A DNA stretch of 64,000 nucleotides from Candidatus Saccharimonadales bacterium (GTDB lineage Bacteria; Patescibacteriota; Saccharimonadia; Saccharimonadales; UBA4665): assembly GCA_050730855.1 (NCBI GenBank), contig JBOHNU010000002.1, positions 23,820-87,819 of the forward strand. The letters are read 5' to 3'. How positions within the stretch are numbered: the first letter of the stretch is position 1; every line of letters starts with the position of its first letter. The notes beneath the pieces were generated by a model, which was given only the letters and a program-made list of their open reading frames with translations, was not told where the DNA came from and did not search any database. Both the position numbers and the translations under genes were made by a program. This document shows, piece by piece, positions 1 to 64,000 of this stretch.

Positions 1-554
1 CAATGGCAGAAATCATAGGGAACGCCCGGCGAGAGCGCAAGATACTGGTCTTCGGCTCGGCTAAGATCAAGCCTCTCGCCATTTAAAAAAGCACCGCCAA
101 GCTCTTTATCGGCATAGAAAAGTTCGTCTCTGAAAGGGTTGTATACAACTGAAAGCTGAGGTTCTCCATCTTTAAAAAGCGCAATGGCAACACAGCTTGT
201 TCGTTCATGATCTAATAGCGAATCGTCAATGTATTCACCCGTACCATCAACGGGATCGATGATCCATTCTTCTTCGCTACCCGCTACTTTATGAGAAGAC
301 TCTTCGCCCGTCACCGACGCACGTCCTTCAGATAGCACAGCTACTTTCTGCTCGAAGTCTTTATTGACTGCTATATCAACATCTGTCACGTCGGTTCGAT
401 CTAGCTTTTTGGTTTTGATAAGATTATTACGCCGATTTTTTATGTAGTGGCCTGCGCTGACTGCGTAGGAAAGCGCGAATTGGAGATTTGCGCTAATAGG
501 ATACTCTTCTTTGTTCTCTAGGGAGCCTCTGGGTGGTAGGTCGGGGGTTTTCAT
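1..554 (-). CDS. inositol monophosphatase / FBPase-family phosphatase, N-terminal part (runs off the window start)
   Basis: Absent from the ORF track because it is open at the window edge. My own translation of the minus strand from the ATG at 554-552 gives MKTPDLPPRGSLENKEEYPISANLQFALSYAVSAGHYIKNRRNN...GSEEEWIIDPVDGTGEYIDDSLLDHERTS. WxIDPxDGT is the IMPase-family metal-binding motif. AGGA lies 5 nt upstream of the ATG. Confidence 0.7.
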   Translation of the reverse strand, partial: MKTPDLPPRGSLENKEEYPISANLQFALSYAVSAGHYIKNRRNNLIKTKKLDRTDVTDVDIAVNKDFEQKVAVLSEGRASVTGEESSHKVAGSEEEWIIDPVDGTGEYIDDSLLDHERTSCVAIALFKDGEPQLSVVYNPFRDELFYADKELGGAFLNGERLDLSRAEDQYLALSPGVPYDFCH

Positions 555-702
555 AGTTATCCTCTCGGTGTAAAAACAATTCGTAAATAATAGTAACAGA
601 TTAGGTTACCTAAATAATAAAGATGATTCAAGTCCTACATGTCATAATGGTATACTCTTGGTTATTAGCTTTCGTATGTTTTGGGATGCCATCGTAATAC
701 AT

Positions 703-1563
703 CTACGGGTGCCTTGGGGTGGTGACCAAGAAAATACCCCGATGGTTAGTACTAATAATGTAGGGCGTTCCGTAGCGACGCTCGTAGTCGTCAAGCTGCC
801 AGGCAAAGAACGCCAGTGTTTTGTCAATGGCCGACCAGTCCTGAGTAAATCGAACATGCTCTTCGTTAGAGCGGCCATCAATTCTACGCATGGCGTTACG
901 GTTTACTAAGTTTTTTACGTGCGGATCGGTTGTAACAAGCTCATCTGGCAGTAACACGGAGTAACGGGCGACAGGGCAGCCCATACTGTTTTTGTTTTGC
1001 ATATTCGACCTAAGGCCACGGATCGCGGCTCGGCTAAGACTGGCTGTTGCGTATGTTAAATTTTCAGAAGGCTCAAGCTGCTCACTGTAATTAAATAATG
1101 GGTCGTCCGCCTTTAGGGCGTCTACACTTTTTAGTCTTTCGACTATTTTATTTCCGGTGTAGTGACCTAAGTGGCTGCCTAATGTGCCGTAAGTCCCGTT
1201 CGGAGCAAGTGCCATCATATGAGATAACCTGCTAAACCAACCAGTGCCGATTATATTCGCCCAGTCTTGTAGCGTAAAATTATTTCTTTGTTCCGGGGTT
1301 AACTTGCCTTGTTCAATAAAGAAATCAGTAATTTCACTGGCAAGTAAGGCTGCGAAATGCCAAGGGAAATCCAGGTCAGCAAAACCATGTTCGAAAGTTC
1401 GTCCTCTCGCTCGATCTAGGTCGGTATTTGTAACTCCATAGTGTTTACGAAAGGTCTCTCCCCTTTCAGGAAGCGCTGATGTAAATTGTTGCATCACGTG
1501 CATCATACAAGCACCAGCAGGATTTTCCTCTACTGTTTTGTAGTTGGCACTTTCGGGTTGCAT
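703..1563 (-). CDS. hypothetical protein, 286 aa, no family recognised
   Basis: Longest ORF in a visibly AT-rich stretch. No TM segments. The only motif noticed is a possible HEPN-like Rx4H (RSNEEH) near the C-terminus. Confidence 0.5.
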   Translation of the reverse strand: MQPESANYKTVEENPAGACMMHVMQQFTSALPERGETFRKHYGVTNTDLDRARGRTFEHGFADLDFPWHFAALLASEITDFFIEQGKLTPEQRNNFTLQDWANIIGTGWFSRLSHMMALAPNGTYGTLGSHLGHYTGNKIVERLKSVDALKADDPLFNYSEQLEPSENLTYATASLSRAAIRGLRSNMQNKNSMGCPVARYSVLLPDELVTTDPHVKNLVNRNAMRRIDGRSNEEHVRFTQDWSAIDKTLAFFAWQLDDYERRYGTPYIISTNHRGIFLVTTPRHP

Positions 1564-1582
1564 GTAAATATCAATCTTTCGT

Positions 1583-1738
1583 CTAGCTTAGTGGGGGGTG
1601 TTTCTCAATTTCTGCTAGCAACAGATCATTGACATCTGTGTAAAGAGCAAAGCCAGAAGTGCGCTGGAACTCCTGACGAGTACTGATTTCGTGGTTACTG
1701 CTCACATGAGTCCTAAAATTAGAAAGGTATTGTAACAT
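1583..1738 (-). CDS. possible small ORF (51 codons from internal Met of track ORF 1583..1804)
   Basis: ATG at 1738-1736 gives MLQYLSNFRTHVSSNHEISTRQEFQRTSGFALYTDVNDLLLAEIEKHPPLS and ends 20 nt before the start of 703..1563. No clear SD. The longer track ORF reads through hairpin element A and is unlikely to be real. Confidence 0.2.
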   Translation of the reverse strand: MLQYLSNFRTHVSSNHEISTRQEFQRTSGFALYTDVNDLLLAEIEKHPPLS

Positions 1739-1759
1739 AAAATATATAAAAAACCACAC

Positions 1760-1835
1760 TGCCTGACCCACCCTCACTTTTTCCGGCACCTCGGCGACCC
1801 GCACGTGTCCTGAAAAAGTGAGGGTGGGTCAGGCA
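1760..1835 (+). repeat. family-1 hairpin element, copy A (minimal form without apical hairpin)
   Basis: Perfect 22-bp inverted repeat: gcctgacccaccctcacttttt (1761-1782) against aaaaagtgagggtgggtcaggc (1813-1834). It encloses the conserved blocks GGCACCTCGG (1785-1794) and GACCCGCACGTGTCC (1796-1810). Confidence 0.85.
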
Positions 1836-1892
1836 CATTGCTGTGATTGAAATTATTCGGTTTGGGCGACTCGCGAGGCTGGGATGACAAAG

Positions 1893-2705
1893 CTAGTAAG
1901 TGGGGGCGGCGGGGAGGTCGAAGAACTCTTCTGGCGTATGTAGGCCGGTGCGATGCATTTCTGCGGCTAAGTCGATGCCGACGTAGCGGAGGTGCCAGGG
2001 TTCGTATACGTAGCCGGTGATGTCGGTTTTGTCCTGGGCATAGCGGATGACAAAGCCGTATTTGTGAGCATTGGCGGCCAGCCACTGGCCTTCCGGTGTG
2101 TCGGCAAAACAGGCTTCTATTTCGCATTCGCCGCTGGCGCCCACGAGGTCGGCAGCCCAGCCGGTTTGGTGTTCGCTGTGGCCGGGGCGGGCGCTTTCTT
2201 GGTCGGCGATTGTCTGGCCAAAGCCGCGTACTTCGCTGTCGTAAATGATCTTCTGCGTGTCGTAGGAGCGGTAGCCGCTTACTAATATAAACTGATAGCC
2301 CGATTCATGCGCGGCTTCGTCCAATGTTTCAAGCGCTCTGGCAGCCGCCTCATGCAATTGCATGGACTCGGCGTTTTCGCCACCCTTCAGCTTCATAGCC
2401 GGAGCACGCATTACAGCCGGAGTGTAATTTTTAGGCGACAACGGGCGTTGTTTATTAACGACAACCCAGGAGCTGGCCGGATCGTCTAATGAGAACTGTG
2501 TTTTGTCAAACTGCTGCGCGGCTTCCGGTGCGGGCAGGTTGCCGATTTTTTTGTACCAGCCGTCCAGATACCAAAACAGACTGCCCAGCGCCAGCAGGCC
2601 GATGACGATGCCTGCTAGAAGCCAGGCGACGTGCCTACGTTCGGATGTTCCTGGCAGACTGTCCTGCAAGGTTGCGGGGCGGCGATAGGGTCTTTGAGAG
2701 GGCAT
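1893..2705 (-). CDS. D-alanyl-D-alanine carboxypeptidase, VanY / peptidase M15B family, N-terminal TM anchor
   Basis: Motifs SGYRSYDTQ, SEHQTGWAADL and EPWHLRYVG are typical of the M15B zinc peptidase family. TM helix VAWLLAGIVIGLLALGSLFWYL. Confidence 0.85.
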   Translation of the reverse strand: MPSQRPYRRPATLQDSLPGTSERRHVAWLLAGIVIGLLALGSLFWYLDGWYKKIGNLPAPEAAQQFDKTQFSLDDPASSWVVVNKQRPLSPKNYTPAVMRAPAMKLKGGENAESMQLHEAAARALETLDEAAHESGYQFILVSGYRSYDTQKIIYDSEVRGFGQTIADQESARPGHSEHQTGWAADLVGASGECEIEACFADTPEGQWLAANAHKYGFVIRYAQDKTDITGYVYEPWHLRYVGIDLAAEMHRTGLHTPEEFFDLPAAPTY

Positions 2706-4033
2706 TATTTGGCTCCTTTTAACAGGTCGATGGTAAGCGCGGCGGTCCAGCTAAAGTTGGGCGCGCCAAGCGGCTGGCCGGTTACCGGGTTGAAGTATTC
2801 GTAAAAGCCGTGTTGGTCGGCCAGCTCCAGTGTCGCTTCGGCGAGTGCTTCGGCGTGCTCTTTGTAGCCGTAACGCTTTAAACCGTCGATTATCAGCCAG
2901 TTAGTGTTAAACCACGTTGGCCCCTGCCAGTAGCGTATTTGGTTAAACCACGGGGAGTTAAGCGGCACGCTTGGCACCGGATGAGCGGGGCCGAAGCCGT
3001 GCTCGTTTTCTAGCATCTTAACAATTAGTTTGGCGCGCTCTTTGCTGATACATCCCGCGTACAGCGGCAGCAGCGCGGCGATGCTCGGCTCTTTGAGCAG
3101 CCGGTGCGTCACAAAATCGCGCGAGTAATACATTTCGGTGTAGGGATCCCACAATTCCTCTAGTTTTTTGCGAGAGAGTTTGATTTTTTGCAGCAGCTCC
3201 TTGGGCATCTCGGCACGCAGCGTTTTGGCGATTTCCAGCAGGTGCTCGTTGGCGCGGATAAAAATACAGTTGAAGGCCAGGTCTTCGACGGCAAACAGCG
3301 AGCGGTTGAGGATGCGGTGGATGTTGTACTCCTTGCGGCGCAAGCGGCGCTGGGCGTCGTACAGCGCCATGGCGTCGATATTGGTCGGACGCTGTGCGGC
3401 CGGAACGTAGCGAGTATCGGTGCGGAATAAGCTTAGCAGCGATGCAAGGCGTGTGGCGCGTAAAAATCGGATCCACCACGGCAACAGGTGGTTGGCCATT
3501 TCGTCCATCCAGGGCGGTGTGTTGTCTAGGCCGGTTTCCCAGGGGTGGATTTGCAGTACCAGACTTTCGCCGTGTGGGTCGCGTTCGCTATACAGCCACA
3601 GGTGGTAATCGAGCAATCCGGGCCAAACCTGGCGGTACCAGCTGCGGCGCTCCACCGTGCTCAGCTTTTGGCCGATCCGCACGATTGCCTCGGCCAGCAT
3701 CGGCGGTTGCGTAATGCCGCTGGTCAGTACATCCTCCGGCGAGTAGGGGCTAACCCAACTGCGCCACACCCCCGTATGGCGGCGCTCCTTTTTGCCGGGC
3801 GTCATGATCATATGCGGCACCATGCCGTTAGACCACTGGCCGCGGAACAGGCTGAGAACTTCCAGCTTAGCGCGCTCAATGTCGTAGTGCCGTTGACCGA
3901 TGGCCGTAAAACAGCTATCCCACAGCCACTGGTGTTGGTAAAGCCCCTTGGCCGGGATGGTATACACGCCGCGGTCGTTACGATCCAGAACTTCTTTGGC
4001 ACGTTCGAACAAGGCGGCATTGGAGTTGCTCAT
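2705..4033 (-). CDS. (alpha/alpha)6-barrel glycoside hydrolase, GH63 / mannosyl- or glucosylglycerate hydrolase-like
   Basis: 442 aa. N-terminal YQHQWLWDSCF and later PWETGLDN and W.GP.W.N.NW motifs resemble the MGH1/GH63-like family. Overlaps the downstream gene by 1 nt. Confidence 0.7.
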   Translation of the reverse strand: MSNSNAALFERAKEVLDRNDRGVYTIPAKGLYQHQWLWDSCFTAIGQRHYDIERAKLEVLSLFRGQWSNGMVPHMIMTPGKKERRHTGVWRSWVSPYSPEDVLTSGITQPPMLAEAIVRIGQKLSTVERRSWYRQVWPGLLDYHLWLYSERDPHGESLVLQIHPWETGLDNTPPWMDEMANHLLPWWIRFLRATRLASLLSLFRTDTRYVPAAQRPTNIDAMALYDAQRRLRRKEYNIHRILNRSLFAVEDLAFNCIFIRANEHLLEIAKTLRAEMPKELLQKIKLSRKKLEELWDPYTEMYYSRDFVTHRLLKEPSIAALLPLYAGCISKERAKLIVKMLENEHGFGPAHPVPSVPLNSPWFNQIRYWQGPTWFNTNWLIIDGLKRYGYKEHAEALAEATLELADQHGFYEYFNPVTGQPLGAPNFSWTAALTIDLLKGAK

Positions 4034-4089
4034 GCTTTTAGTATATAGGATTTCTGAACTGGCGAGGCGCTACTTTGGAAGTTTGAGCG

Positions 4090-4126
4090 GCACCCCCGTA
4101 GCCTTGGCCGCCAAGGCTACGGGTGC
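4090..4126. other. strong stem-loop in the pheS / glycosidase divergent intergenic region
   Basis: gcacccccgtagccttgg ccg ccaaggctacgggtgc forms a stem of about 16 bp with a 2-nt bulge and a 3-nt loop. Neither flanking gene ends here, so it is not positioned as a terminator. Confidence 0.6.
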
Positions 4127-4341
4127 TTGCAGAAGCTGCCGCATTTACCCCCACCTCTTGCTTGCTAAGGTCAGTCTTGCAGAACCTCCAGTATTTCTTC
4201 GTTTGTGACTGTTTTTGTAGCGCGCATAATACCCTCCATTATATATTGTTCCGAATTACTTGTACCGTCAAACATAAGGCAGGCCGCCTCGGAAGTCAAG
4301 CATTTTTGCGCACCCCCTGGTCTGTTATAATCAGCAGTAAT

Positions 4342-5397
4342 ATGGACTATCAGAATGCTCGCATTGCTCAGGTTGCGTCGGTGCTGAAGACGCGGTTTGC
4401 CGAGCTGGAGGCCAAGGCCGACATTTTAAAAGCGGCCGAGTTAAAAGCGTTGTTTGCGGAAATCCCTACGTTGCCCAAGACGGAGCGCGCCGCGTTTGGC
4501 AAGGAGATTAATCAGTTGCGCCAGGAGTTGGAGCAGTTGGCAGCCGAGCACCAGGATCAGGCCGAGGCGTTGCCGCCGATTGATGTAACCGCGCCGTTTG
4601 ACGTAAACACGCCGTCCGGCAGGCGCCCAAGGCTGCTCACCGCCGACCAAGGCAGCAATCATCCGCTGCTGGCCGAAATCGAAACTATCAGCGACATCTT
4701 TCTTCGCATGGGCTTTTTAGTGGAGGAGTCGCGCCAGCTCGATGACGAATACCACATGTTCACCAGCCTAAACTTCCCCGAAGGCCACCCGGCGCGCGAC
4801 GATTACGACACCTTTATGACGGTAGAAAAAGACAAAAACGGCCACCCCTTTGTCGCGCCCGCCCACACCAGTACCATGCAAAACCGCCTGCTTAAAAAGT
4901 ACAAGGATAATCTGGACGAAGGCAAGCCCATCGCCGTTTTGGTGCCCGACCGCGTGTTTCGCAACGAAGACCTCGACGCCCGCCACGAGCACACGTTTTA
5001 CCAGTTCGAAGGTATGTACGTCGGAAAAGGTATACATGCCGGCCATTTGATGGCAACGCTTAAGACTTTCCTGCAAGAATATTTCAAACAAGAGATAGAG
5101 ATTAAAACGCAGCCGTTCTATTTCCCATTTACCGAGCCGTCGTTTGAGATAAACATATCCTGCCCGTTTTGCCAGAAAAAAGGCTGCAAGGTTTGTGGTC
5201 ATGTTGGCTGGATCGAGCTGCTCGGCTGCGGCATGATCCATCCGAATGTGTTCCAAATGGCCGGCATCGACCCCTCAGAATATACCGGCTATGCCTGGGG
5301 CGCCGGCATTGAGCGCTTGGTAATGATGAAATACAACATCGAAGACGTCCGCCATTTCGAAAGCGGCAAACTAGATTTCTTAAGGCAGTTCGCATGA
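4342..5397 (+). CDS. pheS: phenylalanine--tRNA ligase alpha subunit
   Basis: Class II aaRS PheS motifs (FPEGHPARD, RVFRNE, GAGIERLVM). Start moved to ATG 4342 (MDYQNARIAQ), which gives the usual length of about 351 aa. TATAAT lies at 4326-4331. Confidence 0.95.
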   Translation: MDYQNARIAQVASVLKTRFAELEAKADILKAAELKALFAEIPTLPKTERAAFGKEINQLRQELEQLAAEHQDQAEALPPIDVTAPFDVNTPSGRRPRLLTADQGSNHPLLAEIETISDIFLRMGFLVEESRQLDDEYHMFTSLNFPEGHPARDDYDTFMTVEKDKNGHPFVAPAHTSTMQNRLLKKYKDNLDEGKPIAVLVPDRVFRNEDLDARHEHTFYQFEGMYVGKGIHAGHLMATLKTFLQEYFKQEIEIKTQPFYFPFTEPSFEINISCPFCQKKGCKVCGHVGWIELLGCGMIHPNVFQMAGIDPSEYTGYAWGAGIERLVMMKYNIEDVRHFESGKLDFLRQFA

Positions 5398-5738
5398 AAC
5401 AAATAGATAAGATTTCCCTGACCCATATGCAGCGCAAAGCACTAGTTATAGCCAATAGTTATGATGGCATTAACCGACTCGCCGGCCGAAAAACCTGGGA
5501 TTTAAATGACTACATGGACGGGTTAGTCGGCGATATAGGCGATCTCATGAAAGCACTAATGGCAGTGCGGAACCGCAGAAAAATGTCCGAGGCGGAGAAG
5601 AAAGTCGAGCATGAACTGGCGGACGTAATGTTTTCGATTTTACTGTTGTATAAGTTTTTTCAGCTTGATCCGGCCGAGTCGTTTATGAAGCAAATGGCCG
5701 TGCTTGAAGAGAGATTATCCAGTGAGGCTAAGCAATGA
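5394..5738 (+). CDS. MazG-like nucleotide pyrophosphohydrolase family protein
   Basis: 114 aa all-helical protein with GDIGDLMKAL and EHELADVMFSILLL, the ExxE/ELAD pattern of MazG-type NTP-PPases. ATGA overlap with pheS. Confidence 0.55.
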   Translation: MKQIDKISLTHMQRKALVIANSYDGINRLAGRKTWDLNDYMDGLVGDIGDLMKALMAVRNRRKMSEAEKKVEHELADVMFSILLLYKFFQLDPAESFMKQMAVLEERLSSEAKQ

Positions 5739-6181
5739 GTCAACAGACATTGTTCGACAAAATAGTGGGCGGCGAAATCCCTAGCTGTAAAGTCTGGGAG
5801 GATGACAAGTATCTGGCGTTTCTGACGCCGTGGCCCAACACGCCCGGCTTCACCGTGGTGGTGCCTAAGCAAAACCCCGGAGACAACTACCTGGATGTTT
5901 CCGACGACGCTTACACCGGCCTGCTTCTGGCCGCCAAAAAGGTCGCGGCCGTATTGCGCAAGGCTTTCGGGGTGCAGCGTATAGGCCTGGTAATAGAGGG
6001 TCAAGCAGTGCCGCACCTCCACGTAAAGCTAATTCCCATGCATGGCGAGGGCGGCAAGCACAAACATGCGCCGCAGTTTACGCGCGAATACCAAGGCTAT
6101 CTAACCACCACCGAAGGTCCCAAAATGAGCGACGAAGAACTCCAAAAGATTCAGAAAAAAATTCAACAGGCCGCGGCATGA
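5735..6181 (+). CDS. HIT-family nucleotide hydrolase/transferase
   Basis: LFDKIVGGEIP N-terminus and the histidine triad VPHLHVKLIP. ATGA overlap with the upstream gene. Confidence 0.85.
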   Translation: MSQQTLFDKIVGGEIPSCKVWEDDKYLAFLTPWPNTPGFTVVVPKQNPGDNYLDVSDDAYTGLLLAAKKVAAVLRKAFGVQRIGLVIEGQAVPHLHVKLIPMHGEGGKHKHAPQFTREYQGYLTTTEGPKMSDEELQKIQKKIQQAAA

Positions 6182-6885
6182 AGAAAAAACCAATAATCTA
6201 CGCCTTCATCGACAGCCAAAACCTCAACTTGGCTATCCGCGACATGGGGTGGAAGCTGGATTTTGCCCGTTTTCGCGTGTATCTGCGCGAGAAATTGCAG
6301 GTAGAAAAAGCCTACCTTTTCCTTGGATACATCCCGGAGAATAAAGATATGTATTCCTTTTTGAGAAAGGCGGGTTTTGATTGCATTTTTCGTCCGACTT
6401 TGGCCTACAAAGACGGCACTACCAAAGGCAATTGTGATGCCGAGCTGGTTTTGCAGGCGATGATAGATTTTAATGTCTACGATCAGGCAGTGGTAGTAAC
6501 CGGCGATGGCGATTTTTACTGCCTGGCAAATCACCTGATTAAAAACAATAAATTAAAGACCCTGCTTGTGCCCAATCGCCATAAGTACTCGGCTTTGCTT
6601 AAATTAAAATTGTTCCGACCTTTTACGCGCGATATGAATGACCTACGTAAGAAATTGGAATATTTGAGCCCAAAAAAGAAGAACCCCCTCAAGGACGAAA
6701 CTTTGAAGGGGACATCTTCCGCTGGTGATACTAAGAGAATTTTAGCAAATGAACGACCACGAGTCAAGATAGGCAACAAAAAGACCAGGAGCAGCGGTCG
6801 GATCACATCCTTAGGTCAGCCTGGTCATGGTGATATAAAAAGTACAACAAAACGTTCGCCCAAGATTAAGAGGCCTAAATTATGA
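6178..6885 (+). CDS. NYN-domain (LabA-like) putative ribonuclease with Lys/Arg-rich C-terminal tail
   Basis: IDSQNL...NCDAELVLQAM...VVVTGDGDF is the NYN/LabA signature. The last 80 or so residues are highly basic. The gene is clearly AT-rich relative to its neighbours. Confidence 0.7.
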   Translation: MKKKPIIYAFIDSQNLNLAIRDMGWKLDFARFRVYLREKLQVEKAYLFLGYIPENKDMYSFLRKAGFDCIFRPTLAYKDGTTKGNCDAELVLQAMIDFNVYDQAVVVTGDGDFYCLANHLIKNNKLKTLLVPNRHKYSALLKLKLFRPFTRDMNDLRKKLEYLSPKKKNPLKDETLKGTSSAGDTKRILANERPRVKIGNKKTRSSGRITSLGQPGHGDIKSTTKRSPKIKRPKL

Positions 6886-9461
6886 AACTAAGTACCCAAG
6901 CAACTAAATACCTGAACGAACACTACGGATCGGCCGGCGATCCGGCGCCGGATGGCGTGGAAGAATTGGTTAAAACTATCGGCGCGCAATTGGCGGCGGT
7001 GGAAGAAGTTATTGATTTTGGCAAAAAATTCGAACAAGTCGTCATCGTAAAAGTTGTTTCCTGTGAAGACCATCCCAACGCTGACAAACTGCATGTTTGT
7101 AAAGTTGACGACGACGGTGTAGTTAAAGGCGTCGAGCGCGACGAGCAAGGCTTGGTGCAAGTGGTGTGCGGCGCGCCAAACGTCCGCTCTGGCATGTTGG
7201 CAGCCTGGATGCCGCCGGGCAGCACCGTGCCTAGCACCGTCGGCAAGCAAGACCCGCTTGTGCTCGAAGCGCGCGAGCTGCGTGGCGTGGTGAGCAACGG
7301 CATGATGGCCAGCCCCAGAGAGCTGACCTTGGGCGACGGCCATGAAGGAATCCTGGAAATCGACGAAGAACTCGGGTCGATCAAACCCGGCACGATGTTT
7401 GCCGACGCCTTTCATCTGCGCGGCGACAAAGTCATCGACATGGAAAACAAGATGTTCACGCACCGCCCGGACTGTTTTGGCTGGCTGGGGTTGGCGCGCG
7501 AGCTGGAGGGAATCGCTCACCGCCCGTACAAAAGCCCGGAATGGTACCGCATGAACCCTGAATTTCCAGATGTCGAAAGCGACGAACTGCCGCTGGAAAT
7601 TATCAACGAACTGCCCGAGCTGGTGCCGCGTTTTGTTGCGGTTGTCGTTAGGGATGTCGAAATCAAGCCAAGTCCGGTTTGGCTTCAAGTCGACCTAGCG
7701 CGTGCGGGTGTAAAATCCATCAACAATATCGTAGATTACTCCAATTTTTACATGCTGCTGACCGGCCAGCCGATTCACGCTTACGACTATGACAAAGTAA
7801 AAGCCTTCTCGGGAGGCGACACGGCAAAATTGACTATTCGCTACCCGCGTGAGGGCGAGACCATCAAACTATTAAACGGCAAAGAGATAACGCCTCGAAA
7901 AGAGGCGATGATGGTTGTAGCCGGCGAAAATCACTTGGCTTGCGTGGGCGGTGCAATGGGCGGCAGCGATACTGAGGTTGGCGAGAATACAAAGAATATT
8001 ATTATCGAGGCGGCGAACTGGGATATGTACTCGATGCGGCGCACGGCCATGCACCACGGTATTTTTACCGACGCCGTGACTCGGTTTACCAAGGGTCAAA
8101 GCCCGCTGCAAAATCTGGCGACCGTGGCCAAAATTGTGGATCAAATTCGCAAATACGCCGGCGGCAAAGTGGCCAGCAAACTCATCGACATCAACCACGT
8201 GCCGCCCGAGGCTATGGCGCGCGGCAACATCCATGCGCCGGTCGCCGTAACCGCGCAGTTTATCAATGAACGCCTGGGCTGGAAGCTGACCGCCGACGCC
8301 ATGGCGCTGCTACTACGCAACGTGGAGTTTCGCGTAGAAATAAACGGCGACGAGTTGGCAGTAACCGCGCCGTTTTGGCGCACCGACATCGCCATTGCCG
8401 AAGACCTGGTGGAGGAAGTCGGACGGCTGTACGGCTACGACCATTTGCCGCTGAAGCTTCCCATGCGCGACCTTGCGCCCGCGGCCAGAAATTCGCAGCT
8501 CGAAACAAAGCGCCGCATCCGCGAGCGGTTGGCTCAGGCCGGCGCCAACGAGGTGCTCAGCTACAGCTTTGTACACGGCAATTTGCTGGATAAAGCCGGC
8601 CAAAGCCGCGAGCTGGCTTTCCGGCTTTCCAATGCGCTCAGCCCTGACCTGCAGTATTTCCGTCTCAGCCTAACGCCAAACTTGCTGGAGAAAGTGCACC
8701 TCAATGTTAAAGCCGGCTACGGCCAGTTTGCGCTATTTGAGCTGGGCAAAGTCCATGCCAAAGGTGTAGTGGACGACGAGCAACTGCCGCGTGAGCTGCC
8801 GCGCGTCGCCCTGGTGCTGGCCGCCGACGACAAAGCGGCCAAGGCCGAGTACATCGGTGCGCCGTACTACCAAGCGCGCAAATACCTGATGGACTTGCTT
8901 GAATTGTTTGGCTTGGCAGGCGAGTTGGCATTTGTGCCGCTCGGCGCCGCTTCGTTTGGCGAGCGCGCGGCAATCGAGCAAATGGCCAAGCCTTTCGAGC
9001 CTAATCGTTCCGCGGCCATCATGCGCGGCGATTTGGTAGTCGGCGTGGTTGGCGAGTACCGCTCCGCTGTCATCAAGGCGCTAAAGTTGCCGGCCTTCAC
9101 CGCCGGGTTCGAGCTGTTTTTATCGGCCTTTAAAAACGACGGCGACCCGGCCTACCTCCGGTTGCCGCGCTTCCCCAATATAGAGCAAGACATTTGCCTG
9201 CGTGTGCCGGCCGGTACCCCGTACCAGGAAGTGTTCGATTTTGTCTGGTCGCATCTCGACCAACACCGCCCCGACGCCACCTACCACACCCTCGGCCCTG
9301 TGGATATCTACCAGCGCGAAGGGGACGCCGAGCACAAGCAAGTCACCCTGCGCCTTAGCCTGGCCAGCTACGAGCGCACGCTTACCGACCAAGAAGTAAA
9401 TGCGCTGCTGGACGGAGTAGCCGCAGCGGCAAAAACGGCTCTACGCGCCGAGCGTGTATAG
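6882..9461 (+). CDS. pheT: phenylalanine--tRNA ligase beta subunit
   Basis: 859 aa with an N-terminal tRNA-binding (OB) domain, B3/4 and B5 regions, and a C-terminal anticodon-binding-like domain. ATGA overlap with the NYN gene. Confidence 0.95.
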   Translation: MKLSTQATKYLNEHYGSAGDPAPDGVEELVKTIGAQLAAVEEVIDFGKKFEQVVIVKVVSCEDHPNADKLHVCKVDDDGVVKGVERDEQGLVQVVCGAPNVRSGMLAAWMPPGSTVPSTVGKQDPLVLEARELRGVVSNGMMASPRELTLGDGHEGILEIDEELGSIKPGTMFADAFHLRGDKVIDMENKMFTHRPDCFGWLGLARELEGIAHRPYKSPEWYRMNPEFPDVESDELPLEIINELPELVPRFVAVVVRDVEIKPSPVWLQVDLARAGVKSINNIVDYSNFYMLLTGQPIHAYDYDKVKAFSGGDTAKLTIRYPREGETIKLLNGKEITPRKEAMMVVAGENHLACVGGAMGGSDTEVGENTKNIIIEAANWDMYSMRRTAMHHGIFTDAVTRFTKGQSPLQNLATVAKIVDQIRKYAGGKVASKLIDINHVPPEAMARGNIHAPVAVTAQFINERLGWKLTADAMALLLRNVEFRVEINGDELAVTAPFWRTDIAIAEDLVEEVGRLYGYDHLPLKLPMRDLAPAARNSQLETKRRIRERLAQAGANEVLSYSFVHGNLLDKAGQSRELAFRLSNALSPDLQYFRLSLTPNLLEKVHLNVKAGYGQFALFELGKVHAKGVVDDEQLPRELPRVALVLAADDKAAKAEYIGAPYYQARKYLMDLLELFGLAGELAFVPLGAASFGERAAIEQMAKPFEPNRSAAIMRGDLVVGVVGEYRSAVIKALKLPAFTAGFELFLSAFKNDGDPAYLRLPRFPNIEQDICLRVPAGTPYQEVFDFVWSHLDQHRPDATYHTLGPVDIYQREGDAEHKQVTLRLSLASYERTLTDQEVNALLDGVAAAAKTALRAERV

Positions 9462-9558
9462 CGTAAAACCGGCTAACGCGGTGAATTTTACCACGCAAAC
9501 CAGTAGCCCGCGGCGCATTAGTCGCGTATAATAAAAAGCCCAAGGGAATGGAGGATAT

Positions 9559-10104
9559 ATGGCGCAACGGCGAGACAGAGTAATCGCGCTAGTTCTAGCA
9601 ATTGTTTTCTTTGCCACATCGGTAGGTGTGAGCATTTTAGTGGCGTGGGAGCTTATTTGGGGCGGCGATAATCAGCAAACAACAAACCAGGAGTTAAACA
9701 TGAACACCCTGCAAGGCACGCCGCTAGCCGGCTTTACCCCAGTAGAAAAAGTAGAAAGCCTGCAAATTATCGACCTAGAGCCGGGCACCGGCCAGGAAGT
9801 TGCCGTTGGCAACACCGTTGACGTACACTACACCGGCGCCGTAGCGGCCACAGGCATTATTTTTCAGAGCTCACTAGACACCGGACGCACCGCGACGGTC
9901 GAGCTAAAGGATGGCCCCGGCGGAGTTATCAAAGGCTGGGTCGACGGACTGCAAGGCATGAAAGAAGGCGGCAAACGCCGGATTGTTATCCCCGCCAGCC
10001 TGGCATATGGCGAAAGCCCGCCCTCCGGCAGCGGTATCCCGCCAAACGCTGACCTGGTGTTTGACGTTACCGTAAACGGTGTAATCCAAGCCGCCAGCGA
10101 ATAA
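9559..10104 (+). CDS. FKBP-type peptidyl-prolyl cis-trans isomerase, membrane anchored
   Basis: VHYTG...GVIKGWVDGLQGMKEGGKRRIVIPASLAYGE...DLVFDVTV is the FKBP_C signature. N-terminal TM helix. GGAGGA SD upstream. Confidence 0.85.
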   Translation: MAQRRDRVIALVLAIVFFATSVGVSILVAWELIWGGDNQQTTNQELNMNTLQGTPLAGFTPVEKVESLQIIDLEPGTGQEVAVGNTVDVHYTGAVAATGIIFQSSLDTGRTATVELKDGPGGVIKGWVDGLQGMKEGGKRRIVIPASLAYGESPPSGSGIPPNADLVFDVTVNGVIQAASE

Positions 10105-10133
10105 TAACGTAAAAAACACAATATGTAGAGTCT

Positions 10134-10162
10134 TGCATAAAATACAGGCGCTACATACAATA
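10134..10162 (+). promoter_or_regulatory. sigma70-like promoter candidate for the glutaredoxin-like gene
   Basis: TTGCAT (10134-10139), 17-nt spacer, TACAAT (10157-10162). Confidence 0.35.
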
Positions 10163-10199
10163 AGCGTAAGCACAAAAACAAAGGGCGAAGGGGAACTAA

Positions 10200-10448
10200 A
10201 TGGTCAAGAACATAACAATTTTCACCACCACAACATGCGCGTACTGCCCAATGGTCAAAAAATGGCTGGCCGGGAAAGGTTTTCCGTACGAAGAAGTCAA
10301 TCTCGACCAAAACCCAGAGCGCCAGGCGGAAGCCCTAGCCGTCAGCGGCGCGTTAACCGTGCCGGTAACAGTGGTGACCCGCCAGGACAACTCTAAGCAA
10401 GTTGTAGTCGGCTTTAACTTGGCTAAATTGGCGCCAGCCGTAGCGTAG
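10200..10448 (+). CDS. glutaredoxin-like / NrdH-like small redoxin
   Basis: 82 aa with a CAYC active site after a beta1 strand (ITIFTTTTCAYCPMVKKWL) and the TVP cis-Pro motif. Confidence 0.75.
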   Translation: MVKNITIFTTTTCAYCPMVKKWLAGKGFPYEEVNLDQNPERQAEALAVSGALTVPVTVVTRQDNSKQVVVGFNLAKLAPAVA

Positions 10449-10463
10449 GTTAGAATACTGTAT

Positions 10464-11465
10464 ATGGCTAATGAAACTCCCGGGGAAAAAGTACACGACG
10501 TGCTAATGGTGGGTGCCGGTCCGGCGGCGCTGGCCGCGACCATCTACACCACGCGCGAGGATATCGAGACCGTGCTGTACGAGCGCGGCGTTATCGGTGG
10601 CCTGGCTGCCGTAACCGACTGGGTGGATAATTATCCGGGCTTTCCAAAGGGCATTGCCGGGCTGGACTATGCCGAAAATCTGCGCCAGCAAGCCGAACGG
10701 TTCGGCGCAAAAATTGAGCTGGGCGAAGTTAATAAAATCACTGACGAGGGGCAGTACAAGCGCATCACTACCGCCGACGGCGACGTACTGGCCAAGTCTG
10801 TGCTTATCGCCACCGGCACTGACTACAAGCGTACCGGAGTGCCCGGCGAGTCCGAGTTTTACGCCCGCGGCGTACATTTCTGCGCCACCTGCGACGGTGC
10901 GTTTTACCGGGGAAAGCGGCTGGTGGCCGTGGGCGGTGGTAACTCCTCTATACAGGAGTCGATGTTTTTGACTAAGTTTGCGTCGCACATCGATATTCTG
11001 GTGCGCGGCGACAGCCTGAAGGCCAGCGAAATCTTACAGCACGAAGTAATGAGCGACAAATACAAAGATAAAATTACCATTCACTTTAACACCACCACCG
11101 ACGAAATCGTGGGCGAGGAAATAGAAGGCATCAAGCGCGTAACCAAAGTGATTGGCACCGACAAAACCACCGGCCAAAAAGTGGAGTTTCCCACCGACGG
11201 TGTATTCGTGTTTGTCGGTCTAAAGCCCAACACCGAGTTTTTGAAAGAGTCCGCCATCGAGCTAGACGAAGTTGGCTTTGTAAAATCAAACGAGCATCTT
11301 GAAACCAATATGTCGGGCGTGTTCGTGGCGGGCGATGTGCGAAGCGGCGCCACCATGCAAATAGCCACAGCCACCGGCGAAGGCGCCACCGCCGCCCTGC
11401 GCATCCGCGAATATCTGGAAGAACACGGCCGCAAACACGCCGGCACCGGCGACTACAGCGAATAA
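10464..11465 (+). CDS. trxB: thioredoxin-disulfide reductase
   Basis: GAGPAALAAT FAD motif, CATCDG redox-active disulfide, GGGNS NADPH motif. Confidence 0.9.
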   Translation: MANETPGEKVHDVLMVGAGPAALAATIYTTREDIETVLYERGVIGGLAAVTDWVDNYPGFPKGIAGLDYAENLRQQAERFGAKIELGEVNKITDEGQYKRITTADGDVLAKSVLIATGTDYKRTGVPGESEFYARGVHFCATCDGAFYRGKRLVAVGGGNSSIQESMFLTKFASHIDILVRGDSLKASEILQHEVMSDKYKDKITIHFNTTTDEIVGEEIEGIKRVTKVIGTDKTTGQKVEFPTDGVFVFVGLKPNTEFLKESAIELDEVGFVKSNEHLETNMSGVFVAGDVRSGATMQIATATGEGATAALRIREYLEEHGRKHAGTGDYSE

Positions 11466-11466
11466 G

Positions 11467-12141
11467 TTATAGTTCGGGGTAGCCCGGGAAGTAATCGGCG
11501 ACTAAACGGCTTGGGTCAATCCCAAGCCGTTTTGCATTTTTATATAATGTTTCAACTAATTCTTCAGGGCCTGAGATATAGATGTATGAGTTTTCTGGTG
11601 TTGCATGTTTGATCGCCTCGGCTGTAAATTTGCTGCGCGAGCCGGAAGTAATCGGTTTGAAATCCATTTTGTAGTCCTGGAATAGTTGCTTGAAAGCTAG
11701 CTCATCTGGCTTTGTGGCGAACCATAACTTGACAGCTCGCTTTTCGCCAGTGTCATGCAGCCACTTAATGATGCTGCGCACCGGTGTTATGCCAAGCCCG
11801 GCCGCAACAAAAAAAATCGGAATGGACGGGTCTTTCGGCAACACAAAATCACCCATTGGCTCGGCTAGGTGTAGCCTGGCTCCTGGCTTTAAGTTAGCCA
11901 GTTGCTGTTTGAACGAGCTGCTTTCTGAAGGCTGCAAGCGAGTAGTAATTCCGAGCAGTTCTTCAGTCGGCGAGCTAGAAAGTGTGAACCAACGGCGAAT
12001 ACCGCGGCCATCCGCATCGTCATGCGGTAGGTACAGTTCGGTAAATTGTCCGGAAGTGTAGCGCACCGGCTTCTCCGGTCGAAACCACAGCGTTTTAATG
12101 TGGCCAGCCACATTCTCGACAGACTCCAAAATCACGTACAT
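11467..12141 (-). CDS. FNR-like FAD/NAD(P)-binding oxidoreductase
   Basis: RWFTLSS (RxYS/T-type FAD motif) and AAGLGITP (NAD(P) motif). 224 aa. Confidence 0.7.
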   Translation of the reverse strand: MYVILESVENVAGHIKTLWFRPEKPVRYTSGQFTELYLPHDDADGRGIRRWFTLSSSPTEELLGITTRLQPSESSSFKQQLANLKPGARLHLAEPMGDFVLPKDPSIPIFFVAAGLGITPVRSIIKWLHDTGEKRAVKLWFATKPDELAFKQLFQDYKMDFKPITSGSRSKFTAEAIKHATPENSYIYISGPEELVETLYKNAKRLGIDPSRLVADYFPGYPEL

Positions 12142-12166
12142 GCCTACAGTATACCCTGCGTGGGTG

Positions 12167-12817
12167 CTACTTTAGTTTGTCGGGGTAGTCGGTCACAGCA
12201 CCGGCCAGCCCAGAAGAAGCCCAGCGAGCTGCTTTGTCTGGATCGTTCAGCGGATATGCATACAGTTCGTAGCCGCTTTTTTGCATAGAACGAATAAACC
12301 CACGCCACAAAAAGCGCTGGTTCATGCAGACGATTTTCGTCCCCAGCTTTCGTGCGCGATGCGTTGCTCGCACGCCTGACCAGGATTCGAGTACGACAAC
12401 AGGAATCTCTGGCAGAGCCGCGTGCAGCTCTTTGAGTGTTCTAAAACTAAACGAAGTTAGCTTGAAATCTGTCGGCAGCCAGTTTTGGTGCAGCCATTGT
12501 CTTAGTAGCGCGATGATCGGTACGGTGGACACATTTGGTTTGACTTCAATATCAATTGGCACGCGCCGGTTAATGGTACGAACGGCTTGCTCGAGGGTAA
12601 TCAGGTTGGGCTTGTGTTGACGCAATTCATGAAAAGACTGGTCGGCGATCACAAAATCATCTAGTGCTGGGTCGTGGCACAAAATTGGGATGTTGTCTTT
12701 CGTTACACGAACATCGATTTCAATTTCGTCGACGCCCGCCTGTATGCCAGCTTCAATCGCTGCCAGCGTGTTTTCTGGCGCCAGACCTTTTGCGCCGCGA
12801 TGTCCAATAATTTTCAT
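12167..12817 (-). CDS. glycerophosphodiester phosphodiesterase
   Basis: MKIIGHRGAKGLAPENTLAAI...EIDVRVTKDNIPILCHD is the GDPD signature. Start trimmed to ATG 12817. Confidence 0.85.
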   Translation of the reverse strand: MKIIGHRGAKGLAPENTLAAIEAGIQAGVDEIEIDVRVTKDNIPILCHDPALDDFVIADQSFHELRQHKPNLITLEQAVRTINRRVPIDIEVKPNVSTVPIIALLRQWLHQNWLPTDFKLTSFSFRTLKELHAALPEIPVVVLESWSGVRATHRARKLGTKIVCMNQRFLWRGFIRSMQKSGYELYAYPLNDPDKAARWASSGLAGAVTDYPDKLK

Positions 12818-12865
12818 AGCTATCTTCTTATAGTACAATACAACCAGAGAATAAAAGGAGTAATT

Positions 12866-13393
12866 ATGGCAGATTTTAACCAAGTGCTGACCCCGGGCGA
12901 CTGGCAGAACGGCAGCGTCAATACCGTTGTTGAGATTCCGCAAGGCTCAACCCTCAAAGTGGAGTGGGATCGCAAGCGCGCTGCATTTATGCTTGACCGC
13001 GTCGAACCAAGTATCTTTGCCAAGCCGGTGAACTACGGATTTATCCCGCAGACTTTGGACGATGACGGCGACGAGCTGGACACTCTGATTGTGTGTGCCG
13101 AGCCGATTCCGACTGGCGTATGGCTCGAAGCTCGCATTGTTGGTGTGCTGGACTTTACCGATGACGGCGAGGCCGACCACAAGATTGTGGTGGTACCGGC
13201 CGACGACCGCCATACTGGCGATAGCATTAAGTCGCTCGACGACCTGGGCGAACGCTGGAAACAACAGATTGAGCACCATTTTTCGCACTACAAAGACCTC
13301 AAAAAGCCGGGCAGCACCAAAGTAAACGGCTGGGGCGACTCCGAAGCCGCCAAAAAAATCATCGAAGAATCAATCGAACGTTTTAAGAAGTAG
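12866..13393 (+). CDS. ppa: inorganic pyrophosphatase (family I)
   Basis: VVEIPQGS..K.E.D, YGFIPQTLDDDGDELD and DHKIV motifs. Start trimmed to ATG 12866 (MADFNQ). Confidence 0.9.
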   Translation: MADFNQVLTPGDWQNGSVNTVVEIPQGSTLKVEWDRKRAAFMLDRVEPSIFAKPVNYGFIPQTLDDDGDELDTLIVCAEPIPTGVWLEARIVGVLDFTDDGEADHKIVVVPADDRHTGDSIKSLDDLGERWKQQIEHHFSHYKDLKKPGSTKVNGWGDSEAAKKIIEESIERFKK

Positions 13394-13398
13394 TATCC

Positions 13399-13815
13399 AT
13401 GAAGTCCTTCGTCGTATCAAAAGTGTTGGTAGTAAACGAAAAGGGCGAAGTGTTGGCCTTGCGTCGGAGTCAAACCGACGAGCGCCGGCCGGGCCAGTGG
13501 GATTTTCCAGGCGGCTGGGTCGACGCCGGTGAGGACACGCACAAAGCCGCCATCCGCGAGGCCAAGGAGGAAGCGGGCATTGAGCTGAAAGATCCGGAGT
13601 TGGTGTTTGCATTCAGCGAAGTTGATTCGAAGCGCGGCAACGGCACGTGGCTGCTATATATCGAGCATATTTTTAGTGAACCTACAGTTACTCTTAGCGC
13701 CGAGCACGATGCTTACGATTGGAAAAAGCCTGAGGATTTGCTAAAAGAAATCACCTACGACCGCCAGCAGAAGATGCTCCGCTACGTGCTGCAAAACAAA
13801 CTGCTCGAGAAATAG
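13399..13815 (+). CDS. NUDIX hydrolase
   Basis: Nudix box GGWVDAGEDTHKAAIREAKEEAGI. Confidence 0.85.
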   Translation: MKSFVVSKVLVVNEKGEVLALRRSQTDERRPGQWDFPGGWVDAGEDTHKAAIREAKEEAGIELKDPELVFAFSEVDSKRGNGTWLLYIEHIFSEPTVTLSAEHDAYDWKKPEDLLKEITYDRQQKMLRYVLQNKLLEK

Positions 13816-13884
13816 CCCCCGTGAACCAATAGAAATGAGTTCATAGGCTTGTGCTGTCCGCTGCCGCAACGCTATAATGAGGGA

Positions 13885-14289
13885 ATGCCAAGTAAAAAAA
13901 CCAAGTTCGAATGGAGCATACAAAAAGTTTTAGCCGTCGTGGCTATTGTGCTGCTGGCGGGAGTGTTTATTTATGCCGTCGTGGCCATTACAGCAAACAA
14001 GCAGGACGTTGGCACGCCTCCATCTAGCGGCCAGCAACTTACCGTTGAGGGCGAGTATGTCTGCCTGCCCAAAGCCGGTAGTGGCCCTCAAACGTTGGAG
14101 TGCGCGTTTGGCATCCAGACCACCGATGATGTGTACTACGGCCTCGACTTTACGCAAGTAGGCGGCGATGCGGCTGTCAGCGCGCTGCGCATTGGCGACC
14201 GAGTGCGCATAACCGGCACCTTCGAGCCGCAAGAAAGCATTTACATCAGTGAAGGTGTAGTACGCGTCTTGAGCTTTGAAGAGCTATAG
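13885..14289 (+). CDS. hypothetical membrane-anchored protein
   Basis: Start taken at ATG 13885 (MPSKKTKFEW), 6 nt after TATAAT (13873-13878). One TM helix followed by a soluble domain of about 100 aa. No family recognised. Confidence 0.45.
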   Translation: MPSKKTKFEWSIQKVLAVVAIVLLAGVFIYAVVAITANKQDVGTPPSSGQQLTVEGEYVCLPKAGSGPQTLECAFGIQTTDDVYYGLDFTQVGGDAAVSALRIGDRVRITGTFEPQESIYISEGVVRVLSFEEL

Positions 14290-14319
14290 AGCAGGGCTTG
14301 CTAGCACCCACCCCACTGG

Positions 14320-15402
14320 TTATTGTGTACGGGTTCGGGCGAAGGCGATGATTTGCTGCAGAGCGTTCTGTCCGTCGGCATTATCTAGGTTGAACTGGTA
14401 TTCGTGCGGGAGTCCGGGGCTGTGGTTTGGCTCGTAGAACAGACTTGTAACGGAAACACCAAGTGCCGACAGCACCGCGGCAAACGGCCTGGACTGCACG
14501 TCCGTGAGCGGGTCGGCATTGCCGCCGGTTATAAAGGTTGCCGGGAAGTTTCTAGTGACGTAGTAGTAAGGCGACATCTGCCGGATTACAGGGGCGGAAA
14601 AATCATTCGTACCGCTGTACGCCCAGACTGTTACATCGCTCCCCCAGCCAAGCAGGCGTGAGGCGGCTGCCGGATGCGCCAGCTCCTCCATTTTGTAGAT
14701 GCCGCAGCTGAGTACCACGCCTTTCAGCTGTGCAGGCAGGAGTGAAGGCACGATTCCTACCTCTTGCGCGTAGGCAGGATTGGTGATAATCACGGCCAAC
14801 TGCGATGAAAGCTGCGAACCCGCCGAATCACCAGCTAGAATAATGTTGTCTGTGTCGGCATGGAAGCGCTCTGCGTTTTCAAGAATGTAGGCGTGCGCCG
14901 TATTCAACTGATGTACGGGGAGTGGATACGTATGTTGGGGCGCCAGAGAGTAGTTGGGCGCCACCACCACAAACCCTGCCTGCGCAAGCAGCTTGTAGTA
15001 TCCGGCCGCGTCGGTTTTGTCGCCCGACAGCCACGCGCCGCCGTGCGTCCAGATAATTACGGGTAGTTTCTGGCCGCCAGCTTGAGCGCTATCGGGCATA
15101 TACACATCAAGCAGTGCGTCAGTGTCGCCGGCTTTGTACTGTTGATCGCTTATAATGGCTACGCCGCTAGCTGGCGCGTGCTCTTCCAGCCCGGCGGCAG
15201 TTTTCGCGCCTTCTTTTTCGAACACGTAGCGAATGACCATGGCGCCAGGCCATGGACTTAGGCGAAACCATATCGCAGCAATAATACAAAGAATTAATAT
15301 GCCTGCGACGATGCCGCCCAGCCACCACCAAAGTCGCCTGTGCCGCCGCCAAAAGCCGGCCGGCGCCGTCCTAGTTGTTTTGTTGGGAGTTTTAACCTTC
15401 AT
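14320..15402 (-). CDS. alpha/beta-hydrolase (esterase/lipase, HGG + GDSAG type), N-terminal TM anchor
   Basis: WTHGGAW oxyanion motif and GDSAGSQL nucleophile elbow. 4-nt overlap with the sortase gene upstream. Confidence 0.8.
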   Translation of the reverse strand: MKVKTPNKTTRTAPAGFWRRHRRLWWWLGGIVAGILILCIIAAIWFRLSPWPGAMVIRYVFEKEGAKTAAGLEEHAPASGVAIISDQQYKAGDTDALLDVYMPDSAQAGGQKLPVIIWTHGGAWLSGDKTDAAGYYKLLAQAGFVVVAPNYSLAPQHTYPLPVHQLNTAHAYILENAERFHADTDNIILAGDSAGSQLSSQLAVIITNPAYAQEVGIVPSLLPAQLKGVVLSCGIYKMEELAHPAAASRLLGWGSDVTVWAYSGTNDFSAPVIRQMSPYYYVTRNFPATFITGGNADPLTDVQSRPFAAVLSALGVSVTSLFYEPNHSPGLPHEYQFNLDNADGQNALQQIIAFARTRTQ

Positions 15403-16001
15403 GGCCGTAGTATAGCATGAGCGGTTTCAAACAGCGGCCTGGCCTCCACAACTTCCCGGCCGTCGTGTTCGCCCTTAAAGGTGCACGTGTAGAGAGTTAG
15501 TTTAGGCGTTTCACTGGGTGCCTCAATTTCGGTTTGATGCGGCTTGACGGTAAAGCGCCGCACTACCTCGTATTCGTAGCGATTGCCTTTGAAATCTACA
15601 AAAATTTTGTCGCCGGGAGTGAGCTTATTGATGTGGTAAAACGGCGACTTGCGCTGGGTTGCGCCAGGGGTAAGCCCCAGTTTAAAGCGGTGCGCGCTTA
15701 CAATAAAATTGCCGCCTTTGGCCGGGTTGCCGTGTTCGGGGTAGCGGTGCCATGCGTTTTCGTTTAGTACTTTCGGCCCGCCGGTTAGGTAAGGGATTGC
15801 TACACCGATTTTAGGTATAAGTAGCCGGTTTGGCGCAGTGTCGTCGTTAGTGACAACCAGTGGCGCTGGATTTTCTAGAGCCACGGCAGGAGGCGGAGAA
15901 TATACCGTGGTAGGAAAAACGAGCAGCGCAATGTACACGCCAATGCCTGCCGGGAGCAAACACAAGGCGATCACCAAGCGCCGTCTGGTCATGTACTTCA
16001 T
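15399..16001 (-). CDS. sortase-family transpeptidase (class E-like)
   Basis: FIVSAHR (catalytic His) and LTLYTCT (TLxTC Cys motif). N-terminal TM anchor. Lies directly downstream of an LAATG substrate gene. Confidence 0.8.
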   Translation of the reverse strand: MKYMTRRRLVIALCLLPAGIGVYIALLVFPTTVYSPPPAVALENPAPLVVTNDDTAPNRLLIPKIGVAIPYLTGGPKVLNENAWHRYPEHGNPAKGGNFIVSAHRFKLGLTPGATQRKSPFYHINKLTPGDKIFVDFKGNRYEYEVVRRFTVKPHQTEIEAPSETPKLTLYTCTFKGEHDGREVVEARPLFETAHAILRP

Positions 16002-16002
16002 T

Positions 16003-17859
16003 TTAACGGCTTGCGGTAGTTTTAGTGCTGCGACGGGGACTATTGAGCCAGAGTAAGAATGCCGAAAGAGCGATGAGGCTCCCCGCTGCTCCCAAGACGA
16101 CCACCATGTTCATGCCCGTGGCCGCCAATCCAAGTACCGGATGGCTGGTGTTGCAGTCCGGGTCGTCAGTACTAGCCGTACCTCCGCTGACAGTAGGGTG
16201 GCAATTGCTGTGTGCCGCCAGGATGGTATTGTCTAGGTTGCTGTTGGCGAGGCTCCCCAGAAATTCGACTTTTACAGCGTAGGTTACGGTGACGGTTTGG
16301 CCGTTGGCTATATCGCCAGCAAATTCTAGCGTGTTGCCGCTCACGCTGGCCGTACCTGCCGAGGCGGGACTGACCGACGGTGAGCCTATAAGTTCGGCGT
16401 CGTCTAGTACGTCGGTCAGATCGTCGTCGATTTTTAGGTTAATAAGGTCGGTCGTCCCCGTGTTTTGGATAGTAAGCGTGTAGGTAACGGTTTGCCCGGA
16501 TTTGACTGTTGTGCCCTCACTTGGGTCTGCGATTTTATTGACGGTGTAACTGCCGACTTGCACTAGTACGTCCTCTACCTCCCCGGCGCTAGCGGAGCTG
16601 ATGGGCTGCGGGTCGGCTACGGTGCCGCTGAACATACGGAACCGAGCGTAGGTGTTAGTGGTAAATGTTGTGCTAGGGAATGTTAGTTCGTATACGGCCG
16701 TTCCCGAGCTTGCCGGAATTGTGGCTGTGACGCGCTCGCCTGGCTCGAAAGTGCCGTCGCTGTCTAGGTCGATCCATCCTGCCAGCGTTGCGTCAGACGA
16801 ATTGTTGTTGGTGACTGTGGCGGGTATAGCGAGAGTCGTTGGTGTGCTGGGTGTGGCTACGATGTGCGTTACGCCGCGTTCGTCGTCTATATCATCGTCG
16901 TCATCGCCGGTAGCGTTGGCGCCGGGGAAGCCGTCGGTCTCGATGTCGATTTTTGTACCCAGCATAAGCGGTGCGGTGTTGGTTGTGCTGTTAAAGCCAG
17001 GGACGCTGTGCCGAGGGCCATCATCGGCCAGTAATGTGCCGTACGATGAAGGCGCGTCGCCGAAATCAATGGGGATTATGGCCTGTGCACATCGGGCACC
17101 GTCATTGCTGCCGGAAGAAGGGCCGGTAGAAAACAGTGCCGTGTCCTGTGTGCTGACGTTTGTGCGCCAGATATTGCCGGTGCTGTTGGAAGACGAGTAC
17201 AGGAACCCGTCGGCGTCGGCGTAATTGGCGCCGATGGTGCGGCTGGTGCCAGTAATGCCGGACAAAACTCCCAGGCTCGACCACGTTTTGCTTGTCCGAT
17301 TGAAAGCCCAAAGTGTTACGGTGTTGGGGCCGGCGCCGTCGTCCATGGTGCGGTAGAGGTTATCCGTGCCAGTAACCCATGCCCAGTCAGCTCCCGCAGT
17401 TCCGGTGGGACCGGCTGCTGATCCCGAAGTGATCAGCGTCGGCGTGGCAGCAGTGAGGTCAACTTGGTACCAGTTGTCATTGCTGCTGTTGATAAACCAA
17501 TAATGCCCCTTGTCGTCAACGTCGCCAATGATGATTTGATGGCCGCCGACATGCGAGTAGCCGCTGATGCTTAGGTTTTCGGCTGTATGGTCGTTGTGGA
17601 TACGGACGAGTGTTTCCTGTGTGTGATCCCAGCCGTAAACAAACTGGTCTTTTACGTTATACCCAATGGCGTTTATGGTGCGGTTGGCGATAGGGCTGCC
17701 GGAAGGCTGGGAATCGTCCCCGGTAACCATATCGATGTGATGCACCTGCGTATTGGTGCCTCCAGGATACTGGAACAAAATGCCGTGCGTTTCGCACAGC
17801 GGGAACGGCGCCGTCTCGCCGTGTCGGCCGGGGAGCGATAGAATGACAAGCGCCAGCAA
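16003..17859 (-). CDS. cell-wall-anchored surface protein with GEVED and DUF11-type repeat domains and an LAATG sorting signal
   Basis: C-terminus is GLAATG, then a hydrophobic stretch, then RRSTK (sorting signal). IDFGDAPSSYGT...GEVEDV matches a GEVED domain. VTYTLTIQNTGTTDL matches a DUF11 repeat. The TTG start and a weak signal peptide leave the N-terminus uncertain. Confidence 0.75.
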   Translation of the reverse strand: MLALVILSLPGRHGETAPFPLCETHGILFQYPGGTNTQVHHIDMVTGDDSQPSGSPIANRTINAIGYNVKDQFVYGWDHTQETLVRIHNDHTAENLSISGYSHVGGHQIIIGDVDDKGHYWFINSSNDNWYQVDLTAATPTLITSGSAAGPTGTAGADWAWVTGTDNLYRTMDDGAGPNTVTLWAFNRTSKTWSSLGVLSGITGTSRTIGANYADADGFLYSSSNSTGNIWRTNVSTQDTALFSTGPSSGSNDGARCAQAIIPIDFGDAPSSYGTLLADDGPRHSVPGFNSTTNTAPLMLGTKIDIETDGFPGANATGDDDDDIDDERGVTHIVATPSTPTTLAIPATVTNNNSSDATLAGWIDLDSDGTFEPGERVTATIPASSGTAVYELTFPSTTFTTNTYARFRMFSGTVADPQPISSASAGEVEDVLVQVGSYTVNKIADPSEGTTVKSGQTVTYTLTIQNTGTTDLINLKIDDDLTDVLDDAELIGSPSVSPASAGTASVSGNTLEFAGDIANGQTVTVTYAVKVEFLGSLANSNLDNTILAAHSNCHPTVSGGTASTDDPDCNTSHPVLGLAATGMNMVVVLGAAGSLIALSAFLLWLNSPRRSTKTTASR

Positions 17860-18081
17860 TGCTCAAAACTGCGTGCCACGAAACCCCTCTCTTGTTGTTC
17901 GACACAAACCTGTTAGTTTTACCGATGTTCCGCACTGTAACCCCCATTTATATGCATCATTATAGTAACTTGCTCATGTTTTTCAAAAATATTTCTACGG
18001 CCACTACTAGCCTTGCGCCGGACTTTCGCAATCTGTAGAATTAATATAAGCAAAAGTATTGTAATAGATTCTGGAGGTCGG

Positions 18082-19146
18082 ATGAAAACGCGAGTAGTAA
18101 TTAATGGATTTGGGCGTATCGGGCGTTCGGCGTTTAAGATTGCATTTGAGAGGAGCGACCTGGAAATCGTCGCCATCAACGACCTTGCCGATACTAAAAC
18201 TCTTGCGCATTTGCTCAAACACGACAGCAACTACGGCGTCTATAGCCAGGAAGTAAACTTTGACGAGCAAAACATTATTGTCGCCAGCCAGAAAATCCGC
18301 GTTTACGCCGAGAAAGACCCGGCCGCCCTGCCTTGGAAAGACCTGAGCGTCGATGTAGTCATAGAATCAACAGGTCTTTTTACCGATCCCGAAAAAGCCC
18401 AGGCGCACATTAACGCGGGGGCTAAGAAAGTGATCATCAGCGCGCCCGCCAAGGGCGACAGCGCCGACACAATCGTGCTGGGTGTAAACGAAGACAAACT
18501 TGAGACGGCGACTGATGTGATTAGCAACGCCAGCTGCACCACCAACTGCATTACGCCGGTGGCGGCAATCATTGAGGCCAACTTCGGTATAGAAAAAGCC
18601 ATGATGACCACCGTCCACAGCTACACCGCCAGCCAACGTTTGCAGGACGCTCCAGCTAAAGATCTGCGCGAGGCGAGGAGCGCAGCCGAGAACATCGTAC
18701 CCACCACCACCGGCGCCAGTATTGCCGCGGCCAGGGCAATGCCGTCGCTCAAAGACCGCTTCGGCGGCATGAGTATCCGCGTGCCGACCCCCGTGGTAAG
18801 CCTTAGCGACTTTGTTATAATCACCAAACGCAAGGTCACGGTCGAGGAAGTCAACGAGGCCTTTAAAAAAGCCGCCGCAGAGCCGTACTACCAGGGCATT
18901 CTAGCCGTCACCGAGGAAGAATTAGTAAGCAGCGACTTCATCGGTAACAGCCACTCCGCCATCGTCGATCTTAATTTAACAGCGGTCATCGACGGCAACA
19001 TGCTCAAGGTCGTCGCTTGGTACGACAACGAATGGGGATACAGTAACCGCCTGGTCGAAATTGTGGCCGACACAGGCGCAATTTTGCACAAGGGCGGCGA
19101 CAACACGCCGCAAATCCAGGAGGTGGCCGTAAACGGGCAGGTTTGA
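18082..19146 (+). CDS. gap: glyceraldehyde-3-phosphate dehydrogenase
   Basis: INGFGRIGR and SNASCTTNC active site. Start trimmed to ATG 18082, which follows GGAGG. Confidence 0.95.
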   Translation: MKTRVVINGFGRIGRSAFKIAFERSDLEIVAINDLADTKTLAHLLKHDSNYGVYSQEVNFDEQNIIVASQKIRVYAEKDPAALPWKDLSVDVVIESTGLFTDPEKAQAHINAGAKKVIISAPAKGDSADTIVLGVNEDKLETATDVISNASCTTNCITPVAAIIEANFGIEKAMMTTVHSYTASQRLQDAPAKDLREARSAAENIVPTTTGASIAAARAMPSLKDRFGGMSIRVPTPVVSLSDFVIITKRKVTVEEVNEAFKKAAAEPYYQGILAVTEEELVSSDFIGNSHSAIVDLNLTAVIDGNMLKVVAWYDNEWGYSNRLVEIVADTGAILHKGGDNTPQIQEVAVNGQV

Positions 19147-19147
19147 G

Positions 19148-19600
19148 ATGGGTTCTAAGATTTTTATCGGCGCTGACCACAACGGCTTTGACATGAAGGC
19201 TTTTATAGCCGAGGAGCTAGCCCGGCTCGGCTACGAAGTTACTGACGAAGGCGACCAAGCCCGCAACCCCGACGACGACTTTCCGCAGTTTTCCGAGCAA
19301 GTAGTTACCGGCATGAAGGCGACGGGCGACCAAGAGGCGCGCGGCATCCTTATCTGCGGCAGCGGCCAGGGAATGTGCATTGCCGCCAACCGCTTTAAGG
19401 GCATCCGCGCCGCGCTGGTGTGGAACGAGCACGAAGCCCGCGCCGCCCGCAACGACGACGACAGCAATATTTTGTGCCTACCCGCCCGCTCCATTAGCAA
19501 CAAACAAGCACTGGGTATCGCGCAAACTTGGCTGCGCACGCCATTTGCCGCCGCCCCGCGCTTTAAGCGACGTATAAAACAAATCGACGAATTGGGCTAG
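19148..19600 (+). CDS. rpiB: ribose-5-phosphate isomerase B
   Basis: IFIGADHNGF and ICGSGQGMCIAANR are the RpiB/LacAB signature. Confidence 0.9.
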   Translation: MGSKIFIGADHNGFDMKAFIAEELARLGYEVTDEGDQARNPDDDFPQFSEQVVTGMKATGDQEARGILICGSGQGMCIAANRFKGIRAALVWNEHEARAARNDDDSNILCLPARSISNKQALGIAQTWLRTPFAAAPRFKRRIKQIDELG

Positions 19601-19609
19601 AGACGCCAG

Positions 19610-19732
19610 TTATTTCCAGTACAACCCTTTTTTGATGATCATATTTTCGTTCGGTTTTGGCAAAACTATCCGCCTGCGTGTTAACTTGGTTGCGGTTGTC
19701 TTTTTATCCTGAGGTTTTGCCTGCTTATTCAT
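19610..19732 (-). CDS. possible 40-aa highly basic peptide
   Basis: Below the ORF-track length cutoff. My own translation is MNKQAKPQDKKTTATKLTRRRIVLPKPNENMIIKKGLYWK. The ATG lies 5 nt after the stop of the upstream 2-TM protein gene. Confidence 0.2.
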   Translation of the reverse strand: MNKQAKPQDKKTTATKLTRRRIVLPKPNENMIIKKGLYWK

Positions 19733-19736
19733 ATGT

Positions 19737-20171
19737 TCATAATACTATAAGCAGTCCTATAGCTCCAAATGAGGCCATCGCCGCGGATGTAAGCGTCATT
19801 CGCCAATGTGCGTTGTTGACACGCTGATTGTATGTAATGGCTTTCTGTGTGTCAGCCAGAAGTTGTAGCACTAGGGCTTCTCGGTTGAGTTCTAGATATT
19901 CGGGGAAGTCGTCCAGCAAAACGGATGCGCCCAGATATTTTTTGGACTGTAGGGCTAGGGCGGCAAATACGAGCGAGATAGCGGGCGGAGCAACCGCCGC
20001 CAACATCCACCAACCAAGGTCAGACAGGCCGGCAACAAAAATAAGCAGGGTGACATCGACCGCCACAATACCGAGCGATTTGTTATCGATGCTGTCGCCG
20101 CGCGACATAATTGTCGCTAGCAGGTTTTGCTGCGTGTTTAGTAGTGGTTCGAGATCTTGCTTGTCAGCCAT
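19737..20171 (-). CDS. hypothetical membrane protein with central TM hairpin
   Basis: Start taken at MADKQD (ATG 20171). SIDNKSLGIVAVDVTLLIFVAGL and WWMLAAVAPPAISLVFAALAL are TM helices, and there is a C-terminal TM segment. No enzyme motif. Confidence 0.5.
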   Translation of the reverse strand: MADKQDLEPLLNTQQNLLATIMSRGDSIDNKSLGIVAVDVTLLIFVAGLSDLGWWMLAAVAPPAISLVFAALALQSKKYLGASVLLDDFPEYLELNREALVLQLLADTQKAITYNQRVNNAHWRMTLTSAAMASFGAIGLLIVL

Positions 20172-20209
20172 AAGCGGTATACTCTTAAAATGAGTTAAGG
20201 CGATTATAC

Positions 20210-20860
20210 ATGGCAACGAACAAAAAAGTCACTATCTGTCCTACCGTTACCGCACGTTCGTCTGACGAGTATCGCGAGCAAATGGAGCGGCTGGCGCCGT
20301 TTGTGCGGCGTATACACATCGATGTTGCGGACGGCGTTTTTACACCGGTAAAGCTGTCTTCGCTCAAAAGCGTTTGGTGGCCGCACGGTGTTACGGCCGA
20401 CTTACATGTGATGTTCCAGCGGCCGTTCGGCCACACGGCCGATTATCTGCGCCTTGCGCCGCAGCTTGTAATTGTCCACGCCGAGGCCGAGGGGCAGTTT
20501 TTGCCGTTCTCCAGCCGCATGCGCGCCAATAGCATCCGTGTTGGCGTAGCGCTAAAACCGCACACCTCTGTCGAAAAGATTAAACAGGCACTGGACTGGA
20601 TAGATCACGTCTTAATATTTTCGGGCAACCTCGGCCACTTCGGCGGGCAGGCCAACACGCATCTTCTTACAAAGGCGCTGCATATGCGGCGGCTTAAGCC
20701 CGAGCTGGAAATCGGCTGGGACGGTGGCATCAACATCCAAAACGCCAATTTATTGGCGGCCGGTGGCGTCAACGTTTTAAACGTCGGCGGATTTATCCAG
20801 CACGCGCACAATCCGCGAGCGGCGTACGAACAGCTTCGCGGTGCAGTCGGTCTAAAATAG
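20210..20860 (+). CDS. rpe: ribulose-phosphate 3-epimerase (divergent)
   Basis: TIM-barrel pattern ICPTV...HIDVADGVF...HVM...VHAE...GNLGHFGGQ...DGGI, and pentose-phosphate gene context. Confidence 0.7.
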   Translation: MATNKKVTICPTVTARSSDEYREQMERLAPFVRRIHIDVADGVFTPVKLSSLKSVWWPHGVTADLHVMFQRPFGHTADYLRLAPQLVIVHAEAEGQFLPFSSRMRANSIRVGVALKPHTSVEKIKQALDWIDHVLIFSGNLGHFGGQANTHLLTKALHMRRLKPELEIGWDGGINIQNANLLAAGGVNVLNVGGFIQHAHNPRAAYEQLRGAVGLK

Positions 20861-20918
20861 CCGGCTTTTGAAAAGCGAAGCTCACAGTGTAATATGAAAA
20901 CATAAAGGGTAACGACTT

Positions 20919-21776
20919 ATGCGTCAGATATTCTCGATTGAAGAATTGGAATTAAAAGCGAACGAGATTCGCGAAGATATTATTAAGATGCTTTTAGAGG
21001 CCAAAAGCGGTCACTCCGCCGGGCCGCTGGGGCTGTCCGATATTTTTACGGCACTGTACTTTAATGTTCTAAAACACGACCCGAAGCGGCCGGATTGGGA
21101 GGAGCGCGACCGGCTGGTGCTAAGCAATGGCCACTGTTGCCCGGTGCAGTACGTGGCAATGGCGCACGCCGGTTACTTTGAAAAGTCCGAGCTAAAAACG
21201 CTGCGCAAGTTTGGCACGCGCTTACAAGGCCACCCCGAACGCACACGCCTGCCCGGGCTGGAGACAACCAGCGGCCCGCTAGGCTGCGGCCTTAGCCAAG
21301 CTGCCGGCATGGCGCTGGGTCTGCGTATGGATAAAGTGCAACACCGCTGGGTTTACTGTGTGGTCAGCGACGGTGAGCACGACGAAGGCAATTTTTGGGA
21401 GTCGGTTATGTTGATCGGCAAGTACAAGCTCAATAACCTAACCGTTCTTGTCGACCGCAACAACATTCAGATTGACGGCCCGACAGAAGTGATAATGCCG
21501 CTCGAAGACCTGCGCGCCAAGTGGGAAGCCTTTGGCTGGCACGTGCTCGAGATTGACGGCAACGACATCGAGGCTGTCATCGACGCCTGCAGCATGGCTA
21601 AAGCAATTGTGGAAAAGCCGGTGGTCATAATCGCCCACACCATCCCAGGCAAGGGCGTGGATTTTATGGAGTACGATTTCCATTGGCACGGCGCGCCGCC
21701 CAATGCCGAGCAAGCCAAAGACGCGCTTTCGCAGCTGCGGACGCTTGGCGGAAAAATCAGGAGCGAGCATGAATAA
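20919..21776 (+). CDS. transketolase, N-terminal (TPP-binding) subunit
   Basis: GHSAGPLG, SNGH and VVSDGEHDEGNFWE motifs. Split-type transketolase. Confidence 0.9.
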   Translation: MRQIFSIEELELKANEIREDIIKMLLEAKSGHSAGPLGLSDIFTALYFNVLKHDPKRPDWEERDRLVLSNGHCCPVQYVAMAHAGYFEKSELKTLRKFGTRLQGHPERTRLPGLETTSGPLGCGLSQAAGMALGLRMDKVQHRWVYCVVSDGEHDEGNFWESVMLIGKYKLNNLTVLVDRNNIQIDGPTEVIMPLEDLRAKWEAFGWHVLEIDGNDIEAVIDACSMAKAIVEKPVVIIAHTIPGKGVDFMEYDFHWHGAPPNAEQAKDALSQLRTLGGKIRSEHE

Positions 21777-22764
21777 ACATCATCTTGTAGCGGATTTACA
21801 GGCAAAAGATATAAAGCAGGAGTCCAACCGCAAGGGCTTCGGCCGGGGGCTGCTCAAAGTTGGCAAACAACACGACAAAGTGGTTGGCCTGTGCGCTGAC
21901 CTTTCCGAAAGCACGCAGATGAAGGCCTTCGCCGACGAGTTCCCGGACCGCTTTGTGCAGGTAGGCGTGGCCGAGCAAAACCTGGTGACCACCGCGTCCG
22001 GCTTGGCGGCTATGGGTAAAATTCCATTTGCCAGCAGCTACGCGGCGTTTTGCCCGGGACGGTGCTGGGAGCAAATCCGCACCACTATTTGTTTGAACGA
22101 ACGGCCGGTTAAAATTGTCGGCTCGCACACCGGGTTGAGCGTGGGGCCGGATGGCGCTACGCACCAGATGCTTGAAGACATCGCCCTGATGCGCAGCCTG
22201 CCGCACATGAAGGTCTTTGCGCCCTGCGACGCCCTGGAAGCCGAGCGTATAACGCTGGCTATGGTTAAAGACCCCAGCCCCAATTACATCCGCCTCAGCC
22301 GTGCCGACACGCCAGTGTTCACCACCGACCATACGCCGTTCGAAATCGGCAAAGCCTACGTTTACCGCGAAGGTCACGACGTAACCATCGTCTCTACCGG
22401 CGGCCTGACCTACCAAGCACTGCTGGCCGCCGAAATCCTAGAGAAAGACGGCATTCATGCTGAAGTTATACATGTGCCAACCATCAAGCCACTGGACGAC
22501 AAAACAATCCTGGCAAGCGCGCAAAAAACCCGCGCCGTCGTAACGTGCGAGGAAGGGCAGATTGCTGCAGGGCTGGGCGGAACCGTGGCCGAGCTTCTGT
22601 CTGAGCGCCTGCCAACACCGATGAAGCGCGTCGGTATGCAAGACCGTTTCGGCGAGTCCGGCCAGCCCGACGAACTGGCCGAACACTTTGGCTTAACTGC
22701 CATACATATCGCCATGAACGTCCACCACGTACTCGACCACAAAAAGATTAGGGGCAGTAAATGA
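21769..22764 (+). CDS. transketolase, C-terminal (pyrimidine-binding) subunit
   Basis: Start at ATG 21769 (MNKHHL), overlapping the upstream stop by 8 nt. VGVAEQNLV and GPDGATHQ motifs. Confidence 0.9.
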   Translation: MNKHHLVADLQAKDIKQESNRKGFGRGLLKVGKQHDKVVGLCADLSESTQMKAFADEFPDRFVQVGVAEQNLVTTASGLAAMGKIPFASSYAAFCPGRCWEQIRTTICLNERPVKIVGSHTGLSVGPDGATHQMLEDIALMRSLPHMKVFAPCDALEAERITLAMVKDPSPNYIRLSRADTPVFTTDHTPFEIGKAYVYREGHDVTIVSTGGLTYQALLAAEILEKDGIHAEVIHVPTIKPLDDKTILASAQKTRAVVTCEEGQIAAGLGGTVAELLSERLPTPMKRVGMQDRFGESGQPDELAEHFGLTAIHIAMNVHHVLDHKKIRGSK

Positions 22765-23804
22765 ATCTGGAGCTATTGGAAGAAACCTGTAAAGCGCTAG
22801 CGGCGCCGGGCAAGGGGCTGCTGGCCGCCGACACCAGCATGGCCAGTACCAAAAAACGCTTCGACAGCGTGGGTGTGGAGTCTACCGCCGAGACGCGCGG
22901 CGAATACCGCGGCCTGCTGTTTGGCACGCCAAATATCGAAAACTACTTGACCGGAGTTATTTTGTTCGATGAAACCTTCTGGCAAACCGGCCAGAACGGG
23001 CAGCTGTTTCGCAAGGCACTCAAAAGCAAGGGTATCCTGCCGGGCATAAAGGTAGACAAAGGACTGGTCGATCTGCCCGGCTTCCCGGGCGAAAAGGTTA
23101 CACAGGGTCTCGACGGTCTGCCCGAAGCACTCCAAAAGTACTCTGCTGCCGGCGCGAGGTTTGCCAAGTGGCGCGCGGTTATCGCGATTGGGGACGGCAT
23201 CCCTACAAATGAATGTGTCGTTGCAAACGCCGTAAACCTGGCGCGTTACGCCCGCCTGTGCCAGCAAGAAAACATCGTGCCGATCGTCGAGCCAGAAGTG
23301 CTGTTCGACGGCGCACACTCCGCCAGCCAGTGCGAGCAAACCATGGCACACACCCTCGACATGCTGTTTAAGATTATGCGTGCCTACCGCGTGCATTTAC
23401 CCGGCGCCATCCTAAAAACCAGCATGGTGCTGCCGGGCAAAGACAGCGGCACGCCGATTGACCCAGGCGATGTTGCGGAACGCACCGTGCGCGTTTTGAC
23501 CGGTCACGTTCCAAAAGAGCTGGGCGGCGTGGTGTTCCTAAGCGGCGGCCAGACTCCCAATGACGCATTCGTTAACCTCAACCGCATTGTGCGGCATGGC
23601 TCACACCCCTGGAGCTTGACGTTCTCGTACGACCGCGCCCTACAAGACCCGGTGCTAAAAACCTGGGCGAAAGATCGTTCTAACACTGGCGAGGCGCAGC
23701 GCGTATTCGAGCATCAGTTGCAGTTAGCTGCGGCCGCCTGTAAAGGAGAACTTGACGAAACGGCGCTAAGCCGCGACAATTTCGTGAGTAAGGGGCAGGA
23801 TTAA
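22761..23804 (+). CDS. fructose-bisphosphate aldolase, class I
   Basis: GLLAADTSMASTKKRF, ILFDET and PGIKVDKG (Schiff-base Lys region) are typical of class I FBA. Confidence 0.85.
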   Translation: MNLELLEETCKALAAPGKGLLAADTSMASTKKRFDSVGVESTAETRGEYRGLLFGTPNIENYLTGVILFDETFWQTGQNGQLFRKALKSKGILPGIKVDKGLVDLPGFPGEKVTQGLDGLPEALQKYSAAGARFAKWRAVIAIGDGIPTNECVVANAVNLARYARLCQQENIVPIVEPEVLFDGAHSASQCEQTMAHTLDMLFKIMRAYRVHLPGAILKTSMVLPGKDSGTPIDPGDVAERTVRVLTGHVPKELGGVVFLSGGQTPNDAFVNLNRIVRHGSHPWSLTFSYDRALQDPVLKTWAKDRSNTGEAQRVFEHQLQLAAAACKGELDETALSRDNFVSKGQD

Positions 23805-24763
23805 TGAAGTTTGTTTCTATCGGGGCGGCAGTACAAGATGTTTACTTAAGCAGGAGTGAGGCGTTAAAACCCATTAAAGAGGCCGACGGGGAATTTTACG
23901 CCGAACTTAAAATGGGCGGCAAGGCCGATGTCGACCAAATTAATTTTAGCACCGGCGGCGGCGCGACAAATGCTGCCACAACGTTTGCTCGGCAAGGTCA
24001 AACCAGCATTTTTATGGGTGCGATCGGTGAGGATCCGGCCGGAGAGGCGGTGCGGCAAGAGCTGAAGCGCGAGCAAATAGACGCACGGCTGACTGTTTCA
24101 AAAAAACACAACACAGGATATTCGGTAATTCTGCTGGCAAGTAATGGAGAGCGAACGGTGCTTACTTATCGTGGCGCATCGACGCACTACGAATCGGCTC
24201 ATTTCGATTTGTCCGATTTCGGCCACGTGGACTGGCTGTACATGTCTAATCTATCTGGAGCCGTGGACATTTTGGAAAAGTTGTTTAAGCAAGCAAAAGA
24301 ACTGGACATTAAGGTTGCCTGGAATCCGGGGAAAGCCGAACTAAAACAGCGGGAAAAACTCAAGCAGCTGTTGCCGTTTATAGAAGTATTGATTGTAAAT
24401 AAAGAAGAAATGCAATCGATTGCGGCAGGCGAGAAGCTCGAAGATTTAGCGCGTGCAGGCAGCAAACTCGTGCCGGTTGTGGTCATTTCGGATGGGCCAA
24501 AAGGGGTCGGCGCAACCGATGGTAGAACGTACATAAAGGCCGGCGTATACGAGGACGTGAAAGTGGTAGACAGAAACGGTGCAGGTGACGCGTTTGGCTC
24601 GGGTTTCGTGTGTGCCTGGGCGCAGGGCAAGTCGTTGCGCGAAGCGGTTACGTTCGCTAGTGCTAATTCGACTTCGGTAGTGAACAAAGTGGGTGCCAAG
24701 ACTGGCATTCTGAAGGCCGATGCTAAAATTCACGACATGGAAATGGGGGAAAAGCCGCTATGA
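23804..24763 (+). CDS. PfkB-family sugar/sugar-phosphate kinase
   Basis: Ribokinase-like fold with GGGATNAA and NGAGDAFGSGF motifs. 1-nt overlap with the aldolase gene. Confidence 0.8.
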   Translation: MKFVSIGAAVQDVYLSRSEALKPIKEADGEFYAELKMGGKADVDQINFSTGGGATNAATTFARQGQTSIFMGAIGEDPAGEAVRQELKREQIDARLTVSKKHNTGYSVILLASNGERTVLTYRGASTHYESAHFDLSDFGHVDWLYMSNLSGAVDILEKLFKQAKELDIKVAWNPGKAELKQREKLKQLLPFIEVLIVNKEEMQSIAAGEKLEDLARAGSKLVPVVVISDGPKGVGATDGRTYIKAGVYEDVKVVDRNGAGDAFGSGFVCAWAQGKSLREAVTFASANSTSVVNKVGAKTGILKADAKIHDMEMGEKPL

Positions 24764-25761
24764 ACGAGCTGCGGATATTCTGCGTCGGAGACATAATTAG
24801 TGGTGCTTTTATAACTTTGTCAGAGGACTATGTAACAGTAAGTACCGACGATAAAGGCTACAAGCGGATGAGTTTCGAGCTGGGTGCGAAATTGCCATAC
24901 AAGCAATTAGATGTAGTTAAGGCCGTAGAGTGCGCCCCCAACGCCGCCGTGGCTATGGCGCGGCTGGGGCTTGGCTCCAGCCTAATGGCCTGGCTCGGCG
25001 ACGACGCGGTTGGCCAGGAAATGATCGCTTATCTTAAGGAGCAAAAAGTCGGCACCGAAAATCTGGCCGTCGAAGCGGGAAAGAAGTCGAATTATCATTT
25101 TTATTTAAAATATGGTGCCGACCGTACAAAGCTGCAAAGGTTCGAAGATTATTCGTACCAATGGCACGAGCCGGCACAAAAGCCGGACTGGCTGTACTTG
25201 GGCGTGCTGGGCGAAAATACCTGGCCACTGCATGAGGCGATGCTGAGCTACCTGGAGCAAAACCCCGGCATTAAACTAGCGTTTCAGCCTGGTATGTATC
25301 ACTTGCTGTGGGGGGTTGAAAAAATGGCTATGTTCTATCGCCGCGCCGAGATTGTTGTTTTGAACCGCGAGGAGGCGGCACAGGTTACTGGCAAGGATCG
25401 TGGCGACGTCGCCGGATTGATTAGCGCACTACACGAGCTAGGTATAAAAATAGCTGTCATTACCGACGGACCTGACGGTGCCTATGCTTCGGATGGTCAA
25501 AAAATACTGTTCATGCCGATTTATCCTGATGTAGCCGCACCAGTCGACCGCACTGGAGCTGGCGATGCTTTTGCGTCGACGCTGACTGCTGCTTTGGCAA
25601 TGGGCGAGCCGCTCGAAACGGCGCTCTCTTGGGCTCCCGTCAACAGCATGCATGTCACGCAATTTATAGGCGCACAGGAAGGTTTATTACCGAAGGCTCG
25701 GCTCGAGGAGTTTTTACAAAAAGCGCCAGCCGATTACAAAGCGACCGTGTTCCAAGGCTAG
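24760..25761 (+). CDS. PfkB-family sugar/sugar-phosphate kinase (second paralogue)
   Basis: TGAGDAFASTL anion-hole motif. ATGA overlap with the first kinase. Confidence 0.8.
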   Translation: MNELRIFCVGDIISGAFITLSEDYVTVSTDDKGYKRMSFELGAKLPYKQLDVVKAVECAPNAAVAMARLGLGSSLMAWLGDDAVGQEMIAYLKEQKVGTENLAVEAGKKSNYHFYLKYGADRTKLQRFEDYSYQWHEPAQKPDWLYLGVLGENTWPLHEAMLSYLEQNPGIKLAFQPGMYHLLWGVEKMAMFYRRAEIVVLNREEAAQVTGKDRGDVAGLISALHELGIKIAVITDGPDGAYASDGQKILFMPIYPDVAAPVDRTGAGDAFASTLTAALAMGEPLETALSWAPVNSMHVTQFIGAQEGLLPKARLEEFLQKAPADYKATVFQG

Positions 25762-25803
25762 TATTTTATACGCGAACTCGCTTGTGGTAATCTGTTTGTA
25801 GAT

Positions 25804-27048
25804 ATGACGCGCTTTTTACGCAATGCTTTGGGGGCAGAGGAACCGACGTTTAGTCAAAGTATCCGGCAGCTCGAGCGTGCAGCGGGCGCGCCCAGCGCCG
25901 ACATCCGCCTGACAAGCGAGCTGGTGTGCCAGGTTAAAGCTAAGGTTGCCGAGCTGGGGCTTGACCCCAACGACACCAGCGGCCAGGAGCTATATGAAGT
26001 TTTGCGTCAGCGCCTGGTACACGACGAGGCGCTAGTGCGCTACCGGCTGGGAGTGCCGGTGGATGCGCCGCCGCCGCTGGTGGCAGACCGCGTGCGCCAC
26101 TTTCTGGGAAAATTGGATGCGCCTGCGGCCTGCTTTGCGCTAAAAAACAGTGTCGCCAAAAAAATGCTGCGCGCCAAGCCACCCAAAACGGCCATGAAGC
26201 GGCTTGGGTACCGCTCGGCCGACTCAATGCTCAAGCACGAGCCGGCGGCGCAGCTGTACGCCGCCGCGCTTATTTACGAATCTCCGTCTTGGCACAAGTC
26301 GTTTTTGGCTCAGTATGTAAAGCTCTCGCCTGGCGATTTCGAGCCGAGGCGCATCAGCGTGCTCCATCCCAAATCCACAAAGTGGCAGCAGGCAAGCCGG
26401 GATTTTGCCGGCCAAACCCGGCAAGTTATGGCTGGCTTCCGCGAGCTGGGTGCGGTGGTGCTTTTGCCACCGGCCGACCACCTGGACGGGCTGGCCATCA
26501 CCACGCTGCTTTTGGCAATAGAGGAAATGAACGAAATCCGCGCCTACAGCTCGTTCATAAAGTTGCAGCAGGTGAAGCCGGCGTTTGGCCGCATTGTACA
26601 GCAGTCGTCGCGGGGCGAGCTGCTTACTTCGGCAACGCTCGCCGGCCGGCCCGTGCCGTGGCGCATGGTGCAGCGCTACTACGCCACATTTAAGGAAGCG
26701 TACCATCCGGAGCTGTTTGAGCCGCATGTGCAACCGGAAGATTTGTCGTGGCATAAAGCAGATGAGGCGTTGGTGCGGCTGGAGCCGTCGCTGCGCTTTT
26801 GGCAAGGCACCGCCATGCTGGCGCTGATGGATCAGGACGAGCCGGTGTCGCTCAATATCTTAGACGTAGCCATAAGCCAGGCAAACCACTTGGCGTTTGG
26901 GCACCGCGTGGTGCATTTTTTCCGCGCTAATCTGTGGCATGAGTTGATGTCTCGCTATCTGCACCAGGAAAATCTCGAGACGGCCGTTAGCCAGCAACTC
27001 TCCGGCGATCTACTCGATAACCAACCAAAACAGGAGGTACCGGCATGA
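25804..27048 (+). CDS. hypothetical protein, 414 aa
   Basis: Long GC-rich ORF with no TM segments and no motif I recognise. Its stop overlaps the start of the LOG-family gene (ATGA). Confidence 0.55.
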   Translation: MTRFLRNALGAEEPTFSQSIRQLERAAGAPSADIRLTSELVCQVKAKVAELGLDPNDTSGQELYEVLRQRLVHDEALVRYRLGVPVDAPPPLVADRVRHFLGKLDAPAACFALKNSVAKKMLRAKPPKTAMKRLGYRSADSMLKHEPAAQLYAAALIYESPSWHKSFLAQYVKLSPGDFEPRRISVLHPKSTKWQQASRDFAGQTRQVMAGFRELGAVVLLPPADHLDGLAITTLLLAIEEMNEIRAYSSFIKLQQVKPAFGRIVQQSSRGELLTSATLAGRPVPWRMVQRYYATFKEAYHPELFEPHVQPEDLSWHKADEALVRLEPSLRFWQGTAMLALMDQDEPVSLNILDVAISQANHLAFGHRVVHFFRANLWHELMSRYLHQENLETAVSQQLSGDLLDNQPKQEVPA

Positions 27049-27761
27049 TAAAAAAGTTTTTGGCTAAACAAAAAACAGAACTACCGCTGCAAACCATAGC
27101 AACGCTTGGCGCAAAGCACATCGACAGCCTGACCGACGGCGAAATAAAAAAGCGCATGAAGCGCATAGACGACGATTTTATGAACGCCTTTCGTTTGCTG
27201 CGTAAGCATCCCGACACTGTTACCTTTTTTGGTTCGTCGATGATCGCCCGCGACAGCAAATACTACTCTCTGGCGCGCCAGCTCGCCAAGCGGGTGGTGT
27301 CCGAGCTGCACCTTACGGTAGTAAGTGGCGGCGGCCCTGGAATTATGGAAGCCGGGAACCGCGGCGCGCGCGAGGCCAAAGGCGACTCGGTTGGCATGAC
27401 CATCGAGCTGCCGAAAGAGCAGGTTAATGGCTATGTTACGCATTCCGCCGACTTTTACTACTTCTTCAGTCGCAAAGTGGCGCTGGCGTTTACCGCCCGC
27501 GCTTTTGTGTACTTCCCGGGCGGATTTGGCACGCTGGACGAGCTGTTCGAAATCCTCACTCTGCAAAAAACAGCCCGCATCCCGCGCATCCCGATTGTGC
27601 TAGTTGGCACAGACTACTGGGACAAGCTACAGGATTTTTTGCAAGAAACCGTTTTGCAAAAAACCGGCGCCATTGCCAAGGAAGATCTGGAACTGTATAC
27701 CATAACCGACAATCTGGACGAAGTGCTAGGCATCATCGCCGGCAATCCGAGAAGCAAATGA
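27045..27761 (+). CDS. LOG-family (TIGR00730-type) nucleotide phosphoribohydrolase
   Basis: GGGPGIMEAGNRGA and PGGFGTLDELFE motifs. Confidence 0.85.
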   Translation: MIKKFLAKQKTELPLQTIATLGAKHIDSLTDGEIKKRMKRIDDDFMNAFRLLRKHPDTVTFFGSSMIARDSKYYSLARQLAKRVVSELHLTVVSGGGPGIMEAGNRGAREAKGDSVGMTIELPKEQVNGYVTHSADFYYFFSRKVALAFTARAFVYFPGGFGTLDELFEILTLQKTARIPRIPIVLVGTDYWDKLQDFLQETVLQKTGAIAKEDLELYTITDNLDEVLGIIAGNPRSK

Positions 27762-27982
27762 AACAGAGAGAACAAAACGAGCTGGCCTTTAGTAAAATTT
27801 TGATCCTGCTGCTGGCGGCTGTTGGGCTTTTATTTGTTATTTGGTTTGCCTGGGTTCGGCCGGAGGAAGAGTCCGCCAACATTACTTCGTTCGACGACTG
27901 CAAAGCGGCTGGCTATCCGGTTCAGGAAAGTTTCCCCGAAGTTTGCGTGGCGCCGGACGGCCAGCGTTTTACTAATAACTAG
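27758..27982 (+). CDS. small membrane-anchored hypothetical protein (74 aa)
   Basis: One TM helix (ILILLLAAVGLLFVIWFAWV) and a short Cys-containing tail. ATGA overlap with the LOG gene. Confidence 0.4.
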   Translation: MKQREQNELAFSKILILLLAAVGLLFVIWFAWVRPEEESANITSFDDCKAAGYPVQESFPEVCVAPDGQRFTNN

Positions 27983-28097
27983 GAAGCCCCCGACTCTGCA
28001 CTATATTACAGGACACATGCGGGTCATGAAACGGGCTTAAATAGCACATTTCGCGCTTACGGGTGCCTGTTACAAATAGTGCAGGTCGGGGACTTCC
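27982..28097 (-). repeat. family-1 hairpin element, copy F (partly decayed)
   Basis: Imperfect arms of about 30 nt: ggaagcccccgactctgcactatattaca against tgttacaaatagtgcaggtcggggacttcc. On the plus strand the core reads GGACACATGCGGGTC (28011-28025) and ACGGGTGCC (28059-28067), the reverse complement of the family core. Confidence 0.75.
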
Positions 28098-28119
28098 TAT
28101 TGGACGCTTCCTAACCTGT

Positions 28120-28125
28120 TACAAT
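28120..28125 (+). promoter_or_regulatory. -10 box candidate (TACAAT) 6 nt upstream of the uvrB ATG
   Basis: TACAAT at 28120-28125, then aggtgg, then ATG 28132. This is leaderless-type spacing. Confidence 0.35.
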
Positions 28126-28131
28126 AGGTGG

Positions 28132-30096
28132 ATGAGCAAGTTCCGACTTACAAGCGACTACCAGCCGACGGGAGACCAGCCGGCGGCTATCGCGCAGTTG
28201 ACTAAAGGTGTTGAAGATGGTTTGCAGAATCAGACGCTGCTTGGTGTAACCGGCAGCGGCAAGACGTTTAGTATGGCCAATGTCATTCAGAATATTCAAA
28301 AACCGACGCTTGTGCTCAGCCACAACAAAACGCTGGCCGCGCAGCTGTATGAGGAGTTTAAAAAGTTTTTCCCCGACAATGCGGTGCACTATTTTGTGAG
28401 TTACTTCGATTATTACCAGCCCGAGGCTTACATTCCGCGCAGCGACACATACATCGAGAAAGACAGCGACATTAACGAAGAAATCGACCGCTTGCGCCAC
28501 GCCGCCACCGACGCGCTGCTATCCCGCCGCGACGTGATTATCGTAGCCAGCGTCAGCTGCATTTACGGTATCGGCTCGCCGACTGACTACAACGATTTAT
28601 CTGTGCGGCTAAAAACCGGCGAGCGCCGCGTGCGCGACAAGCTCATGCGCCAGCTCACAGACATCCAGTATCAGCGCAACGACATAGACTTTAGCCGCGG
28701 CACCTTCCGCGTGCGCGGTGACGTTATCGATATTTTTCCGGCCGGCGAGGAGCTGGCTTACCGTGTGGAGTTTTTTGGCGACGAGGTCGAACGTATTTTG
28801 CAAATCGACCCGCTCACCGGCGAAATTCTAGCCAAACCGACAGAACACACTATTTTCCCTGGATCGCACTACGTCACGCCCTACGACAAGCTCAAGGTGG
28901 CGCTGGGCAACATCGAGCAAGAACTGGCCGATCGCCTGGCACTGTTTAAAAAACAGGGCAAGTTGCTAGAGGCGCAGCGGCTCGGACAGCGCACGCGCTT
29001 CGACCTCGACATGCTGGCCGAAACCGGCTTTGTAAAAGGCATCGAAAATTACAGCCGTTACCTCACCGACCGCGCGCCCGGCGAGCAGCCGGCCACGCTG
29101 CTTGACTATTATCCCGACGACTTTTTAATGTTTATCGACGAAAGTCACATGACCATGCCGCAAGTTCGCGGCATGTACAACGGCGACCGCGCCCGCAAAG
29201 AGGTGCTGGTAGAGCACGGCTTCCGGCTGCCGAGCGCGCTCGACAACCGGCCGCTCACATTTACCGAATTCGAAAAACACATCAACCAAGCCATTTACGT
29301 CAGCGCCACGCCGGCCGAATACGAACTGTCGCGTAGCCCTAAGCCGGCGCAACAAGTAATCCGCCCAACAGGATTGCTCGATCCGCCGATTGAGGTGCGT
29401 CCCATCGACGGGCAGATCGACGACCTCATCGCCGAAATCCGAACTATCACCAGCAAGCGCCAGCGCGTGCTGGTGACCACCCTCACCAAGCGCATGAGTG
29501 AGGACTTAACCGACCACCTAAAAGAGTTAGGGATTAAAGTGGCCTACCTGCATAGCGACGTCGAAACGCTGGAGCGCACCGACATTCTGCGCGACCTGCG
29601 CCTGGGCGTGTACGACGTGCTGGTCGGTATTAACCTGCTGCGTGAGGGTCTGGACTTGCCGGAAGTATCGCTGGTGGCTATTTTGGACGCCGACAAAGAA
29701 GGATTCCTGCGCAGCGAGCAAGCGCTCATCCAAACCGTTGGCCGCGCCGCCCGCCATGCCGAAGGGCGAGTTATTATGTACGCCGATCGCCTTACGCGCA
29801 GCATGAAAGCAACGATGGACGAAACCACCCGCCGCCGGGCAATCCAGGAGAAATACAACCAAGAGCACGGCATTACGCCCACCGGCATAAGCAAATCTAT
29901 CGATAAAGGCATGCGCCCCGATCTGCCGGAAGAAGCCAAGAAAGCCAAGCTCGACCTCAAAAAAATCCCCAAAGACGAGTACAAACACCTTATAAAAGAC
30001 CTAACCGCCCAGATGGATCTAGCCGCCAGCAACCTCCAATTCGAAAAAGCCGCCGAACTGCGTGATTTCATATCCGACGTGAAGTCCAAACTGTAA
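28132..30096 (+). CDS. uvrB: excinuclease ABC subunit B
   Basis: GVTGSGKT Walker A, DESH box, and the C-terminal UVR domain (FEKAAELRD). Start trimmed to ATG 28132 ([17 protein letters not shown]). Confidence 0.95.
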
Positions 30097-30149
30097 GGAG
30101 CCTAAAAGGGCCGCACCCTTTGCAGATAAAGATTCTGTAGATTTCGGAA

Positions 30150-31682
30150 ATGTCGAAAGGGTTTGTTTTGCAGGCGAATGGGCGTATAGCGCCTTGCTAT
30201 ACTTGTAGTAACGTGCGTAAAACCTACAAACGGCGGAATCGGTTTCGAGTAACTTCCCGGCACTGGCGCAAGCGTGCGCTGTGGCTTTTGGGAAGTTTAC
30301 TGGTTGTGCTGGCGCTAGCCAATGCCACCATGTGGTTTTTGTACCGCGGTAAAGTGTTGCCCCATGTGCGGTTGGGGGCGGTGCCGGTTGGCAACGTCGC
30401 TTACGATGAATTAGACGACAAAGTCGCAGTGGAGGAGCTACTGCCGCCGGAGATTGCGCTGAGTACCGGTGACAAGCAGGAGGTTGTGGAGGTTACTGGA
30501 CTTGGTGTGAGTGTAGACTGGCCAGCAACGAGCGAGCGGCTGCGACAACAGCGTTCGTGGCTGCCGCTGCTCAACCTGGTGGTGCATAGGACGGTGCCGG
30601 TGGAGCTAGCGGTGGACAATACCTTGTTCTCTGCCGAGCAGGCTAGGCTAGCACCAGCGTTTTCCAAGCCGGCGCTGCCGGAGCGGATTGTGTTTAGCGG
30701 CCAGAACTTCGAAATTGCTGTGCCCGAGGCTGGCTACGAGCTGGACGCGGCGCAGTTTCAATCCCAGGTACTAGCAGCCATCGAGACGGGAAGGCGAGAG
30801 GTTACTGTGCCGACCAAGGTTGTTGAGCCGGCGCTCAGCGACGCCAGCCTGGACGGCACGCTGCAATCGCTGCGCGAAAAACTGGGAGTTGCGATTAAGT
30901 TTACGCTAAGCGGCCAGGAGGTTAAGCCAGGACGAGCCGACATCGGCGGCTGGTTTGTGCCAAGCGGCCGGTCGATGGCATTCTCGGCCGAAAAAGCCAA
31001 AGCCTACGCGGCCGGGTTGGGTGACGTGTACAACTCCGGCAATGCGGCTTTGGCCGCTAACTACGCGCTCGACAAGTTGGCAAACATAACTTTCGTGCTC
31101 TCGGCTAACCGAGCGCCGGCCAAGTACACCTACTGCGCCGCGACAAAAGGCGTAGATCAAGCGCACTTGCCTGGGTTTATTGCCAAAACCGCCGCTGTAC
31201 TGGGCGATCCGCGCGGCTGGAACGCTGGCGGCAAGGTGGCGTTTGAGCGGGTAGAGTCGGGCTGCGACTTTTCATTGTGGCTTAGCGCACCATCGCAGAT
31301 GACTAGCTTTGGTGGCTTGTGCGATTCGTTTTGGAGCTGCCGCTCCGGCCGCAATGTAGTAATTAACTTCGACCGCTGGCAAGGCGCCACCGATGCCTGG
31401 AATAATGCGGGCGGCGGGCTGGAAGATTACCGCGCCATGGTTACGAACCACGAGGTCGGCCACTGGCTGGGCTTCGGCCATCGTAACTGCCCGGGAGCCG
31501 GCCAGCCCGCGCCGGTGATGCAGCAGCAATCCATAAACCTGCAGGGTTGCAAGTTCAACCCCTGGCCGACCGAGCCGGAACTCTCCACACTCAAGCAAGC
31601 CCGCGGTATCGCCATGCTCCCCGCACGCGAAGATTACACTTTCCCTAATAGCTGTTGTAGTTGCGGCCACTGCGCGGCTTGA
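30150..31682 (+). CDS. membrane-anchored putative zinc metallopeptidase (HExxHxxGxxH, DUF3152-like C-terminal domain)
   Basis: TM helix ALWLLGSLLVVLALANATMWFL. C-terminal NHEVGHWLGFGH metzincin-like motif. Start codon uncertain. Confidence 0.6.
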   Translation: MSKGFVLQANGRIAPCYTCSNVRKTYKRRNRFRVTSRHWRKRALWLLGSLLVVLALANATMWFLYRGKVLPHVRLGAVPVGNVAYDELDDKVAVEELLPPEIALSTGDKQEVVEVTGLGVSVDWPATSERLRQQRSWLPLLNLVVHRTVPVELAVDNTLFSAEQARLAPAFSKPALPERIVFSGQNFEIAVPEAGYELDAAQFQSQVLAAIETGRREVTVPTKVVEPALSDASLDGTLQSLREKLGVAIKFTLSGQEVKPGRADIGGWFVPSGRSMAFSAEKAKAYAAGLGDVYNSGNAALAANYALDKLANITFVLSANRAPAKYTYCAATKGVDQAHLPGFIAKTAAVLGDPRGWNAGGKVAFERVESGCDFSLWLSAPSQMTSFGGLCDSFWSCRSGRNVVINFDRWQGATDAWNNAGGGLEDYRAMVTNHEVGHWLGFGHRNCPGAGQPAPVMQQQSINLQGCKFNPWPTEPELSTLKQARGIAMLPAREDYTFPNSCCSCGHCAA

Positions 31683-31717
31683 TTACCTCTGGTAGGTACT
31701 GCTATACTAGGCAAATA

Positions 31718-32011
31718 ATGACAAAACTCTCACGAGACGATGTGCTTAAATTGGCTCGGCTGGCCAGGCTCGACATTACCGACGAAGAGGTCGAGCTGTA
31801 CCGTAAGGAGCTAAGCAACATCTTGCAGTATGTCGAGCAAATCCAAAACACCGATGTAACCGGCCTAAAGCCAACTACGCAGGTAACCGGCCTCACCAAT
31901 GTCATGCGCGACGACGAAGTACAAGATTACGGCGCAAGTGCCAACGACTTGCTGCGCCTGGCACCCAAAACGCAAGACCGCCAGCTAAAGGTAAAGAGGA
32001 TGATTAAATGA
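31718..32011 (+). CDS. gatC: Asp/Glu-tRNA amidotransferase subunit C
   Basis: MTKLSRDDVLKLARLARLDITDEEVE is a typical GatC N-terminus. Start trimmed to ATG 31718. Confidence 0.9.
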   Translation: MTKLSRDDVLKLARLARLDITDEEVELYRKELSNILQYVEQIQNTDVTGLKPTTQVTGLTNVMRDDEVQDYGASANDLLRLAPKTQDRQLKVKRMIK

Positions 32012-33435
32012 GCCAGTGGCTGCCAATAAAAGAGCTGGCCGCTAAAGTGCAGGCCGGCGAGCTGAAAGCTGTTGACCTTGTTGAGAAGGCGCTTAAAACT
32101 ATCGAAGACAAAAAAGAGTACAACGCCATAATTGTCGTTATTGACGAGCGCGCCCGCCAGCGCGCTAAGAGCATTGATGCGGCAGTTAATAGGGGCGAAA
32201 AAGCCGGTCGTTTGGCCGGCGTGCCGTTTATCGCTAAGGATAATTATTTAGTTTTTGGCGCCGAGACTACGGCCGCCAGCAATATGCTGCGCGGCTTTAC
32301 TGCTCCGTATCAGTCAACAGTGATCGAGCGGCTAGAGGCCGAAGGTGCGATCTGCGTGGCCAAGGCCAACCTAGACGCCTTTGCCCACGGTGCGAGCACC
32401 GAAAACAGCGACTTCTTCACCACCAAACACCCGCATGATAAAACTCGTGTTCCGGGCGGCTCATCTGGCGGCTCTGCTGCGTCAGTCGTGTTGGATTTAG
32501 CGCCGTTCGCGCTCGGCACCGACACCGGTGGCTCCATCCGCCAACCGGCCAGCTTTGTGGGCTGCGTGGCATTTAAGCCGACATATGGCCTGACCTCGCG
32601 TTACGGGGTTGTGGCGATGGCCAGCAGTACCGATGTTATGGGGCCGCTTGCCCGCACAGTGGAAGACGCGGCAGTTATTATAGATATTATTGCCGGCCGT
32701 GACCCGTTTGACAGCACAACTATTGAGCGCGACCCGGACGGTTACGATGCCGCGCTAGTGTCGCTGAATGGCAAGAAAATCGGCATTATCAAGGAATATA
32801 TGGGCGAGGGTTTGGACGACAACGTCAAAGTTGTTATTGAAGCCGCAGCGGCCAAGCTCCAGCAGGCCGGCGCCGAGGTCGTTGAGGTCAGCCTGCCGTC
32901 GCTGCCTTTGGCGTTGGCCGTGTACTACATAGTTGTTCCGGCGGAACTTTCCAGCAACCTTGCCCGCCACGACGGACAACGATATCCGTTTTCCAGCGGT
33001 GAAGGTAAAGACTTGGAGGAAAGCTACCGCAAATCGCGCGGCATCGGCTTTGGCAAAGAGGCCAAGCGCCGCATTATGATCGGCACCTACGTGCTCTCCA
33101 GCGGCTACTATGACGCCTACTATCGCCGGGCGCAGACCGTCCGCACGAAAATTATTAACGAGTTTAACGACGCCTACAGCAAGGTCGATTTTTTAATTGG
33201 CCCTACTGCACCAACCACCGCGTTTAAGATTGGCGAGAACGCCGGCGATCCGCTCAAGATGTATCTGGCCGATGTAATGACCGTGGCCGTTAGCCTGGCT
33301 GGAGTTCCGGCCGCAGTGGTGCCAGCTGGTCTGGCCGACGACGGCCTGCCGGTGGGGTTGCAGATCATGGCGCCGCAGCGCAAAGATCGCCAGCTGCTGG
33401 GCGTTGCCAAAGCGGCCGAGGAGGCACTGAAATGA
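32008..33435 (+). CDS. gatA: Asp/Glu-tRNA amidotransferase subunit A
   Basis: Amidase signature GGSSGGSAA...GTDTGGSIRQPA. Confidence 0.95.
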   Translation: MSQWLPIKELAAKVQAGELKAVDLVEKALKTIEDKKEYNAIIVVIDERARQRAKSIDAAVNRGEKAGRLAGVPFIAKDNYLVFGAETTAASNMLRGFTAPYQSTVIERLEAEGAICVAKANLDAFAHGASTENSDFFTTKHPHDKTRVPGGSSGGSAASVVLDLAPFALGTDTGGSIRQPASFVGCVAFKPTYGLTSRYGVVAMASSTDVMGPLARTVEDAAVIIDIIAGRDPFDSTTIERDPDGYDAALVSLNGKKIGIIKEYMGEGLDDNVKVVIEAAAAKLQQAGAEVVEVSLPSLPLALAVYYIVVPAELSSNLARHDGQRYPFSSGEGKDLEESYRKSRGIGFGKEAKRRIMIGTYVLSSGYYDAYYRRAQTVRTKIINEFNDAYSKVDFLIGPTAPTTAFKIGENAGDPLKMYLADVMTVAVSLAGVPAAVVPAGLADDGLPVGLQIMAPQRKDRQLLGVAKAAEEALK

Positions 33436-33854
33436 TCGACATAGGTATGTACGTTGGCGGCGGCTTTATAGTTCTGGGTGCGCTTGCCGGTCTGTTTATA
33501 TGGTGGCGCCGCCGCAAGCGTCCGCTGGATAAGGTGTATTTTAAGAAAGAGTGGCGCGAGCTGCAAAAACTGCTTAAAAACAAAGAGCGCTGGGACGTCG
33601 CCCTGCTGCAAGCCGACAATTTGCTGGACATTGCGCTCAAGAAAAACCGCATACGCGGCCATAATATGGGCGAGCGGCTGGTTAAAGCGCAGCGGTTGTT
33701 TAGCGACAACGACAGTGTATGGTTCGGCCACAAACTACGCAACAAAGTGGAGAGCGAACCAGACATGAAGCTCAAGGAAAAAGAAATCAAACAGGCACTG
33801 GTGGGCATCCGCCAGGCGCTAAAAGATTTAGGAGCGTTGCCTGATGGTAAGTAA
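33432..33854 (+). CDS. hypothetical membrane-anchored protein inserted between gatA and gatB
   Basis: 140 aa with an N-terminal TM helix and a basic stop-transfer (WWRRRKRP), then a helical charged domain. ATGA overlap with gatA and an 11-nt overlap with gatB. Confidence 0.5.
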   Translation: MIDIGMYVGGGFIVLGALAGLFIWWRRRKRPLDKVYFKKEWRELQKLLKNKERWDVALLQADNLLDIALKKNRIRGHNMGERLVKAQRLFSDNDSVWFGHKLRNKVESEPDMKLKEKEIKQALVGIRQALKDLGALPDGK

Positions 33855-35334
33855 AGAGACACGTGCCAAATACACCTCTACCATCGGTATTGAGTGCCAT
33901 GTGCAGCTGAAAACCGCAACCAAACTGTTCGCGGCAGTCGGCAACGATGCGCGCGACGCTACGCCAAATACGTTAGTTAGCCCGATTTGTTTTGGCCTGC
34001 CCGGCGTGCTGCCGGTGCTCAATCGTGAGGCAGTGCATTTGGCCATGAGCGCCGCTTTTGCACTTAATACCGTACCGCAAAGATACAGCTACTTCGAGCG
34101 CAAGCATTATTTTTACCCGGATTTACCGTTGGGGTACCAGATTTCGCAGCTCAGTCAGCCTATCATCAAGGGCGGTTCTCTGACTGTCGATGTCGACAGC
34201 AAACCGGTAACGGTCAGAATCAACCGCGTGCAAATGGAGGCCGATGCCGGCAAGAGCACCCATCCGGCAGAAGCCGATTACAGCTTGGTCGACTTTAACC
34301 GTGCTGGCACGCCGTTGCTTGAAATTGTCTCTGAGGCCGACATGCACTCCGCTGTCGAGGCTAAAGTCTACGCCCGCGAGCTTTACCTGACCCTGCGTTA
34401 CGCGGACGTGTCTGACTGTAACCTGTACTACGGCAACATGCGCTTTGACGTAAACGTCAGCGTCAGTAAAACCGACACATTGGGCACGCGTACAGAAACC
34501 AAAAACCTCAATTCCTTTCGTGCTGTTGAAAAGACGGTGGAGTATGAAGTTAATCGCCAGATTGAACGTCTCGAAAAGGGCGAAAAAATCGTCCAAGAAA
34601 CGCGCGGTTGGGATGATGCCAAACAGAGTACGTTTGCCCAGCGCAGCAAAGAAAACGCCGAAGATTATCGCTACATGCCCGAACCAGACATTCCGCCCAT
34701 CGAACTGACCGACGATATGATTACAGCAGTTAGAGAAGAAATGCCGGTGCTGCCGCACCAGTGGCGCAAACGTCTGGAGGCGCTCGGCCTGGACCCAGCG
34801 CAAACCGACACCTTGCTGGAGGGTGAACTGGACGAGCCAACCGTCAGCTATCTGCAACTCATTGAGGCCGTGCTGGGCGAAAAACCGCTGGCCAAGGCCA
34901 TCGCCAACTGGGCAGTCAACCTCGAAATCCCGCTGCGCCGCAAGAGCGACATCGCACAAGCTCACCTCGATAACGAGCAGCGTCTGCACGTATACCGCGA
35001 GGTGTTTGGGCTGACATCCGGCGGCAAACTCAGCTCGTCGAACGCCAAAACATTGCTTGGGACGTTATTGGCCGAACAAATTTTACCCCAAGACATCGCC
35101 GCCCACGCCAAGCAGCACAACCTCATACAGGAGTCAGACGAAGGCGAGCTGGAAAAAATCGTCGCCACAGTCCTAGCCGAAAACCCGAAGGCCGCGCAAG
35201 ATGTTAAGGACGGCGAAGCCAAAGCCATCGGCTTTCTAGTCGGCCAGGTAATGAAGCAGTCCCAAGGCCGCGCCAACCCGGCAATCGCGCAAAAGCTCAT
35301 TAAGAAACAGTTAGGGATAGGGGAAACGACATGA
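33844..35334 (+). CDS. gatB: Asp/Glu-tRNA amidotransferase subunit B
   Basis: IGIECHVQL, DFNRAGTPLLEIV and a C-terminal GatB_Yqey domain. Confidence 0.95.
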   Translation: MVSKETRAKYTSTIGIECHVQLKTATKLFAAVGNDARDATPNTLVSPICFGLPGVLPVLNREAVHLAMSAAFALNTVPQRYSYFERKHYFYPDLPLGYQISQLSQPIIKGGSLTVDVDSKPVTVRINRVQMEADAGKSTHPAEADYSLVDFNRAGTPLLEIVSEADMHSAVEAKVYARELYLTLRYADVSDCNLYYGNMRFDVNVSVSKTDTLGTRTETKNLNSFRAVEKTVEYEVNRQIERLEKGEKIVQETRGWDDAKQSTFAQRSKENAEDYRYMPEPDIPPIELTDDMITAVREEMPVLPHQWRKRLEALGLDPAQTDTLLEGELDEPTVSYLQLIEAVLGEKPLAKAIANWAVNLEIPLRRKSDIAQAHLDNEQRLHVYREVFGLTSGGKLSSSNAKTLLGTLLAEQILPQDIAAHAKQHNLIQESDEGELEKIVATVLAENPKAAQDVKDGEAKAIGFLVGQVMKQSQGRANPAIAQKLIKKQLGIGETT

Positions 35335-36224
35335 CCAAAGTTCGCAAAGCAGTAATTCCGGCGGCTGGGTTTGGTACCAGATTTTTGCCGCAGACTAAGG
35401 CCATGCCGAAGGAGATGCTGCCGATTGTCGACAAGCCGATCATTCAATATTTGGTGGAGCAACTGGTGGCTGCTGGTATAAAGGACATTATTATTGTTAC
35501 CGGGCAGAACAAGCGGAGTATTGAAGACCACTTTGACGTTCCAACGCAGGATTTGATTGCCAACTTGCGCATGGGCGGCGAGAAAAAACAGCCCCTCATC
35601 GAGCAGGTTGAGTCAATCTCTGACCTGGCCAACTTTATATATGTGCGCCAGAAAGGGCCGTATGGCAACGGCACGCCTCTGCTTTGCGTAGAGCACCTCA
35701 TCGGCGACGAGCCGTTTATTTATGTCTGGAGCGACGACCTGGTGGTATCCGACCCGCCGATGTACCAGCAAATGATCGAGGCCTACACACAGTACTACGG
35801 TTTGGTCACCTGCTGCATGCGGGTGAAAGACGAGGACAGCTTTAAAAAGTATGGCTTTGTTGGCGGCAAGAAGCTGCGCCCGGGGATTTTGGATGTCGAT
35901 GCGATTATCGAAAAGCCGGGCAGCAAGGCACAAGCTCCGTCAGACTTCGCGCAGATCGCCGGTTTTGTAGTAACGCCGGACATTTTTAAATACCTGCACG
36001 AAGCGCAGAGCAACCTAAAAGACGGCGACGAGCTGTACTTTAACGACGCGCTTAACCTAATGCTGGCCGACCGCCGCCGCGTGATTGCCATGGAGTTCCA
36101 AAACGGCACGCGCTACGACACCGGCGACAAGCTGGAGTACCTAAAAACTGTGGTCGACTTTGCGCTCCAGCACGATGACGTGGCTGAGCCGTTTAAGCAG
36201 TACTTGCGCTCCAAAATAAAATAG
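35331..36224 (+). CDS. galU: UTP--glucose-1-phosphate uridylyltransferase
   Basis: KAVIPAAGFGTRFLPQTKAMPKEMLPIVDKP signature. Confidence 0.9.
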   Translation: MTKVRKAVIPAAGFGTRFLPQTKAMPKEMLPIVDKPIIQYLVEQLVAAGIKDIIIVTGQNKRSIEDHFDVPTQDLIANLRMGGEKKQPLIEQVESISDLANFIYVRQKGPYGNGTPLLCVEHLIGDEPFIYVWSDDLVVSDPPMYQQMIEAYTQYYGLVTCCMRVKDEDSFKKYGFVGGKKLRPGILDVDAIIEKPGSKAQAPSDFAQIAGFVVTPDIFKYLHEAQSNLKDGDELYFNDALNLMLADRRRVIAMEFQNGTRYDTGDKLEYLKTVVDFALQHDDVAEPFKQYLRSKIK

Positions 36225-36240
36225 GCGTATAGTATTGTAT

Positions 36241-36519
36241 ATGACTACTGCAGAGCAGATTCTCGTAGTTTTTTTGTCAACAGCATTGGCCGTTTTTCTG
36301 GTTATTGCAATCATTGCCGGCATACAAACCATCAGACTTCTTAGGACATTACAAAACGTGGCCACAAAAGCCGAGAGCTTCGTTACTTCCGCCGAGGCGG
36401 TTGGTCAGGTTGTAAAACAAACAGTTGGCGCGCTCAGCCTGTCGCGGTTCGCCAAAGGCGTTGTAAACTTTGTACACAATAAACAGCAAGACGAGCGAAA
36501 AGGAGGCGACAAACAATGA
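36241..36519 (+). CDS. small membrane protein (92 aa)
   Basis: ATG 36241 lies 7 nt after TATAGT (36228-36233). One TM helix. Co-oriented with, and overlapping, the YtxH-like gene. Confidence 0.4.
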   Translation: MTTAEQILVVFLSTALAVFLVIAIIAGIQTIRLLRTLQNVATKAESFVTSAEAVGQVVKQTVGALSLSRFAKGVVNFVHNKQQDERKGGDKQ

Positions 36520-36920
36520 AAGACTCAACTAAAAAAGTAGCGTTCGGTGCAATTATAGCCGGCGCTGTCGGGTATGTAGCCGGGATTTTAACCGCTCCGA
36601 AGAGCGGCAAAGAAACCCGCGAGGATATAAAAAATAAGGCAGGTCAGTTGCTGGCCGAGGCCGAAAAGCGGCTAAAACAGCTCCATACCGAACTCAGCGC
36701 GTTGCTTGGCCAGGCAAAAACCGCAGCCGGCAAGCTGCAGGGCAAGGCGCGCACCGAGCTGGAGAAAGCTATGGTCTCCGCCGCCGCCGCCAAAGAAAAG
36801 GCTCGCGATCTGCTCAGCGCCGCCCATGAAGGCACCGCCGAAGACAAAGACCTCGACAAAGCTATTAAAGAGGCCGCCAAAGCCGCAGGCCACCTCAAAG
36901 AGTATCTAAAGAAAAAATAG
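36516..36920 (+). CDS. YtxH-domain protein
   Basis: GAIIAGAVGYVAGILTAPKSGKETREDIKNKA is the YtxH signature. The remainder is helical and Ala/Lys-rich. Confidence 0.7.
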   Translation: MKDSTKKVAFGAIIAGAVGYVAGILTAPKSGKETREDIKNKAGQLLAEAEKRLKQLHTELSALLGQAKTAAGKLQGKARTELEKAMVSAAAAKEKARDLLSAAHEGTAEDKDLDKAIKEAAKAAGHLKEYLKKK

Positions 36921-36992
36921 CTCTACGTGTTGTAAAAGAAGCGCTCCCGATTGGGCGCGCTTTTTCGTATACTATTTAGATACGGAGGAGAC

Positions 36993-39900
36993 ATGGGAGC
37001 ACGAGCGCTCAAGCCCGCAGATTTTGTGCATCTGCACAACCACACCCAATACAGTTTGCTCGACGGGCTGACCAAAGTGCCGGCGCTTATGGATTATGTA
37101 AAATCTGCAGGCATGAGCGCCGTATCCCAAACCGACCACGGCACGCTCAGCGGTGCAATCGAGTTTTACAAAGAGGCCAAGGCCAAGGGGGTCAAGCCAA
37201 TCATCGGCATGGAAGCCTATGTCGCCTCGCGTACTATCGCCGACAAAGACGCGTCCAAGGACAAGCAGTATTACCACCTCATTCTACTGGCCATGAATAA
37301 CCAAGGTTACCGCAACCTCATGCGGCTGAGCACCATCGCCAACCTGGAGGGTTTTTACTACAAACCCCGCATCGATCATATTTTGCTCGAAAAGTATAAC
37401 GAAGGAATTATTGTTCTAAGCGGCTGCATTGGCGGCGAAGTGGGCGACTCTATTCGCCAGGGTCAGTACGACAAAGCCGCCGAGACCGCTCAGTGGTACA
37501 AGCGCATCTTTGGTGACCGCTACTACATCGAGCTACAGGATCACGGCCACCCCGAGCATCCCAGCAAGTGGGATGAGCAAGTGCGAGTGAACGAGCAGCT
37601 CATAAAACTGGCCAAAGAACTGGAAATCCCGCCGGTGGTCACAAGCGATGCGCATTATTTGGCGCACGACGACCAAGCCGCGCACGAGATTTTGCTGTGC
37701 GTGCAGACCGGCTCGTTTATGAGCGACGAAAAGCGCATGAGCCTGGCCGACTTTGAGCTGCATGTCGCCGACCCCAAGGACATCATCGCCCGGTGGAGGG
37801 AGTTTTGCCCGGAGGCGGTGAGCAACACCAAAAAGATAGCCGACCGCTGCAGCATAGAGATTGAACTTGGGAAAATCCTAATCCCGCAGTTCCCGGTGCC
37901 AGATGGCGAAGACGAAAAATCGTATCTGCATAAATTAGTTTGGCAAGGGCTGGCCTGGCGCTACAGCGGTATTTCCGTTGACCAGCGTGACATAATTGCC
38001 GTGGATAAAGCGCGCAAGTTGCTCGCCCCCGAGTTGGTCGAGCGAGCCGAGTACGAGCTGGGCGTGATGGACGATATGGGCTACAACGGCTACTTTCTAA
38101 TCGTTCAGGATTTTATTAACTGGGGCAAAGACCAGGGTGTGATTTTTGGGCCGGGTCGTGGCAGCGCGGCTGGTTCGATTGTGTCCTACGCAATTCGTAT
38201 TACCGAAACTGACCCGATGGAATATAACTTAATGTTTGAGCGTTTTTTAAACCCGCACCGTATCTCTATGCCGGATATCGACATCGACATCCAGGACACC
38301 CGCCGCGACGAAGTTATCCAGTACTGCGTGCAAAAATACGGCAGCGACCGCGTGGCCAATATCGTAACTTTTGGCCGTATGGCAGCGCGCAACGCCGTGC
38401 GCGATGTGGCGCGCGTGTTGCAAATCCCCTACGCCGAGGCCGACCGCTGGGCCAAGATGATCCCGCAGCCCATACAGGGTCGGCACATTCCGCTGGCAAA
38501 ATCTGTTAAAGACGACGCCGACCTTAAGCGCGAGTACGAGACCAACGAATCTGCCAAGCAGGTGTTTGACTTGGCCATGCAGCTGGAGGGGACGATCCGT
38601 TCGCATGGCGTGCATGCTGCGGGTGTGGTGATTGCGCCCGACGACATTGTTAATTTCGCACCGCTGGAAATGGCGCAAAAAGGCGTGATTGCCACGCAGT
38701 ATCCCATGGGTCCCATCGAGGAACTCGGTTTGTTAAAGATGGACTTTCTAGGGCTGTCTAACCTGACTATCCTTAAGAACGCTCTTAGAATTATCCGCCG
38801 GGTTTACGACAAAGAAATTGAACTGGGCGAAATCCCTAACGACGATCACAAAACATTCGCATTGTTCCGTGGCGGCGACACCACCGGCGTATTCCAGTTT
38901 GAATCTGCCGGCATGAAGCGTTACCTGAAAGAGCTGAAGCCGACCGAGTTTAGCGACCTGGTAGCCATGAACGCCCTGTACCGGCCGGGTCCCATGCAGG
39001 AAATTCCGCGGTTTATCGAGGGTAAGAATAGTTCGGGCGCGGTTAATTATTTGCACAAATCGCTGGAGCCGATTTTGCGCGATACCTACGGAGTTATGGT
39101 GTATCAGGAGCAGATTATTCAGCTGCTGCAGCTGGTGGCGGGCTACGGCGCGGGTGAGGCCGATTTGGTTCGCAAAGCGATCGGCAAAAAAAAGCGTGAC
39201 ATCATGCAGGCTGAAGAGCCGAAGTTTATTAAAGGTTGCGTAAAGCAGGGGCTAACCGAGGCGCAGGCCAAGCAGCTCTGGGCGCAAATCCAGCCGTTCG
39301 CCGACTACTCGTTTAACAAGGCGCATGCGACCTGCTATGCTCAAATTGCCTACTGGACAGCGTACTTAAAAGCGCATTACCCGGCGGCGTTTATGGCGGC
39401 GCTGATGACCAGCGACTACGACGACACCGACCGCCTAGCGATTGAAATTACTGAGTGCCAGCACATGGGTATAGATGTGCTGCCGCCGGATGTAAACGAG
39501 TCGTTTGTGGAGTTTGCTGTAGTGCCTAAGACCAATCAAATTCGCTTCGGCATGAGCGCTATAAAAAACGTCGGCACCGGTGCGGTAGAAGAAATCCTGC
39601 GCGCCCGTGCCGCAGACCAAGGCTTTGCCAGCCTCGAGGATTTTTTGGGCAAGGTAAGTCCGCGCATCGTCAACCGCAAGGCTATGGAAAGTTTGGTTAA
39701 AGCCGGCGCTTTTGACCGGTATGGCGACCGTTCTCAGTTGCTGCACAACCTGGACGTTATGCTGGCCTACGGCAATCGCCTGCAGAAAGAGGCGCTAAGC
39801 GGCCAGGTGGACTTGTTCGGCGCGTTGGGTGACGACAGCATAGCGCACCGGCCGCAGCTCACGCTGGAAAAAGCGGCGGAGGTGTTTACTCCGCGCGACC

Positions 39901-40619
39901 AGCTATTGTGGGAGCGTGAGCTGCTGGGGCTGTACCTCAGCCAGCATCCGCTAACCATGTTTGCCGACTTTCTGGGCGAGCAGACGCACCCTATTAACCA
40001 GCTAAAGCCCGAGCACGATAATAGGGCGGTGGTGGTTGGCGGCGCTATCGTCGACATGCGCGAAATTATTACCAAAAACGGCCAGAAAATGGCCTTTGTT
40101 AAACTGGAAGACCAGTCTGGCTCGCTGGAGCTGATTTTGTTCCCCGGTGTCTACCAGCAGACAGCAGGGTTGTGGGAGCGCGACCGGATTGTGCTGGCAC
40201 GCGGAAAGGTTTCGGCCAAAGACCGCGACGGCACCATTGGAACGGAGCTAAAAGTTCTGGTGGATGATGCGCGAGAGATAACCGCCGAGCAGGCAACCGG
40301 CTACACCCCGACCGGCAAAAAACAGAAGGTTCCTGGCACAAAGCGCTCTGCTGCGGCTGCGACTCGCCCGCAAGCAGTGAGTGCGCGGCCTAAAGACTCG
40401 CGCGTTTACGTTCGGCTAGCTGACGCGTCCGACCAGAAGGTGCTTCAAGGTCTAAAGCAAACCATAGACGCGCACCCCGGCGGCACTGAGGTAGTGCTGG
40501 TTCTGGGTAGCGGTACCGACAAACAAATCATCAAACTTCCCAGCAAGCTGCTGAATAATAGCGAAGCAATGGATAAATTGTACGAGCTTGCCGGTAAGGA
40601 AAACGTGAAACTCCAGTAG
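36993..40619 (+). CDS. dnaE: DNA polymerase III alpha subunit
   Basis: PHP domain (FVHLHNHTQYSLLDG), the pol III alpha core, and an OB fold. Start trimmed to ATG 36993, which follows GGAGGA. Confidence 0.95.
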   Translation: MGARALKPADFVHLHNHTQYSLLDGLTKVPALMDYVKSAGMSAVSQTDHGTLSGAIEFYKEAKAKGVKPIIGMEAYVASRTIADKDASKDKQYYHLILLAMNNQGYRNLMRLSTIANLEGFYYKPRIDHILLEKYNEGIIVLSGCIGGEVGDSIRQGQYDKAAETAQWYKRIFGDRYYIELQDHGHPEHPSKWDEQVRVNEQLIKLAKELEIPPVVTSDAHYLAHDDQAAHEILLCVQTGSFMSDEKRMSLADFELHVADPKDIIARWREFCPEAVSNTKKIADRCSIEIELGKILIPQFPVPDGEDEKSYLHKLVWQGLAWRYSGISVDQRDIIAVDKARKLLAPELVERAEYELGVMDDMGYNGYFLIVQDFINWGKDQGVIFGPGRGSAAGSIVSYAIRITETDPMEYNLMFERFLNPHRISMPDIDIDIQDTRRDEVIQYCVQKYGSDRVANIVTFGRMAARNAVRDVARVLQIPYAEADRWAKMIPQPIQGRHIPLAKSVKDDADLKREYETNESAKQVFDLAMQLEGTIRSHGVHAAGVVIAPDDIVNFAPLEMAQKGVIATQYPMGPIEELGLLKMDFLGLSNLTILKNALRIIRRVYDKEIELGEIPNDDHKTFALFRGGDTTGVFQFESAGMKRYLKELKPTEFSDLVAMNALYRPGPMQEIPRFIEGKNSSGAVNYLHKSLEPILRDTYGVMVYQEQIIQLLQLVAGYGAGEADLVRKAIGKKKRDIMQAEEPKFIKGCVKQGLTEAQAKQLWAQIQPFADYSFNKAHATCYAQIAYWTAYLKAHYPAAFMAALMTSDYDDTDRLAIEITECQHMGIDVLPPDVNESFVEFAVVPKTNQIRFGMSAIKNVGTGAVEEILRARAADQGFASLEDFLGKVSPRIVNRKAMESLVKAGAFDRYGDRSQLLHNLDVMLAYGNRLQKEALSGQVDLFGALGDDSIAHRPQLTLEKAAEVFTPRDQLLWERELLGLYLSQHPLTMFADFLGEQTHPINQLKPEHDNRAVVVGGAIVDMREIITKNGQKMAFVKLEDQSGSLELILFPGVYQQTAGLWERDRIVLARGKVSAKDRDGTIGTELKVLVDDAREITAEQATGYTPTGKKQKVPGTKRSAAAATRPQAVSARPKDSRVYVRLADASDQKVLQGLKQTIDAHPGGTEVVLVLGSGTDKQIIKLPSKLLNNSEAMDKLYELAGKENVKLQ

Positions 40620-40621
40620 CG

Positions 40622-40732
40622 GCCTGACCCCCCATACACTTTTTCCGGCACCTCGGAAGCGCCGAATGTGCTACACTTTGTAGCGCATTCGGTGACCCGC
40701 ACGTGTCCGGAAAAGTGCATGGGGGGTCAGGC
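40622..40732 (+). repeat. family-1 hairpin element, copy B (full form)
   Basis: Outer arms gcctgaccccccatacactttttccgg and ccggaaaagtgcatggggggtcaggc. Core GGCACCTCGG (40647-40656) and GACCCGCACGTGTCC (40694-40708). Apical 14-bp hairpin at 40662-40692. Starts 3 nt after the dnaE stop. Confidence 0.85.
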
Positions 40733-40740
40733 AACGACAT

Positions 40741-41748
40741 CTAGTGGATAGAGCCTGCTGTTCGCGTAAGTACAAAACCGACCACTCCCAGAAGTACCAG
40801 GGCAACATCCAGGAATTTATGTTTTAGGATAAACCGTTCGCCGCGCAGCAAAGCTCGATGCCAGACCAAGCTGTGGCGTAGGAAGACAATTGCGATTGCA
40901 ACTGTAGCCATTATGGTCACAACCAAGATTGTCCAGGGAGCCGCGGCCGCTGTGAGTAGCTGAATGCGCGCGACAGTTTGGCTGGCTGGTGCCATTTCTG
41001 AACTGTCGGCGACTACGATGTCTGGTGTTGGGGTTGGTTCTGACGGAGCTGGTTCTTCGGCTGGCGGTGCTTGTTCGGCCACTGGTGCGGGCTTTGGCGC
41101 TGGCTGCGAGTTTTTGGCCGGAGCGGCTGGCGCCGGGGCGCTGGCCGCGGCAACCTTTGGCGTGCCGTACATGGCTACAACCACAGTTTGCGGGCCGGTA
41201 TCTTGGTAGTTTTCGACGTTGGCAATCCCAAAGCCAACCTCTGCAAACTCACCGTTTAGTATGTTGGCGCGATGACCGGGGCTGTTCATCCAGGCAGTAA
41301 TTGTAGCGCTGCTGTCATCAAACCCGTAGGCCAAGTTTTCGCCGGCAGCGGTGTAGTCGTAGCCGGCACTGGCAAAGAACACCCACGGCGGGTTGCCTTC
41401 CGGAGTGTTGTGCGACCAATAATTGCGCGCGGCCATGTCGTTTGCCTTGGCTTGCGCGGCTTGGTTCAGCTTGCTGTTTGCGGCCAGAGCCTGCAGCCCG
41501 CCGCTCGACCGCTGACTGTTGGTGTCCGAAACCAGGCTGCTAACAGACATGTTAGTGGCATAGCCCAGAATAGTCTGCTGCACCACCCCCCAAAAGCCAT
41601 TGACCAGCAGACCCAGCCCAACAATAATCCCTAGCGGCAAATACGGCCAATACGGCTTGGAATAGTCGTTCGACTTCTTGTGGTGCCGCCCGTGTCGGCG
41701 CTTGTGGTGGATGGACGAAGGCCGTTTTGTTTTTGATACTAGAACCAT
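40741..41748 (-). CDS. CAP/SCP (YkwD-like) domain protein with N- and C-terminal TM segments and Pro/Ala-rich linker
   Basis: NYWSHNTPEG, GENLAYG and WMNSPGHRANIL are CAP-domain motifs. Start taken at ATG 41748 (MVLVSKTKRP), because the track start (TTG 41784) lies inside repeat D. Confidence 0.75.
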   Translation of the reverse strand: MVLVSKTKRPSSIHHKRRHGRHHKKSNDYSKPYWPYLPLGIIVGLGLLVNGFWGVVQQTILGYATNMSVSSLVSDTNSQRSSGGLQALAANSKLNQAAQAKANDMAARNYWSHNTPEGNPPWVFFASAGYDYTAAGENLAYGFDDSSATITAWMNSPGHRANILNGEFAEVGFGIANVENYQDTGPQTVVVAMYGTPKVAAASAPAPAAPAKNSQPAPKPAPVAEQAPPAEEPAPSEPTPTPDIVVADSSEMAPASQTVARIQLLTAAAAPWTILVVTIMATVAIAIVFLRHSLVWHRALLRGERFILKHKFLDVALVLLGVVGFVLTRTAGSIH

Positions 41749-41771
41749 CTTGATTTTTACTATAGCACAAA

Positions 41772-41932
41772 GAACCCATCTCAAACCTCCCCGCCGCTAC
41801 AAAACTATCTGGCGGAACCAGCTGTCAGTTTTGTTCGTCGGCGTAACGATAGTTACGCCTTCTCACAAGAACTAACAACTGGCACTCACCGGATAATTTT
41901 TCGCTATGACGGGGGAGGTTTGAGATGGGTTC
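41772..41932 (-). repeat. family-2 element, copy D (161 nt, 21-nt terminal inverted repeats)
   Basis: gaacccatctcaaacctcccc (41772-41792) pairs perfectly with ggggaggtttgagatgggttc (41912-41932). The 25-nt core at 41866-41890 is the exact reverse complement of 51763-51787. 8-bp apical hairpin at 41840-41859. Confidence 0.85.
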
Positions 41933-41954
41933 GTAGTGCTTTTGCTAAATATCA

Positions 41955-42062
41955 GACCCGCCCCACATCAACTCCCCAGGACACGTGCGGGTCACAAAAT
42001 GTGTTCTTATATAACACATTTTGTGCTTCCGAGGTGCCTAGGGAGTTGATGTGGGGCGGGTC
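41955..42062 (-). repeat. family-1 hairpin element, copy C (full form, inverted orientation)
   Basis: Perfect 22-bp outer stem (41955-41976 against 42041-42062). On the plus strand the core reads GGACACGTGCGGGTC (41979-41993) and CCGAGGTGCC (42029-42038). Perfect 12-bp apical hairpin at 41994-42024. Confidence 0.85.
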
Positions 42063-42073
42063 GACACCAACTT

Positions 42074-42580
42074 TTACTGAGTGAACCGGCAGTGGTATAA
42101 GGCCATGGCGGCGGCCTGTACGACGTTGTATGATTCTTTCTTGCCGAACATGGGGATTTCTAGCGACAGGTCGCAGGCGGCCAGTACTTCCTGCTCAACG
42201 CCCTCAACTTCGCGCCCTACCAATATGACTATTTTTTGCGGCGGGTGGTAGGTTGGCAGTTCGCGCGAGGCATCGGTTTGTTCCAGCGCGGCAACCGCGT
42301 AGCCTTGCTTTTTAAGATGGGCAATAACCGGCAGAATGTTCTGGTGGTATTTCCAGTTTTGGCTTAACTCCGCGCCCAGCGCCGTTTTCTGGATGAGCGC
42401 GGCTACCTTGGCCGCCTCGTGCGGCAGGCGGCGGTCGTTGGCATGCTCGGGGTGCGGTGTGTAGCCGCCTAGAATCACTTTGTCTACGCCCAAGCCGTCG
42501 GCCGTGCGCAGCAGCGACCCGACATTATGTGCACTGCGTAGGTTGTGTGCTACTAGGATTATACTTCGCATCGGGCTCAT
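42074..42580 (-). CDS. SpoU/TrmH-family RNA 2-prime-O-methyltransferase
   Basis: NLRSAHNVGSLLRTADGLGV and the C-terminal knot motifs (ILVGREVEGV, IPMFGKKESYNV). Start taken at ATG 42580. Confidence 0.8.
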   Translation of the reverse strand: MSPMRSIILVAHNLRSAHNVGSLLRTADGLGVDKVILGGYTPHPEHANDRRLPHEAAKVAALIQKTALGAELSQNWKYHQNILPVIAHLKKQGYAVAALEQTDASRELPTYHPPQKIVILVGREVEGVEQEVLAACDLSLEIPMFGKKESYNVVQAAAMALYHCRFTQ

Positions 42581-42598
42581 GGTGTATAGTATAGAATC

Positions 42599-43471
42599 AT
42601 GAAACCGCATTTGCGAGTCCGGCGCAGGCAAAAGAAGTCAAAACGGTGGATATTGTTGGCAGTGCTTGCGGCGGCTCTACTATTTGGCGGGTGGTGGTTT
42701 ACACTTCGCGGGGATACGTCGCCGCCGGGCAACGGTTCAACAAACCAAACAAGCGAGCAGTCGTCCCAGGCCGAAACCTCAAAGCCGCCGCAGGTGGACT
42801 TGCAGCCGGTGGTCGACCAATGGGTGGCGCGTCAGTCGGCGGAATACGGCATAGTTGTGTACGACCCGGCCAACGTCCAGGTAATTGCCGCGCACAACCC
42901 CGACGAAAAATACTTTGCCGCCAGCTTGTACAAAATATTTGTGGCCTACCTGGCTCTGGTTGATTTTCAGAATGGCGCGCAGAACCCGGAAGAAATCCTC
43001 ACCGGCGGCTTTACCCGCAAACAATGCGTGGATAAAATGATCCGCGAGTCGCACAGCCCGTGTGGTGAGGCCATGATGGCCAGCATGGGGCAGGAGGCGC
43101 TCCGCAAACGTGTCGTTGACATGGGCATAAAAAACACTGTTTTCGCTGGCATCACAACGACCGCCCGCGACACGGCGCTAATTTTGCAGTACATCGTGGA
43201 AGGCCGCGACCTGACGCCCGAAAACACGGCGTTTCTTAGGGATGCCATGCGCGTGCAAGACCAAAAGTTCCGGAACGGCCTGGCCAAGGGCGCACCCGAG
43301 GCGACCTGGGAAACCAAAGTCGGCTGGAACGAGCAGCAAAACTACCACGATATCGGCATTATGACTTTGCCGGGCGGCCGGCAATACGTGGTGGCTATCC
43401 TGAGTAAAGGGCAAGGTAAAAGCGCGCCCATCGCCGACTTCGCCGCCACTACTTACGATGCGCTGGAATAA
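42599..43471 (+). CDS. serine hydrolase, class A beta-lactamase-like, membrane anchored
   Basis: FAASLYK (SxxK) and a later KVGW (KTG-like) motif. N-terminal TM helix. Confidence 0.6.
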   Translation: MKPHLRVRRRQKKSKRWILLAVLAAALLFGGWWFTLRGDTSPPGNGSTNQTSEQSSQAETSKPPQVDLQPVVDQWVARQSAEYGIVVYDPANVQVIAAHNPDEKYFAASLYKIFVAYLALVDFQNGAQNPEEILTGGFTRKQCVDKMIRESHSPCGEAMMASMGQEALRKRVVDMGIKNTVFAGITTTARDTALILQYIVEGRDLTPENTAFLRDAMRVQDQKFRNGLAKGAPEATWETKVGWNEQQNYHDIGIMTLPGGRQYVVAILSKGQGKSAPIADFAATTYDALE

Positions 43472-43475
43472 CAAG

Positions 43476-44303
43476 TTACCAGAGCGGCAGGCCGTACTTT
43501 TGCACTAGATGTTTAAAACCCTGGGCTTTTTCGGCCAGCCGGTTTGTTCTTACCTGAACGGCGTGGTGCTTTACTACCACCGCCGGGTCGAAGCGCCGGA
43601 TTAGACTCAACCGCTCGAGACTGCGTGCTAAATCTTGTGCTTCGTGGTAGCGCAGTGTGCTGTCGAAGCCGCTAATTTTTGCGAAAGTGTCGTAAGGGAT
43701 GAAGAAATTAGCTTCGGCTAAACAAAAGACATCGCGCGCTTGCGCTGGTTCGGTTATATCCGGCCAGCCGGTCAGAAAAAACTGGAATGCACGCCGCAGC
43801 CGCCTAGCTCTTTTGGGACTATGGGTCGCGATGGCGGCGATAGCTCTTTGAATTCGCGTGGCCAGGCCGTACAAGCGCGACATGTGCGGACTAAAGTTAG
43901 AGGGGTACTTCGAGCCGTTGGCGTTTAAAATAAGCCCGCCGACGGCGCCAAGCACCGGGTTGTCGGCGAACAAGCGCCGTGCAGTTGCCGGTATGTCCTT
44001 GGTTACGAGCGTGCAGTCTGCATCTATAAAATGGAGGATTGCTCCTCGCAATTCGCTCGCCGGGGCTTCGAGAATCCGATTGCGATTGGAGCCGGCGCCC
44101 ACATTCTGTTTGCCGGAAATAAGTTTTACGGCCTTGCCGAAGGGCTTAATGATGTCTTCTATGCGGCAATTTTTAGAATTATCGTCGAGCACGTACACCT
44201 GGCTGTATCCTTGGGATAAAACCTGACCGAGGAGTCGCTTGAGCGTATCGGGCATATTGTAGTGCGGTATGGCGGCAATCACTGATCTTGGCAGTTTGGG
44301 CAT
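43476..44303 (-). CDS. family 2 glycosyltransferase
   Basis: AAIPHYNMPDTLKRLL...VYVLDDNS and a later DAD motif. Confidence 0.75.
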   Translation of the reverse strand: MPKLPRSVIAAIPHYNMPDTLKRLLGQVLSQGYSQVYVLDDNSKNCRIEDIIKPFGKAVKLISGKQNVGAGSNRNRILEAPASELRGAILHFIDADCTLVTKDIPATARRLFADNPVLGAVGGLILNANGSKYPSNFSPHMSRLYGLATRIQRAIAAIATHSPKRARRLRRAFQFFLTGWPDITEPAQARDVFCLAEANFFIPYDTFAKISGFDSTLRYHEAQDLARSLERLSLIRRFDPAVVVKHHAVQVRTNRLAEKAQGFKHLVQKYGLPLW

Positions 44304-44398
44304 GACACGGGTCTCCTAGCTGTCGCTATTATAACAGAAAACGAGCGGCACGTCGACGCGCATTCCGCTAGTGCTAGCGATGCGCTATAATGCCTACC

Positions 44399-46000
44399 AT
44401 GAGCGATGATGCACGGCGTGATGAAGAGCTTGCCACCCAGCGGCGCAGTCGGATGCTTGGGCTAAGCTACCTGGACACTTCGTCTATCCCAAGTAAAGAG
44501 TTGTACCGCGATGTCCTGAGCGTGCCGGAGCTGTATAGTCTGCGGGTTATTCCGGTGCAAAAAAGCAAGGGTTACTTGGGGTTTGGCATTACCACTACCA
44601 CATCGCAGCAGAATATAAAGAACTTAATCCAGCGGTTTAGCGATTCGCGCGTGGAGTTTGCGCTGATTTCCGACGCCGGCTTCCGCGACTACATGAAGCT
44701 CTACGACCCCCCGAAACAGGTAGTGTACCAGGACATCGCCATAAGTCCGGTGACGTCCAGCGACCTGCTGGCACAAGTGTCGGCGACGCTTGCGCAGGTG
44801 CGACCCGACGACATCCTGGCCTACCTTGTAAAGCAAGCCTATCAGCTGAAGGCGTCGGACATCCACCTGGAAAACCAGAAGAAGGATGTGCGCATCAGGT
44901 TCCGGGTAGACGGCGTGCTGCACCCGATTGCCATGCTGGCGCGCGAGAAGTACCACCAGTTAATGTCCTCTATCGCCATCGCCGCTAACGTCAGCACCGA
45001 TGCGCCCGAGGCGCAAACCGGCCATGTTAATCGCACGTTTAAGCTGGCCACCGGCGAGGAAGTTACGGTAAACTTGCGCGTCGAAACCATTCCCAGCGCG
45101 TTCGGCCAGGACGCGGTGATGCGGTTGTTTACGCTCAAGCTCGAGCTGCTCAACCTGGACAACCTCGGCCTCAGCCCGCGCGAGCGGACGATTGTGGACG
45201 ACATCATTCGGCACCCTACCGGCATGGTTTTGGTGGTCGGCCCCACCGGTTCGGGCAAAACCACTACCATGTATTCGCTGATAAACACGCTCAACAGCAC
45301 TGAACGCAAGATAATCACCCTGGAAGATCCGGTGGAATATTTTATGGAGGGCGTGGTGCAAGTGCCAGTGTCGGGCGACAAGTCCCAGACCAGCTTTGCC
45401 GAAAAGCTGCGCGCGCTATTGCGCCTGGATCCCGATGTGGTGATGATCGGCGAAATCCGCGACCAAGATACGGCGCGCACCGCCCTCCAGGCGGCGCTGA
45501 CCGGACATTTGGTTCTAAGCACCTTCCACGCCTACAGCGCGGCCGCGGCGCTTACCCGTATGCTTGATTTTGTTGGCATCAACCCGTTGTTCGCTTCGGC
45601 CATCCACCTAATTATGGCGCAGCGCCTGGTACGCCGGCTAGACGACGCCACCAAGCAAGCCTACCAGCCCGACGACGCGCTGAAGGCGCAGCTCAAAACA
45701 GTTATCGACAACCTGCCGGCGGGCATTGACCGGCCTGATGTCAGCAACCTTACGCTGTACAAGCCAGGTGCGTCGCCAAGCAATCCGTTTGGCTACGGCG
45801 GACAATTGGCAATCCGCGAGCAGCTGCAAATGACCCCCGGCATCCGGCAGTTATTGCGGCTTCCGCCCAACCAAGTAACCACCGAAATGCTGCAAAAGAA
45901 GGCGCAAGAGGAGGGCATGATCACCATGCAACAAGACGGCATACTAAAAGCCGTCCAGGGCTTGACTACTATCGAAGAAGTGTACCGGGTTGTCGCCTAA
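44399..46000 (+). CDS. GspE/PilB-family type II secretion / type IV pilus assembly ATPase
   Basis: N-terminal T2SSE_N-like domain, GPTGSGKTTT Walker A, DPDVVMIGEIRD Walker B/Asp box, and a His box (LVLSTFHA). Start preferred at ATG 44399, 7 nt after TATAAT (44386-44391). Confidence 0.85.
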   Translation: MSDDARRDEELATQRRSRMLGLSYLDTSSIPSKELYRDVLSVPELYSLRVIPVQKSKGYLGFGITTTTSQQNIKNLIQRFSDSRVEFALISDAGFRDYMKLYDPPKQVVYQDIAISPVTSSDLLAQVSATLAQVRPDDILAYLVKQAYQLKASDIHLENQKKDVRIRFRVDGVLHPIAMLAREKYHQLMSSIAIAANVSTDAPEAQTGHVNRTFKLATGEEVTVNLRVETIPSAFGQDAVMRLFTLKLELLNLDNLGLSPRERTIVDDIIRHPTGMVLVVGPTGSGKTTTMYSLINTLNSTERKIITLEDPVEYFMEGVVQVPVSGDKSQTSFAEKLRALLRLDPDVVMIGEIRDQDTARTALQAALTGHLVLSTFHAYSAAAALTRMLDFVGINPLFASAIHLIMAQRLVRRLDDATKQAYQPDDALKAQLKTVIDNLPAGIDRPDVSNLTLYKPGASPSNPFGYGGQLAIREQLQMTPGIRQLLRLPPNQVTTEMLQKKAQEEGMITMQQDGILKAVQGLTTIEEVYRVVA

Positions 46001-46387
46001 TCAACATTTGGGCAAGTATTCGCTAATTTTACCGTGGTCGGCTGCTGCAACTTTAACGGGTCCAATCGTTGACTCGATGGTAACTTGTTTCGTTTCTTTA
46101 TTGAAACACTTAGCGACAACTAATATCCCCGCAGGCACCACTGCCGTCCTATATCCAGTCTCTGTAGTTCCGTACACGCACTGGTTCGGATCTCCTGCGC
46201 CGCCGTACACACGGGCAGGAAAGCCGTCAGACCCACCTTTGTTGGTCTCATGCAGGAGGTTAACATAGGCTGTGTTTGCGCAGGCAGCTGGCGAACTTGA
46301 CGGTGATACGTCCGGACTAGGGTTTACTGAAGGGCCGCACGCGGCTACGGCGCTCATTGCTCCAAATGCAATTGCTTCTCTGATCAT
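46001..46387 (-). CDS. hypothetical lipoprotein
   Basis: Lipobox-like AVAACG after a hydrophobic N-terminus. Four further Cys residues. No family recognised. Confidence 0.45.
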   Translation of the reverse strand: MIREAIAFGAMSAVAACGPSVNPSPDVSPSSSPAACANTAYVNLLHETNKGGSDGFPARVYGGAGDPNQCVYGTTETGYRTAVVPAGILVVAKCFNKETKQVTIESTIGPVKVAAADHGKISEYLPKC

Positions 46388-46417
46388 GCTTACTCCATCT
46401 TAGCGAAATAATGTAGA

Positions 46418-47551
46418 TTACTTTATCACGGCTGCGACTGCGTTTACAAGGCGTGTGTCGAGCACTTCGGTTATTATGCGGTCGCTGGTGGGTTTATCTG
46501 TAAGCGAAGCGATTGCCTCGGCAGCGGCGATTTTGTGGTCAAGGGTAATTTGGCGCACGCGGTTGTCCAGTGCGCCGCGGAAGATCCCCGGGAGGGCCAG
46601 GGCGTTGTTTACTTGGTTGGGGAAGTCGCTGCGGCCGGTGGCTACCACTGACGCGCCGGCTTTTCTGGCCTCGGCCGGCATAATTTCCGGAATGGGGTTG
46701 GCCATGGCAAAAATGATCGGGTTTTTGTCCATCGATTTTACCATGTCTGCCGTGAGCAGCCCGGATTTAGAGACGCCGATAAATACATCGGCGCCCTGCA
46801 AAATATCCCCAAGCGAGCCGTCAATGCCCGATAGATTGGTATACTTTAGCAGCTTTCGTTTTTCGTTGTTCAAATCTTTGCGGCTGGCGCTTATAACGCC
46901 CTTGCTGTCTACGGCGAACATCCGAGGTTTGGCATAAGCGTGCAGCAGCTTGATGATCGCCGTGCCGGCGGCGCCCGCGCCGGCAACTACTATTTTGGCG
47001 TCGCGAAGCTGGCGGCCGGTTACATTCATGGCGTTGATCAATCCGGCCAGCACTACTACCGCCGTGCCGTGCTGGTCGTCGTGAAATACTGGGATGCTTA
47101 GTTCGGCCTTCAGCCGCTCCTCTACCTCAAAACAAATAGGCGCGGCGATGTCCTCTAGGTTTATGCCGCCAAAGCTGGGCGCGATGGCCTTTACGGCGGC
47201 GACGATTTCATCGGCCGAATGTACGTCGAGCACGATCGGCACAGCGTCGATACCGGCAAAATGCTTGAACAGCATGCACTTGCCTTCCATTACCGGCAGT
47301 GCGCCGTAGGGGCCGATGTCTCCAAGTCCCAGCACTGCCGATCCGTCGCTAACCACGGCTACGGAGTTATTAAGCCAGGTGTAATCACGCGCCTGCTCGG
47401 GATGCTCGGCAACATAGCTGCTTACCGCCGCCACGCCTGGCGTGTAGTAGATGCTGAGCTTTTCCTGACTGTCTAAAGAATCTTTTAGGGCGACAGCAAT
47501 TTTGCCCTTAAGTTCCTTGTGCTTCTTAAGCGCCAGCTCCGCGTAATTCAT
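46418..47551 (-). CDS. NAD(P)-dependent malic enzyme (short prokaryotic form)
   Basis: YTPGVA, AVVSDGSAVLGLGDIG, FGGINLEDI and VAGAGAAG motifs. Confidence 0.85.
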   Translation of the reverse strand: MNYAELALKKHKELKGKIAVALKDSLDSQEKLSIYYTPGVAAVSSYVAEHPEQARDYTWLNNSVAVVSDGSAVLGLGDIGPYGALPVMEGKCMLFKHFAGIDAVPIVLDVHSADEIVAAVKAIAPSFGGINLEDIAAPICFEVEERLKAELSIPVFHDDQHGTAVVVLAGLINAMNVTGRQLRDAKIVVAGAGAAGTAIIKLLHAYAKPRMFAVDSKGVISASRKDLNNEKRKLLKYTNLSGIDGSLGDILQGADVFIGVSKSGLLTADMVKSMDKNPIIFAMANPIPEIMPAEARKAGASVVATGRSDFPNQVNNALALPGIFRGALDNRVRQITLDHKIAAAEAIASLTDKPTSDRIITEVLDTRLVNAVAAVIK

Positions 47552-47626
47552 CAGCTTATTATTCCATTAGTTCAACAGATGTGCTATACTTGATTTAAGC
47601 GAAAAATAAGGTAAAATAATACATCT

Positions 47627-48157
47627 ATGAAATCACTCATTCAGAAAATTGAAGCCAAGTTTAAAAAAGGTGCGGTTGTTAACGTAAAAAGCGGCGACAC
47701 CGTAAAAGTCCACCAGAAAATCCGCGAAGGCAGCAAAGAGCGCGTGCAGATTTTTCAGGGACTGGTTATCCGCACCGACCGCAAAGCTAGCCATACTAGC
47801 CGCATCACTGTCCGCCGCGTAGCAAGTGGCATTGGCGTTGAAAAGAGTTTTTTGCTGCACAGTCCGCTGGTGCTCAAGGTTGAGGTTACTAAACGCAGCA
47901 AAGTTCGCCGCAACTACCTAAGCTACATGCGCAAACTTACCGGCAAGTCCGCTCGCCTAAGCGGCGTAGATTTTGACCGCGAGACCGTAAACGCCGTCCA
48001 CGACAAAAAGGCCGAGGAAGAAGAGGCCAAACTCGCCGAAGAAAAGGCCGCAACAGCAGAGGCCGAGGCCGCCAAAAAAGCTGAAGAAGAAGCCAAGAAC
48101 GAAGCGAAAGTAGCCGCAGCTCTGGCTCAGCACGAGGCCGCAAAAGACGCCAAGTAG
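47627..48157 (+). CDS. rplS: 50S ribosomal protein L19 with Ala/Glu/Lys-rich C-terminal extension
   Basis: GDTVKVHQKIREGSKERVQIFQGLVI is the L19 core. About 60 extra C-terminal residues are low complexity. Confidence 0.9.
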   Translation: MKSLIQKIEAKFKKGAVVNVKSGDTVKVHQKIREGSKERVQIFQGLVIRTDRKASHTSRITVRRVASGIGVEKSFLLHSPLVLKVEVTKRSKVRRNYLSYMRKLTGKSARLSGVDFDRETVNAVHDKKAEEEEAKLAEEKAATAEAEAAKKAEEEAKNEAKVAAALAQHEAAKDAK

Positions 48158-48232
48158 GCGATCCCGGTCTATACTAACCCCACTTACGGAGGGATTTTCT
48201 TTACTCACCCAAACTGTGCTACCCTGGAGGGT

Positions 48233-48820
48233 ATGATTATTGGGGTCGATGAAGTTGGTAGGGGCTGTCTGGCTGGTCCGGTGGCAGCCGGCGCGGTGAT
48301 ATTGAGCCAAAAAATCCGCGGACTAAAAGACTCCAAGCTGCTAACCCGCGAGCAGCGCACTAAGTTTGACGCCCGCATCCGCCAGCGCGCCCTTGGCTTT
48401 GGCGTTGGCTGGGCTAGCGTAGAAGAGGTTAACGCGTTGGGTCTGACAGAGGCCGTCCGCTTGGCCATGCACCGAGCCGTCGACGAAGTCCTTTTGGCTG
48501 TCGATGCGGTCGAGCAACTCATCGTGGACGGCAACTATAACTACTTTGCCAACCACCGTCTCAGCCCAGTTAGCCAAGCGCTTATAAAAGCCGACCAGCT
48601 CGTGCCGGCGGTAAGCGCGGCGAGTATTATCGCCAAAGTTGCGCGCGATTTGCACATGACCGGCCTTGCGCCGCAGTACCCGGGTTTTGGATTTGAAAGC
48701 CATGTGGGCTACGCTACACCGGCGCACCGGCGTGCGCTGCGCGAACTTGGCGCCACCAACATTCACCGGATTAACTTTAGGCAGGTAAGGGAGGCTGTGG
48801 CCGCAAGTGACAAACGTTGA
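48233..48820 (+). CDS. rnhB: ribonuclease HII
   Basis: IIGVDEVGRGCLAGPV catalytic motif. GGAGGG SD upstream. Confidence 0.9.
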   Translation: MIIGVDEVGRGCLAGPVAAGAVILSQKIRGLKDSKLLTREQRTKFDARIRQRALGFGVGWASVEEVNALGLTEAVRLAMHRAVDEVLLAVDAVEQLIVDGNYNYFANHRLSPVSQALIKADQLVPAVSAASIIAKVARDLHMTGLAPQYPGFGFESHVGYATPAHRRALRELGATNIHRINFRQVREAVAASDKR

Positions 48821-49148
48821 CGCCGGCCGGCGTGCCGAGGAAGCAGCGGCGCTGTTTTTAGAACGCAAAGGCTGCCGGATTTTGCAGCGCAATTGGCGCA
48901 CTCGCTACTGCGAGATCGACATAGTTGCCAGCCGGGACGACACGGTGTACCTGTGCGAGGTAAAGTACCGCTTGCGTGCCACCCAGGGAACCGGGCTGGA
49001 GTACATTACGCCTAAGAAGTTGGCGCGGATGCGCTTTGCCGCCGAACTATGGGTGCAGGCCAACGGCTGGCAAGGCGCGTACGAGCTGTGCGCGATAGAG
49101 GTGTCCGGCTCGCAGTTCCAAATAACCGGTGTCGTGAGAGACTTATAG
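48807..49148 (+). CDS. YraN-family (UPF0102) endonuclease-like protein
   Basis: GRRAEEAAALFLERKGCRILQRNWR...EIDIVA is the YraN signature. It follows rnhB as in many bacteria. Confidence 0.8.
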   Translation: MTNVDAGRRAEEAAALFLERKGCRILQRNWRTRYCEIDIVASRDDTVYLCEVKYRLRATQGTGLEYITPKKLARMRFAAELWVQANGWQGAYELCAIEVSGSQFQITGVVRDL

Positions 49149-49162
49149 TTTGGGTTGGATTT

Positions 49163-51727
49163 CTACAAGAAGTACTGCTTAACCGCGGCAACGTCGCGCT
49201 GCAGCCAAGCCACGCGGTTCTCGATTTCTTCTATACCCAGTGTGATGCTGCGCTGCAAGGCGGGCAGTTTTTTGAGCGGCTCGAAGAAGGTGCGGTATTC
49301 GTCTAGCAACTGAGCGGTGTTAAAGGCGTTCGCCACGTAGCGCGGGAAGTAGTCGAAGCTGTTGTCGCTTGCGAATGTTTTTTCTATCCAATCCCAATGC
49401 TCGCGCAGCCAATCCCACGCCAGTTGGCGTGTGTCGCGGTTGCGCAGCAGGTACGCCAGCCAGCGGTCGACGTCGTGCTGCCGAACTTTTTTACCATCCT
49501 TTAACCGGCCTAGCAAGGTTTTTGCCTGGGCTGGGTTTTTTGTGGCGGTCAGCGCGTCCATAATATCGAGCTTTAGCGCGGTGTCGGTGGTGTTTTCGTC
49601 CAGATCTAACAGGTAGTCAAATGCGCCGCTGGCTTGCTGGCGGACGGCGGCGCCCAAGATTACGCTGCGCAGTTCGGACGTTACGGCCGCCGAGTCTTTT
49701 TTGTACTCGGCGAATAACTTAAGCGCCTCGGCAACAATTGCCGGATGCTTAGCGTACACGCCAAGGCTGATAATTAGCGCGCGCAGCTTGGTGTCTTCCG
49801 ACGATTCGCCGGGCTTTTCGCGCCAGCCCAGCCGCTTGTGCTGCGCGCCGACAAGCTGCCGCACAAAGGCGCGCATCGGCTCCTCCAGACTAGGGTCGAC
49901 ATCTATAAAGCGACGCAAGTCCGACAGCGTGAGCGCAATTATGTTCCACACCGGCTCTTCGTCTTCTTGCTTGTAGTGGTCGAGCAATTGCAGCGTCGCA
50001 CTGGTGGTTTGCTTGCCGGCGCGGGCAAGCATGGCGCTGTCGTTTAGCAGCGCCAGCCGTTCGGCCGGGTTCAGCCGTTTTTGAGCCGCTTGCTGGGCGA
50101 TTGCCTCGGCGTGCTCCGGGTTTACATAATGCACCAGGTAGTGGCCGGTCGCGCCCTGGTTGAGCCGCACCCAGCGGCTGTCGGGCAGCTCGGTCTGAAA
50201 GTGGTCTGCCTCAAGCAGCGCCGGGACACTCAGCGAATCCGCCAAAAGCGGCACCGGCCAGCGGCGTTCGGGGTCGGCCTTGGCTGGATCCATTAAAAAG
50301 TGAGTTTGCGCGATCGACAGTGACTGGCCATTCTGAGTAACTTCGATAACCGGGTAGCCGCTGCGCTCCAGCCAGGGCGTCATGATGTGGGCCACATCAC
50401 TGCCGTTGCTGAGTGCTTGCCACAAGTCGTCGCCGGTGGTGTTACCGTAGGCGTGTTTATCGAAGTACCTTTTTAGGCCTTTGCGGAACTCCTCTTGGCC
50501 CAGGTGCTGCACCAGCATATTGATCAGCCGGCCGCCCTTGGCGTATACAATGGATGGGTCGAAGATGCTGCCGATTTCGGCCGGATGGCGCACATCGGTT
50601 TTGATCGCCTGGACGCCGGCAATGCTGTCGCGCCGCAGCGCGGCCAATCCATCGGCGGCGATGTAGGTGTTCCAGATGCGCCAGTGCGGATACAGCGCGT
50701 CCTCTGCCACAAAGGCCATGACGTTGGCAAAACTTTCGTTTAGCCACAAGTCGTCCCACCAGCGCATGGTAACCAAATTGCCGAACCACTGGTGCGACAG
50801 TTCGTGCAGGATAACTTCGGCCGTGATTTCTTTGCCGCCTTGGGTCGCGGTGTCCGGGTCTGCCAGAAATACAGCCTCGCGGTAGGTAATGAGTCCCCAG
50901 TTTTCCATGGCGCCCGATGAAAAATCCGGTATGGCCACGTGGTCGCACTTGGGCAGCGGATAAGGAGTGTCGAAGTATTCCTCAAAAAAGTCCAGGCCGC
51001 GGGCGGCCACCTCCAGTGCGAAGTCCAGTGCCTCGGGGCGGTGTGCCTTGGTCGCCCACACTCTAACGTCTACGCCGTTCTTTGATTTCGTCTCCTTGCT
51101 TTGCAAATCGCCAAACACAAACGCCAGCAGGTAGGTCGGCATCCGCGGGGTTGTTTCGAAGAGCGTATGCAGTTTATCGCCCTTTGTAGTTTGGGTTTTT
51201 GGGGGCATGTTGCCTATAACCGCCTGGCTGGCGGGCGAGATAAGGCTGAGTGCGAACGTGGCTTTGGCTTCCGGTTCGTCGATACAAGGAAAGGCCTGGC
51301 GGGCAAAATGGCTTTCGAACTGCGTGGAGACTACCCGCTTTTGCTCGCCGCCGGCGGTGTAGTCCGAGTAATACGCACCCTGCATGCCGGCGCTGATTTT
51401 GCTGGCAAACTCCATTTCTACGGTGTAGCTCCCGGGGTACAGCATTTGCGCGGTGTGCAGGCGCAGCTCGTGCAGCGTGCGGTGGTGGTTAATGCGCGAA
51501 ACGGTTATCTCTTGGTCGCCCTTTTTGTCGTGGCGGGTAATTTTGGCGCCCAGCACCTTAACGCCGTTCTGGTGGAAGGTTAGCCGCTGCGACGGCCTCC
51601 CGGTCTTTTGGCCGGAAACTACAACCGTTCCGGTGATCTCGAGGGTTTCGGGGTTTGGCTCCAGGGATAGCTCGTAATGCTTGGGCGCAAAGCTGGCAAA
51701 AAGTCGGCGTACACGTTTAGAACCCAC
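49163..51727 (-). CDS. pepN: aminopeptidase N (M1 family)
   Basis: GAMENWG exopeptidase motif and HELSHQWFGNLVTMRWWDDLWLNESFA (HExxH-18-E). The GTG start at 51727-51725 and its GGAG lie inside the terminal repeat of element E. Confidence 0.9.
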   Translation of the reverse strand: MGSKRVRRLFASFAPKHYELSLEPNPETLEITGTVVVSGQKTGRPSQRLTFHQNGVKVLGAKITRHDKKGDQEITVSRINHHRTLHELRLHTAQMLYPGSYTVEMEFASKISAGMQGAYYSDYTAGGEQKRVVSTQFESHFARQAFPCIDEPEAKATFALSLISPASQAVIGNMPPKTQTTKGDKLHTLFETTPRMPTYLLAFVFGDLQSKETKSKNGVDVRVWATKAHRPEALDFALEVAARGLDFFEEYFDTPYPLPKCDHVAIPDFSSGAMENWGLITYREAVFLADPDTATQGGKEITAEVILHELSHQWFGNLVTMRWWDDLWLNESFANVMAFVAEDALYPHWRIWNTYIAADGLAALRRDSIAGVQAIKTDVRHPAEIGSIFDPSIVYAKGGRLINMLVQHLGQEEFRKGLKRYFDKHAYGNTTGDDLWQALSNGSDVAHIMTPWLERSGYPVIEVTQNGQSLSIAQTHFLMDPAKADPERRWPVPLLADSLSVPALLEADHFQTELPDSRWVRLNQGATGHYLVHYVNPEHAEAIAQQAAQKRLNPAERLALLNDSAMLARAGKQTTSATLQLLDHYKQEDEEPVWNIIALTLSDLRRFIDVDPSLEEPMRAFVRQLVGAQHKRLGWREKPGESSEDTKLRALIISLGVYAKHPAIVAEALKLFAEYKKDSAAVTSELRSVILGAAVRQQASGAFDYLLDLDENTTDTALKLDIMDALTATKNPAQAKTLLGRLKDGKKVRQHDVDRWLAYLLRNRDTRQLAWDWLREHWDWIEKTFASDNSFDYFPRYVANAFNTAQLLDEYRTFFEPLKKLPALQRSITLGIEEIENRVAWLQRDVAAVKQYFL

Positions 51728-51882
51728 TTCAAATCTCCACTCTGTTAAGAGAAGGCCATGCAGGTGAGTGCCAGTTGTTAGTTCTTGGGAGGAAGTGTAT
51801 CTGTAGATACACTGAAGAGCAAAACTGGCAACTGGTGCAGCCAGAATGGTCTGAGGCTGGAGGGGAGGTTTGAGGTGGGTTC
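51720..51882 (+). repeat. family-2 element, copy E (163 nt)
   Basis: Terminal repeats gaacccacttcaaatctccac and gggaggtttgaggtgggttc. 25-nt core ggtgagtgccagttgttagttcttg at 51763-51787. 8-bp apical hairpin agtgtatc/gatacact at 51794-51813. Confidence 0.85.
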
Positions 51883-51909
51883 TTACTCATCTGACAATTC
51901 TACACGTTG

Positions 51910-51938
51910 TTGACCATGTACGTCCACCCTGCTACAAT
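51910..51938 (+). promoter_or_regulatory. sigma70-like promoter candidate for nusA
   Basis: TTGACC (51910-51915), 17-nt spacer, TACAAT (51933-51938). Confidence 0.4.
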
Positions 51939-51948
51939 AAGGGTATTG

Positions 51949-51973
51949 GTCGGCCAGCGCGGTCGGCTTTTTT
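51949..51973 (+). terminator. terminator-like hairpin plus T6 inside the putative nusA leader (possible attenuator)
   Basis: gtcggcc agcgc ggtcggc forms a 7-bp stem including two G-T pairs, followed by tttttt (51968-51973). It lies between the predicted -10 box and the nusA ATG at 52001. Confidence 0.25.
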
Positions 51974-52000
51974 CATGCAAGTAGAAAGGAACCATACAAC

Positions 52001-53173
52001 ATGGAAATGGATTTTAAGCAACTGGCCGCCGCCATAAAGGCGCTAGCCGAAGAGAAAAACTTACCCGAAGATAAAGTGCAAGAAGTTGTGGAGCAGGCGC
52101 TGGCCGCCGCCTATCGCCGCGACTACGGCGAGCGCGAGCAGGAAGTGCGGGTAACTATGAACCTCAACACCGGAGACGTCGACGCCTACGCAAGCAAAGA
52201 GGTAGTCGAGACGGTCGGCAACCCCGCCTACGAAATGAGCTTGCAAGAGGCGCAAGTGATGCAAAAGAACGCCAAAATCGGCGACATGGTGGAGGTACAC
52301 GAGAAGGTCAACGACTTCGGCCGCGTAGCCGCTCAAACCGCCAAGCAAGTTATTTTGCAGCGCTTGCGCGAAGCCGAGCGCGAGGTGGTTATGGAGGAGT
52401 TTGAAGACAAGATCGGCACCGTAATTAACGCCATTGTGTCGCGCGTGGAAGGCAATATCGCGCGTGTCGATCTCGGCCGCGCCCAAGGCATTATGCCGCG
52501 CAGCGAGCAAATCCAGGGCGAACGCTATTACCCCGGCCAGCGCCTCAAAGTCTACCTAAAAGACGTGGAGCGCGGCCAGCGCGGCCCGCAGCTGATTGTT
52601 TCGCGTGGCTGCTCCGAGTTTGTAGAGTGGTTGTTCCGCGCCGAAGTGCCGGAGATGGAAAACGGCGCAGTCCAAATTAAAGGCATTGCCCGCGAAGGCG
52701 GCGTGCGCACCAAACTGGCGGTGATCAGCACCGTGCCCGGCGTTGACCCAGTCGGCACCTTTGTAGGTGGCCACGGCACACGCGTAAACGCCGTTGTCAG
52801 CGAGATTGGCGAGCAAGAAAAAATCGACATCACCGTTTTCAGCGACGACCCAGCAACCTACATTGTTAACGCGCTTAGCCCCACCAACGTCAGCAAAGTG
52901 ATTATCGAAAAAGACTCCAAAAGAGCCAAGGTGTTAGTTCCGGAAGATCAGCTAAGCATCGCCATCGGCCGCGGCGGCCAAAACGTCCGTCTGGCCAGCA
53001 AGCTTACCGGATACGAGCTAGACATCGAGTCCGACAAAGCGCCCGAGGCCAAGCCAGCACCGCAAACCGAGCAAAAAGAAACCCCGGCCGCCAAGCCAGT
53101 GGCGCCAAAGCTCAAGAAGAAGAGCGAATTGGAAAACAGCCTGCTAGAAGCCATAGAAAAACACGGCGAGTAG
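52001..53173 (+). CDS. nusA: transcription termination/antitermination factor NusA
   Basis: N-terminal domain, S1 domain (GTVINAIVSRVEGNIARVDLG) and two KH domains (IAIGRGGQNVRLASKLTG). Confidence 0.9.
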   Translation: MEMDFKQLAAAIKALAEEKNLPEDKVQEVVEQALAAAYRRDYGEREQEVRVTMNLNTGDVDAYASKEVVETVGNPAYEMSLQEAQVMQKNAKIGDMVEVHEKVNDFGRVAAQTAKQVILQRLREAEREVVMEEFEDKIGTVINAIVSRVEGNIARVDLGRAQGIMPRSEQIQGERYYPGQRLKVYLKDVERGQRGPQLIVSRGCSEFVEWLFRAEVPEMENGAVQIKGIAREGGVRTKLAVISTVPGVDPVGTFVGGHGTRVNAVVSEIGEQEKIDITVFSDDPATYIVNALSPTNVSKVIIEKDSKRAKVLVPEDQLSIAIGRGGQNVRLASKLTGYELDIESDKAPEAKPAPQTEQKETPAAKPVAPKLKKKSELENSLLEAIEKHGE

Positions 53174-53198
53174 AGTCGGTTAGTAAGCTTACAAATCT

Positions 53199-53594
53199 GT
53201 GTTGCCAGAAGTATTCGGGCGTTCGCTGCTGATTCATCTACAATGGCAAAGCGGCAAGAAGCCAGTAGAGGCCGAGTGCTTGTTTTACGGACAGACAGAG
53301 GACTTTCGCCAACAAGTCGCGGTTATCAGAACTTGCAATAGTAAAGGCGAAAGTCTCAACCTGTATAGCGGAGCGTGTGACGCGGACGGACGGCGCGGCG
53401 TAGTAGGTACCGGCACCGGCGTAATGGGCGAACCCAGACCTGACGTTACTTTAAAGAATGCCGACGGATTTGAAGCGACAATTTCGCCAGCAGGTGACGT
53501 GACAGTAATGTTGGGAAACAGCGCATTGAAGCCCGTTGCCGAAACCTGGCAGATACTTTTCTATACTAAAGAAGCTGGCACTCTTGACGCTTGA
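53199..53594 (+). CDS. hypothetical protein (131 aa), coding status uncertain
   Basis: Only long ORF in the 445-nt nusA-clpC gap. GTG start without an SD. No motif recognised. Its stop lies within the CIRCE-like repeat. Confidence 0.3.
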   Translation: MLPEVFGRSLLIHLQWQSGKKPVEAECLFYGQTEDFRQQVAVIRTCNSKGESLNLYSGACDADGRRGVVGTGTGVMGEPRPDVTLKNADGFEATISPAGDVTVMLGNSALKPVAETWQILFYTKEAGTLDA

Positions 53595-53601
53595 GTGCTA
53601 G
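53575..53601 (+). promoter_or_regulatory. CIRCE-like inverted repeat (putative HrcA operator) upstream of clpC
   Basis: CTGGCACTC-N9-GAGTGCTAG against the CIRCE consensus TTAGCACTC-N9-GAGTGCTAA, with exact 9-nt spacing. Overlaps the -35 box of the promoter candidate. Confidence 0.6.
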
Positions 53602-53611
53602 CTGGTATCAT
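53584..53611 (+). promoter_or_regulatory. promoter candidate for clpC
   Basis: TTGACG (53584-53589), 16-nt spacer, TATCAT (53606-53611). The ATG at 53618 is only 6 nt downstream, which is leaderless-type spacing. Confidence 0.4.
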
Positions 53612-53617
53612 ATATAT

Positions 53618-56109
<2,492 letters not shown>

Positions 56110-56110
<1 letters not shown>

Positions 56111-57078
56111 TGAGACTTCTTCGCAGGCTTCTACCGTACCTGGTGCTGGTACTGATGATTGCTGGTGGATGGTTGTTTTTAGTCAACCGTGACTATTTGC
56201 ACGACCAAGTAGTTTTACGAGGCTACACGCCCTCTGCCGATATTGCCGTGCTGGCCGCCGACACAGCCATGACCGAGTACGGTCAACGCCTGTTTTACGT
56301 AAACAAACCGCAGCTGGACGACAAGATCGCCTTTAACGAGGCTTGCCGCGATCTGGGCGAGGAAGCCGCTGTGCTGGGCTGCTATAAAGGCAACCGCCAG
56401 GGCATTCATATTTACGACATCACCGACCCGCGGTTGCACGGCATCGAGCAAGTCACCGCCGCTCACGAAATGCTCCACCAGGCCTACGACCGGCTGGACA
56501 GTAAAACCCGCGCTAGGATTGGCGCGCTGCTTGAGGATTACTACCGCAGCGGTTTGGCCGACGAGGGCGTCAAAAGCAAAATGGCCATCTATGAAAAAGA
56601 CGGCGCAAACTTGGCAAACGAAATGCATTCGATTTTCGGCACCGAAATTAATGAGCTGCCGGTCGAGCTGGAAGCCTACTACAGCCGGTACTTTACCGAT
56701 CGGCAGAAGGTGGTCGAGTTCCGCAATCTGTCGAAGGCTGAGTTCGAAAAATACCGCAGCCAAATAGAAAACTACGATCGCCGCTTGGAAGAACTACGGC
56801 CGCAAATAGACCAAATGGAGCAGCAGCTTAAGGAGGAAGTTGCCGAGCTGCAGGCCGCCAAATCTAAGCTAGACGCCGACTTGGCCGCCGGCCGAGTGCA
56901 GGAGTACAATGCTGGCGTCGCGCCGTACAACGCGCTGGTAGCCCAGTATAACCGCGATCTGGCGGCGCTCAACCGCAAAATTGAGGAATACAACCGCCTT
57001 GTACAGGAGCGTAACGCTCTGTCGGTGCAGGTGAGCGAGCTCAACAAGGCGCTCGACAGTATCCTCACTCCGCAGTAG
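56110..57078 (+). CDS. hypothetical membrane-anchored protein with HExxH motif and C-terminal coiled coil
   Basis: N-terminal TM helix, AAHEMLHQAY (HExxH), and about 100 C-terminal residues of heptad-like E/L/Q/A-rich sequence. TAATG overlap with clpC. Confidence 0.55.
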
Positions 57079-57106
57079 GCCGTACGAAGGTGATACACTA
57101 AGTGTC

Positions 57107-58456
57107 ATGGTAAAGCGTACCCGATTTATTTGCTCACAATGCGGCGGCACCTCCACGGCGTGGGCCGGCAAATGCCCGCACTGCGGCGAGTGGAACACTC
57201 TGGGCGAGGAGGCGACCATCTCCGCCACCCTGGGCGACGTTGCCGACGGCGGCACAGCACTGCAAGGTCAGGCCGTCGCCAGCTTGGCTAGCACAGATCA
57301 GAAACGCCTGGTTACCAGCCTGAGCGACATAGATGCGGTGCTAGGCGGGGGGTTGGTGCCGGGCAGCGTAACCTTGCTTGCCGGCCAGCCGGGCATTGGC
57401 AAAAGTACGCTGTTGTTGCAGTTGGCACACGCCGTGGGCAAAACACGCGAAGTTTTGTACGTCAGCGGCGAGGAGTCGGGACACCAGGTTGGCATGCGGG
57501 CGCAACGGCTGGGGGCGGCGGCTTCTGGTCTGCGGCTGGCTACCTCAACAAGCGCCGAGGACATTGCTGCTACGGTTTTGGAAGGCAAGTACCAGCTGGT
57601 GGTCGTGGACTCAATCCAAACCGTAACTGTTAGTTCGGTTAGCTCGGCCTCAGGAAGCGTGTCGCAAATTACCAACAGCACGCACATTATTTTGCAGGCC
57701 GCCAAGCAAAGCGCAACCGCGGTTGTGCTGGTGGGGCATGTCACCAAGGAGGGAGCTATTGCCGGCCCCAAAGTGCTGGAGCACGTGGTGGATGTTGTAT
57801 TGCAGCTCGAGGGTGACCGCTATGGCGGCTTTAAAGTGCTGCGCAGCACAAAAAACCGATTTGGTCCGACGTCTGAGGCTGGGATTTTCGAAATGGTCGA
57901 GGACGGGTTAAAGCCGGTAGCCAACCCATCGGCCGCCCTGCTTGCCGAGCGGCAGGCAAGCGACGGCTCGATAGTACTCGCCACACTGGAGGGTACGAGG
58001 CCGCTTTTAGTAGAGGTGCAGGCATTGGTAAACAAAACAAGCTACGGCTACCCCAAGCGCGCCGCCAGCGGCATCGACCTTAATCGGGTTAATTTGCTGG
58101 TGGCGATGCTTGAGCGGCGTACAAAGCTAAATCTGGCCGAGCAAGACATTTATATAAACATAGTTGGCGGGATAAAATTAACCGAGCCGGCGGCCGACCT
58201 TGCCGTCTGCCTGGCCATCGGCTCGGCTGCCAAGGGTTTGCAACTAAAAACTAACGCCGTAGTGTTTGGCGAGGTAGGTTTAAGCGGTGAGGTACGTCAT
58301 GTGCCGTTTGCTGACAAGCGCCTGGCCGAGGCTAAAAAATTGGGTTTTACCGGTGCCATCGGCCCGCGCACCCAAGGCAGCGGCAAAAAACTGCCAATGC
58401 TGCACCAGGTGCCGGATGTGCGCAGTGCACTCAACCAATTCTTAGAGAAGGAGTAA
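57107..58456 (+). CDS. radA: DNA repair protein RadA/Sms
   Basis: Zinc finger CSQCGG..CPHCGEWNT, Walker A GQPGIGKST, the KNRFG motif, and a Lon-like C-terminal domain. Confidence 0.95.
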   Translation: MVKRTRFICSQCGGTSTAWAGKCPHCGEWNTLGEEATISATLGDVADGGTALQGQAVASLASTDQKRLVTSLSDIDAVLGGGLVPGSVTLLAGQPGIGKSTLLLQLAHAVGKTREVLYVSGEESGHQVGMRAQRLGAAASGLRLATSTSAEDIAATVLEGKYQLVVVDSIQTVTVSSVSSASGSVSQITNSTHIILQAAKQSATAVVLVGHVTKEGAIAGPKVLEHVVDVVLQLEGDRYGGFKVLRSTKNRFGPTSEAGIFEMVEDGLKPVANPSAALLAERQASDGSIVLATLEGTRPLLVEVQALVNKTSYGYPKRAASGIDLNRVNLLVAMLERRTKLNLAEQDIYINIVGGIKLTEPAADLAVCLAIGSAAKGLQLKTNAVVFGEVGLSGEVRHVPFADKRLAEAKKLGFTGAIGPRTQGSGKKLPMLHQVPDVRSALNQFLEKE

Positions 58457-58460
58457 CATC

Positions 58461-59240
58461 GTGATAATTATTGAACTGGCTATTTTAGCGGGCGTTGTCC
58501 TGTTGCTGTTGGGGCAAAACCGTGGCGGGCTGGCTGGCGGCCTCGGCATCCGCAAGCAGCGCAGAATCATCCTGGATAGCTGCGCGCTGATTGACGGCCG
58601 GATCGCCGAAGTGGTGCGTGCCGGATTTGTGGCTGACCAACTGGTAATTCCGCAGTTTATTTTGAACGAGCTGCAACTTTTGGCTGACGGTCACGACTCT
58701 CACAAGCGCGAGCGAGCGCGCTACGGCCTGGACATTGCCCACGAGCTGCAAGACAGCGCGCCGAGCGTTGCCGTTGACCGCACGGCTGTGCTGGGCGCGG
58801 ACAAAACCGACGACAAACTGTTAGTTCTTGCCAGAAAACTCGGCGCAGAGCTGTACACTACTGACTACAATCTATCCAAGGTAGCGGCCGTCGAGGGCGT
58901 TAAAGTGCTAAACATCAACGAGCTGGCGCAGAGCTTGCGCCCTATAGCCTTGCCAGGCGAAACGCTGGATATCCGCATTTTGCAAAAGGGCAGCAACCGC
59001 GACCAAGGCGTCGGCTATCTGGACGACGGAACTATGATAGTTATAGAGGGCGGCGCGCGACTGATTGGCCAGGTGGCGCCCGTGGTTGTAACGCGGATGC
59101 ACCAAACTGTGGCGGGCAAGATGGTCTTCGGCCAGGTTAGAAACAAAAAGGTCGCGCAAAGCCCGAGGAACGAGGCGGAGACGAAGCTCAGGAAATCGCA
59201 ACCATCATCCCTGTCGAGAAGAATCCGACAGGGCGCTTAA
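58461..59240 (+). CDS. PIN/TRAM-domain protein (YacL-like)
   Basis: N-terminal TM segment, a PIN domain (ILDSCALIDGRI...TTDYNL), and a C-terminal TRAM-like beta domain. GTG start. Follows radA, as in Firmicutes. Confidence 0.8.
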   Translation: MIIIELAILAGVVLLLLGQNRGGLAGGLGIRKQRRIILDSCALIDGRIAEVVRAGFVADQLVIPQFILNELQLLADGHDSHKRERARYGLDIAHELQDSAPSVAVDRTAVLGADKTDDKLLVLARKLGAELYTTDYNLSKVAAVEGVKVLNINELAQSLRPIALPGETLDIRILQKGSNRDQGVGYLDDGTMIVIEGGARLIGQVAPVVVTRMHQTVAGKMVFGQVRNKKVAQSPRNEAETKLRKSQPSSLSRRIRQGA

Positions 59241-59241
59241 G

Positions 59242-62154
59242 CTAATCGTCCTCGTCTGGTGGTTCCTCGATTACGAAGGTAACGGTGGCAGACTGCGACG
59301 AAGTATACAGTACGCTATCTACAACCGAGGCGTCGATGGTGGCCGAGCCGTTCGCGCTAGGGATGTAGGTGAAGGTAACGGTGCTGGGCGAAGCACTGAC
59401 GTTTTGCGCCGGCAACGCCTGGCCATTCACCGAAAGAGAAACTGTTCCGGGGAAGCGGTCACTTGAGAGCGGGTGGGTCCCCTGGCTGACGGTTACGATA
59501 AAGATACAGTCTACCGCGCTCGAACAAGTGCTAGGCGTCGTTAGGGTGATGGAAGGTTTGGCATCGTTACAGTTGTGTACGTTGTCTTGGTCGTTTAGGT
59601 TAGCGCCCGATCCGGTACCTACAAATAGATCTGCAGAGAAAGTGCTGTCGCTGCCGCCGCTTCGAGTTTCCTTGGCAAGCTCGGGCGTACACGACGTGGC
59701 CAGTTTTTCAGACACTTTGTCGATAGTTTGCGTACCGCCGCCGCTGTTATTTGGCTTTTGGTACCATGAAGGGAACAGGTCGTTGTCGGGGCTGGGCTCC
59801 TGCGACGATCCGCCGACATGGCTGCGGACGATGTAAGCCGGAAGCGTTTGCACGCCTGACGGCTTTTCCCAGTTTTTTGGCTCCTGGCCGTCGTGCGCGG
59901 CATTCATCCATCCCTGCCAGATGGGCAATGTCATGGTTTCCATAAAGCCGCTAAACGCGACTTGCCGGTGGCCATGGCCGACCCACACGCCGGCAGCGTA
60001 TTTGGTGCTGGCGCCCATCATCCAGCCGTCTTTGTTGTCGTTGGTGGTGCCGGTTTTAAGGGCGAATTTCCAGCCTTTGTAGTTTTGTGCTTTGCGCGAC
60101 ATATAGCTGGCGCGCGGGTCGGACAGCATGTCGGCGGTGATATAGGCGGCGTCGGGTCGGATGACTTGCTCGCCCGGCTTTTGCTTCCATTCGTCGACTG
60201 TTTTGCCCTTGTCGTCTACTATTTTGAGGATGTAGGTTTTATCCAGGTAGTTGCCAAGCCGGGACATGGTGGCAAAGCCGTTGACGTGTTCGTCGAGGTA
60301 CAAGTAGGCGCCGTCGCCGATGGCTGACGATGCGTAGCACTGGGTTTCGGCGGTCAGCGCGTCATCGGTGTAGCAGCGGTAGCCGCTACGCAATCCCATA
60401 GCCTCGGCTGTTTCGATAGTTTTGTTGATAGACGCGGTAGTGTTGCCCGGAACGACAGACAGCATGGCCTTAACGGCGGGGATGTTGCGAGAGCCGGCAA
60501 GCGCATAGCGCAAGGTTAGCGGGCCGGGGAAACGCGAGTCGTAATCGTACAGGAACGGTTCAGTGCCGGGGGCACAGTTAGCGCCGCGGTTGATCTGCGC
60601 GGGCGTTAGAGGGCAAGTGCCAGCATAGCCCGGGATCGGCGCTTTGATGTCGTAGAGTACTGAGCCGGCTCCGGTGTTGGTAGTGTGTTCTATCATTGCC
60701 ATATAATCGTACGGTTTAAAGCTAGAGCCGGGGGGCAGGCGTGTGGGGTACGACGCATAGTTTAGCTCCCTAAAGTCCCGGTTGGGGTCGGTAAAGTCCG
60801 TCCCGCCGACCAGGGCGACCATCTGAGCCGTGGTTACATCCATGGCGCCGAAGGCAATATTAGCCTCGGCGGCTATTTGGTCGGGGTTGGCGCGGCGCTC
60901 TTTAACTGCCCCGGCGCGCAGCTGGGACTTGACCTGGCGATGACCTTCCTGAACCTCTCGCTCCGCCAATTCCTGCAAGCCAAGGTCGAGCGTGGTCGTG
61001 ACCTTCCAGCCGCTCACGTTCACCGTCTCGGAACCGTATTTTTGTTCCAGTTCGTTCTTGGCGGCAAGTACAAAGTACGGAGCGCGGATGTTTTGGTACT
61101 TGGTTTGCTTTGGCTTGATCTGCGCCAGGATATCAACGGCTTGGGCTTCGTCTGCTTGCTCGCGGGTAACCATGCCTTGGTCGACCATTTGGTCTAGGAT
61201 GTAGTGCTGTCGGCCAATTAATGCTTCGCGCGACTCTTGGTCGGCCAGCGCGTTGTACGGCGAGTAGAACGTCGGCGATTTGGGCATGCCGGCCAGCAGC
61301 GCCGCCTGCGAAAGCGTGAGGTCTTTGGCGGTAGTGCCAAAATAGTCGCGCGCGGCGCTCTCTACCCCGTACAAAACACCTCCGTACGGCGCGACGTTTA
61401 GGTAGCCGTTAAGGATTTCGTCTTTAGAGTACTCGCGCTCCAGTTCCACCGCCAAGATGAGCTCTTTCACCTTGCGCGCGATGGTGCGGTCGTTCGTCCA
61501 ATCTTGGTTGAGCTTTACCAGCTGTTGCGAAATGGTGGAGCCACCCTGAATGCCGCCGCTGCGGTTAAAGACGTCGTTTACGCCGGCGCGAACAATGCTG
61601 CGCAAGTCGAAAGCGCCGTGCTTATAGAAGTCTTTATCTTCTATAGCAATGGTTGCATTCTTCATAAGTTGTGAAATCTGGTCGCCGCTAACCGGGATAC
61701 GTTTGACCGCCTCGGAATCCTGGAATAACACAGTCTCCCCGCTGCGGTCATAGTAAGTTACCGTCCCGCCGATGTTGCCGGACAGGTCGTTGATGTTGGG
61801 CAAGTCCTTGCGGAAATAGGCAAAAAGGCCAACGACAAACACAAACCCGACGACTATGCCAATGCCGGCGATCTTTAGCGACATTAAGGCGCCTTCGCGG
61901 CTAAACCAAAACTTCGCTAGGCGCTTGGGGTGCAGGCGATATAAGATACGTTTAAAGCGGTTCTTGGGCAGCGAACCTAAGTACGCGGCGCGCTGCCGCG
62001 CCTTGGCCTCTTTGCGCGCTTTCCAGCGGGCGGTTAAGCCCTTGTGCAGTTTTATAGTCGCGCCGCTCTTTGTAACAAAAGTGCCCTTGCCCGGGCGGCG
62101 GCGCCCACGATTCGCATTTCGGTTGTTCACAGTTTTTCCTGCTCTCCCTGTCAA
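59242..62154 (-). CDS. bifunctional class A penicillin-binding protein (PBP1A-type) with long C-terminal extension
   Basis: GT51 motifs (EDKDFYKHGAFD, GGSTISQQL) and transpeptidase motifs (SSFKP, SRN, KTGTT). Basic N-terminal tail followed by a TM helix. About 230 extra C-terminal residues are Ser/Thr-rich and look like a beta domain. Confidence 0.9.
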   Translation of the reverse strand: MTGRAGKTVNNRNANRGRRRPGKGTFVTKSGATIKLHKGLTARWKARKEAKARQRAAYLGSLPKNRFKRILYRLHPKRLAKFWFSREGALMSLKIAGIGIVVGFVFVVGLFAYFRKDLPNINDLSGNIGGTVTYYDRSGETVLFQDSEAVKRIPVSGDQISQLMKNATIAIEDKDFYKHGAFDLRSIVRAGVNDVFNRSGGIQGGSTISQQLVKLNQDWTNDRTIARKVKELILAVELEREYSKDEILNGYLNVAPYGGVLYGVESAARDYFGTTAKDLTLSQAALLAGMPKSPTFYSPYNALADQESREALIGRQHYILDQMVDQGMVTREQADEAQAVDILAQIKPKQTKYQNIRAPYFVLAAKNELEQKYGSETVNVSGWKVTTTLDLGLQELAEREVQEGHRQVKSQLRAGAVKERRANPDQIAAEANIAFGAMDVTTAQMVALVGGTDFTDPNRDFRELNYASYPTRLPPGSSFKPYDYMAMIEHTTNTGAGSVLYDIKAPIPGYAGTCPLTPAQINRGANCAPGTEPFLYDYDSRFPGPLTLRYALAGSRNIPAVKAMLSVVPGNTTASINKTIETAEAMGLRSGYRCYTDDALTAETQCYASSAIGDGAYLYLDEHVNGFATMSRLGNYLDKTYILKIVDDKGKTVDEWKQKPGEQVIRPDAAYITADMLSDPRASYMSRKAQNYKGWKFALKTGTTNDNKDGWMMGASTKYAAGVWVGHGHRQVAFSGFMETMTLPIWQGWMNAAHDGQEPKNWEKPSGVQTLPAYIVRSHVGGSSQEPSPDNDLFPSWYQKPNNSGGGTQTIDKVSEKLATSCTPELAKETRSGGSDSTFSADLFVGTGSGANLNDQDNVHNCNDAKPSITLTTPSTCSSAVDCIFIVTVSQGTHPLSSDRFPGTVSLSVNGQALPAQNVSASPSTVTFTYIPSANGSATIDASVVDSVLYTSSQSATVTFVIEEPPDEDD

Positions 62155-62231
62155 TCAAGATGATTACTCGAATTATATCAAATTTTTGGCTTGTAAAGTC
62201 CAAAATTCGGCGAATACGGTATACTGCTAGC

Positions 62232-63500
62232 ATGAGTAAACACGCGGAAAGAATGTCATTGTCGGAAGAACTAGCTTGGCGGGGATTTGTAAACCAAACT
62301 ACTTACGCCGATTTGAAAGAGCTTGATAAAGGCCGGCTGACCTTTTACCAAGGGTTTGACGCCTCCGCGCCGTCGCAGCAGATCGGCAATTTGGCGTTTA
62401 TGATGATGGCGCGCGTGTTTATGCGCCATGGGCATCGGGCGGTTATTTTGGCTGGCGGTGCCACCAGTCTCATCGGCGACCCCGGCGGCAAGGACGTCGA
62501 GCGCACCCTGCAAGGCGAAAAAACAATTGCCGCCAACGTCAAGAACGCCGAAAGCCAACTAAAGAGGGTTTTTAGTGGCTATCAGTTTAAGCTGGTAAAC
62601 AACCTCGACTGGACTAAACGCCTTAATGTTATCGACTTTCTGCGCGACATCGGCAAACACTTTAGCATGACAACGCTGGTGCAGCGCGACTACATAGCCA
62701 GGCGTATCGGCAATGAGAGCAGCGGCATCAGCTATGCCGAGTTCAGCTACACTTTGCTGCAAGGCATGGACTACCTGCATCTGTATGACGTGCACGGCGT
62801 GACACTGCAGCTGGGCGGCTCCGACCAGTGGGGGAACTGCTTGTCGGGCGTGGAACTGGTGCGCAAGGCTCGCGGCGCAGAGGTACATGCGGTTACCACG
62901 CCGCTGGTTATAAATAAAACAACCGGCAAAAAGTTTGGCAAAAGCGAGGACGGCGCGGTTTGGCTCGACCCGAAAATGACGTCGCCAACCCAGTTTTACC
63001 AGTTTTGGATAAACGCCGACGACCAAGGAGTCGAGGATTACCTGAAGATTTTTACGGATATGTCAAAGCCCGAGATTAGCGAAATAATGGCCAGTCACCA
63101 AGAGAATCGCAAGACTCGCCTGGCGCAAACAGCGCTGGCCGAGGCGATTACGCGATTGTTACACGGCGCAGTAACAACAGAGGTGGCGCGCGAGATCACC
63201 AATGTTCTTGCCGGCAAAGTTTTGGTTGGCGACGCCAGCCGTCAAGTGATCGCGCAAATGCGGCGCGAGGTAGCGCACGCACAGGCAACCCCGGGCGAGC
63301 CTCTTGCCGACGTGGTGGTGCGCACCGGCCTGGCCGCCTCCAAAACCGAGGCGCGGCGGCTAGTTACCGACAATGCCATCACCATAAACTATCAGAAAGC
63401 CGCCAAGGACACGCTGAACGAAACCGACTTTTCCGCCGGGCGGCTGCTACTGCGCAAAGGCAAGTCGTTTAAAGATTCGGCGCTGGTGGAGCTGGCATAG
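62232..63500 (+). CDS. tyrS: tyrosine--tRNA ligase
   Basis: Class I HIGH-type (SQQIGNL) and KFGKS (KMSKS-type) motifs, and a C-terminal S4 domain. Start trimmed to ATG 62232, 6 nt after TATACT (62220-62225). Confidence 0.95.
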   Translation: MSKHAERMSLSEELAWRGFVNQTTYADLKELDKGRLTFYQGFDASAPSQQIGNLAFMMMARVFMRHGHRAVILAGGATSLIGDPGGKDVERTLQGEKTIAANVKNAESQLKRVFSGYQFKLVNNLDWTKRLNVIDFLRDIGKHFSMTTLVQRDYIARRIGNESSGISYAEFSYTLLQGMDYLHLYDVHGVTLQLGGSDQWGNCLSGVELVRKARGAEVHAVTTPLVINKTTGKKFGKSEDGAVWLDPKMTSPTQFYQFWINADDQGVEDYLKIFTDMSKPEISEIMASHQENRKTRLAQTALAEAITRLLHGAVTTEVAREITNVLAGKVLVGDASRQVIAQMRREVAHAQATPGEPLADVVVRTGLAASKTEARRLVTDNAITINYQKAAKDTLNETDFSAGRLLLRKGKSFKDSALVELA

Positions 63501-63525
63501 AAACGGGTTCGTAGTATACTTCCCC

Positions 63526-64000
63526 TATGGACAGCAAAAAGAAGATCACAGCAGACAAGTACAACGACCCCGGCCACAACTATCTAAAGTACTGGGAAGG
63601 CCGCGATTACGAACACGCCGCCGAGGAGCTGGCTATCCGCCGGCTGTTAAAAGGCAAGCGCTTTAAGCACGCGGTGGACGTGGGCGGCGGCTACGGCCGG
63701 CTATGCCTGCTGCTCAAGGATTACGCCGCCAAAGTAACGCTGGCCGAGCCGAGCCAGCAGCAGCTTAATCTGGCCAAGGATTTTTTAAAGAATCACCCGG
63801 AAATCGAGCGCAAACTGTTGCAGGCGGACAACCTCAAGTTTAAAGACGGCTCGATTGACCTTGTAACCATGATCCGCGTAATGCACCACCTGCCGGAGCC
63901 GGAGGCCGAGCTTAGAGAAGTAGCCCGCGTGCTTTCCAATGGCGGAATGGCAATCATAGAAGCCGCTAATTACGCGCACGGGCGCAACCGCTTAAAGCAT
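63526..64000 (+). CDS. class I SAM-dependent methyltransferase, N-terminal part (runs off the window end)
   Basis: Absent from the ORF track. My own translation from ATG 63526 is MDSKKKITADKYNDPGHNYLKYWEGRDYEHAAEE...HAVDVGGGYGRLCLLL...DLVTMIRVMHHL. VDVGGGxG is SAM-binding motif I. TATACT lies 6 nt upstream. Confidence 0.7.

Follow-up and report, generated by a model that had tools for sequence, protein, structure and literature searches.

Genomic Organization of the Hairpin Copies

The window, i.e., the whole 64-kb stretch of DNA that was analyzed, belongs to the metagenome-assembled genome of an uncultivated Candidatus Saccharimonadales (TM7) bacterium; the DnaE encoded in the window is 100% identical to a protein of this genome located on a 136-kb contig. 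It is dense with housekeeping genes, many of which overlap, and the spacers are mostly shorter than 100 nt. Four copies of a long hairpin, designated Family 1, are present in this window; they are 76–120 nt in length, contain no credible ORF, and are named A, B, C, and F. Copy B (40622–40732, plus strand) follows the stop codon of dnaE by 2 nt; the next gene, which is convergent and encodes a CAP-domain protein, has its stop codon 8 nt beyond the element. A methylase gene of the spoU type has its stop codon 11 nt upstream of copy C (41955–42062, minus strand), and a 165-nt inverted-repeat element, unrelated to the family, is 5 nt away from this copy. Relative to their upstream genes, B and C are both in the sense orientation. 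Copy A (1760–1835, plus strand) is present between a vanY-like gene (stop codon at 1893, 57 nt away) and the start of an uncharacterized gene, antisense to both. Copy F (27980–28099, minus strand) starts at the stop codon (TAG) of a small ORF of 74 aa, leaves ∼33 nt to the probable start of uvrB, and, like A, is antisense to both its neighbors. The cumulative GC skew was found to climb across the whole window, indicating a single replichore, with two copies on each strand. These positions and strands are in agreement with an earlier note on this DNA, made from the sequence alone, except that copy F proved to be longer by 2 bp at each end. The context described in that note, namely, hairpins close to stop codons in mixed orientation, devoid of a T-tract and set in a compact genome, was likewise borne out. 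On the core strand, no run of T was observed after any of the copies. A terminator scan of the region from 27 to 45 kb listed no copy of the family, and canonical terminator-like sites were not commoner than in shuffled sequences. In the Logan contigs L001 and L069 of SRR27067781, contig ends fall inside copy B (at 40655), copy A (at ∼1765), and the second copy of the 165-nt element (at 51745), and copies C and F are read through.

The 165-nt element close to copy C is one of two copies of an unrelated repeat of ∼165 nt (Family 2), found at 41770–41933 and 51719–51883. Its terminal inverted repeats, AGAACCCAYCTCAAACCTCCCC ... GGGGAGGTTTGAGRTGGGTTCT, are separated by ∼118 nt, and a similar inverted-repeat pair was seen in a relative with 76% DnaE identity (L071:15326–15487). 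A transposase shared between the two families was considered and rejected, as the arms of Family 1 resembled the terminal repeats of Family 2 no better than shuffled sequences did. Elsewhere in the window, a perfect 14-bp palindrome with a 1-nt loop, CCCGTAGCCTTGGC / GCCAAGGCTACGGG, lies in the spacer of two divergent genes (4095–4123) and is also present in a Logan contig. A gene for an NYN-domain (PIN-like RNase) protein, as labeled by Pfam, is located inside the pheS–pheT operon (6178–6885, plus strand). A 414-aa ORF (25804–27048, plus strand) showed no Pfam, NCBIfam, or PHROG match, and its single-sequence structure model (pLDDT 36) was unusable.

Protein-family searches and the Pfam annotation of corresponding Logan contigs revealed no transposase, integrase, recombinase, reverse transcriptase, or HUH/Y1 gene in the 64-kb window. 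The uncharacterized gene beside copy A (703–1804, minus strand) lies in a stretch of lower G+C content (46%) and codes for a 286-aa protein. This protein belongs to no Pfam, NCBIfam, or PHROG family and has 143 homologous clusters among 1.84 billion representatives. Its AlphaFold model, although of very high confidence (pLDDT 94.8), had no fold neighbor in PDB or BFVD. A weak match to the MobL relaxase was obtained for one of 64 members of the protein family, and for none of ten long members when these were rescanned singly. The gene has the appearance of being split by a frameshift, the N-terminal GFxLxTDV motif of the family being located in another frame, in the ORF 1583–1804. The 286-aa protein was rejected as a candidate enzyme because the family, the fold, and the MobL rescans provided no evidence of a nuclease.

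Architecture of the Family 1 Elements

Read on the core strand, the elements follow the order outer stem, GGCAC, C, TCGG, an apical part, GACCCGCAYGTG, a bulged T, CC, and the outer stem again. The copies have in common an asymmetric core, GGCACC(TCGG)...GACCCGCAYGTGTCC, which folds into a GGCAC/GTG-T-CC helix with the bulged T, an internal loop, and a CGG/CCG helix. In copy B, which represents the full form, the 5′ arm of the outer stem (40622–40646) is followed by the 5′ half of the core, GGCACCTCGG (40647–40656), and by the apical hairpin P3 (40660–40694), which consists of 16 bp, including two G-T pairs, closed by a CTT loop. The 3′ half of the core, GACCCGCACGTGTCC, with the bulged T (40694–40708) and the 3′ arm of the outer stem (40709–40732) complete the element; all these parts are read on the plus strand, and the core halves pair as GGCAC:GTG(T)CC and CGG:CCG. 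Copy C is also of the full form, with its 3′ core at 41979–41993 and its 5′ core at 42029–42038 on the minus strand. Copy A is a short form, the core of which (1785–1810, plus strand) reads GGCACCTCGG-C-GACCCGCACGTGTCC; a single C is thus present in A where copies B, C, and F contain AAG and then the apical hairpin around AATGTG...CACATT. The 5′ core decamer is exact in copies A, B, and C. Copy F is the most degenerate, with mismatches in both stems and a core, as read from the sequence, of GGCACC-CGT and GACCCGCATGTGTCC that harbors three changes.

The outer stems are paired almost without exception. All 24 of 24 positions in copy A and 23 of 23 in copy B form Watson–Crick pairs. The stem of copy C contains 23 Watson–Crick pairs and one G-T pair, made up of a perfect 22-bp stem and two further pairs, of which one is the T-G wobble (24 in total). 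Copy F showed 27 Watson–Crick and two G-T pairs interrupted by several mismatches. From these comparisons, copy A looks like a B-type copy without the apical hairpin, which would have been lost between two TCGG repeats. Copy F looks like a decaying copy, judging from its core changes and mismatches.

Occurrence of the Family Within and Beyond the Window

The 3′ core 15-mer GACCCGCAYGTGTCC is present unchanged in all four copies and, with up to three mismatches allowed, at just one more place in the window, within a coding sequence. Copies B, C, and F were matched by the two-part pattern GGCACC-N11-41-GACCCGCAYGTGTCC, with zero matches expected from 100 shuffles. An inverted-repeat scan of the window placed the family copies among the longest. 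The folding z-scores of the copies ranged from −8.7 to −13.3 as RNA and from −5.8 to −12.4 as DNA; in the same comparison with shuffles, the opposite strand folded with a nearly equally low energy.

A copy outside the window was identified by a pattern scan of JGI metagenomes, in which one of the 28 matches was genuine and 27 were due to chance. It is present at L045:960–1052 (contig JACZCW010218618.1) between genes for a Y-family polymerase and a methyltransferase, in the sense orientation to both, and the TAA of the polymerase gene forms part of its outer stem (14 Watson–Crick pairs and one G-T pair). The polymerase encoded on this contig was nearest to Saccharimonadales proteins, at only 67–68% identity. 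To go by these sequences, at least two Saccharimonadales-like genomes, which are poorly sampled, carry the family. It was also noted, post hoc, that three of the five known copies adjoin replication/repair genes, i.e., the 3′ end of dnaE, the 5′ side of uvrB, and the 3′ end of the Y-family polymerase gene.

As had been proposed in the earlier note, a covariance model was built; its seed consisted of copies B and C and the outside copy only, with A and F left out, and the search was performed with filters off. The model recovered both excluded copies on the predicted strands with significant E values, F with 48.8 bits (E = 7e-9) and A with 39.3 bits (E = 1e-6); the seed copies B and C scored 89.3 and 101.8 bits, respectively. 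No fifth copy was detected in the 64-kb window. As the next match scored only 16.7 bits, the number of copies in the 64 kb is exactly four.

The note had also proposed a check against Rfam. A search of the window with Rfam 15 at gathering thresholds gave no match. A permissive scan yielded only generic hairpin matches, such as mir-BART19 (28.5 bits against a threshold of 100) and RSV_PBS (26.1 against 47), in agreement with the copies belonging to no Rfam family. A likeness to the tRNA 3′ end, suggested through the match to the RSV primer-binding site, was rejected, the match being sub-threshold and the ACCA-like tail not being conserved among the copies. Similarly, parS, dif, Ter, SRP RNA, and the LexA box were rejected on inspection, since the likeness to them did not go beyond the CACGTG hexamer or short strings, and SRP RNA was not called by Rfam. 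A scan of 185,579 GTDB species representatives with the exact-core long-form pattern revealed no true copy; its 37 matches, mostly in high-G+C actinobacteria, all lacked the hairpin and were attributed to chance. Collections of phages, plasmids, and viral contigs contained no match to the core or to the whole element. Six-frame peptides of the copies were compared with 5.8 billion proteins, among which spurious ORFs over other copies might have been annotated, and nothing scored. A full-text literature search for the core string and for repeats of Saccharibacteria returned nothing relevant. The element family appears to be undescribed so far.

Pairing and Covariation of the Stems

The arms of copies A and B are identical at 22 of 24 positions. 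Two substituted pairs (A-T to C-G and C-G to A-T) and one inserted pair make up the differences, and each is mirrored on the opposite arm. The flanks of A and B, as well as the two loci, are unrelated. Since the arms are common to A and B and the flanks are unrelated, the whole hairpin is, for this subfamily, the unit that moved. For all other pairs of copies, the outer arms aligned no better than composition-matched shuffles. Searches of the window and of viral contigs matched the arms nowhere else, and the sequences gave no support to a derivation of the arms from the flanks or from the spacer of an empty site.

The inner module (from GGCAC to GTGTCC) showed 75–92% identity between copies, the closest pair being copy C and the outside copy (92%). 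The apical hairpins of B, C, F, and the outside copy are homologous around AATGTG/CACATT. In this hairpin, changes on both sides were observed in three of 13 pairs, among four sequences only, and 95% of the cells were paired. The covariation score was 0.254 as compared to 0.138 ± 0.032 and was matched by 2 of 500 shuffles, and the signal collapsed in slid controls. The two core helices are invariant among the copies and give no covariation signal. The compensated stem divergence claimed in the earlier note was hence upheld in part: it holds for the mirrored changes between the outer stems of A and B and for the apical hairpin, but homology of the arms of C, F, and the outside copy to those of A and B, or to each other, could not be demonstrated. 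The same note had taken G-T oppositions as a weak indication of the folding strand. The core strand carries 11 G-T against three A/C oppositions, cases that are not independent of one another, and this excess is a weak hint that the core strand is the one that folds.

Absence of the Elements From Orthologous Sites

The comparison of filled and empty sites that the note had put forward was carried out with four relatives (L067 and L070–L072), fetched by DnaE (identities of 85, 85, 78, and 76%) and amounting to ∼86 kb in all. The gene order gatCAB ... dnaE–CAP–spoU is retained in all four. At the site of copy B, the dnaE and CAP genes of the relatives overlap or are 2–12 nt apart. At the site of copy C, the spacer between the CAP and spoU genes measures 24–49 nt in the relatives as against 289 nt in the window, where it accommodates both copy C and the unrelated 165-nt inverted-repeat element. 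The sites of B and C are thus empty in all four relatives, and the elements are hence lineage-specific insertions and not conserved features of these gene ends.

In L070–L072, the covariance model detected nothing below an E value of 1, and a single borderline match was obtained in L067 (18 bits, E = 0.09). An inverted-repeat scan of the ∼86 kb from the relatives revealed no hairpin of the type and length of Family 1 and only a few shorter pairs. Between the spoU gene and a beta-lactamase-like gene of L067, a relative with 85% DnaE identity, a 100-nt hairpin is located (L067:15293–15385). It has GCACCTC and the apical stem TGTGCTA...AGCACA in common with Family 1, and its 3′ core is different. 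From these short matches, it is possibly an old relative of Family 1 that has diverged or decayed.

Discussion

Family 1 occurs in multiple copies and in both orientations, is inserted in a lineage-specific manner, is found in a different context in another genome, includes one degenerate copy, and shares a spacer with a second family of elements. On these grounds, a mobile nature is proposed, and the unrelated inverted-repeat element 5 nt from copy C indicates that this genome tolerates such insertions. Overall, a non-autonomous mobile element accounts for these features far better than an operator or a conserved RNA of the host does, and a small parasitic mobile element is most likely when set against a conserved regulatory RNA. 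The specific reading that we favor, to which we assign somewhat better than an even chance, is that of a non-autonomous mobile hairpin recognized by its shape and its core, nearest in logic to REPINs and attC sites and a member of neither. No direct repeats were found at any of the five copies when the flanks were read directly; the exact ends of the element and the lack of a target duplication would have to be taken with the reserve due to five copies and to relatives with DnaE identities of 76–85% only. Three further points speak against the mobile reading. No transposase, recombinase, or HUH/Y1 gene was seen in the 64-kb window, termini that differ between subfamilies are the opposite of the inverted repeats bound by classic transposases, and only five copies are known.

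Several families of mobile or regulatory hairpins resemble Family 1 in some respects. REPs are hairpins that are mobilized by RAYT (Y1/HUH) transposases, mainly in Proteobacteria, and a REPIN consists of two inverted REPs. Similar to these, Family 1 is a short, non-coding, intergenic hairpin unit without target duplication that is found in both orientations and keeps its pairing as the sequence drifts, and the presumed enzyme would be encoded elsewhere, for REPs by a single-copy gene that REPs usually flank. However, the conserved GTAG is missing (the string is seen in copy B alone, within the apical stem), neither arm forms a palindrome by itself, the element is not a pair of short inverted palindromes, and Family 1 conserves an asymmetric inner core with arms that differ completely between subfamilies, in a CPR host. 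No RAYT or IS200/IS605-type gene was found in the 64-kb window. The earlier note had named a REP/MITE-like element moved in trans as one of three options. This option is supported as regards movement by the empty sites of B and C, the outside copy in another gene context, and the mixed orientation, but not as regards a REP or MITE in the strict sense, as there is no GTAG, the termini differ between subfamilies, and a target duplication is absent. The IS200/IS605-derived PATE, with dissimilar subterminal hairpins at the left and right ends and a set target tetranucleotide 5′ of the insertion, differ from Family 1, which is a single hairpin with no fixed 5′ tetranucleotide (the left flanks are ACAC, AGCG, TGTC, CCAA, and CGAA).

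Long-hairpin MITEs such as Correia/NEMIS in Neisseria, ERIC/IRU in enterobacteria, and RUP and BOX in pneumococci are, like Family 1, ∼75–150 nt long, multi-copy, and intergenic; they differ in insertion between relatives and can be co-transcribed, folding into RNase III-type hairpins. In contrast to these, the terminal inverted repeats of Family 1 are not conserved across copies (only A and B, at 22 of 24), there is no target-site duplication, and the center, which is variable in MITEs, is conserved and asymmetric. The integron integrase IntI reads attC sites by the shape of the folded bottom strand, as RAYTs read REP hairpins. Family 1 would share with attC a structure-based recognition. Features of Family 1 that are analogous to those of attC, and differently sited in the hairpin, are short conserved boxes split by an unpaired spacer, an extrahelical base (here the bulged T), a terminal structure that is variable or reducible (A as compared to B, C, and F), and an apparent, weak strand preference; the location right after stop codons is also similar. 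Unlike in attC, where the boxes are located at the base of the stem, the conserved boxes of Family 1 lie deep inside a long extra stem. The motifs RYYYAAC/GTTRRRY are absent; GCCTGAC/GTCAGGC in A and B are one transition away, and nothing similar is present in C, F, or the outside copy. Moreover, the copies are scattered among housekeeping genes on both strands, with no cassette array or cargo and with no intI or attI in the window. Rho-independent terminators are also stable hairpins placed just past stop codons, as is seen here in a compact genome. The 24–29-bp stems, the missing U-tract, the conserved internal core, the reversed orientation of some copies, and the absence from the gene ends of relatives set Family 1 apart from them. 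Thus, Family 1 fails at least one tested defining feature of each of MITEs, REPs/REPINs, attC sites, and terminators.

Among the alternatives, a structured RNA used by the host was considered an unlikely, though not a negligible, explanation. Such an RNA could be a terminator (factor-independent or factor-assisted), a 3′-end protector, an RNase III site, or a site for an RNA-binding protein at the internal loop, spread by duplication. The folds are very stable, the apical hairpin has undergone compensatory changes, the core strand favors G-T over A/C oppositions, and three of the five copies are sense and just past a stop codon. With canonical terminators no commoner than in shuffles, other 3′-end signals could be needed in this genome. 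However, four relatives that keep the gene order lack the element at the corresponding intergenic positions, two of the five copies are antisense to both neighbors, there is neither a U-tract nor an Rfam match, copy F is visibly decaying, and a plain hairpin terminator would have no use for the asymmetric core, although no part of the element is better conserved. The note had listed a structured ncRNA or RNase III element and a protein-binding site among its options, and both of these lose weight through the absence at orthologous sites and the antisense orientation of two of the five copies. A role as a host RNA may be a secondary effect, since the stem forms on either strand.

Binding of a host protein (regulator, nucleoid protein, or site-specific recombinase) to the DNA as a duplex or cruciform was regarded as improbable. 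The protein would act on the 13-bp apical arms, spaced 13 - 5..9 - 13 like the core sites of tyrosine recombinases, together with the flanking core. Conservation of sequence beyond what pairing demands, in the core and around AATGTG/CACATT, would be in keeping with such a site, as would the occurrence of either orientation and, post hoc, the adjacency of three of the five copies to dnaE, uvrB, and the Y-family polymerase gene. Yet copy A is devoid of the apical inverted repeat, and relatives with the same genes are without the sites. Most copies are found at 3′ ends of genes and not at promoters, a distribution with which a role as an operator is unlikely. Binding to a duplex needs no long perfect stems of unrelated sequence, and the G-T oppositions point to the folding of a single strand. 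By analogy with small ribozymes on mobile repeats, which typically have helices separated by invariant unpaired nucleotides, an outer helix that varies, and an apical helix that can be dispensed with, the element might also be a small RNA of a new type, catalytic or guide-like, that travels on a mobile element, e.g., a self-cleaving ribozyme with an active site in the internal loop, a variable P1, and an optional apical stem. No known family matches it, but only five copies are known and two of them are antisense to local transcription. A spacer or guide role is unsupported, as the outer arms are unmatched elsewhere in the window or in viral contigs, and this explanation was judged to be the least credible, with only a very slight chance.

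The non-autonomous mobile hairpin can be envisaged to operate as follows. The unit of movement would be the whole hairpin, small and non-coding, and an enzyme acting in trans, from a gene at another place in the genome, would recognize the folded single strand, DNA and RNA folding being indistinguishable in these data. The enzyme would read the shape of the stem together with the lopsided sequence of the core, comprising the bulged-T helix, the internal loop, and the CGG/CCG helix. Recognition of shape plus a short sequence is suggested because the core is invariant and contains a bulged base, the apical stem is constrained in its pairing, and the outer stems are constrained only to pair. The element would be copied or moved without target duplication, and its spread would continue only in lineages with a paired stem and an intact core; such selection on stem and core would account for stems that are perfect yet unrelated in sequence and enclose one and the same core. 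Copy F would then be a decaying insertion, and copy A a derivative that is devoid of the apical hairpin. In transcripts of either strand, the 24–29-bp stems would form stable RNA hairpins that could end or stabilize transcripts as a side effect. A difficulty for the mobile reading is that unrelated outer stems stand beside inner modules with 75–92% identity, with no step accounting for both; self-templated correction of the arms, exchange of inner modules, or de novo formation of stems may have been the route to the unrelated outer stems. A bolder proposal, made by analogy and in our estimate rather doubtful, is that the hairpins are substrates of a hitherto unrecognized structure-reading single-strand recombinase or transposase of CPR bacteria, which would act on a bulged asymmetric core within an arbitrary stem, new perfect stems arising or being corrected in copying, in an attC-like logic detached from integrons; the same proposal would alternatively have them represent a new class of self-cleaving ribozymes on a mobile repeat.

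Saccharibacteria and other CPR bacteria possess tiny, tightly packed genomes that are thought to be poor in repeats. The recent entry of hairpins into spacers of 2–50 nt would indicate that selfish DNA is active in such a genome. A conserved lopsided center combined with free perfect stems is the inverse of textbook MITEs and REPs and points to recognition of a folded single strand. The partner enzyme, if found, could serve as a new tool for structure-specific work on DNA or RNA. The hairpins may also break or thin short-read metagenome assemblies, and the Family 1 elements would serve as lineage markers for the tracking of TM7 strains.

Follow-up and report, generated by a model that had tools for sequence, protein, structure and literature searches.

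Two diverged copies of one element, D and E, are present in the window, by which we mean the whole stretch of DNA analysed here (64,000 nucleotides), whose host is a member of Candidatus Saccharimonadales. There is little doubt that the feature is real and that it is a MITE. Beyond that, D and E probably represent a non-autonomous, cut-and-paste MITE of Candidatus Saccharimonadales, the terminal inverted repeats (TIRs) of which carry translation restart cassettes, with reinitiation behind a translated leader where a copy has landed on a gene start. The layout of the two copies is as follows.

41772..41932, minus strand (the "sense" strand of the family): copy D, 161 nt, in the spacer from the SpoU-methylase gene to the CAP-domain gene
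41772..41792, minus strand: left TIR of D, reading outward GGGGAGGTTTGAGATGGGTTC, which comprises a Shine-Dalgarno sequence, TGA, one base and ATG
41840..41859, minus strand: apical hairpin of D, GGCGTAAC-tatc-GTTACGCC, with 8 bp and a 4-nt loop
41866..41890, minus strand: 25-nt core of D, GGTGAGTGCCAGTTGTTAGTTCTTG
41912..41932, plus strand: right TIR of D, which opens only a mini-ORF, ATG GGT TCG TAG
51717..51719: left target-site duplication of E, TTA (TAA on the pepN strand)
51720..51882, plus strand (sense): copy E, 163 nt, lying within codons 2-3 of pepN, with the divergently oriented nusA on its other side
51720..51740, minus strand: left TIR of E, reading outward GTGGAGATTTGAAGTGGGTTC
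51763..51787, plus strand: 25-nt core of E
51794..51813, plus strand: apical hairpin of E, AGTGTATC-tgta-GATACACT
51862..51882, plus strand: right TIR of E, GGGGAGGTTTGAGGTGGGTTC, which opens only a 12-codon ORF towards nusA
51883..51885: right target-site duplication of E, TTA

Copies, empty sites and target duplications

The TIRs of D are perfect over 21 nt (gaacccatctcaaacctcccc / ggggaggtttgagatgggttc), and those of E form 18 Watson-Crick pairs, one mismatch and the two G-T pairs, on the plus strand, that the first-pass annotation had placed in its outer stem. The alignment of the two copies given there was reproduced in full: the TIRs of D and E agree at 17 of 21 positions on recomputation, a second block likewise matches at 17 of 21, the 25-nt core is exactly the same in both, and the apical hairpins are swapped in sequence and perfectly paired in each copy. 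The core occurs exactly twice in the window, on opposite strands, where shuffled sequences lead one to expect no occurrence at all, and the interiors of the two opposite-strand copies are 75% complementary over 102 nt. A sigma-54-like TGGCAC-N5-TGCA noticed on the antisense strand of the core of E was set aside, as neither D nor the family consensus has it. When the TIR pattern was searched with up to three mismatches, the matches in the window were the four ends of D and E and one extra site (19135-19155), and no third full copy was found in the window by nhmmer with the family profile. D is flanked by a SpoU-type methylase gene (42074-42631, minus strand) and a CAP-domain gene (minus strand), and E by pepN (49163-51727, minus strand) and nusA (52001-53173, plus strand). 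The origin of D and E by a segmental duplication was considered and rejected, as their flanks are unrelated.

Two syntenic contigs from relatives (L002 and L003, with pepN genes 74-75% identical to that of the window) provide the corresponding empty sites. The nusA-pepN spacer measures 111 nt in L002, 152 nt in L003 and 273 nt in the window, and the spacer of the relatives (...TAGAATgatctgATGAGTAAACG...) equals that of the window minus E and one TAA. The sequence of the pepN strand is ...GTGTAGAATgatctgATGAGTAAACGC... in these contigs and ...GTGTAGAATtgtcagATGAGTAA[E]TAAACGTG... in the window, i.e. the ancestral ATGAGTAAACG has become ATGAG-TAA-[E]-TAA-ACG. The comparison with these empty sites shows that E was inserted in codons 2-3 of pepN, with duplication of TAA (TTA on the plus strand). 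At the other locus, the spacer between the SpoU and CAP genes is only 24 nt long in L002, against approximately 328 nt in the window, which indicates that D and the adjoining family-1 palindrome are insertions; no target duplication is left around D.

Approximately 26 further distinct copies were recovered on 17 other contigs, in both orientations and in unrelated contexts. Their lengths range from 88 to 225 nt, mostly 160-166 nt, and their density reaches three copies per 8-14 kb. Perfect 3-bp repeats flank 11 of the 26 copies, while the chance of such a repeat is 0.0185 per copy and only about 0.5 would be expected; the duplicated triplets are TTA (five copies), TAA (two), ATA (two), GAC and GGC. 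With the sites empty in relatives at both window loci, TTA on either side of E, the additional copies and this excess of 3-bp repeats, the earlier proposal of a mobile, MITE-like element is borne out, and the many copies, the flanks of which are not duplicated, dispose of the segmental duplication that had been named as its possible refutation. The analysis of target sites on more copies, suggested at the same time, sets the duplication at 3 bp.

Regarding the retrieval of these copies, a single-TIR exact-pattern scan of the GTDB representative genomes gave eight hits, one of which is a real copy (L004, in a Saccharibacteria MAG), the other seven (L005-L011) being chance matches. A two-anchor pattern applied to JGI metagenomes gave 21 loci, to which a looser TIR scan and nhmmer were applied; as the pattern fixed one TIR and a length of approximately 146-176 nt, this retrieval is biased. 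One copy-bearing contig groups with Saccharimonadales according to its XthA protein. An exact 20-mer from the core had no match among the GTDB representatives, a collection which does not hold the genome of the window, and the core is too variable across species for such a search. The TIR scan of viral contigs gave three isolated matches, each inside a coding region and lacking a second TIR, and these were discarded as chance level.

The orientation of the copies relative to the gene they are fused to is mixed, with five antisense and two sense; D, which is not fused, is sense, and no rule emerges. Many copies are located at gene ends, where the adjacent gene has its stop codon in the duplicated TAA (L014a and L024b).

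Putative translational signals in the terminal repeats

When read outward, the TIRs follow the pattern GGAG-R-TTTG-RRR-TG-GGTTC, in which a Shine-Dalgarno sequence is followed, after 7 nt, by an ATG or GTG start codon and GGTTC. A TGA is found one base ahead of the start codon in about two thirds of the ends, and in about one third of the TIRs TTTGG stands in place of TTTGA, which leaves no stop codon. RTGGGTTC is present at every end examined, including those where the scan pattern forced neither the R nor GGAG (the metagenome pattern imposed RTGGGTTC at one end only, and GGAG was never imposed). With an inverted repeat at each end, the cassette points outward on both sides, so that the element would work in either orientation.

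The outermost 16 nt of the TIR (GAACCCATTTCAAATC) are kept in a distant low-GC subfamily which is devoid of GGAG (L017, L025 and L030). This would suit an ordinary MITE, with TIRs set by transposase binding only, in which the GGAG...ATG arrangement is incidental, the gene fusions are the result of survivorship or are gene-calling artefacts, and the leader and its TGA have no role. We consider this explanation unlikely, even if the third of TIRs without TGA and the cassettes that are not productive also speak in its favour. In D, the TIR ATG (41779-41777) does not share the reading frame of the CAP gene, the likely start of which is an ATG approximately 26 nt further on, and in the L013 group, which is found 13 nt upstream of a Na/H-exchanger gene, the TIR start is again out of frame, from which it follows that the cassette is not always used productively. 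Such copies, together with those at gene ends, indicate that we are dealing primarily with a transposon that targets A/T-rich triplets, and that its cassette matters upon landing on a start. The GGAG and ATG content of the TIRs could have its origin in a transposase-binding sequence, and have become useful only secondarily.

The features that bear on the landing of E at pepN are the following.

49163..51727, minus strand: pepN (M1 aminopeptidase, 854 aa), now reading MGSKRVRRLF from the TIR GTG
51738-51735, 51731-51729 and 51727-51725, minus strand: Shine-Dalgarno sequence GGAG, stop codon TGA and predicted pepN start codon GTG, respectively, all in the left TIR of E
51729..51890, minus strand: leader ORF of 53 codons, from the ancestral pepN ATG (51890) through all of E to the TIR TGA, one base before the GTG
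51897..51926, minus strand: promoter-like site TGGACG-18-TAGAAT, a consensus match only

The -10-like TAGAAT ends 6 nt before the ancestral pepN ATG and is conserved in both L002 and L003. The TIR GTG at 51727 is the first pepN start codon after the upstream stop, and no other one is found ahead of the conserved residues of the protein. The product, which is 100% identical to a protein of a Candidatus Saccharimonadales MAG, has MGSKRVRRLF at this position where relatives have MSKRV..., and an MSK start is found in 57 of the 120 homologues, including the five closest ones (P0002-P0006). One homologue with an MGSMS start (P0014) was considered as another TIR case and rejected, since its DNA (ATGGGCAGT) contains no TIR. 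Because no other start exists, it is highly probable that the TIR start codon is the one used at pepN, and E has apparently landed on the first codons of the gene without destroying it. An ordinary MITE accounts poorly for this: with no alternative start in a reading frame that is intact over 854 aa, the GTG must serve if the gene is functional. The first-pass annotation had judged the element to be mobile and not a dedicated leader RNA; the former stands, while the latter is too sharp, as E probably now forms the 5' leader of pepN, complete with RBS and start codon. Neither the proposed restart role of the TIRs nor the place of E between divergent genes had been part of that account.

In five other copies the TIR start is in frame at an N-terminus confirmed by Pfam.

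L004: GT2 glycosyltransferase
L021: NUDIX, VGS-MKDM...
L032: P-loop kinase, VGS-MGMIVGITGAIGSGK...
L027: prfA (release factor 1), VGS-MEQKE...
L029: ClpB-like

A sixth fused ORF (L026) has no Pfam match, and shows a Shine-Dalgarno sequence and an ATG of its own in frame once the element is removed. An apparent fusion of 170 aa (L019a) was rejected, being the antisense of a real DUF1003 gene; that one such case is spurious is in line with the gene-calling artefacts invoked for an ordinary MITE. These gene-proximal insertions are spread over different loci and subfamilies.

The frame arithmetic of these insertions is exact. The restart is in frame only when codon position 3 is taken by the first base of the duplicated triplet. 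The leader then enters the element at its base 2, and it reaches the TIR TGA only if the length of the element is 1 modulo 3. All seven gene-start insertions (the six fusions and pepN) are in the permissive phase, for which one in three would be expected each time, and in all seven the frame from base 2 of the element is open, against an expectation of approximately 15% from shuffled interiors, although the copies share descent, so that such open-frame counts are non-independent and inflated. The leader starts in each of the seven at a native ATG located 2, 8 or 14 nt before the element and runs for 50-57 codons; six of these leaders stop at the TGA that precedes the TIR start by one base. Of the 26 copies, 14 are 1 modulo 3 in length, and of 52 readings, 24 have an open base-2 frame, against 10 and 14 for the remaining frames. 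Neither the phase nor the open leaders are expected of an ordinary MITE, and even if survivorship were invoked, the survival of only in-frame copies would itself imply use of the cassette.

The reading we prefer, that of a MITE with restart cassettes, can be described as a sequence of events. An element of approximately 160 nt, forming an end-to-end hairpin with TIRs of about 21 nt (GAACCCAYYTCAAAYCTCC...) and leaving a 3-bp target duplication, in most cases TTA, TAA or ATA, would land on or just past a start codon, with the triplet taken from codon position 3. The native start would then translate a leader of approximately 50-57 codons from base 2 of the element, and the passage of the ribosome would open the hairpin, in which the distal TIR is otherwise hidden. 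Where the length of the copy is 1 modulo 3, the leader would stop at the TIR TGA, and the ribosome would reinitiate one base further on, at the TIR start, so that the first residues of the protein would be replaced by Met-Gly-Ser. Leader translation followed by reinitiation is deduced from the arrangement of the signals, and we give this mechanism even odds or slightly better.

The extra TIR-like site of the window adds a case in which no complete element is present.

19135..19155, plus strand: solo TIR-like sequence GGGCAGGTTTGAGATGGGTTC, providing the gap stop and the rpiB start

Here the TGA (19144-19146) is the stop codon of gap and the ATG (19148-19150) the start codon of rpiB, the product of which begins MGSKIFIGADH. 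Among 120 RpiB homologues an MGSK start is found once, in the protein of the window itself, the others starting with MKIF, MKIY and similar sequences. The gap/rpiB junction of two relatives (L033 and L035) reads ...AACGGGTAGgtggcgGTGAAAGTT... and has no TIR motif. Since the ancestral GGGTAGGT resembles the inner TIR sequence GGGGAGGT, it is plausible that the solo TIR was left by a microhomology-mediated deletion of an inserted copy. The retention of a solo TIR exactly where it gives a stop and a start is a further point against the ordinary MITE.

Whether the TIRs have evolved as bidirectional restart cassettes is, in our opinion, an evenly balanced question. If they have, the stop-free leader and the length of 1 modulo 3 would have been kept, allowing the MITE to settle in the first codons of genes, among them essential ones such as prfA, as well as pepN in the window, in the highly compact genomes of Saccharibacteria; expression would be maintained through a leader that melts the hairpin and through termination-reinitiation, and remnants such as the one at gap/rpiB would have been domesticated as operon junctions. 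The matter is of relevance because the genomes of CPR bacteria such as Saccharibacteria are approximately 1 Mb in size and almost without spare intergenic space, which raises the question of how mobile DNA persists in them. An element with RBS, stop and start in both ends could insert at the 5' end of a gene without killing it, which would explain the density of up to three copies per 8-14 kb. It would also mean that transposon ends have been recruited as a gene start (pepN) and as an operon junction (gap/rpiB), that "MGS..." N-termini and hypothetical ORFs of about 50 codons in MAG annotations should be flagged as potentially element-derived, and that assembly breaks at such repeats have an explanation. 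The TIR would represent a natural, compact and orientation-independent cassette for translational coupling, with potential synthetic use.

Hairpin fold and covariation

Both D and E fold as one long hairpin, as first described, each with a stability far beyond that of shuffled sequences (z = -7 to -14). RNAalifold, applied to an alignment (A3) of the 16 copies whose orientation could be set, returned a hairpin over the full length with 46 pairs. Changes on both sides are observed for 30 of the 46 pairs, a number reached by none of 500 shuffles, which upholds the suggestion of selection on the structure. The paired cells amount to 91.5%, while shuffles give 80% and slid partners 34-52%; since the copies share descent, these cells are not independent. 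The apical hairpin follows the pattern NNRTANN-YNTA-NNTAYNN, with freely compensated stem positions, and at TIR positions 8-10 covariation links one end of a copy to the other. In 16 of 16 copies the more stable strand is the one that corresponds to the plus strand of E; on that strand G-T cells number 72 and A-C cells 15, a comparison that is biased by the structure having been derived on it. The strand asymmetry of the fold and the covariation of the two TIRs of a copy are not accounted for by the restart model, and the orientation relative to the neighbouring gene, being mixed, does not explain the former.

These last observations would be in agreement with a REP-like or palindromic element moved as single-stranded DNA by a Y1/HUH transposase (REPtron or IS200/IS605-like), as the asymmetry and the excess of G-T over A-C cells suit a single-strand intermediate, and the two ends covary as though their pairing matters. 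Single-strand transposons of the Y1/HUH type, however, are not known to produce target duplications or to carry TIRs, whereas the element has a 3-bp duplication seen against an empty site, and TIRs that are its best conserved part. No Y1 transposase gene was noticed near any copy in a non-systematic look, and we regard this route as very improbable. Least credible is a structured RNA of the host, vertically inherited and non-mobile (a cis-regulatory leader or a small RNA gene), which would fit the long, stable and covarying hairpin, the better fold of one strand in all 16 copies, typical of selection on a transcript, and the several copies in gene 5' regions, but not the empty sites of syntenic relatives at both window loci, the 3-bp flanking duplications, the location of copies by unrelated genes, at their starts and ends and in both orientations, their number of up to three per 8-14 kb, or the lack of an Rfam match.

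Parent element and relation to known systems

Four features that define a MITE are present: TIRs of approximately 21 nt, conserved in about 26 other copies; a target-site duplication, with the TAA of E checked against the empty sites of L002 and L003; a small size without a transposase gene, the internal frames being only leaders of 50-57 codons that consist of TIR and hairpin sequence; and dispersed copies, of which the window has two full ones and a solo end, with orthologous sites that are occupied in the window and vacant in relatives for both D and E. An autonomous IS sharing these ends was found neither in the 64-kb window nor in approximately 0.4 Mb of other loci or in limited exact-pattern scans, and no long-range TIR pair was present in the window or in any retrieved locus. 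An IS1595-like transposase gene in L021 was considered as the parent and rejected, as no matching ends lie nearby. The TIRs had at first not been recognised as those of a known IS family, and no parent IS came to light in the data searched. No described family was matched either, such a match having been the other possible refutation named for the MITE proposal: the window has no Rfam match at the gathering score and, at E<=1, only weak generic-hairpin matches, all far under gathering, and the literature search returned no paper linking MITEs and Saccharibacteria.

The elements of the IS5 / PIF-Harbinger group and the Tourist-like MITEs are characterised by a 3-bp TTA/TAA (TWA) duplication and short TIRs. 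The Saccharimonadales element has the mostly TWA duplication in common with them, TTA or TAA being found in 7 of 11 cases, while the other four (ATA, GAC and GGC) are not TWA. A 3-bp, mostly TWA duplication is indicative of an IS5-like parent, and the mobilising enzyme would be a DDE transposase of an IS5-like family with 3-bp duplications; the assignment to IS5 is only a lead.

The Correia elements, with which D and E were initially compared, are not known outside Neisseria; they duplicate TA, carry promoters as well as an IHF site, and have characteristic 26-bp TIRs of a different sequence. Also known as NEMIS, they are non-autonomous, approximately 100-160 bp long, with TIRs of more than 20 bp and a long hairpin in the transcript, and they insert beside or in genes, in both orientations, carrying outward expression signals (Delihas 2011, PMC3184786). 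The comparison is appropriate for the size, the TIR layout, the long hairpin, the occurrence in both orientations and the presence of outward signals. It does not extend to membership, as the duplication in the Saccharimonadales element is 3 bp and not TA, its outward signals are translational (Shine-Dalgarno sequence, stop and start) and its host is a different one.

MIRUs (mycobacterial interspersed repetitive units) often occur in tandem arrays and work in one orientation. They are described in a passage of PMC12548453, which cites Supply et al. 1997, as apparently mobile and inserting at start codons, with an internal ORF that is translationally coupled to the host gene through a -4 overlap and a minimal impact on expression. 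Their size is 40-100 bp, and TIRs are unreported (PMC3184786). With its TIRs, its length of approximately 160 nt and its host from another phylum, the Saccharimonadales element is not one of these mycobacterial repeats, in which the ORF overlaps the stop and start codons of the neighbours. In terms of function, the MIRU is nevertheless its closest counterpart: the coupling logic is common to both, and the differences reside in the cassette being found in both TIRs, in the TGA-N-ATG arrangement (+1 spacing) and in the unrelated host.

In RPEs, for their part, translation continues in frame through the repeat, which ends up as a segment of the protein. These Rickettsia palindromic elements are, like ERIC/IRU, palindromic, survive in or beside coding regions and are co-transcribed (PMC3184786). 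The ERIC-type MITEs are similar to the Saccharimonadales element in layout, and the RPEs differ from it in that its insertion would make translation halt and restart, with only Met-Gly-Ser added. The REP2 repeats of Neisseria and the IR-A/IR-B repeats of Borrelia also carry an RBS and an ATG (PMC3184786). Unlike the Saccharimonadales element, they have no TIRs, contain a promoter as well and act in one direction, and insertion within a coding sequence is unshown for them. Compared to all these systems, what is new is the presence of the cassette in both TIRs of a hairpin MITE, a stop and restart of translation instead of read-through, and a CPR host.

Strand asymmetry and covariation within the element

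The 16 family-2 copies that could be oriented were aligned, the set taking in copies D (41772-41932) and E (51720-51882) of the window and copies from L004, L012, L014, L019-L021, L024, L026, L029 and L032 (fetched loci, mostly metagenome contigs). The better-folding strand is the homologue of the E plus strand in every one of the 16 copies, and this strand is G-rich. It stays constant despite the mixed orientation of the elements relative to their neighbouring genes. The alignment also shows covariation between the two terminal inverted repeats (TIRs) of each copy. The transposon model accounts for neither the strand-folding bias nor the covariation between TIRs.

Flanks, start codons and the solo TIR

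A class of copies flanked by TAT on one side and AAT on the other recurs at independent loci, with only two of the three flanking positions matching:
L019 7100-7260, TAT/AAT-flanked copy
L021 11362-11524, TAT/AAT-flanked copy
L032 3709-3869, TAT/AAT-flanked copy
L029 and L024a, further members of the class

Position -1 is always T and position +1 always A in this class, and a native ATG directly follows the Met-Gly-Ser codons of the TIR. A lone TIR was found at a gene boundary of the window:
19135-19155, TIR forming the gap/rpiB junction, with its TGA as stop codon and its ATG as start codon

The RpiB N-terminus reads MGSK, which differs from 119 other homologues, and the motif is absent from this junction in the relatives. 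As for pepN, into which E is inserted, a conserved TAGAAT hexamer lies 6 nt before the ancestral ATG (window 51886-51926, minus strand), and no Shine-Dalgarno sequence precedes this ATG in the window or in the syntenic relatives L002 and L003, which suggests that the pepN transcript is leaderless or near-leaderless.

Insertion site of D and divergent copies

The flanks of D (window 41755-41771 and 41933-41949) are partly inverted-complementary (38-nt arms, 84%), and the empty site in L002 (20450-20470) contains a small palindrome, TAGCA-atg-TGCTA, so that D seems to have been inserted in the loop of an already existing hairpin. No target-site duplication is left around D.

A distant subfamily of 151-153 nt occurs on lower-GC contigs (0.40-0.45); its three copies retain GAACCCATTTCAAATC, lack GGAG, and have a palindrome that runs on into the flanks for at least 12 nt. 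These three copies, followed by the size variants of the element, are:
L017 5316-5468, distant-subfamily copy
L025 928-1078, distant-subfamily copy
L030 5481-5632, distant-subfamily copy
L020 10716-10803, 88-nt deletion form
L020 8802-8940, 139-nt deletion form
L019 7865-8089, 225-nt form carrying about 58 nt of inserted sequence
L012 2367-2503, fragment without TIRs

One transposase candidate was considered:
L021 5783-6679, plus strand, 298-aa ORF, by eye resembling a zinc-ribbon and DDE transposase of IS1595 type

With no family-2 TIR nearby, this ORF probably does not represent the element that mobilises the family.

Family-1 palindromes and assembly breaks

The second repeat family of the window, named family 1 in the first-pass annotation, comprises palindromes of 76-111 nt, each directly past a gene end:
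1760-1835, family-1 palindrome
40622-40732, family-1 palindrome
41955-42062, family-1 palindrome neighbouring D, absent from L002

Logan contigs from the same sample terminate inside a family-1 palindrome (window position ~1765) and inside E (51844); both repeat families therefore break assemblies.

Follow-up and report, generated by a model that had tools for sequence, protein, structure and literature searches.

A MITE-like element inserted in codon 3 of pepN in an uncultured Saccharibacteria bacterium carries a stop codon, ribosome-binding site and new start codon through which translation of the gene very probably continues

In an uncultured Saccharibacteria bacterium, a short transposable element (element E) is inserted in codon 3 of pepN, duplicating TAA. 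Judging from the sequence, the stop codon, ribosome-binding site and new start codon carried by the element very probably let pepN still be translated. The locus lies in a window of 64,000 nucleotides from contig JBOHNU010000002.1, by which we mean the whole stretch of DNA that was analysed, and its features are collected in Table 1. The genome is small and gene-dense (94% of the window is coding), and here a mobile element occupies the opening codons of a conserved gene that has apparently withstood it, probably by read-through of the element and restart at its far end.

Table 1. Coordinates of the elements and of the features around pepN, the CAP gene and rpiB in the window.
Feature	Position	Strand	Basis or remark
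Element E	51720..51882	(-), the forward orientation (nhmmer)	163-nt MITE-like imperfect palindrome in codon 3 of pepN
TAA target duplication, upstream copy	51883..51885	(-), TTA on +	Third base of old codon 2 with the two opening bases of old codon 3; orthologue empty site GATGAGTAAACG
TAA target duplication, downstream copy	51717..51719	(-)	Comparison with empty sites
pepN, M1 aminopeptidase, 854 aa	49163..51727	(-)	Intact; GAMEN at residue 272, HELSH-18-E at residue 308
Present pepN start GTG, inside the arm	51725..51727	(-)	ORF reading; product MGSKRVRRLFASFAPKHYELSL
GGAG, Shine-Dalgarno-like tetramer in the arm	51735..51738	(-)	7 nt before GTG
TGA stop of the upstream ORF, in the pepN-proximal arm	51729..51731	(-)	1 nt before GTG
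Upstream ORF created by the insertion, MSKNPPQTSPP...NRVEI*	51729..51890	(-)	53 codons plus stop; spans the whole element
Ancestral pepN ATG, now opening the 53-codon upstream ORF	51888..51890	(-)	Alignment of L001-L003; conserved TAGAAT-N6-ATGAGTAAACG
Promoter-like site TGGACG-18 nt-TAGAAT	51897..51926	(-)	Promoter scan; 6 nt between the -10 box and the old ATG
Element D	41772..41932	(+)	161 nt, perfect 21-nt arms, near-perfect hairpin; intergenic, 23 nt upstream of the CAP-gene ATG 41748
75-codon ORF from the outward ATG of D (probably not a gene)	41552..41779	(-)	Out of frame with the CAP gene (Pfam CAP)
Solo arm remnant TTGAGATGGGTTCT, gap-rpiB junction	19143..19156	(+)	gap stop TGA 19144-19146; rpiB start ATG 19148-19150 plus added Gly-Ser codons

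Element E is a non-autonomous, MITE-like transposable element of 163 nt with terminal inverted repeats of 19-21 nt (perfect in the second copy in the window, element D, and 18/21 in E) and a hairpin over its whole length. Copies of the element are 160-164 nt long, hold no transposase gene and have no frame longer than 54 codons. The 19-nt arm, GAACCCAYYTCAAAYCTCC, is found in the window at 41772-41790(+), 41914-41932(-), 51720-51738(+) and 51864-51882(-), and a fifth, solo copy with one mismatch is at 19137-19155(-), five matches in all against 0.04 expected from shuffles. Read outward, both ends of D are GGAGG-TTTGAG-ATG-GGTTC, and in E the end next to pepN is GGAG-ATTTGAA-GTG-GGTTC and the opposite end GGAGG-TTTGAG-GTG-GGTTC, which matches exactly what an earlier analysis of the letters (the sequence-only reading) had reported. 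The outward module runs from GGAG(G) through TTTGA, which holds a TGA stop, and one further base to ATG or GTG and then GGTTC, with 6-7 nt between GGAG(G) and the start codon.

Removal of the element and one TAA in silico gives ATG AGT AAA CGT (MSKRV), MSKRVRRLFASFAPKHYELS, and this reconstruction matches P0002, whose start is MSKRVRRLFASF. The pepN start regions of L001, L002 and L003 are the exact empty site. Three orthologous loci share the order nusA, 108-111 nt, pepN, with a conserved GTGTAGAAT-N6-ATGAGTAAACG; the window likewise has a 110-nt spacer up to ATGAGTAA, followed by the element and then by TAAACG. Among the 120 pepN-family proteins listed, 57 begin MSK and just one other begins MGS, and the insertion is seen only in this lineage among the pepN relatives listed. 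P0014, a pepN orthologue with MGSMST, was considered as an independent insertion and rejected, its ATG being mis-called inside a -10 box (TAGAATG) with no element present. Comparison with relatives that lack the element had been proposed as a check, and since MGSKR is absent from these orthologues, the objection that the repeat copied the gene start fails. The element had further been held to supply the initiation region of pepN. Indeed, the present ORF takes its Shine-Dalgarno (SD) sequence, its start codon and its opening 8 nt from the arm, but the element lies inside codon 3 and not merely upstream of a start-less gene. The 163-nt insert and its 3-nt duplication together break the original reading frame, which meets TGA in the arm.

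Between the GTG at 51727 and the nearest upstream in-frame stop there is no ATG, GTG or TTG, bearing out the sequence-only reading that this GTG is the sole in-frame pepN start and that an in-frame stop lies upstream. That stop is TGA 51889-51887, which lies within the old start (A-TGA); the ancestral ATG itself, placed just past the far end of element E, had gone unnoticed. The junction at pepN is TGA-A-GTG, a gap of +1 nt, and the downstream SD (GGAG) is inside the 53-codon ORF. The promoter-like site upstream of the old start is conserved in L001, L002, L003 and L023, and no SD was found between the -10 box and the ATG in the window or in these four loci. With its -10 box 6 nt before the old ATG, the region has, as far as its sequence tells, an arrangement of the leaderless type.

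We propose, with a probability of roughly 0.55, that termination and reinitiation through element E keep pepN translated as a PepN with the N-terminus MGSKRV. The native pepN promoter would still be used, giving an mRNA that starts at or next to the old AUG (leaderless type), and ribosomes would initiate at this AUG and read the 53-codon ORF through the whole element, thereby melting the hairpin that would otherwise bury the SD and GUG of the arm. They would terminate at the UGA in the far arm and restart 1 nt downstream at the GUG, aided by the GGAG 7 nt upstream, so that the product would be PepN starting MGSKRV rather than MSKRV, with one added glycine. The transcription start, the translation of the upstream ORF, the reinitiation and the making of PepN are the steps that we infer. 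Reinitiation is effective at overlaps or gaps of a few nucleotides, a native +1 nt pair included (PMC10666635, PMC6728339), and a +1 nt gap between stop and start is also found in L004, L016 and gap-rpiB. It counts against this proposal that the restart signals in E are weaker versions, with GTG in place of ATG and GGAG in place of GGAGG. Moreover, if the mRNA is leaderless, the hairpin would start 9 nt after the AUG and, once folded, could hinder the loading of ribosomes.

In the sense of the pepN mRNA, 18 of the 21 positions of the predicted arm-arm helix are paired, covering both GGAG and GUG. The sequence-only reading had described this same helix and had taken it as a mask of initiation; the helix was reproduced, but a simple on/off mask is less apt since ribosomes on the upstream ORF would open it, which makes coupling the better reading. 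Element E has a predicted folding energy of -59 to -62 kcal/mol and element D one of -102 to -116 kcal/mol (z = -12.6). The two insertions in codon 3 have hairpins of -59 and -51 kcal/mol, much weaker than the -90 to -102 kcal/mol of all others. The arms of E differ at three positions, and E is more decayed than D, which argues for an old insertion. Across copies, compensatory changes keep the helix, with double changes in 16 of 40 pairs. In Neisseria, the long hairpin of Correia elements is reported to be cut by a double-strand-specific RNase, and a long helix of this kind, present in the mRNA sense and maintained by such changes, might likewise be cut to leave the 5' end of the pepN mRNA in the 3' arm, freeing the SD and GTG. 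We consider such processing very unlikely, as the helix in E is interrupted and short (8+5+4 arm pairs) and would be a poor substrate, and as neither the stop-1 nt-start geometry nor the open frame described below would have a part in it.

Related insertions were found at other genes. In L004, a Saccharibacteria MAG, AAGGAGGTAAATGACAAC is followed by a 160-nt element and then AAAACG; the old ATG opens a 52-codon ORF, and TGA lies 1 nt before the GTG of a 428-aa GT2 (glycosyltransferase) gene starting MGSKRV. In the metagenome contig L016, the element is inside an apparent ATGA stop/start overlap of MazG-like and NUDIX genes, where the left junction CTAT|GA retains the stop and an ATG, and a 51-codon ORF reaches TGA-A-GTG-GGT-TCA-ATG in frame with NUDIX. 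In another such contig, L020, a P-loop kinase gene has the element within its ATG and an in-frame GTG in the arm, and the 57-codon read-through ORF ends in an overlap, ATGA, at native codon 3. Next to copy D and in L013, the arm starts stand beside genes with which they are out of frame. At D, the ATG at 41779 had been said to open a 75-codon ORF out of frame with the CAP gene, and these statements are correct at the level of the sequence; translation of CAP might be disturbed by this ORF.

At the gap-rpiB junction of the window, a 14-nt remnant of the arm stands in place of the native GGCGGTG junction, giving TGA-G-ATG and an MGSK N-terminus when compared with orthologue junctions. None of the 119 other RpiB relatives listed begins MGSK; most begin MK or MSK. 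This solo arm-like sequence occurs at a start without an element and is partly ancestral by the same junctions (ACGGGNAGGT), as would be expected if MGS-type starts were ancestral and the arm were derived from a gene start that the repeat copied. The chance of this is negligible in our view: MGS is absent from the pepN and rpiB orthologues listed, the insertion at pepN is clean and has its duplication when set against empty sites, and at rpiB the 14 nt that set the window apart from orthologues match the end of the arm exactly.

The start in the arm is in frame in 5/5 gene-start cases (chance (1/3)^5 = 0.004), and the read-through frame is open in 4/4 gene-start insertions and stop-free in 12 of 18 element strands, where shuffles predict 2.7 (3 and 5 strands for the other two frames, with about 2.8 expected), values that are inflated by shared ancestry, as about 10 independent copies were available and L012a, L016 and L018 are close relatives. 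The module is not universal, since 4 of 19 arms have TGG in place of TGA and the lengths of 4 of 9 copies put TGA outside the read-through frame.

These features bear on a simpler model, that of the sequence-only reading, in which ribosomes would bind GGAG-N7-GTG in the arm directly, the upstream ORF would be irrelevant, and the helix would be a mask that lowers or regulates PepN synthesis. The spacing of the SD is canonical, this genome does have SD-led starts (15 of 53 ORFs, compared with 7 for the control), and in L016 and L020 an arm start upstream of the intact native ATG could act alone. We nevertheless regard such independent initiation as rather improbable for pepN, where the predicted structure has both SD and GTG in base pairs, and it explains neither the stop 1 nt before the start nor the open frame in gene-start insertions and element strands.

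Another alternative is that pepN has been silenced by a recent knock-out and that its intact ORF has yet to decay. A GTG with a 4-nt SD within a helix is a poor initiation site, and the confinement of the insertion to this lineage would also fit. In relative-rate tests, however, pepN is not accelerated (44-66 unique substitutions against 50-73 in sister lineages, all chi-square values <3.84), and besides this normal substitution rate the gene has retained 854 codons and its catalytic motifs next to an element whose decay makes the insertion look old. In addition, the GT2 gene of the L004 genome preserves the same layout, and at rpiB an arm remnant has become fixed; together these points make silencing unlikely.

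The upstream ORF might also be fused to PepN by +1 ribosomal frameshifting. The site would be AUU-UGA-A, or GUU-UGA-G in the arm consensus, and has an SD-like GGAG close by on its upstream side in the manner of prfB. A +1 shift at the UGA leads into the pepN frame, which is open across the whole element (forward frame 2 of E), and the U-rich codon ahead of UGA has the SD-like element beside it. Frameshifting in prfB, at CUU-UGA-C, requires slippage on CUU-U together with an SD placed 3 nt before the shift codon. Here, by contrast, the codon is AUU or GUU, GGAG(G) overlaps the shift codon or is at most 1 nt away, and the fusion would append about 52 unrelated N-terminal residues, so that frameshifting appears highly improbable, even more so than cleavage of the hairpin.

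It is possible, and we suggest it tentatively, that the whole element family is adapted to be translationally transparent. One frame would be stop-free on both strands and each arm would offer an SD, a stop, one base and a start, so that a copy could settle in start codons, first codons and the stop/start overlaps of operons. If so, the element would be tolerated at sites where an insertion of any other kind would knock the gene out, and it would leave behind MGS N-termini, new short ORFs and sometimes fixed arm remnants as a permanent gene junction, as at gap-rpiB. A strong target preference for gene starts was rejected: gene starts are strongly enriched over all A/T triplets (P ~1e-5) but barely so over tolerable sites (intergenic and start regions; P = 0.03-0.07), and survivorship suffices as an explanation. 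Were the arrangement at pepN general, start codons and operon junctions would be a niche for mobile DNA, and the elements would supply variation at N-termini as well as new small ORFs.

The dispersed copies comprise two elements and one arm remnant in the window, one element in the Saccharibacteria MAG and six good ones at distinct sites in metagenome contigs, where nhmmer gave two further weak matches. Perfect target duplications were found for E (TAA), L013 (TAA) and L012b (ATA), and copy D has none. Five other insertion sites have A/T-only triplets with one mismatch, always at an outer position, for which reason a 2-nt duplication plus one extra base may apply instead. Arm positions 8-10 vary jointly on both ends across copies. 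No autonomous IS sharing these ends was found in the DNA examined. A 426-aa ORF between two copies in L012 was rejected as a transposase, having no Pfam or NCBIfam match and resembling a membrane-anchored protein. A scan with the 19-nt arm of a genome collection that excludes the window's own genome gave eight matches, only L004 being real; the other seven, lone arms from unrelated phyla, are roughly as many as pattern length and collection size would predict. Viral contigs gave only three chance single-arm matches. A protein search with a concatenate of ten read-through peptides encoded by the elements returned nothing at E <= 1, and as these short ORFs are absent from the protein collection, no further copies could be found in it by such a search. 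The window has no match in Rfam 15 at the gathering score, and permissive thresholds gave only chance-level hairpin matches (E = 0.1-0.6), which were discarded. A simple consensus scan gave no promoter inside D or E, or outward in the arms.

The outward promoters of IS1, IS10 and ISAba1 drive the flanking gene. There, too, the end of a mobile element restores or drives the expression of its neighbour, but those signals act on transcription and the present element would act on translation. MITEAba12 of Acinetobacter is likewise a short element with terminal inverted repeats (TIRs), and the gene beside it can take its start codon and four opening residues (MQQS) from the outward end; the element differs in that no SD-stop-start module or read-through ORF is described, at least two stops stand in all six frames, the hairpin is weak, and sequence and host are unrelated (PMC6382973). 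Neisseria REP2 and Borrelia IR-A/IR-B are upstream cassettes without TIRs that carry a promoter and are not insertions in coding sequence (PMC3184786); in contrast to a REP2-type cassette of promoter, RBS and ATG, D and E have TIRs and no promoter-like site. Rickettsia palindromic elements (RPE) are also palindromic, mobile and able to survive inside protein-coding genes, but are translated in frame within the host protein (PMC10969869), whereas the present element, although within coding sequence, does not keep the frame, and restart after a stop would rescue the gene. The bacterial MITEs of the Correia (CREE/nemis), ERIC and RUP types resemble it in measuring 100-170 bp and in having TIRs and a short A/T target duplication; their host transcripts contain long RNA hairpins, and they affect how neighbouring genes are expressed. 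The effects reported for them concern promoters, IHF sites, RNase processing and mRNA stability and are not known to include translation restart (PMC3184786), in a comparison of described features. Coupled gene pairs also have an upstream stop within a few nucleotides of the next start and an SD inside the upstream ORF, with tight coupling shown there (PMC6728339, PMC10666635), but they are native operon genes, and here the upstream ORF and the junction come from a mobile element.

The donation of start codons by mobile elements has thus been reported already, and what is new here is the SD together with the stop-restart design and its open read-through frame. A literature search joining MITE and Saccharibacteria found no paper, and as far as the literature searched shows, this is the first MITE-like family described in Saccharibacteria. 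With about 20 nt for an SD, a stop, 1 nt and a start, the arm is a compact natural part and a candidate portable translational coupler. Gene callers give the MGS start and miss the old start and the upstream ORF, and they would not flag pepN as an interrupted gene.

Among the matches listed, the closest PepN relatives come from Saccharimonadales and Candidatus Saccharibacteria assemblies (identity 78% downwards), and 57 of the 120 PepN relatives listed start with MSK and 21 with MKR. The closest orthologue (P0002) has the N-terminus MSKRVRRLFASF, and that of PepN in the window is MGSKRVRRLFASF. The sequence-only reading had credited the MGS start to a mobile element rather than to the ancestral gene, and this was borne out: the only other MGS start among the 120 is a gene-caller artefact in P0014, annotated as MGSMST (locus L023, 730-760), where the ATG chosen is part of the -10 box TAGAATG and the true start is probably the next ATG (ATG AGT; MSTKVRRLY).

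In three pepN loci of relatives (L001, L002 and L003), nusA and pepN are divergent with 108-111 nt between them; in the window, 110 nt separate nusA from an ATG at 51890, the old pepN start upstream of element E. Conservation extends over the entire spacer as far as GATGAGTAAACG, the sequence that in the relatives represents the precise empty site. In pepN orientation, the far flank of E reads GTGTAGAATTGTCAG ATG AGT AA, followed by the element, and the near flank past it reads TAA ACG TGT. E carries a TAA target duplication (TTA on the plus strand), and in silico removal of E with one TAA gives ATG AGT AAA CGT GTA..., that is MSKRVRRLFASFAPKHYELS. By its flanks, E has inserted within pepN codon 3. 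The arm GTG is the sole pepN start now available, as had been claimed, with no other start codon ahead of the conserved N-terminal region, and the in-frame stop placed upstream of it proved to be the TGA within the old A-TGA-GT.

Elements D and E belong to one MITE-like hairpin family, to which Rfam gave no family match. Their terminal inverted repeat, the arm GAACCCAYYTCAAAYCTCC, has five matches in the window versus 0.04 expected, and every RTGGGTTC octamer there (five in all) is an arm end. Read outward, the ends of D and E indeed combine a Shine-Dalgarno (SD) sequence with a start codon, namely GGAG(G), 6-7 nt, ATG or GTG, and GGTTC. The ATG of the D arm (41779) opens the 75-codon out-of-frame ORF ascribed to it; D itself ends 23 nt short of the ATG of the CAP-domain gene. 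No target duplication was recognisable at D. The flanks of D form an imperfect inverted repeat (AGCAC...GTGCT, 11/17 positions), so D may have inserted into the loop of a small hairpin that was there before it.

Positions of the elements, arm copies and related features
Feature	Position	Strand	Remark
Solo arm copy	19137-19155		no second arm
14-nt arm remnant at gap-rpiB	19143-19156		
Element D	41772-41932		both ends are arm matches
Flanks of D	41755-41771, 41933-41949		
Element E	51720-51882		both ends are arm matches
Target duplication of E	51717-51719, 51883-51885		
pepN	49163-51727	minus	begins with GTG 51727
Stop of upstream ORF across E	51731-51729		
Second hairpin-repeat family	1760-1835, 40622-40732, 41955-42062		one copy 22 nt from D
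Region upstream of nusA	51910-51976	plus	hairpin 51948-51968
Leaderless-looking start region	62220-62234		
L004 element	1260-1419		
L012 copies and matches	2366-2506, 3948-4114, 5190-5352, 6779-6942		2366-2506 weak, ends differ
L013 short ORF	3567-3600		
tilS	L018 4793-5938; L004 5284-6195		

A silent pepN gene is one rival explanation of this arrangement. The gene has 854 codons and retains GAMEN at 272 and HELSH-18-E at 308, and in relative-rate tests with three sister sequences and three outgroups there was no excess of unique changes (44-66 versus 50-73; chi-square <3.84 in all comparisons); from its sequence, pepN looks functional. The insertion is probably not very recent, because E is a more decayed copy than D, with arms that mismatch at three positions and a hairpin about half as stable.

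A promoter-like site, TGGACG-18-TAGAAT, ends 6 nt ahead of the old ATG. Its -10 box and spacing are kept in all five pepN loci examined, and an SD between the -10 box and the ATG is absent from all five, which together suggest a leaderless-type pepN mRNA. An upstream ORF of 53 codons runs from the old ATG across the entire element to a TGA one base before the GTG, and a spacer of 7 nt separates GGAG from that GTG. In the mRNA sense, E is predicted to fold at -59 to -62 kcal/mol, and the arm-arm helix first described was recovered in the prediction, with 18 of 21 positions paired and both GGAG and GUG covered. Two rivals concern this segment: direct initiation at the arm, whose signals are those covered in the predicted helix, and RNase processing of the hairpin. 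A scan for terminator-like sites on the pepN strand found none.

Many genes across the window look leaderless. In a crude census of 53 long window ORFs, a -10-like hexamer stood 5-8 nt before a candidate start in 15 (0 at mid-ORF control positions), and an SD-like motif was found in 15 (control, 7). One leaderless-looking ORF has TATACT, 6 nt and then ATGAGTAAAC; from its N-terminus, we take it to be tyrosyl-tRNA-synthetase-like. Upstream of nusA, a promoter-like TTGACC-17-TACAAT is followed by a terminator-like hairpin, a T-run and, about 25 nt further on, the nusA ATG. This hairpin is conserved in three relatives with altered loop and stem bases, and may act as an attenuator in the leader of the nusA operon.

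An arm scan of one genome per species gave one real match, in a Saccharibacteria MAG (L004), with the layout AAGGAGGTAAATGACAAC / 160-nt element / AAAACGAG. Here a 52-codon ORF begins at the old ATG, which has an SD of its own, and crosses the element to end with TGA one base before a GTG, the start of a 428-aa family-2 glycosyltransferase (MGSKRVAVER). A whole-element metagenome scan returned nine loci, comprising five distinct sites and extra copies in contig L012. In L016, the element lies within an apparent ATGA stop/start overlap of MazG-like and NUDIX genes; the left junction CTAT/GAACCC retains both the TGA and an ATG, which opens a 51-codon ORF ending at TGA-A-GTG, and the arm GTG GGT TCA ATG is in the frame of the NUDIX gene. 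In L020, the element lies within the ATG of a P-loop kinase gene; the arm GTG precedes the regenerated ATG by three codons in the same frame, and a 57-codon read-through ORF ends on ATGA at native codon 3. The remaining copies (L012a, L012b, L018, L013 and D) are intergenic, those in L013 and D being 12-23 nt upstream of a gene start with arm starts out of frame. The arm ATG in L013 opens a 10-codon ORF (MGSNTKRWLC) whose TAG is separated by a single base from the preceding ATG of a Na+/H+ exchanger gene (ATGCTAG), possibly another stop/restart arrangement at an upstream insertion.

At the gap-rpiB junction, the gap stop TGA and the rpiB start ATG both lie in GGCAGGTTTGAGATGGGTTCTAAG, and among the 120 RpiB sequences listed the MGSK start occurs only in the window, most others starting with MK or MSK. 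In relatives, the junction is AAACGGGTAGGTGGCG GTG AAA with a 6-nt spacer (L022) or a GTGA overlap (L021). Compared with L022, the window has 14 nt (TTGAGATGGGTTCT) in place of GGCGGTG, identical to the arm end plus one base, which contribute the gap TGA, the rpiB ATG and two added codons (Gly-Ser); ACGGGNAGGT upstream of them is ancestral sequence, not element. We infer a former element insertion at the rpiB start, most of which would have been lost in a later deletion, possibly with the native AGGT and the arm AGGT as its ends, leaving the arm's stop-1 nt-start as the permanent junction.

Copies are 160-164 nt long with a defined orientation (nhmmer, 100-154 bits forward versus 26-55 reverse), and the whole-length hairpin is kept by compensatory changes, with double changes in 16 of 40 pairs, including arm positions 8-10. 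ATG or GTG is present in 19/19 arms and TGA in 15/19. The flanks are A/T-only triplets, three perfect and five with one mismatch; since each mismatch is at an outer position, a 2-nt target duplication plus an extra base may be an alternative to a 3-nt one. The read-through frame, which continues an interrupted gene with codons beginning at element base 2, is stop-free in 12 of 18 element strands versus 2.7 expected from interior shuffles, a count inflated by the kinship of L012a, L016 and L018; the other two frames are stop-free in 3 and 5 (about 2.8 expected). Given a 3-nt duplication and an in-frame arm start, the old reading frame falls in the open frame automatically, and the open frame runs into the arm TGA in copies whose length is 1 mod 3, 5/9 in all. 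In each of the five gene-start cases, the arm's start codon shares the gene's frame (chance 0.004). Hairpins are weakest in the two codon-3 insertions, E (-59 kcal/mol) and L004 (-51 kcal/mol), compared with -90 to -102 kcal/mol in the seven other copies; the arms of E and L004 still pair, and the weakness could reflect age or selection for translatability. Compared with all A/T triplets, gene starts are strongly over-represented as insertion sites (P about 1e-5); compared with intergenic-plus-start sites, the enrichment is only marginal (P = 0.03-0.07). Survival of rescued insertions suffices as an explanation, without any assumption of active targeting.

We infer everything that goes beyond this anatomy, and the reading we favour is that termination followed by reinitiation would couple translation across the element: ribosomes would initiate at the retained native start, translate through the element, opening its hairpin, terminate at the arm UGA and restart one base on at the arm AUG or GUG, beside the arm's SD. 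In reporters, coupling requires overlaps or gaps of a few nt, and a native +1 nt gene pair couples efficiently (PMC10666635, PMC6728339). A prfB-like +1 frameshift is a further rival explanation at this same stop.

Similar to the element arm, MITEAba12 is a mobile repeat giving neighbours a start codon (MQQS; PMC6382973), and Neisseria REP2 and Borrelia IR are repeats that carry an RBS and an ATG (PMC3184786). RPE are likewise palindromic elements that survive inside genes, in their case through in-frame translation (PMC10969869). Neither 'start codon' nor 'ribosom' occurs in the main text of a 2024 review on the functions of MITEs in prokaryotes, and our literature search found no paper pairing Saccharibacteria with MITEs.

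On the 7.7-kb contig L012, nhmmer matched two stretches weakly (26 and 12 bits) besides two good copies, which lie in inverted orientation on either side of a 426-aa ORF. This ORF was considered as a transposase and rejected, having no Pfam or NCBIfam match and looking membrane-anchored; no autonomous partner of the family was found in the DNA searched, this ORF included. The tilS genes of L018 and L004 share 42% identity, and the adjacent region, which by reading we take to be ftsH, also matches between them; this sharing suggests that the metagenome copies are also from Patescibacteria-like genomes.

The window also contains a second hairpin-repeat family, patterned GCCTGACCC...GGGTCAGGC, in which arm complementarity reaches 96%. 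L027, a separate assembly of this organism, terminates at the copy near 1765, as though the repeat breaks assemblies.
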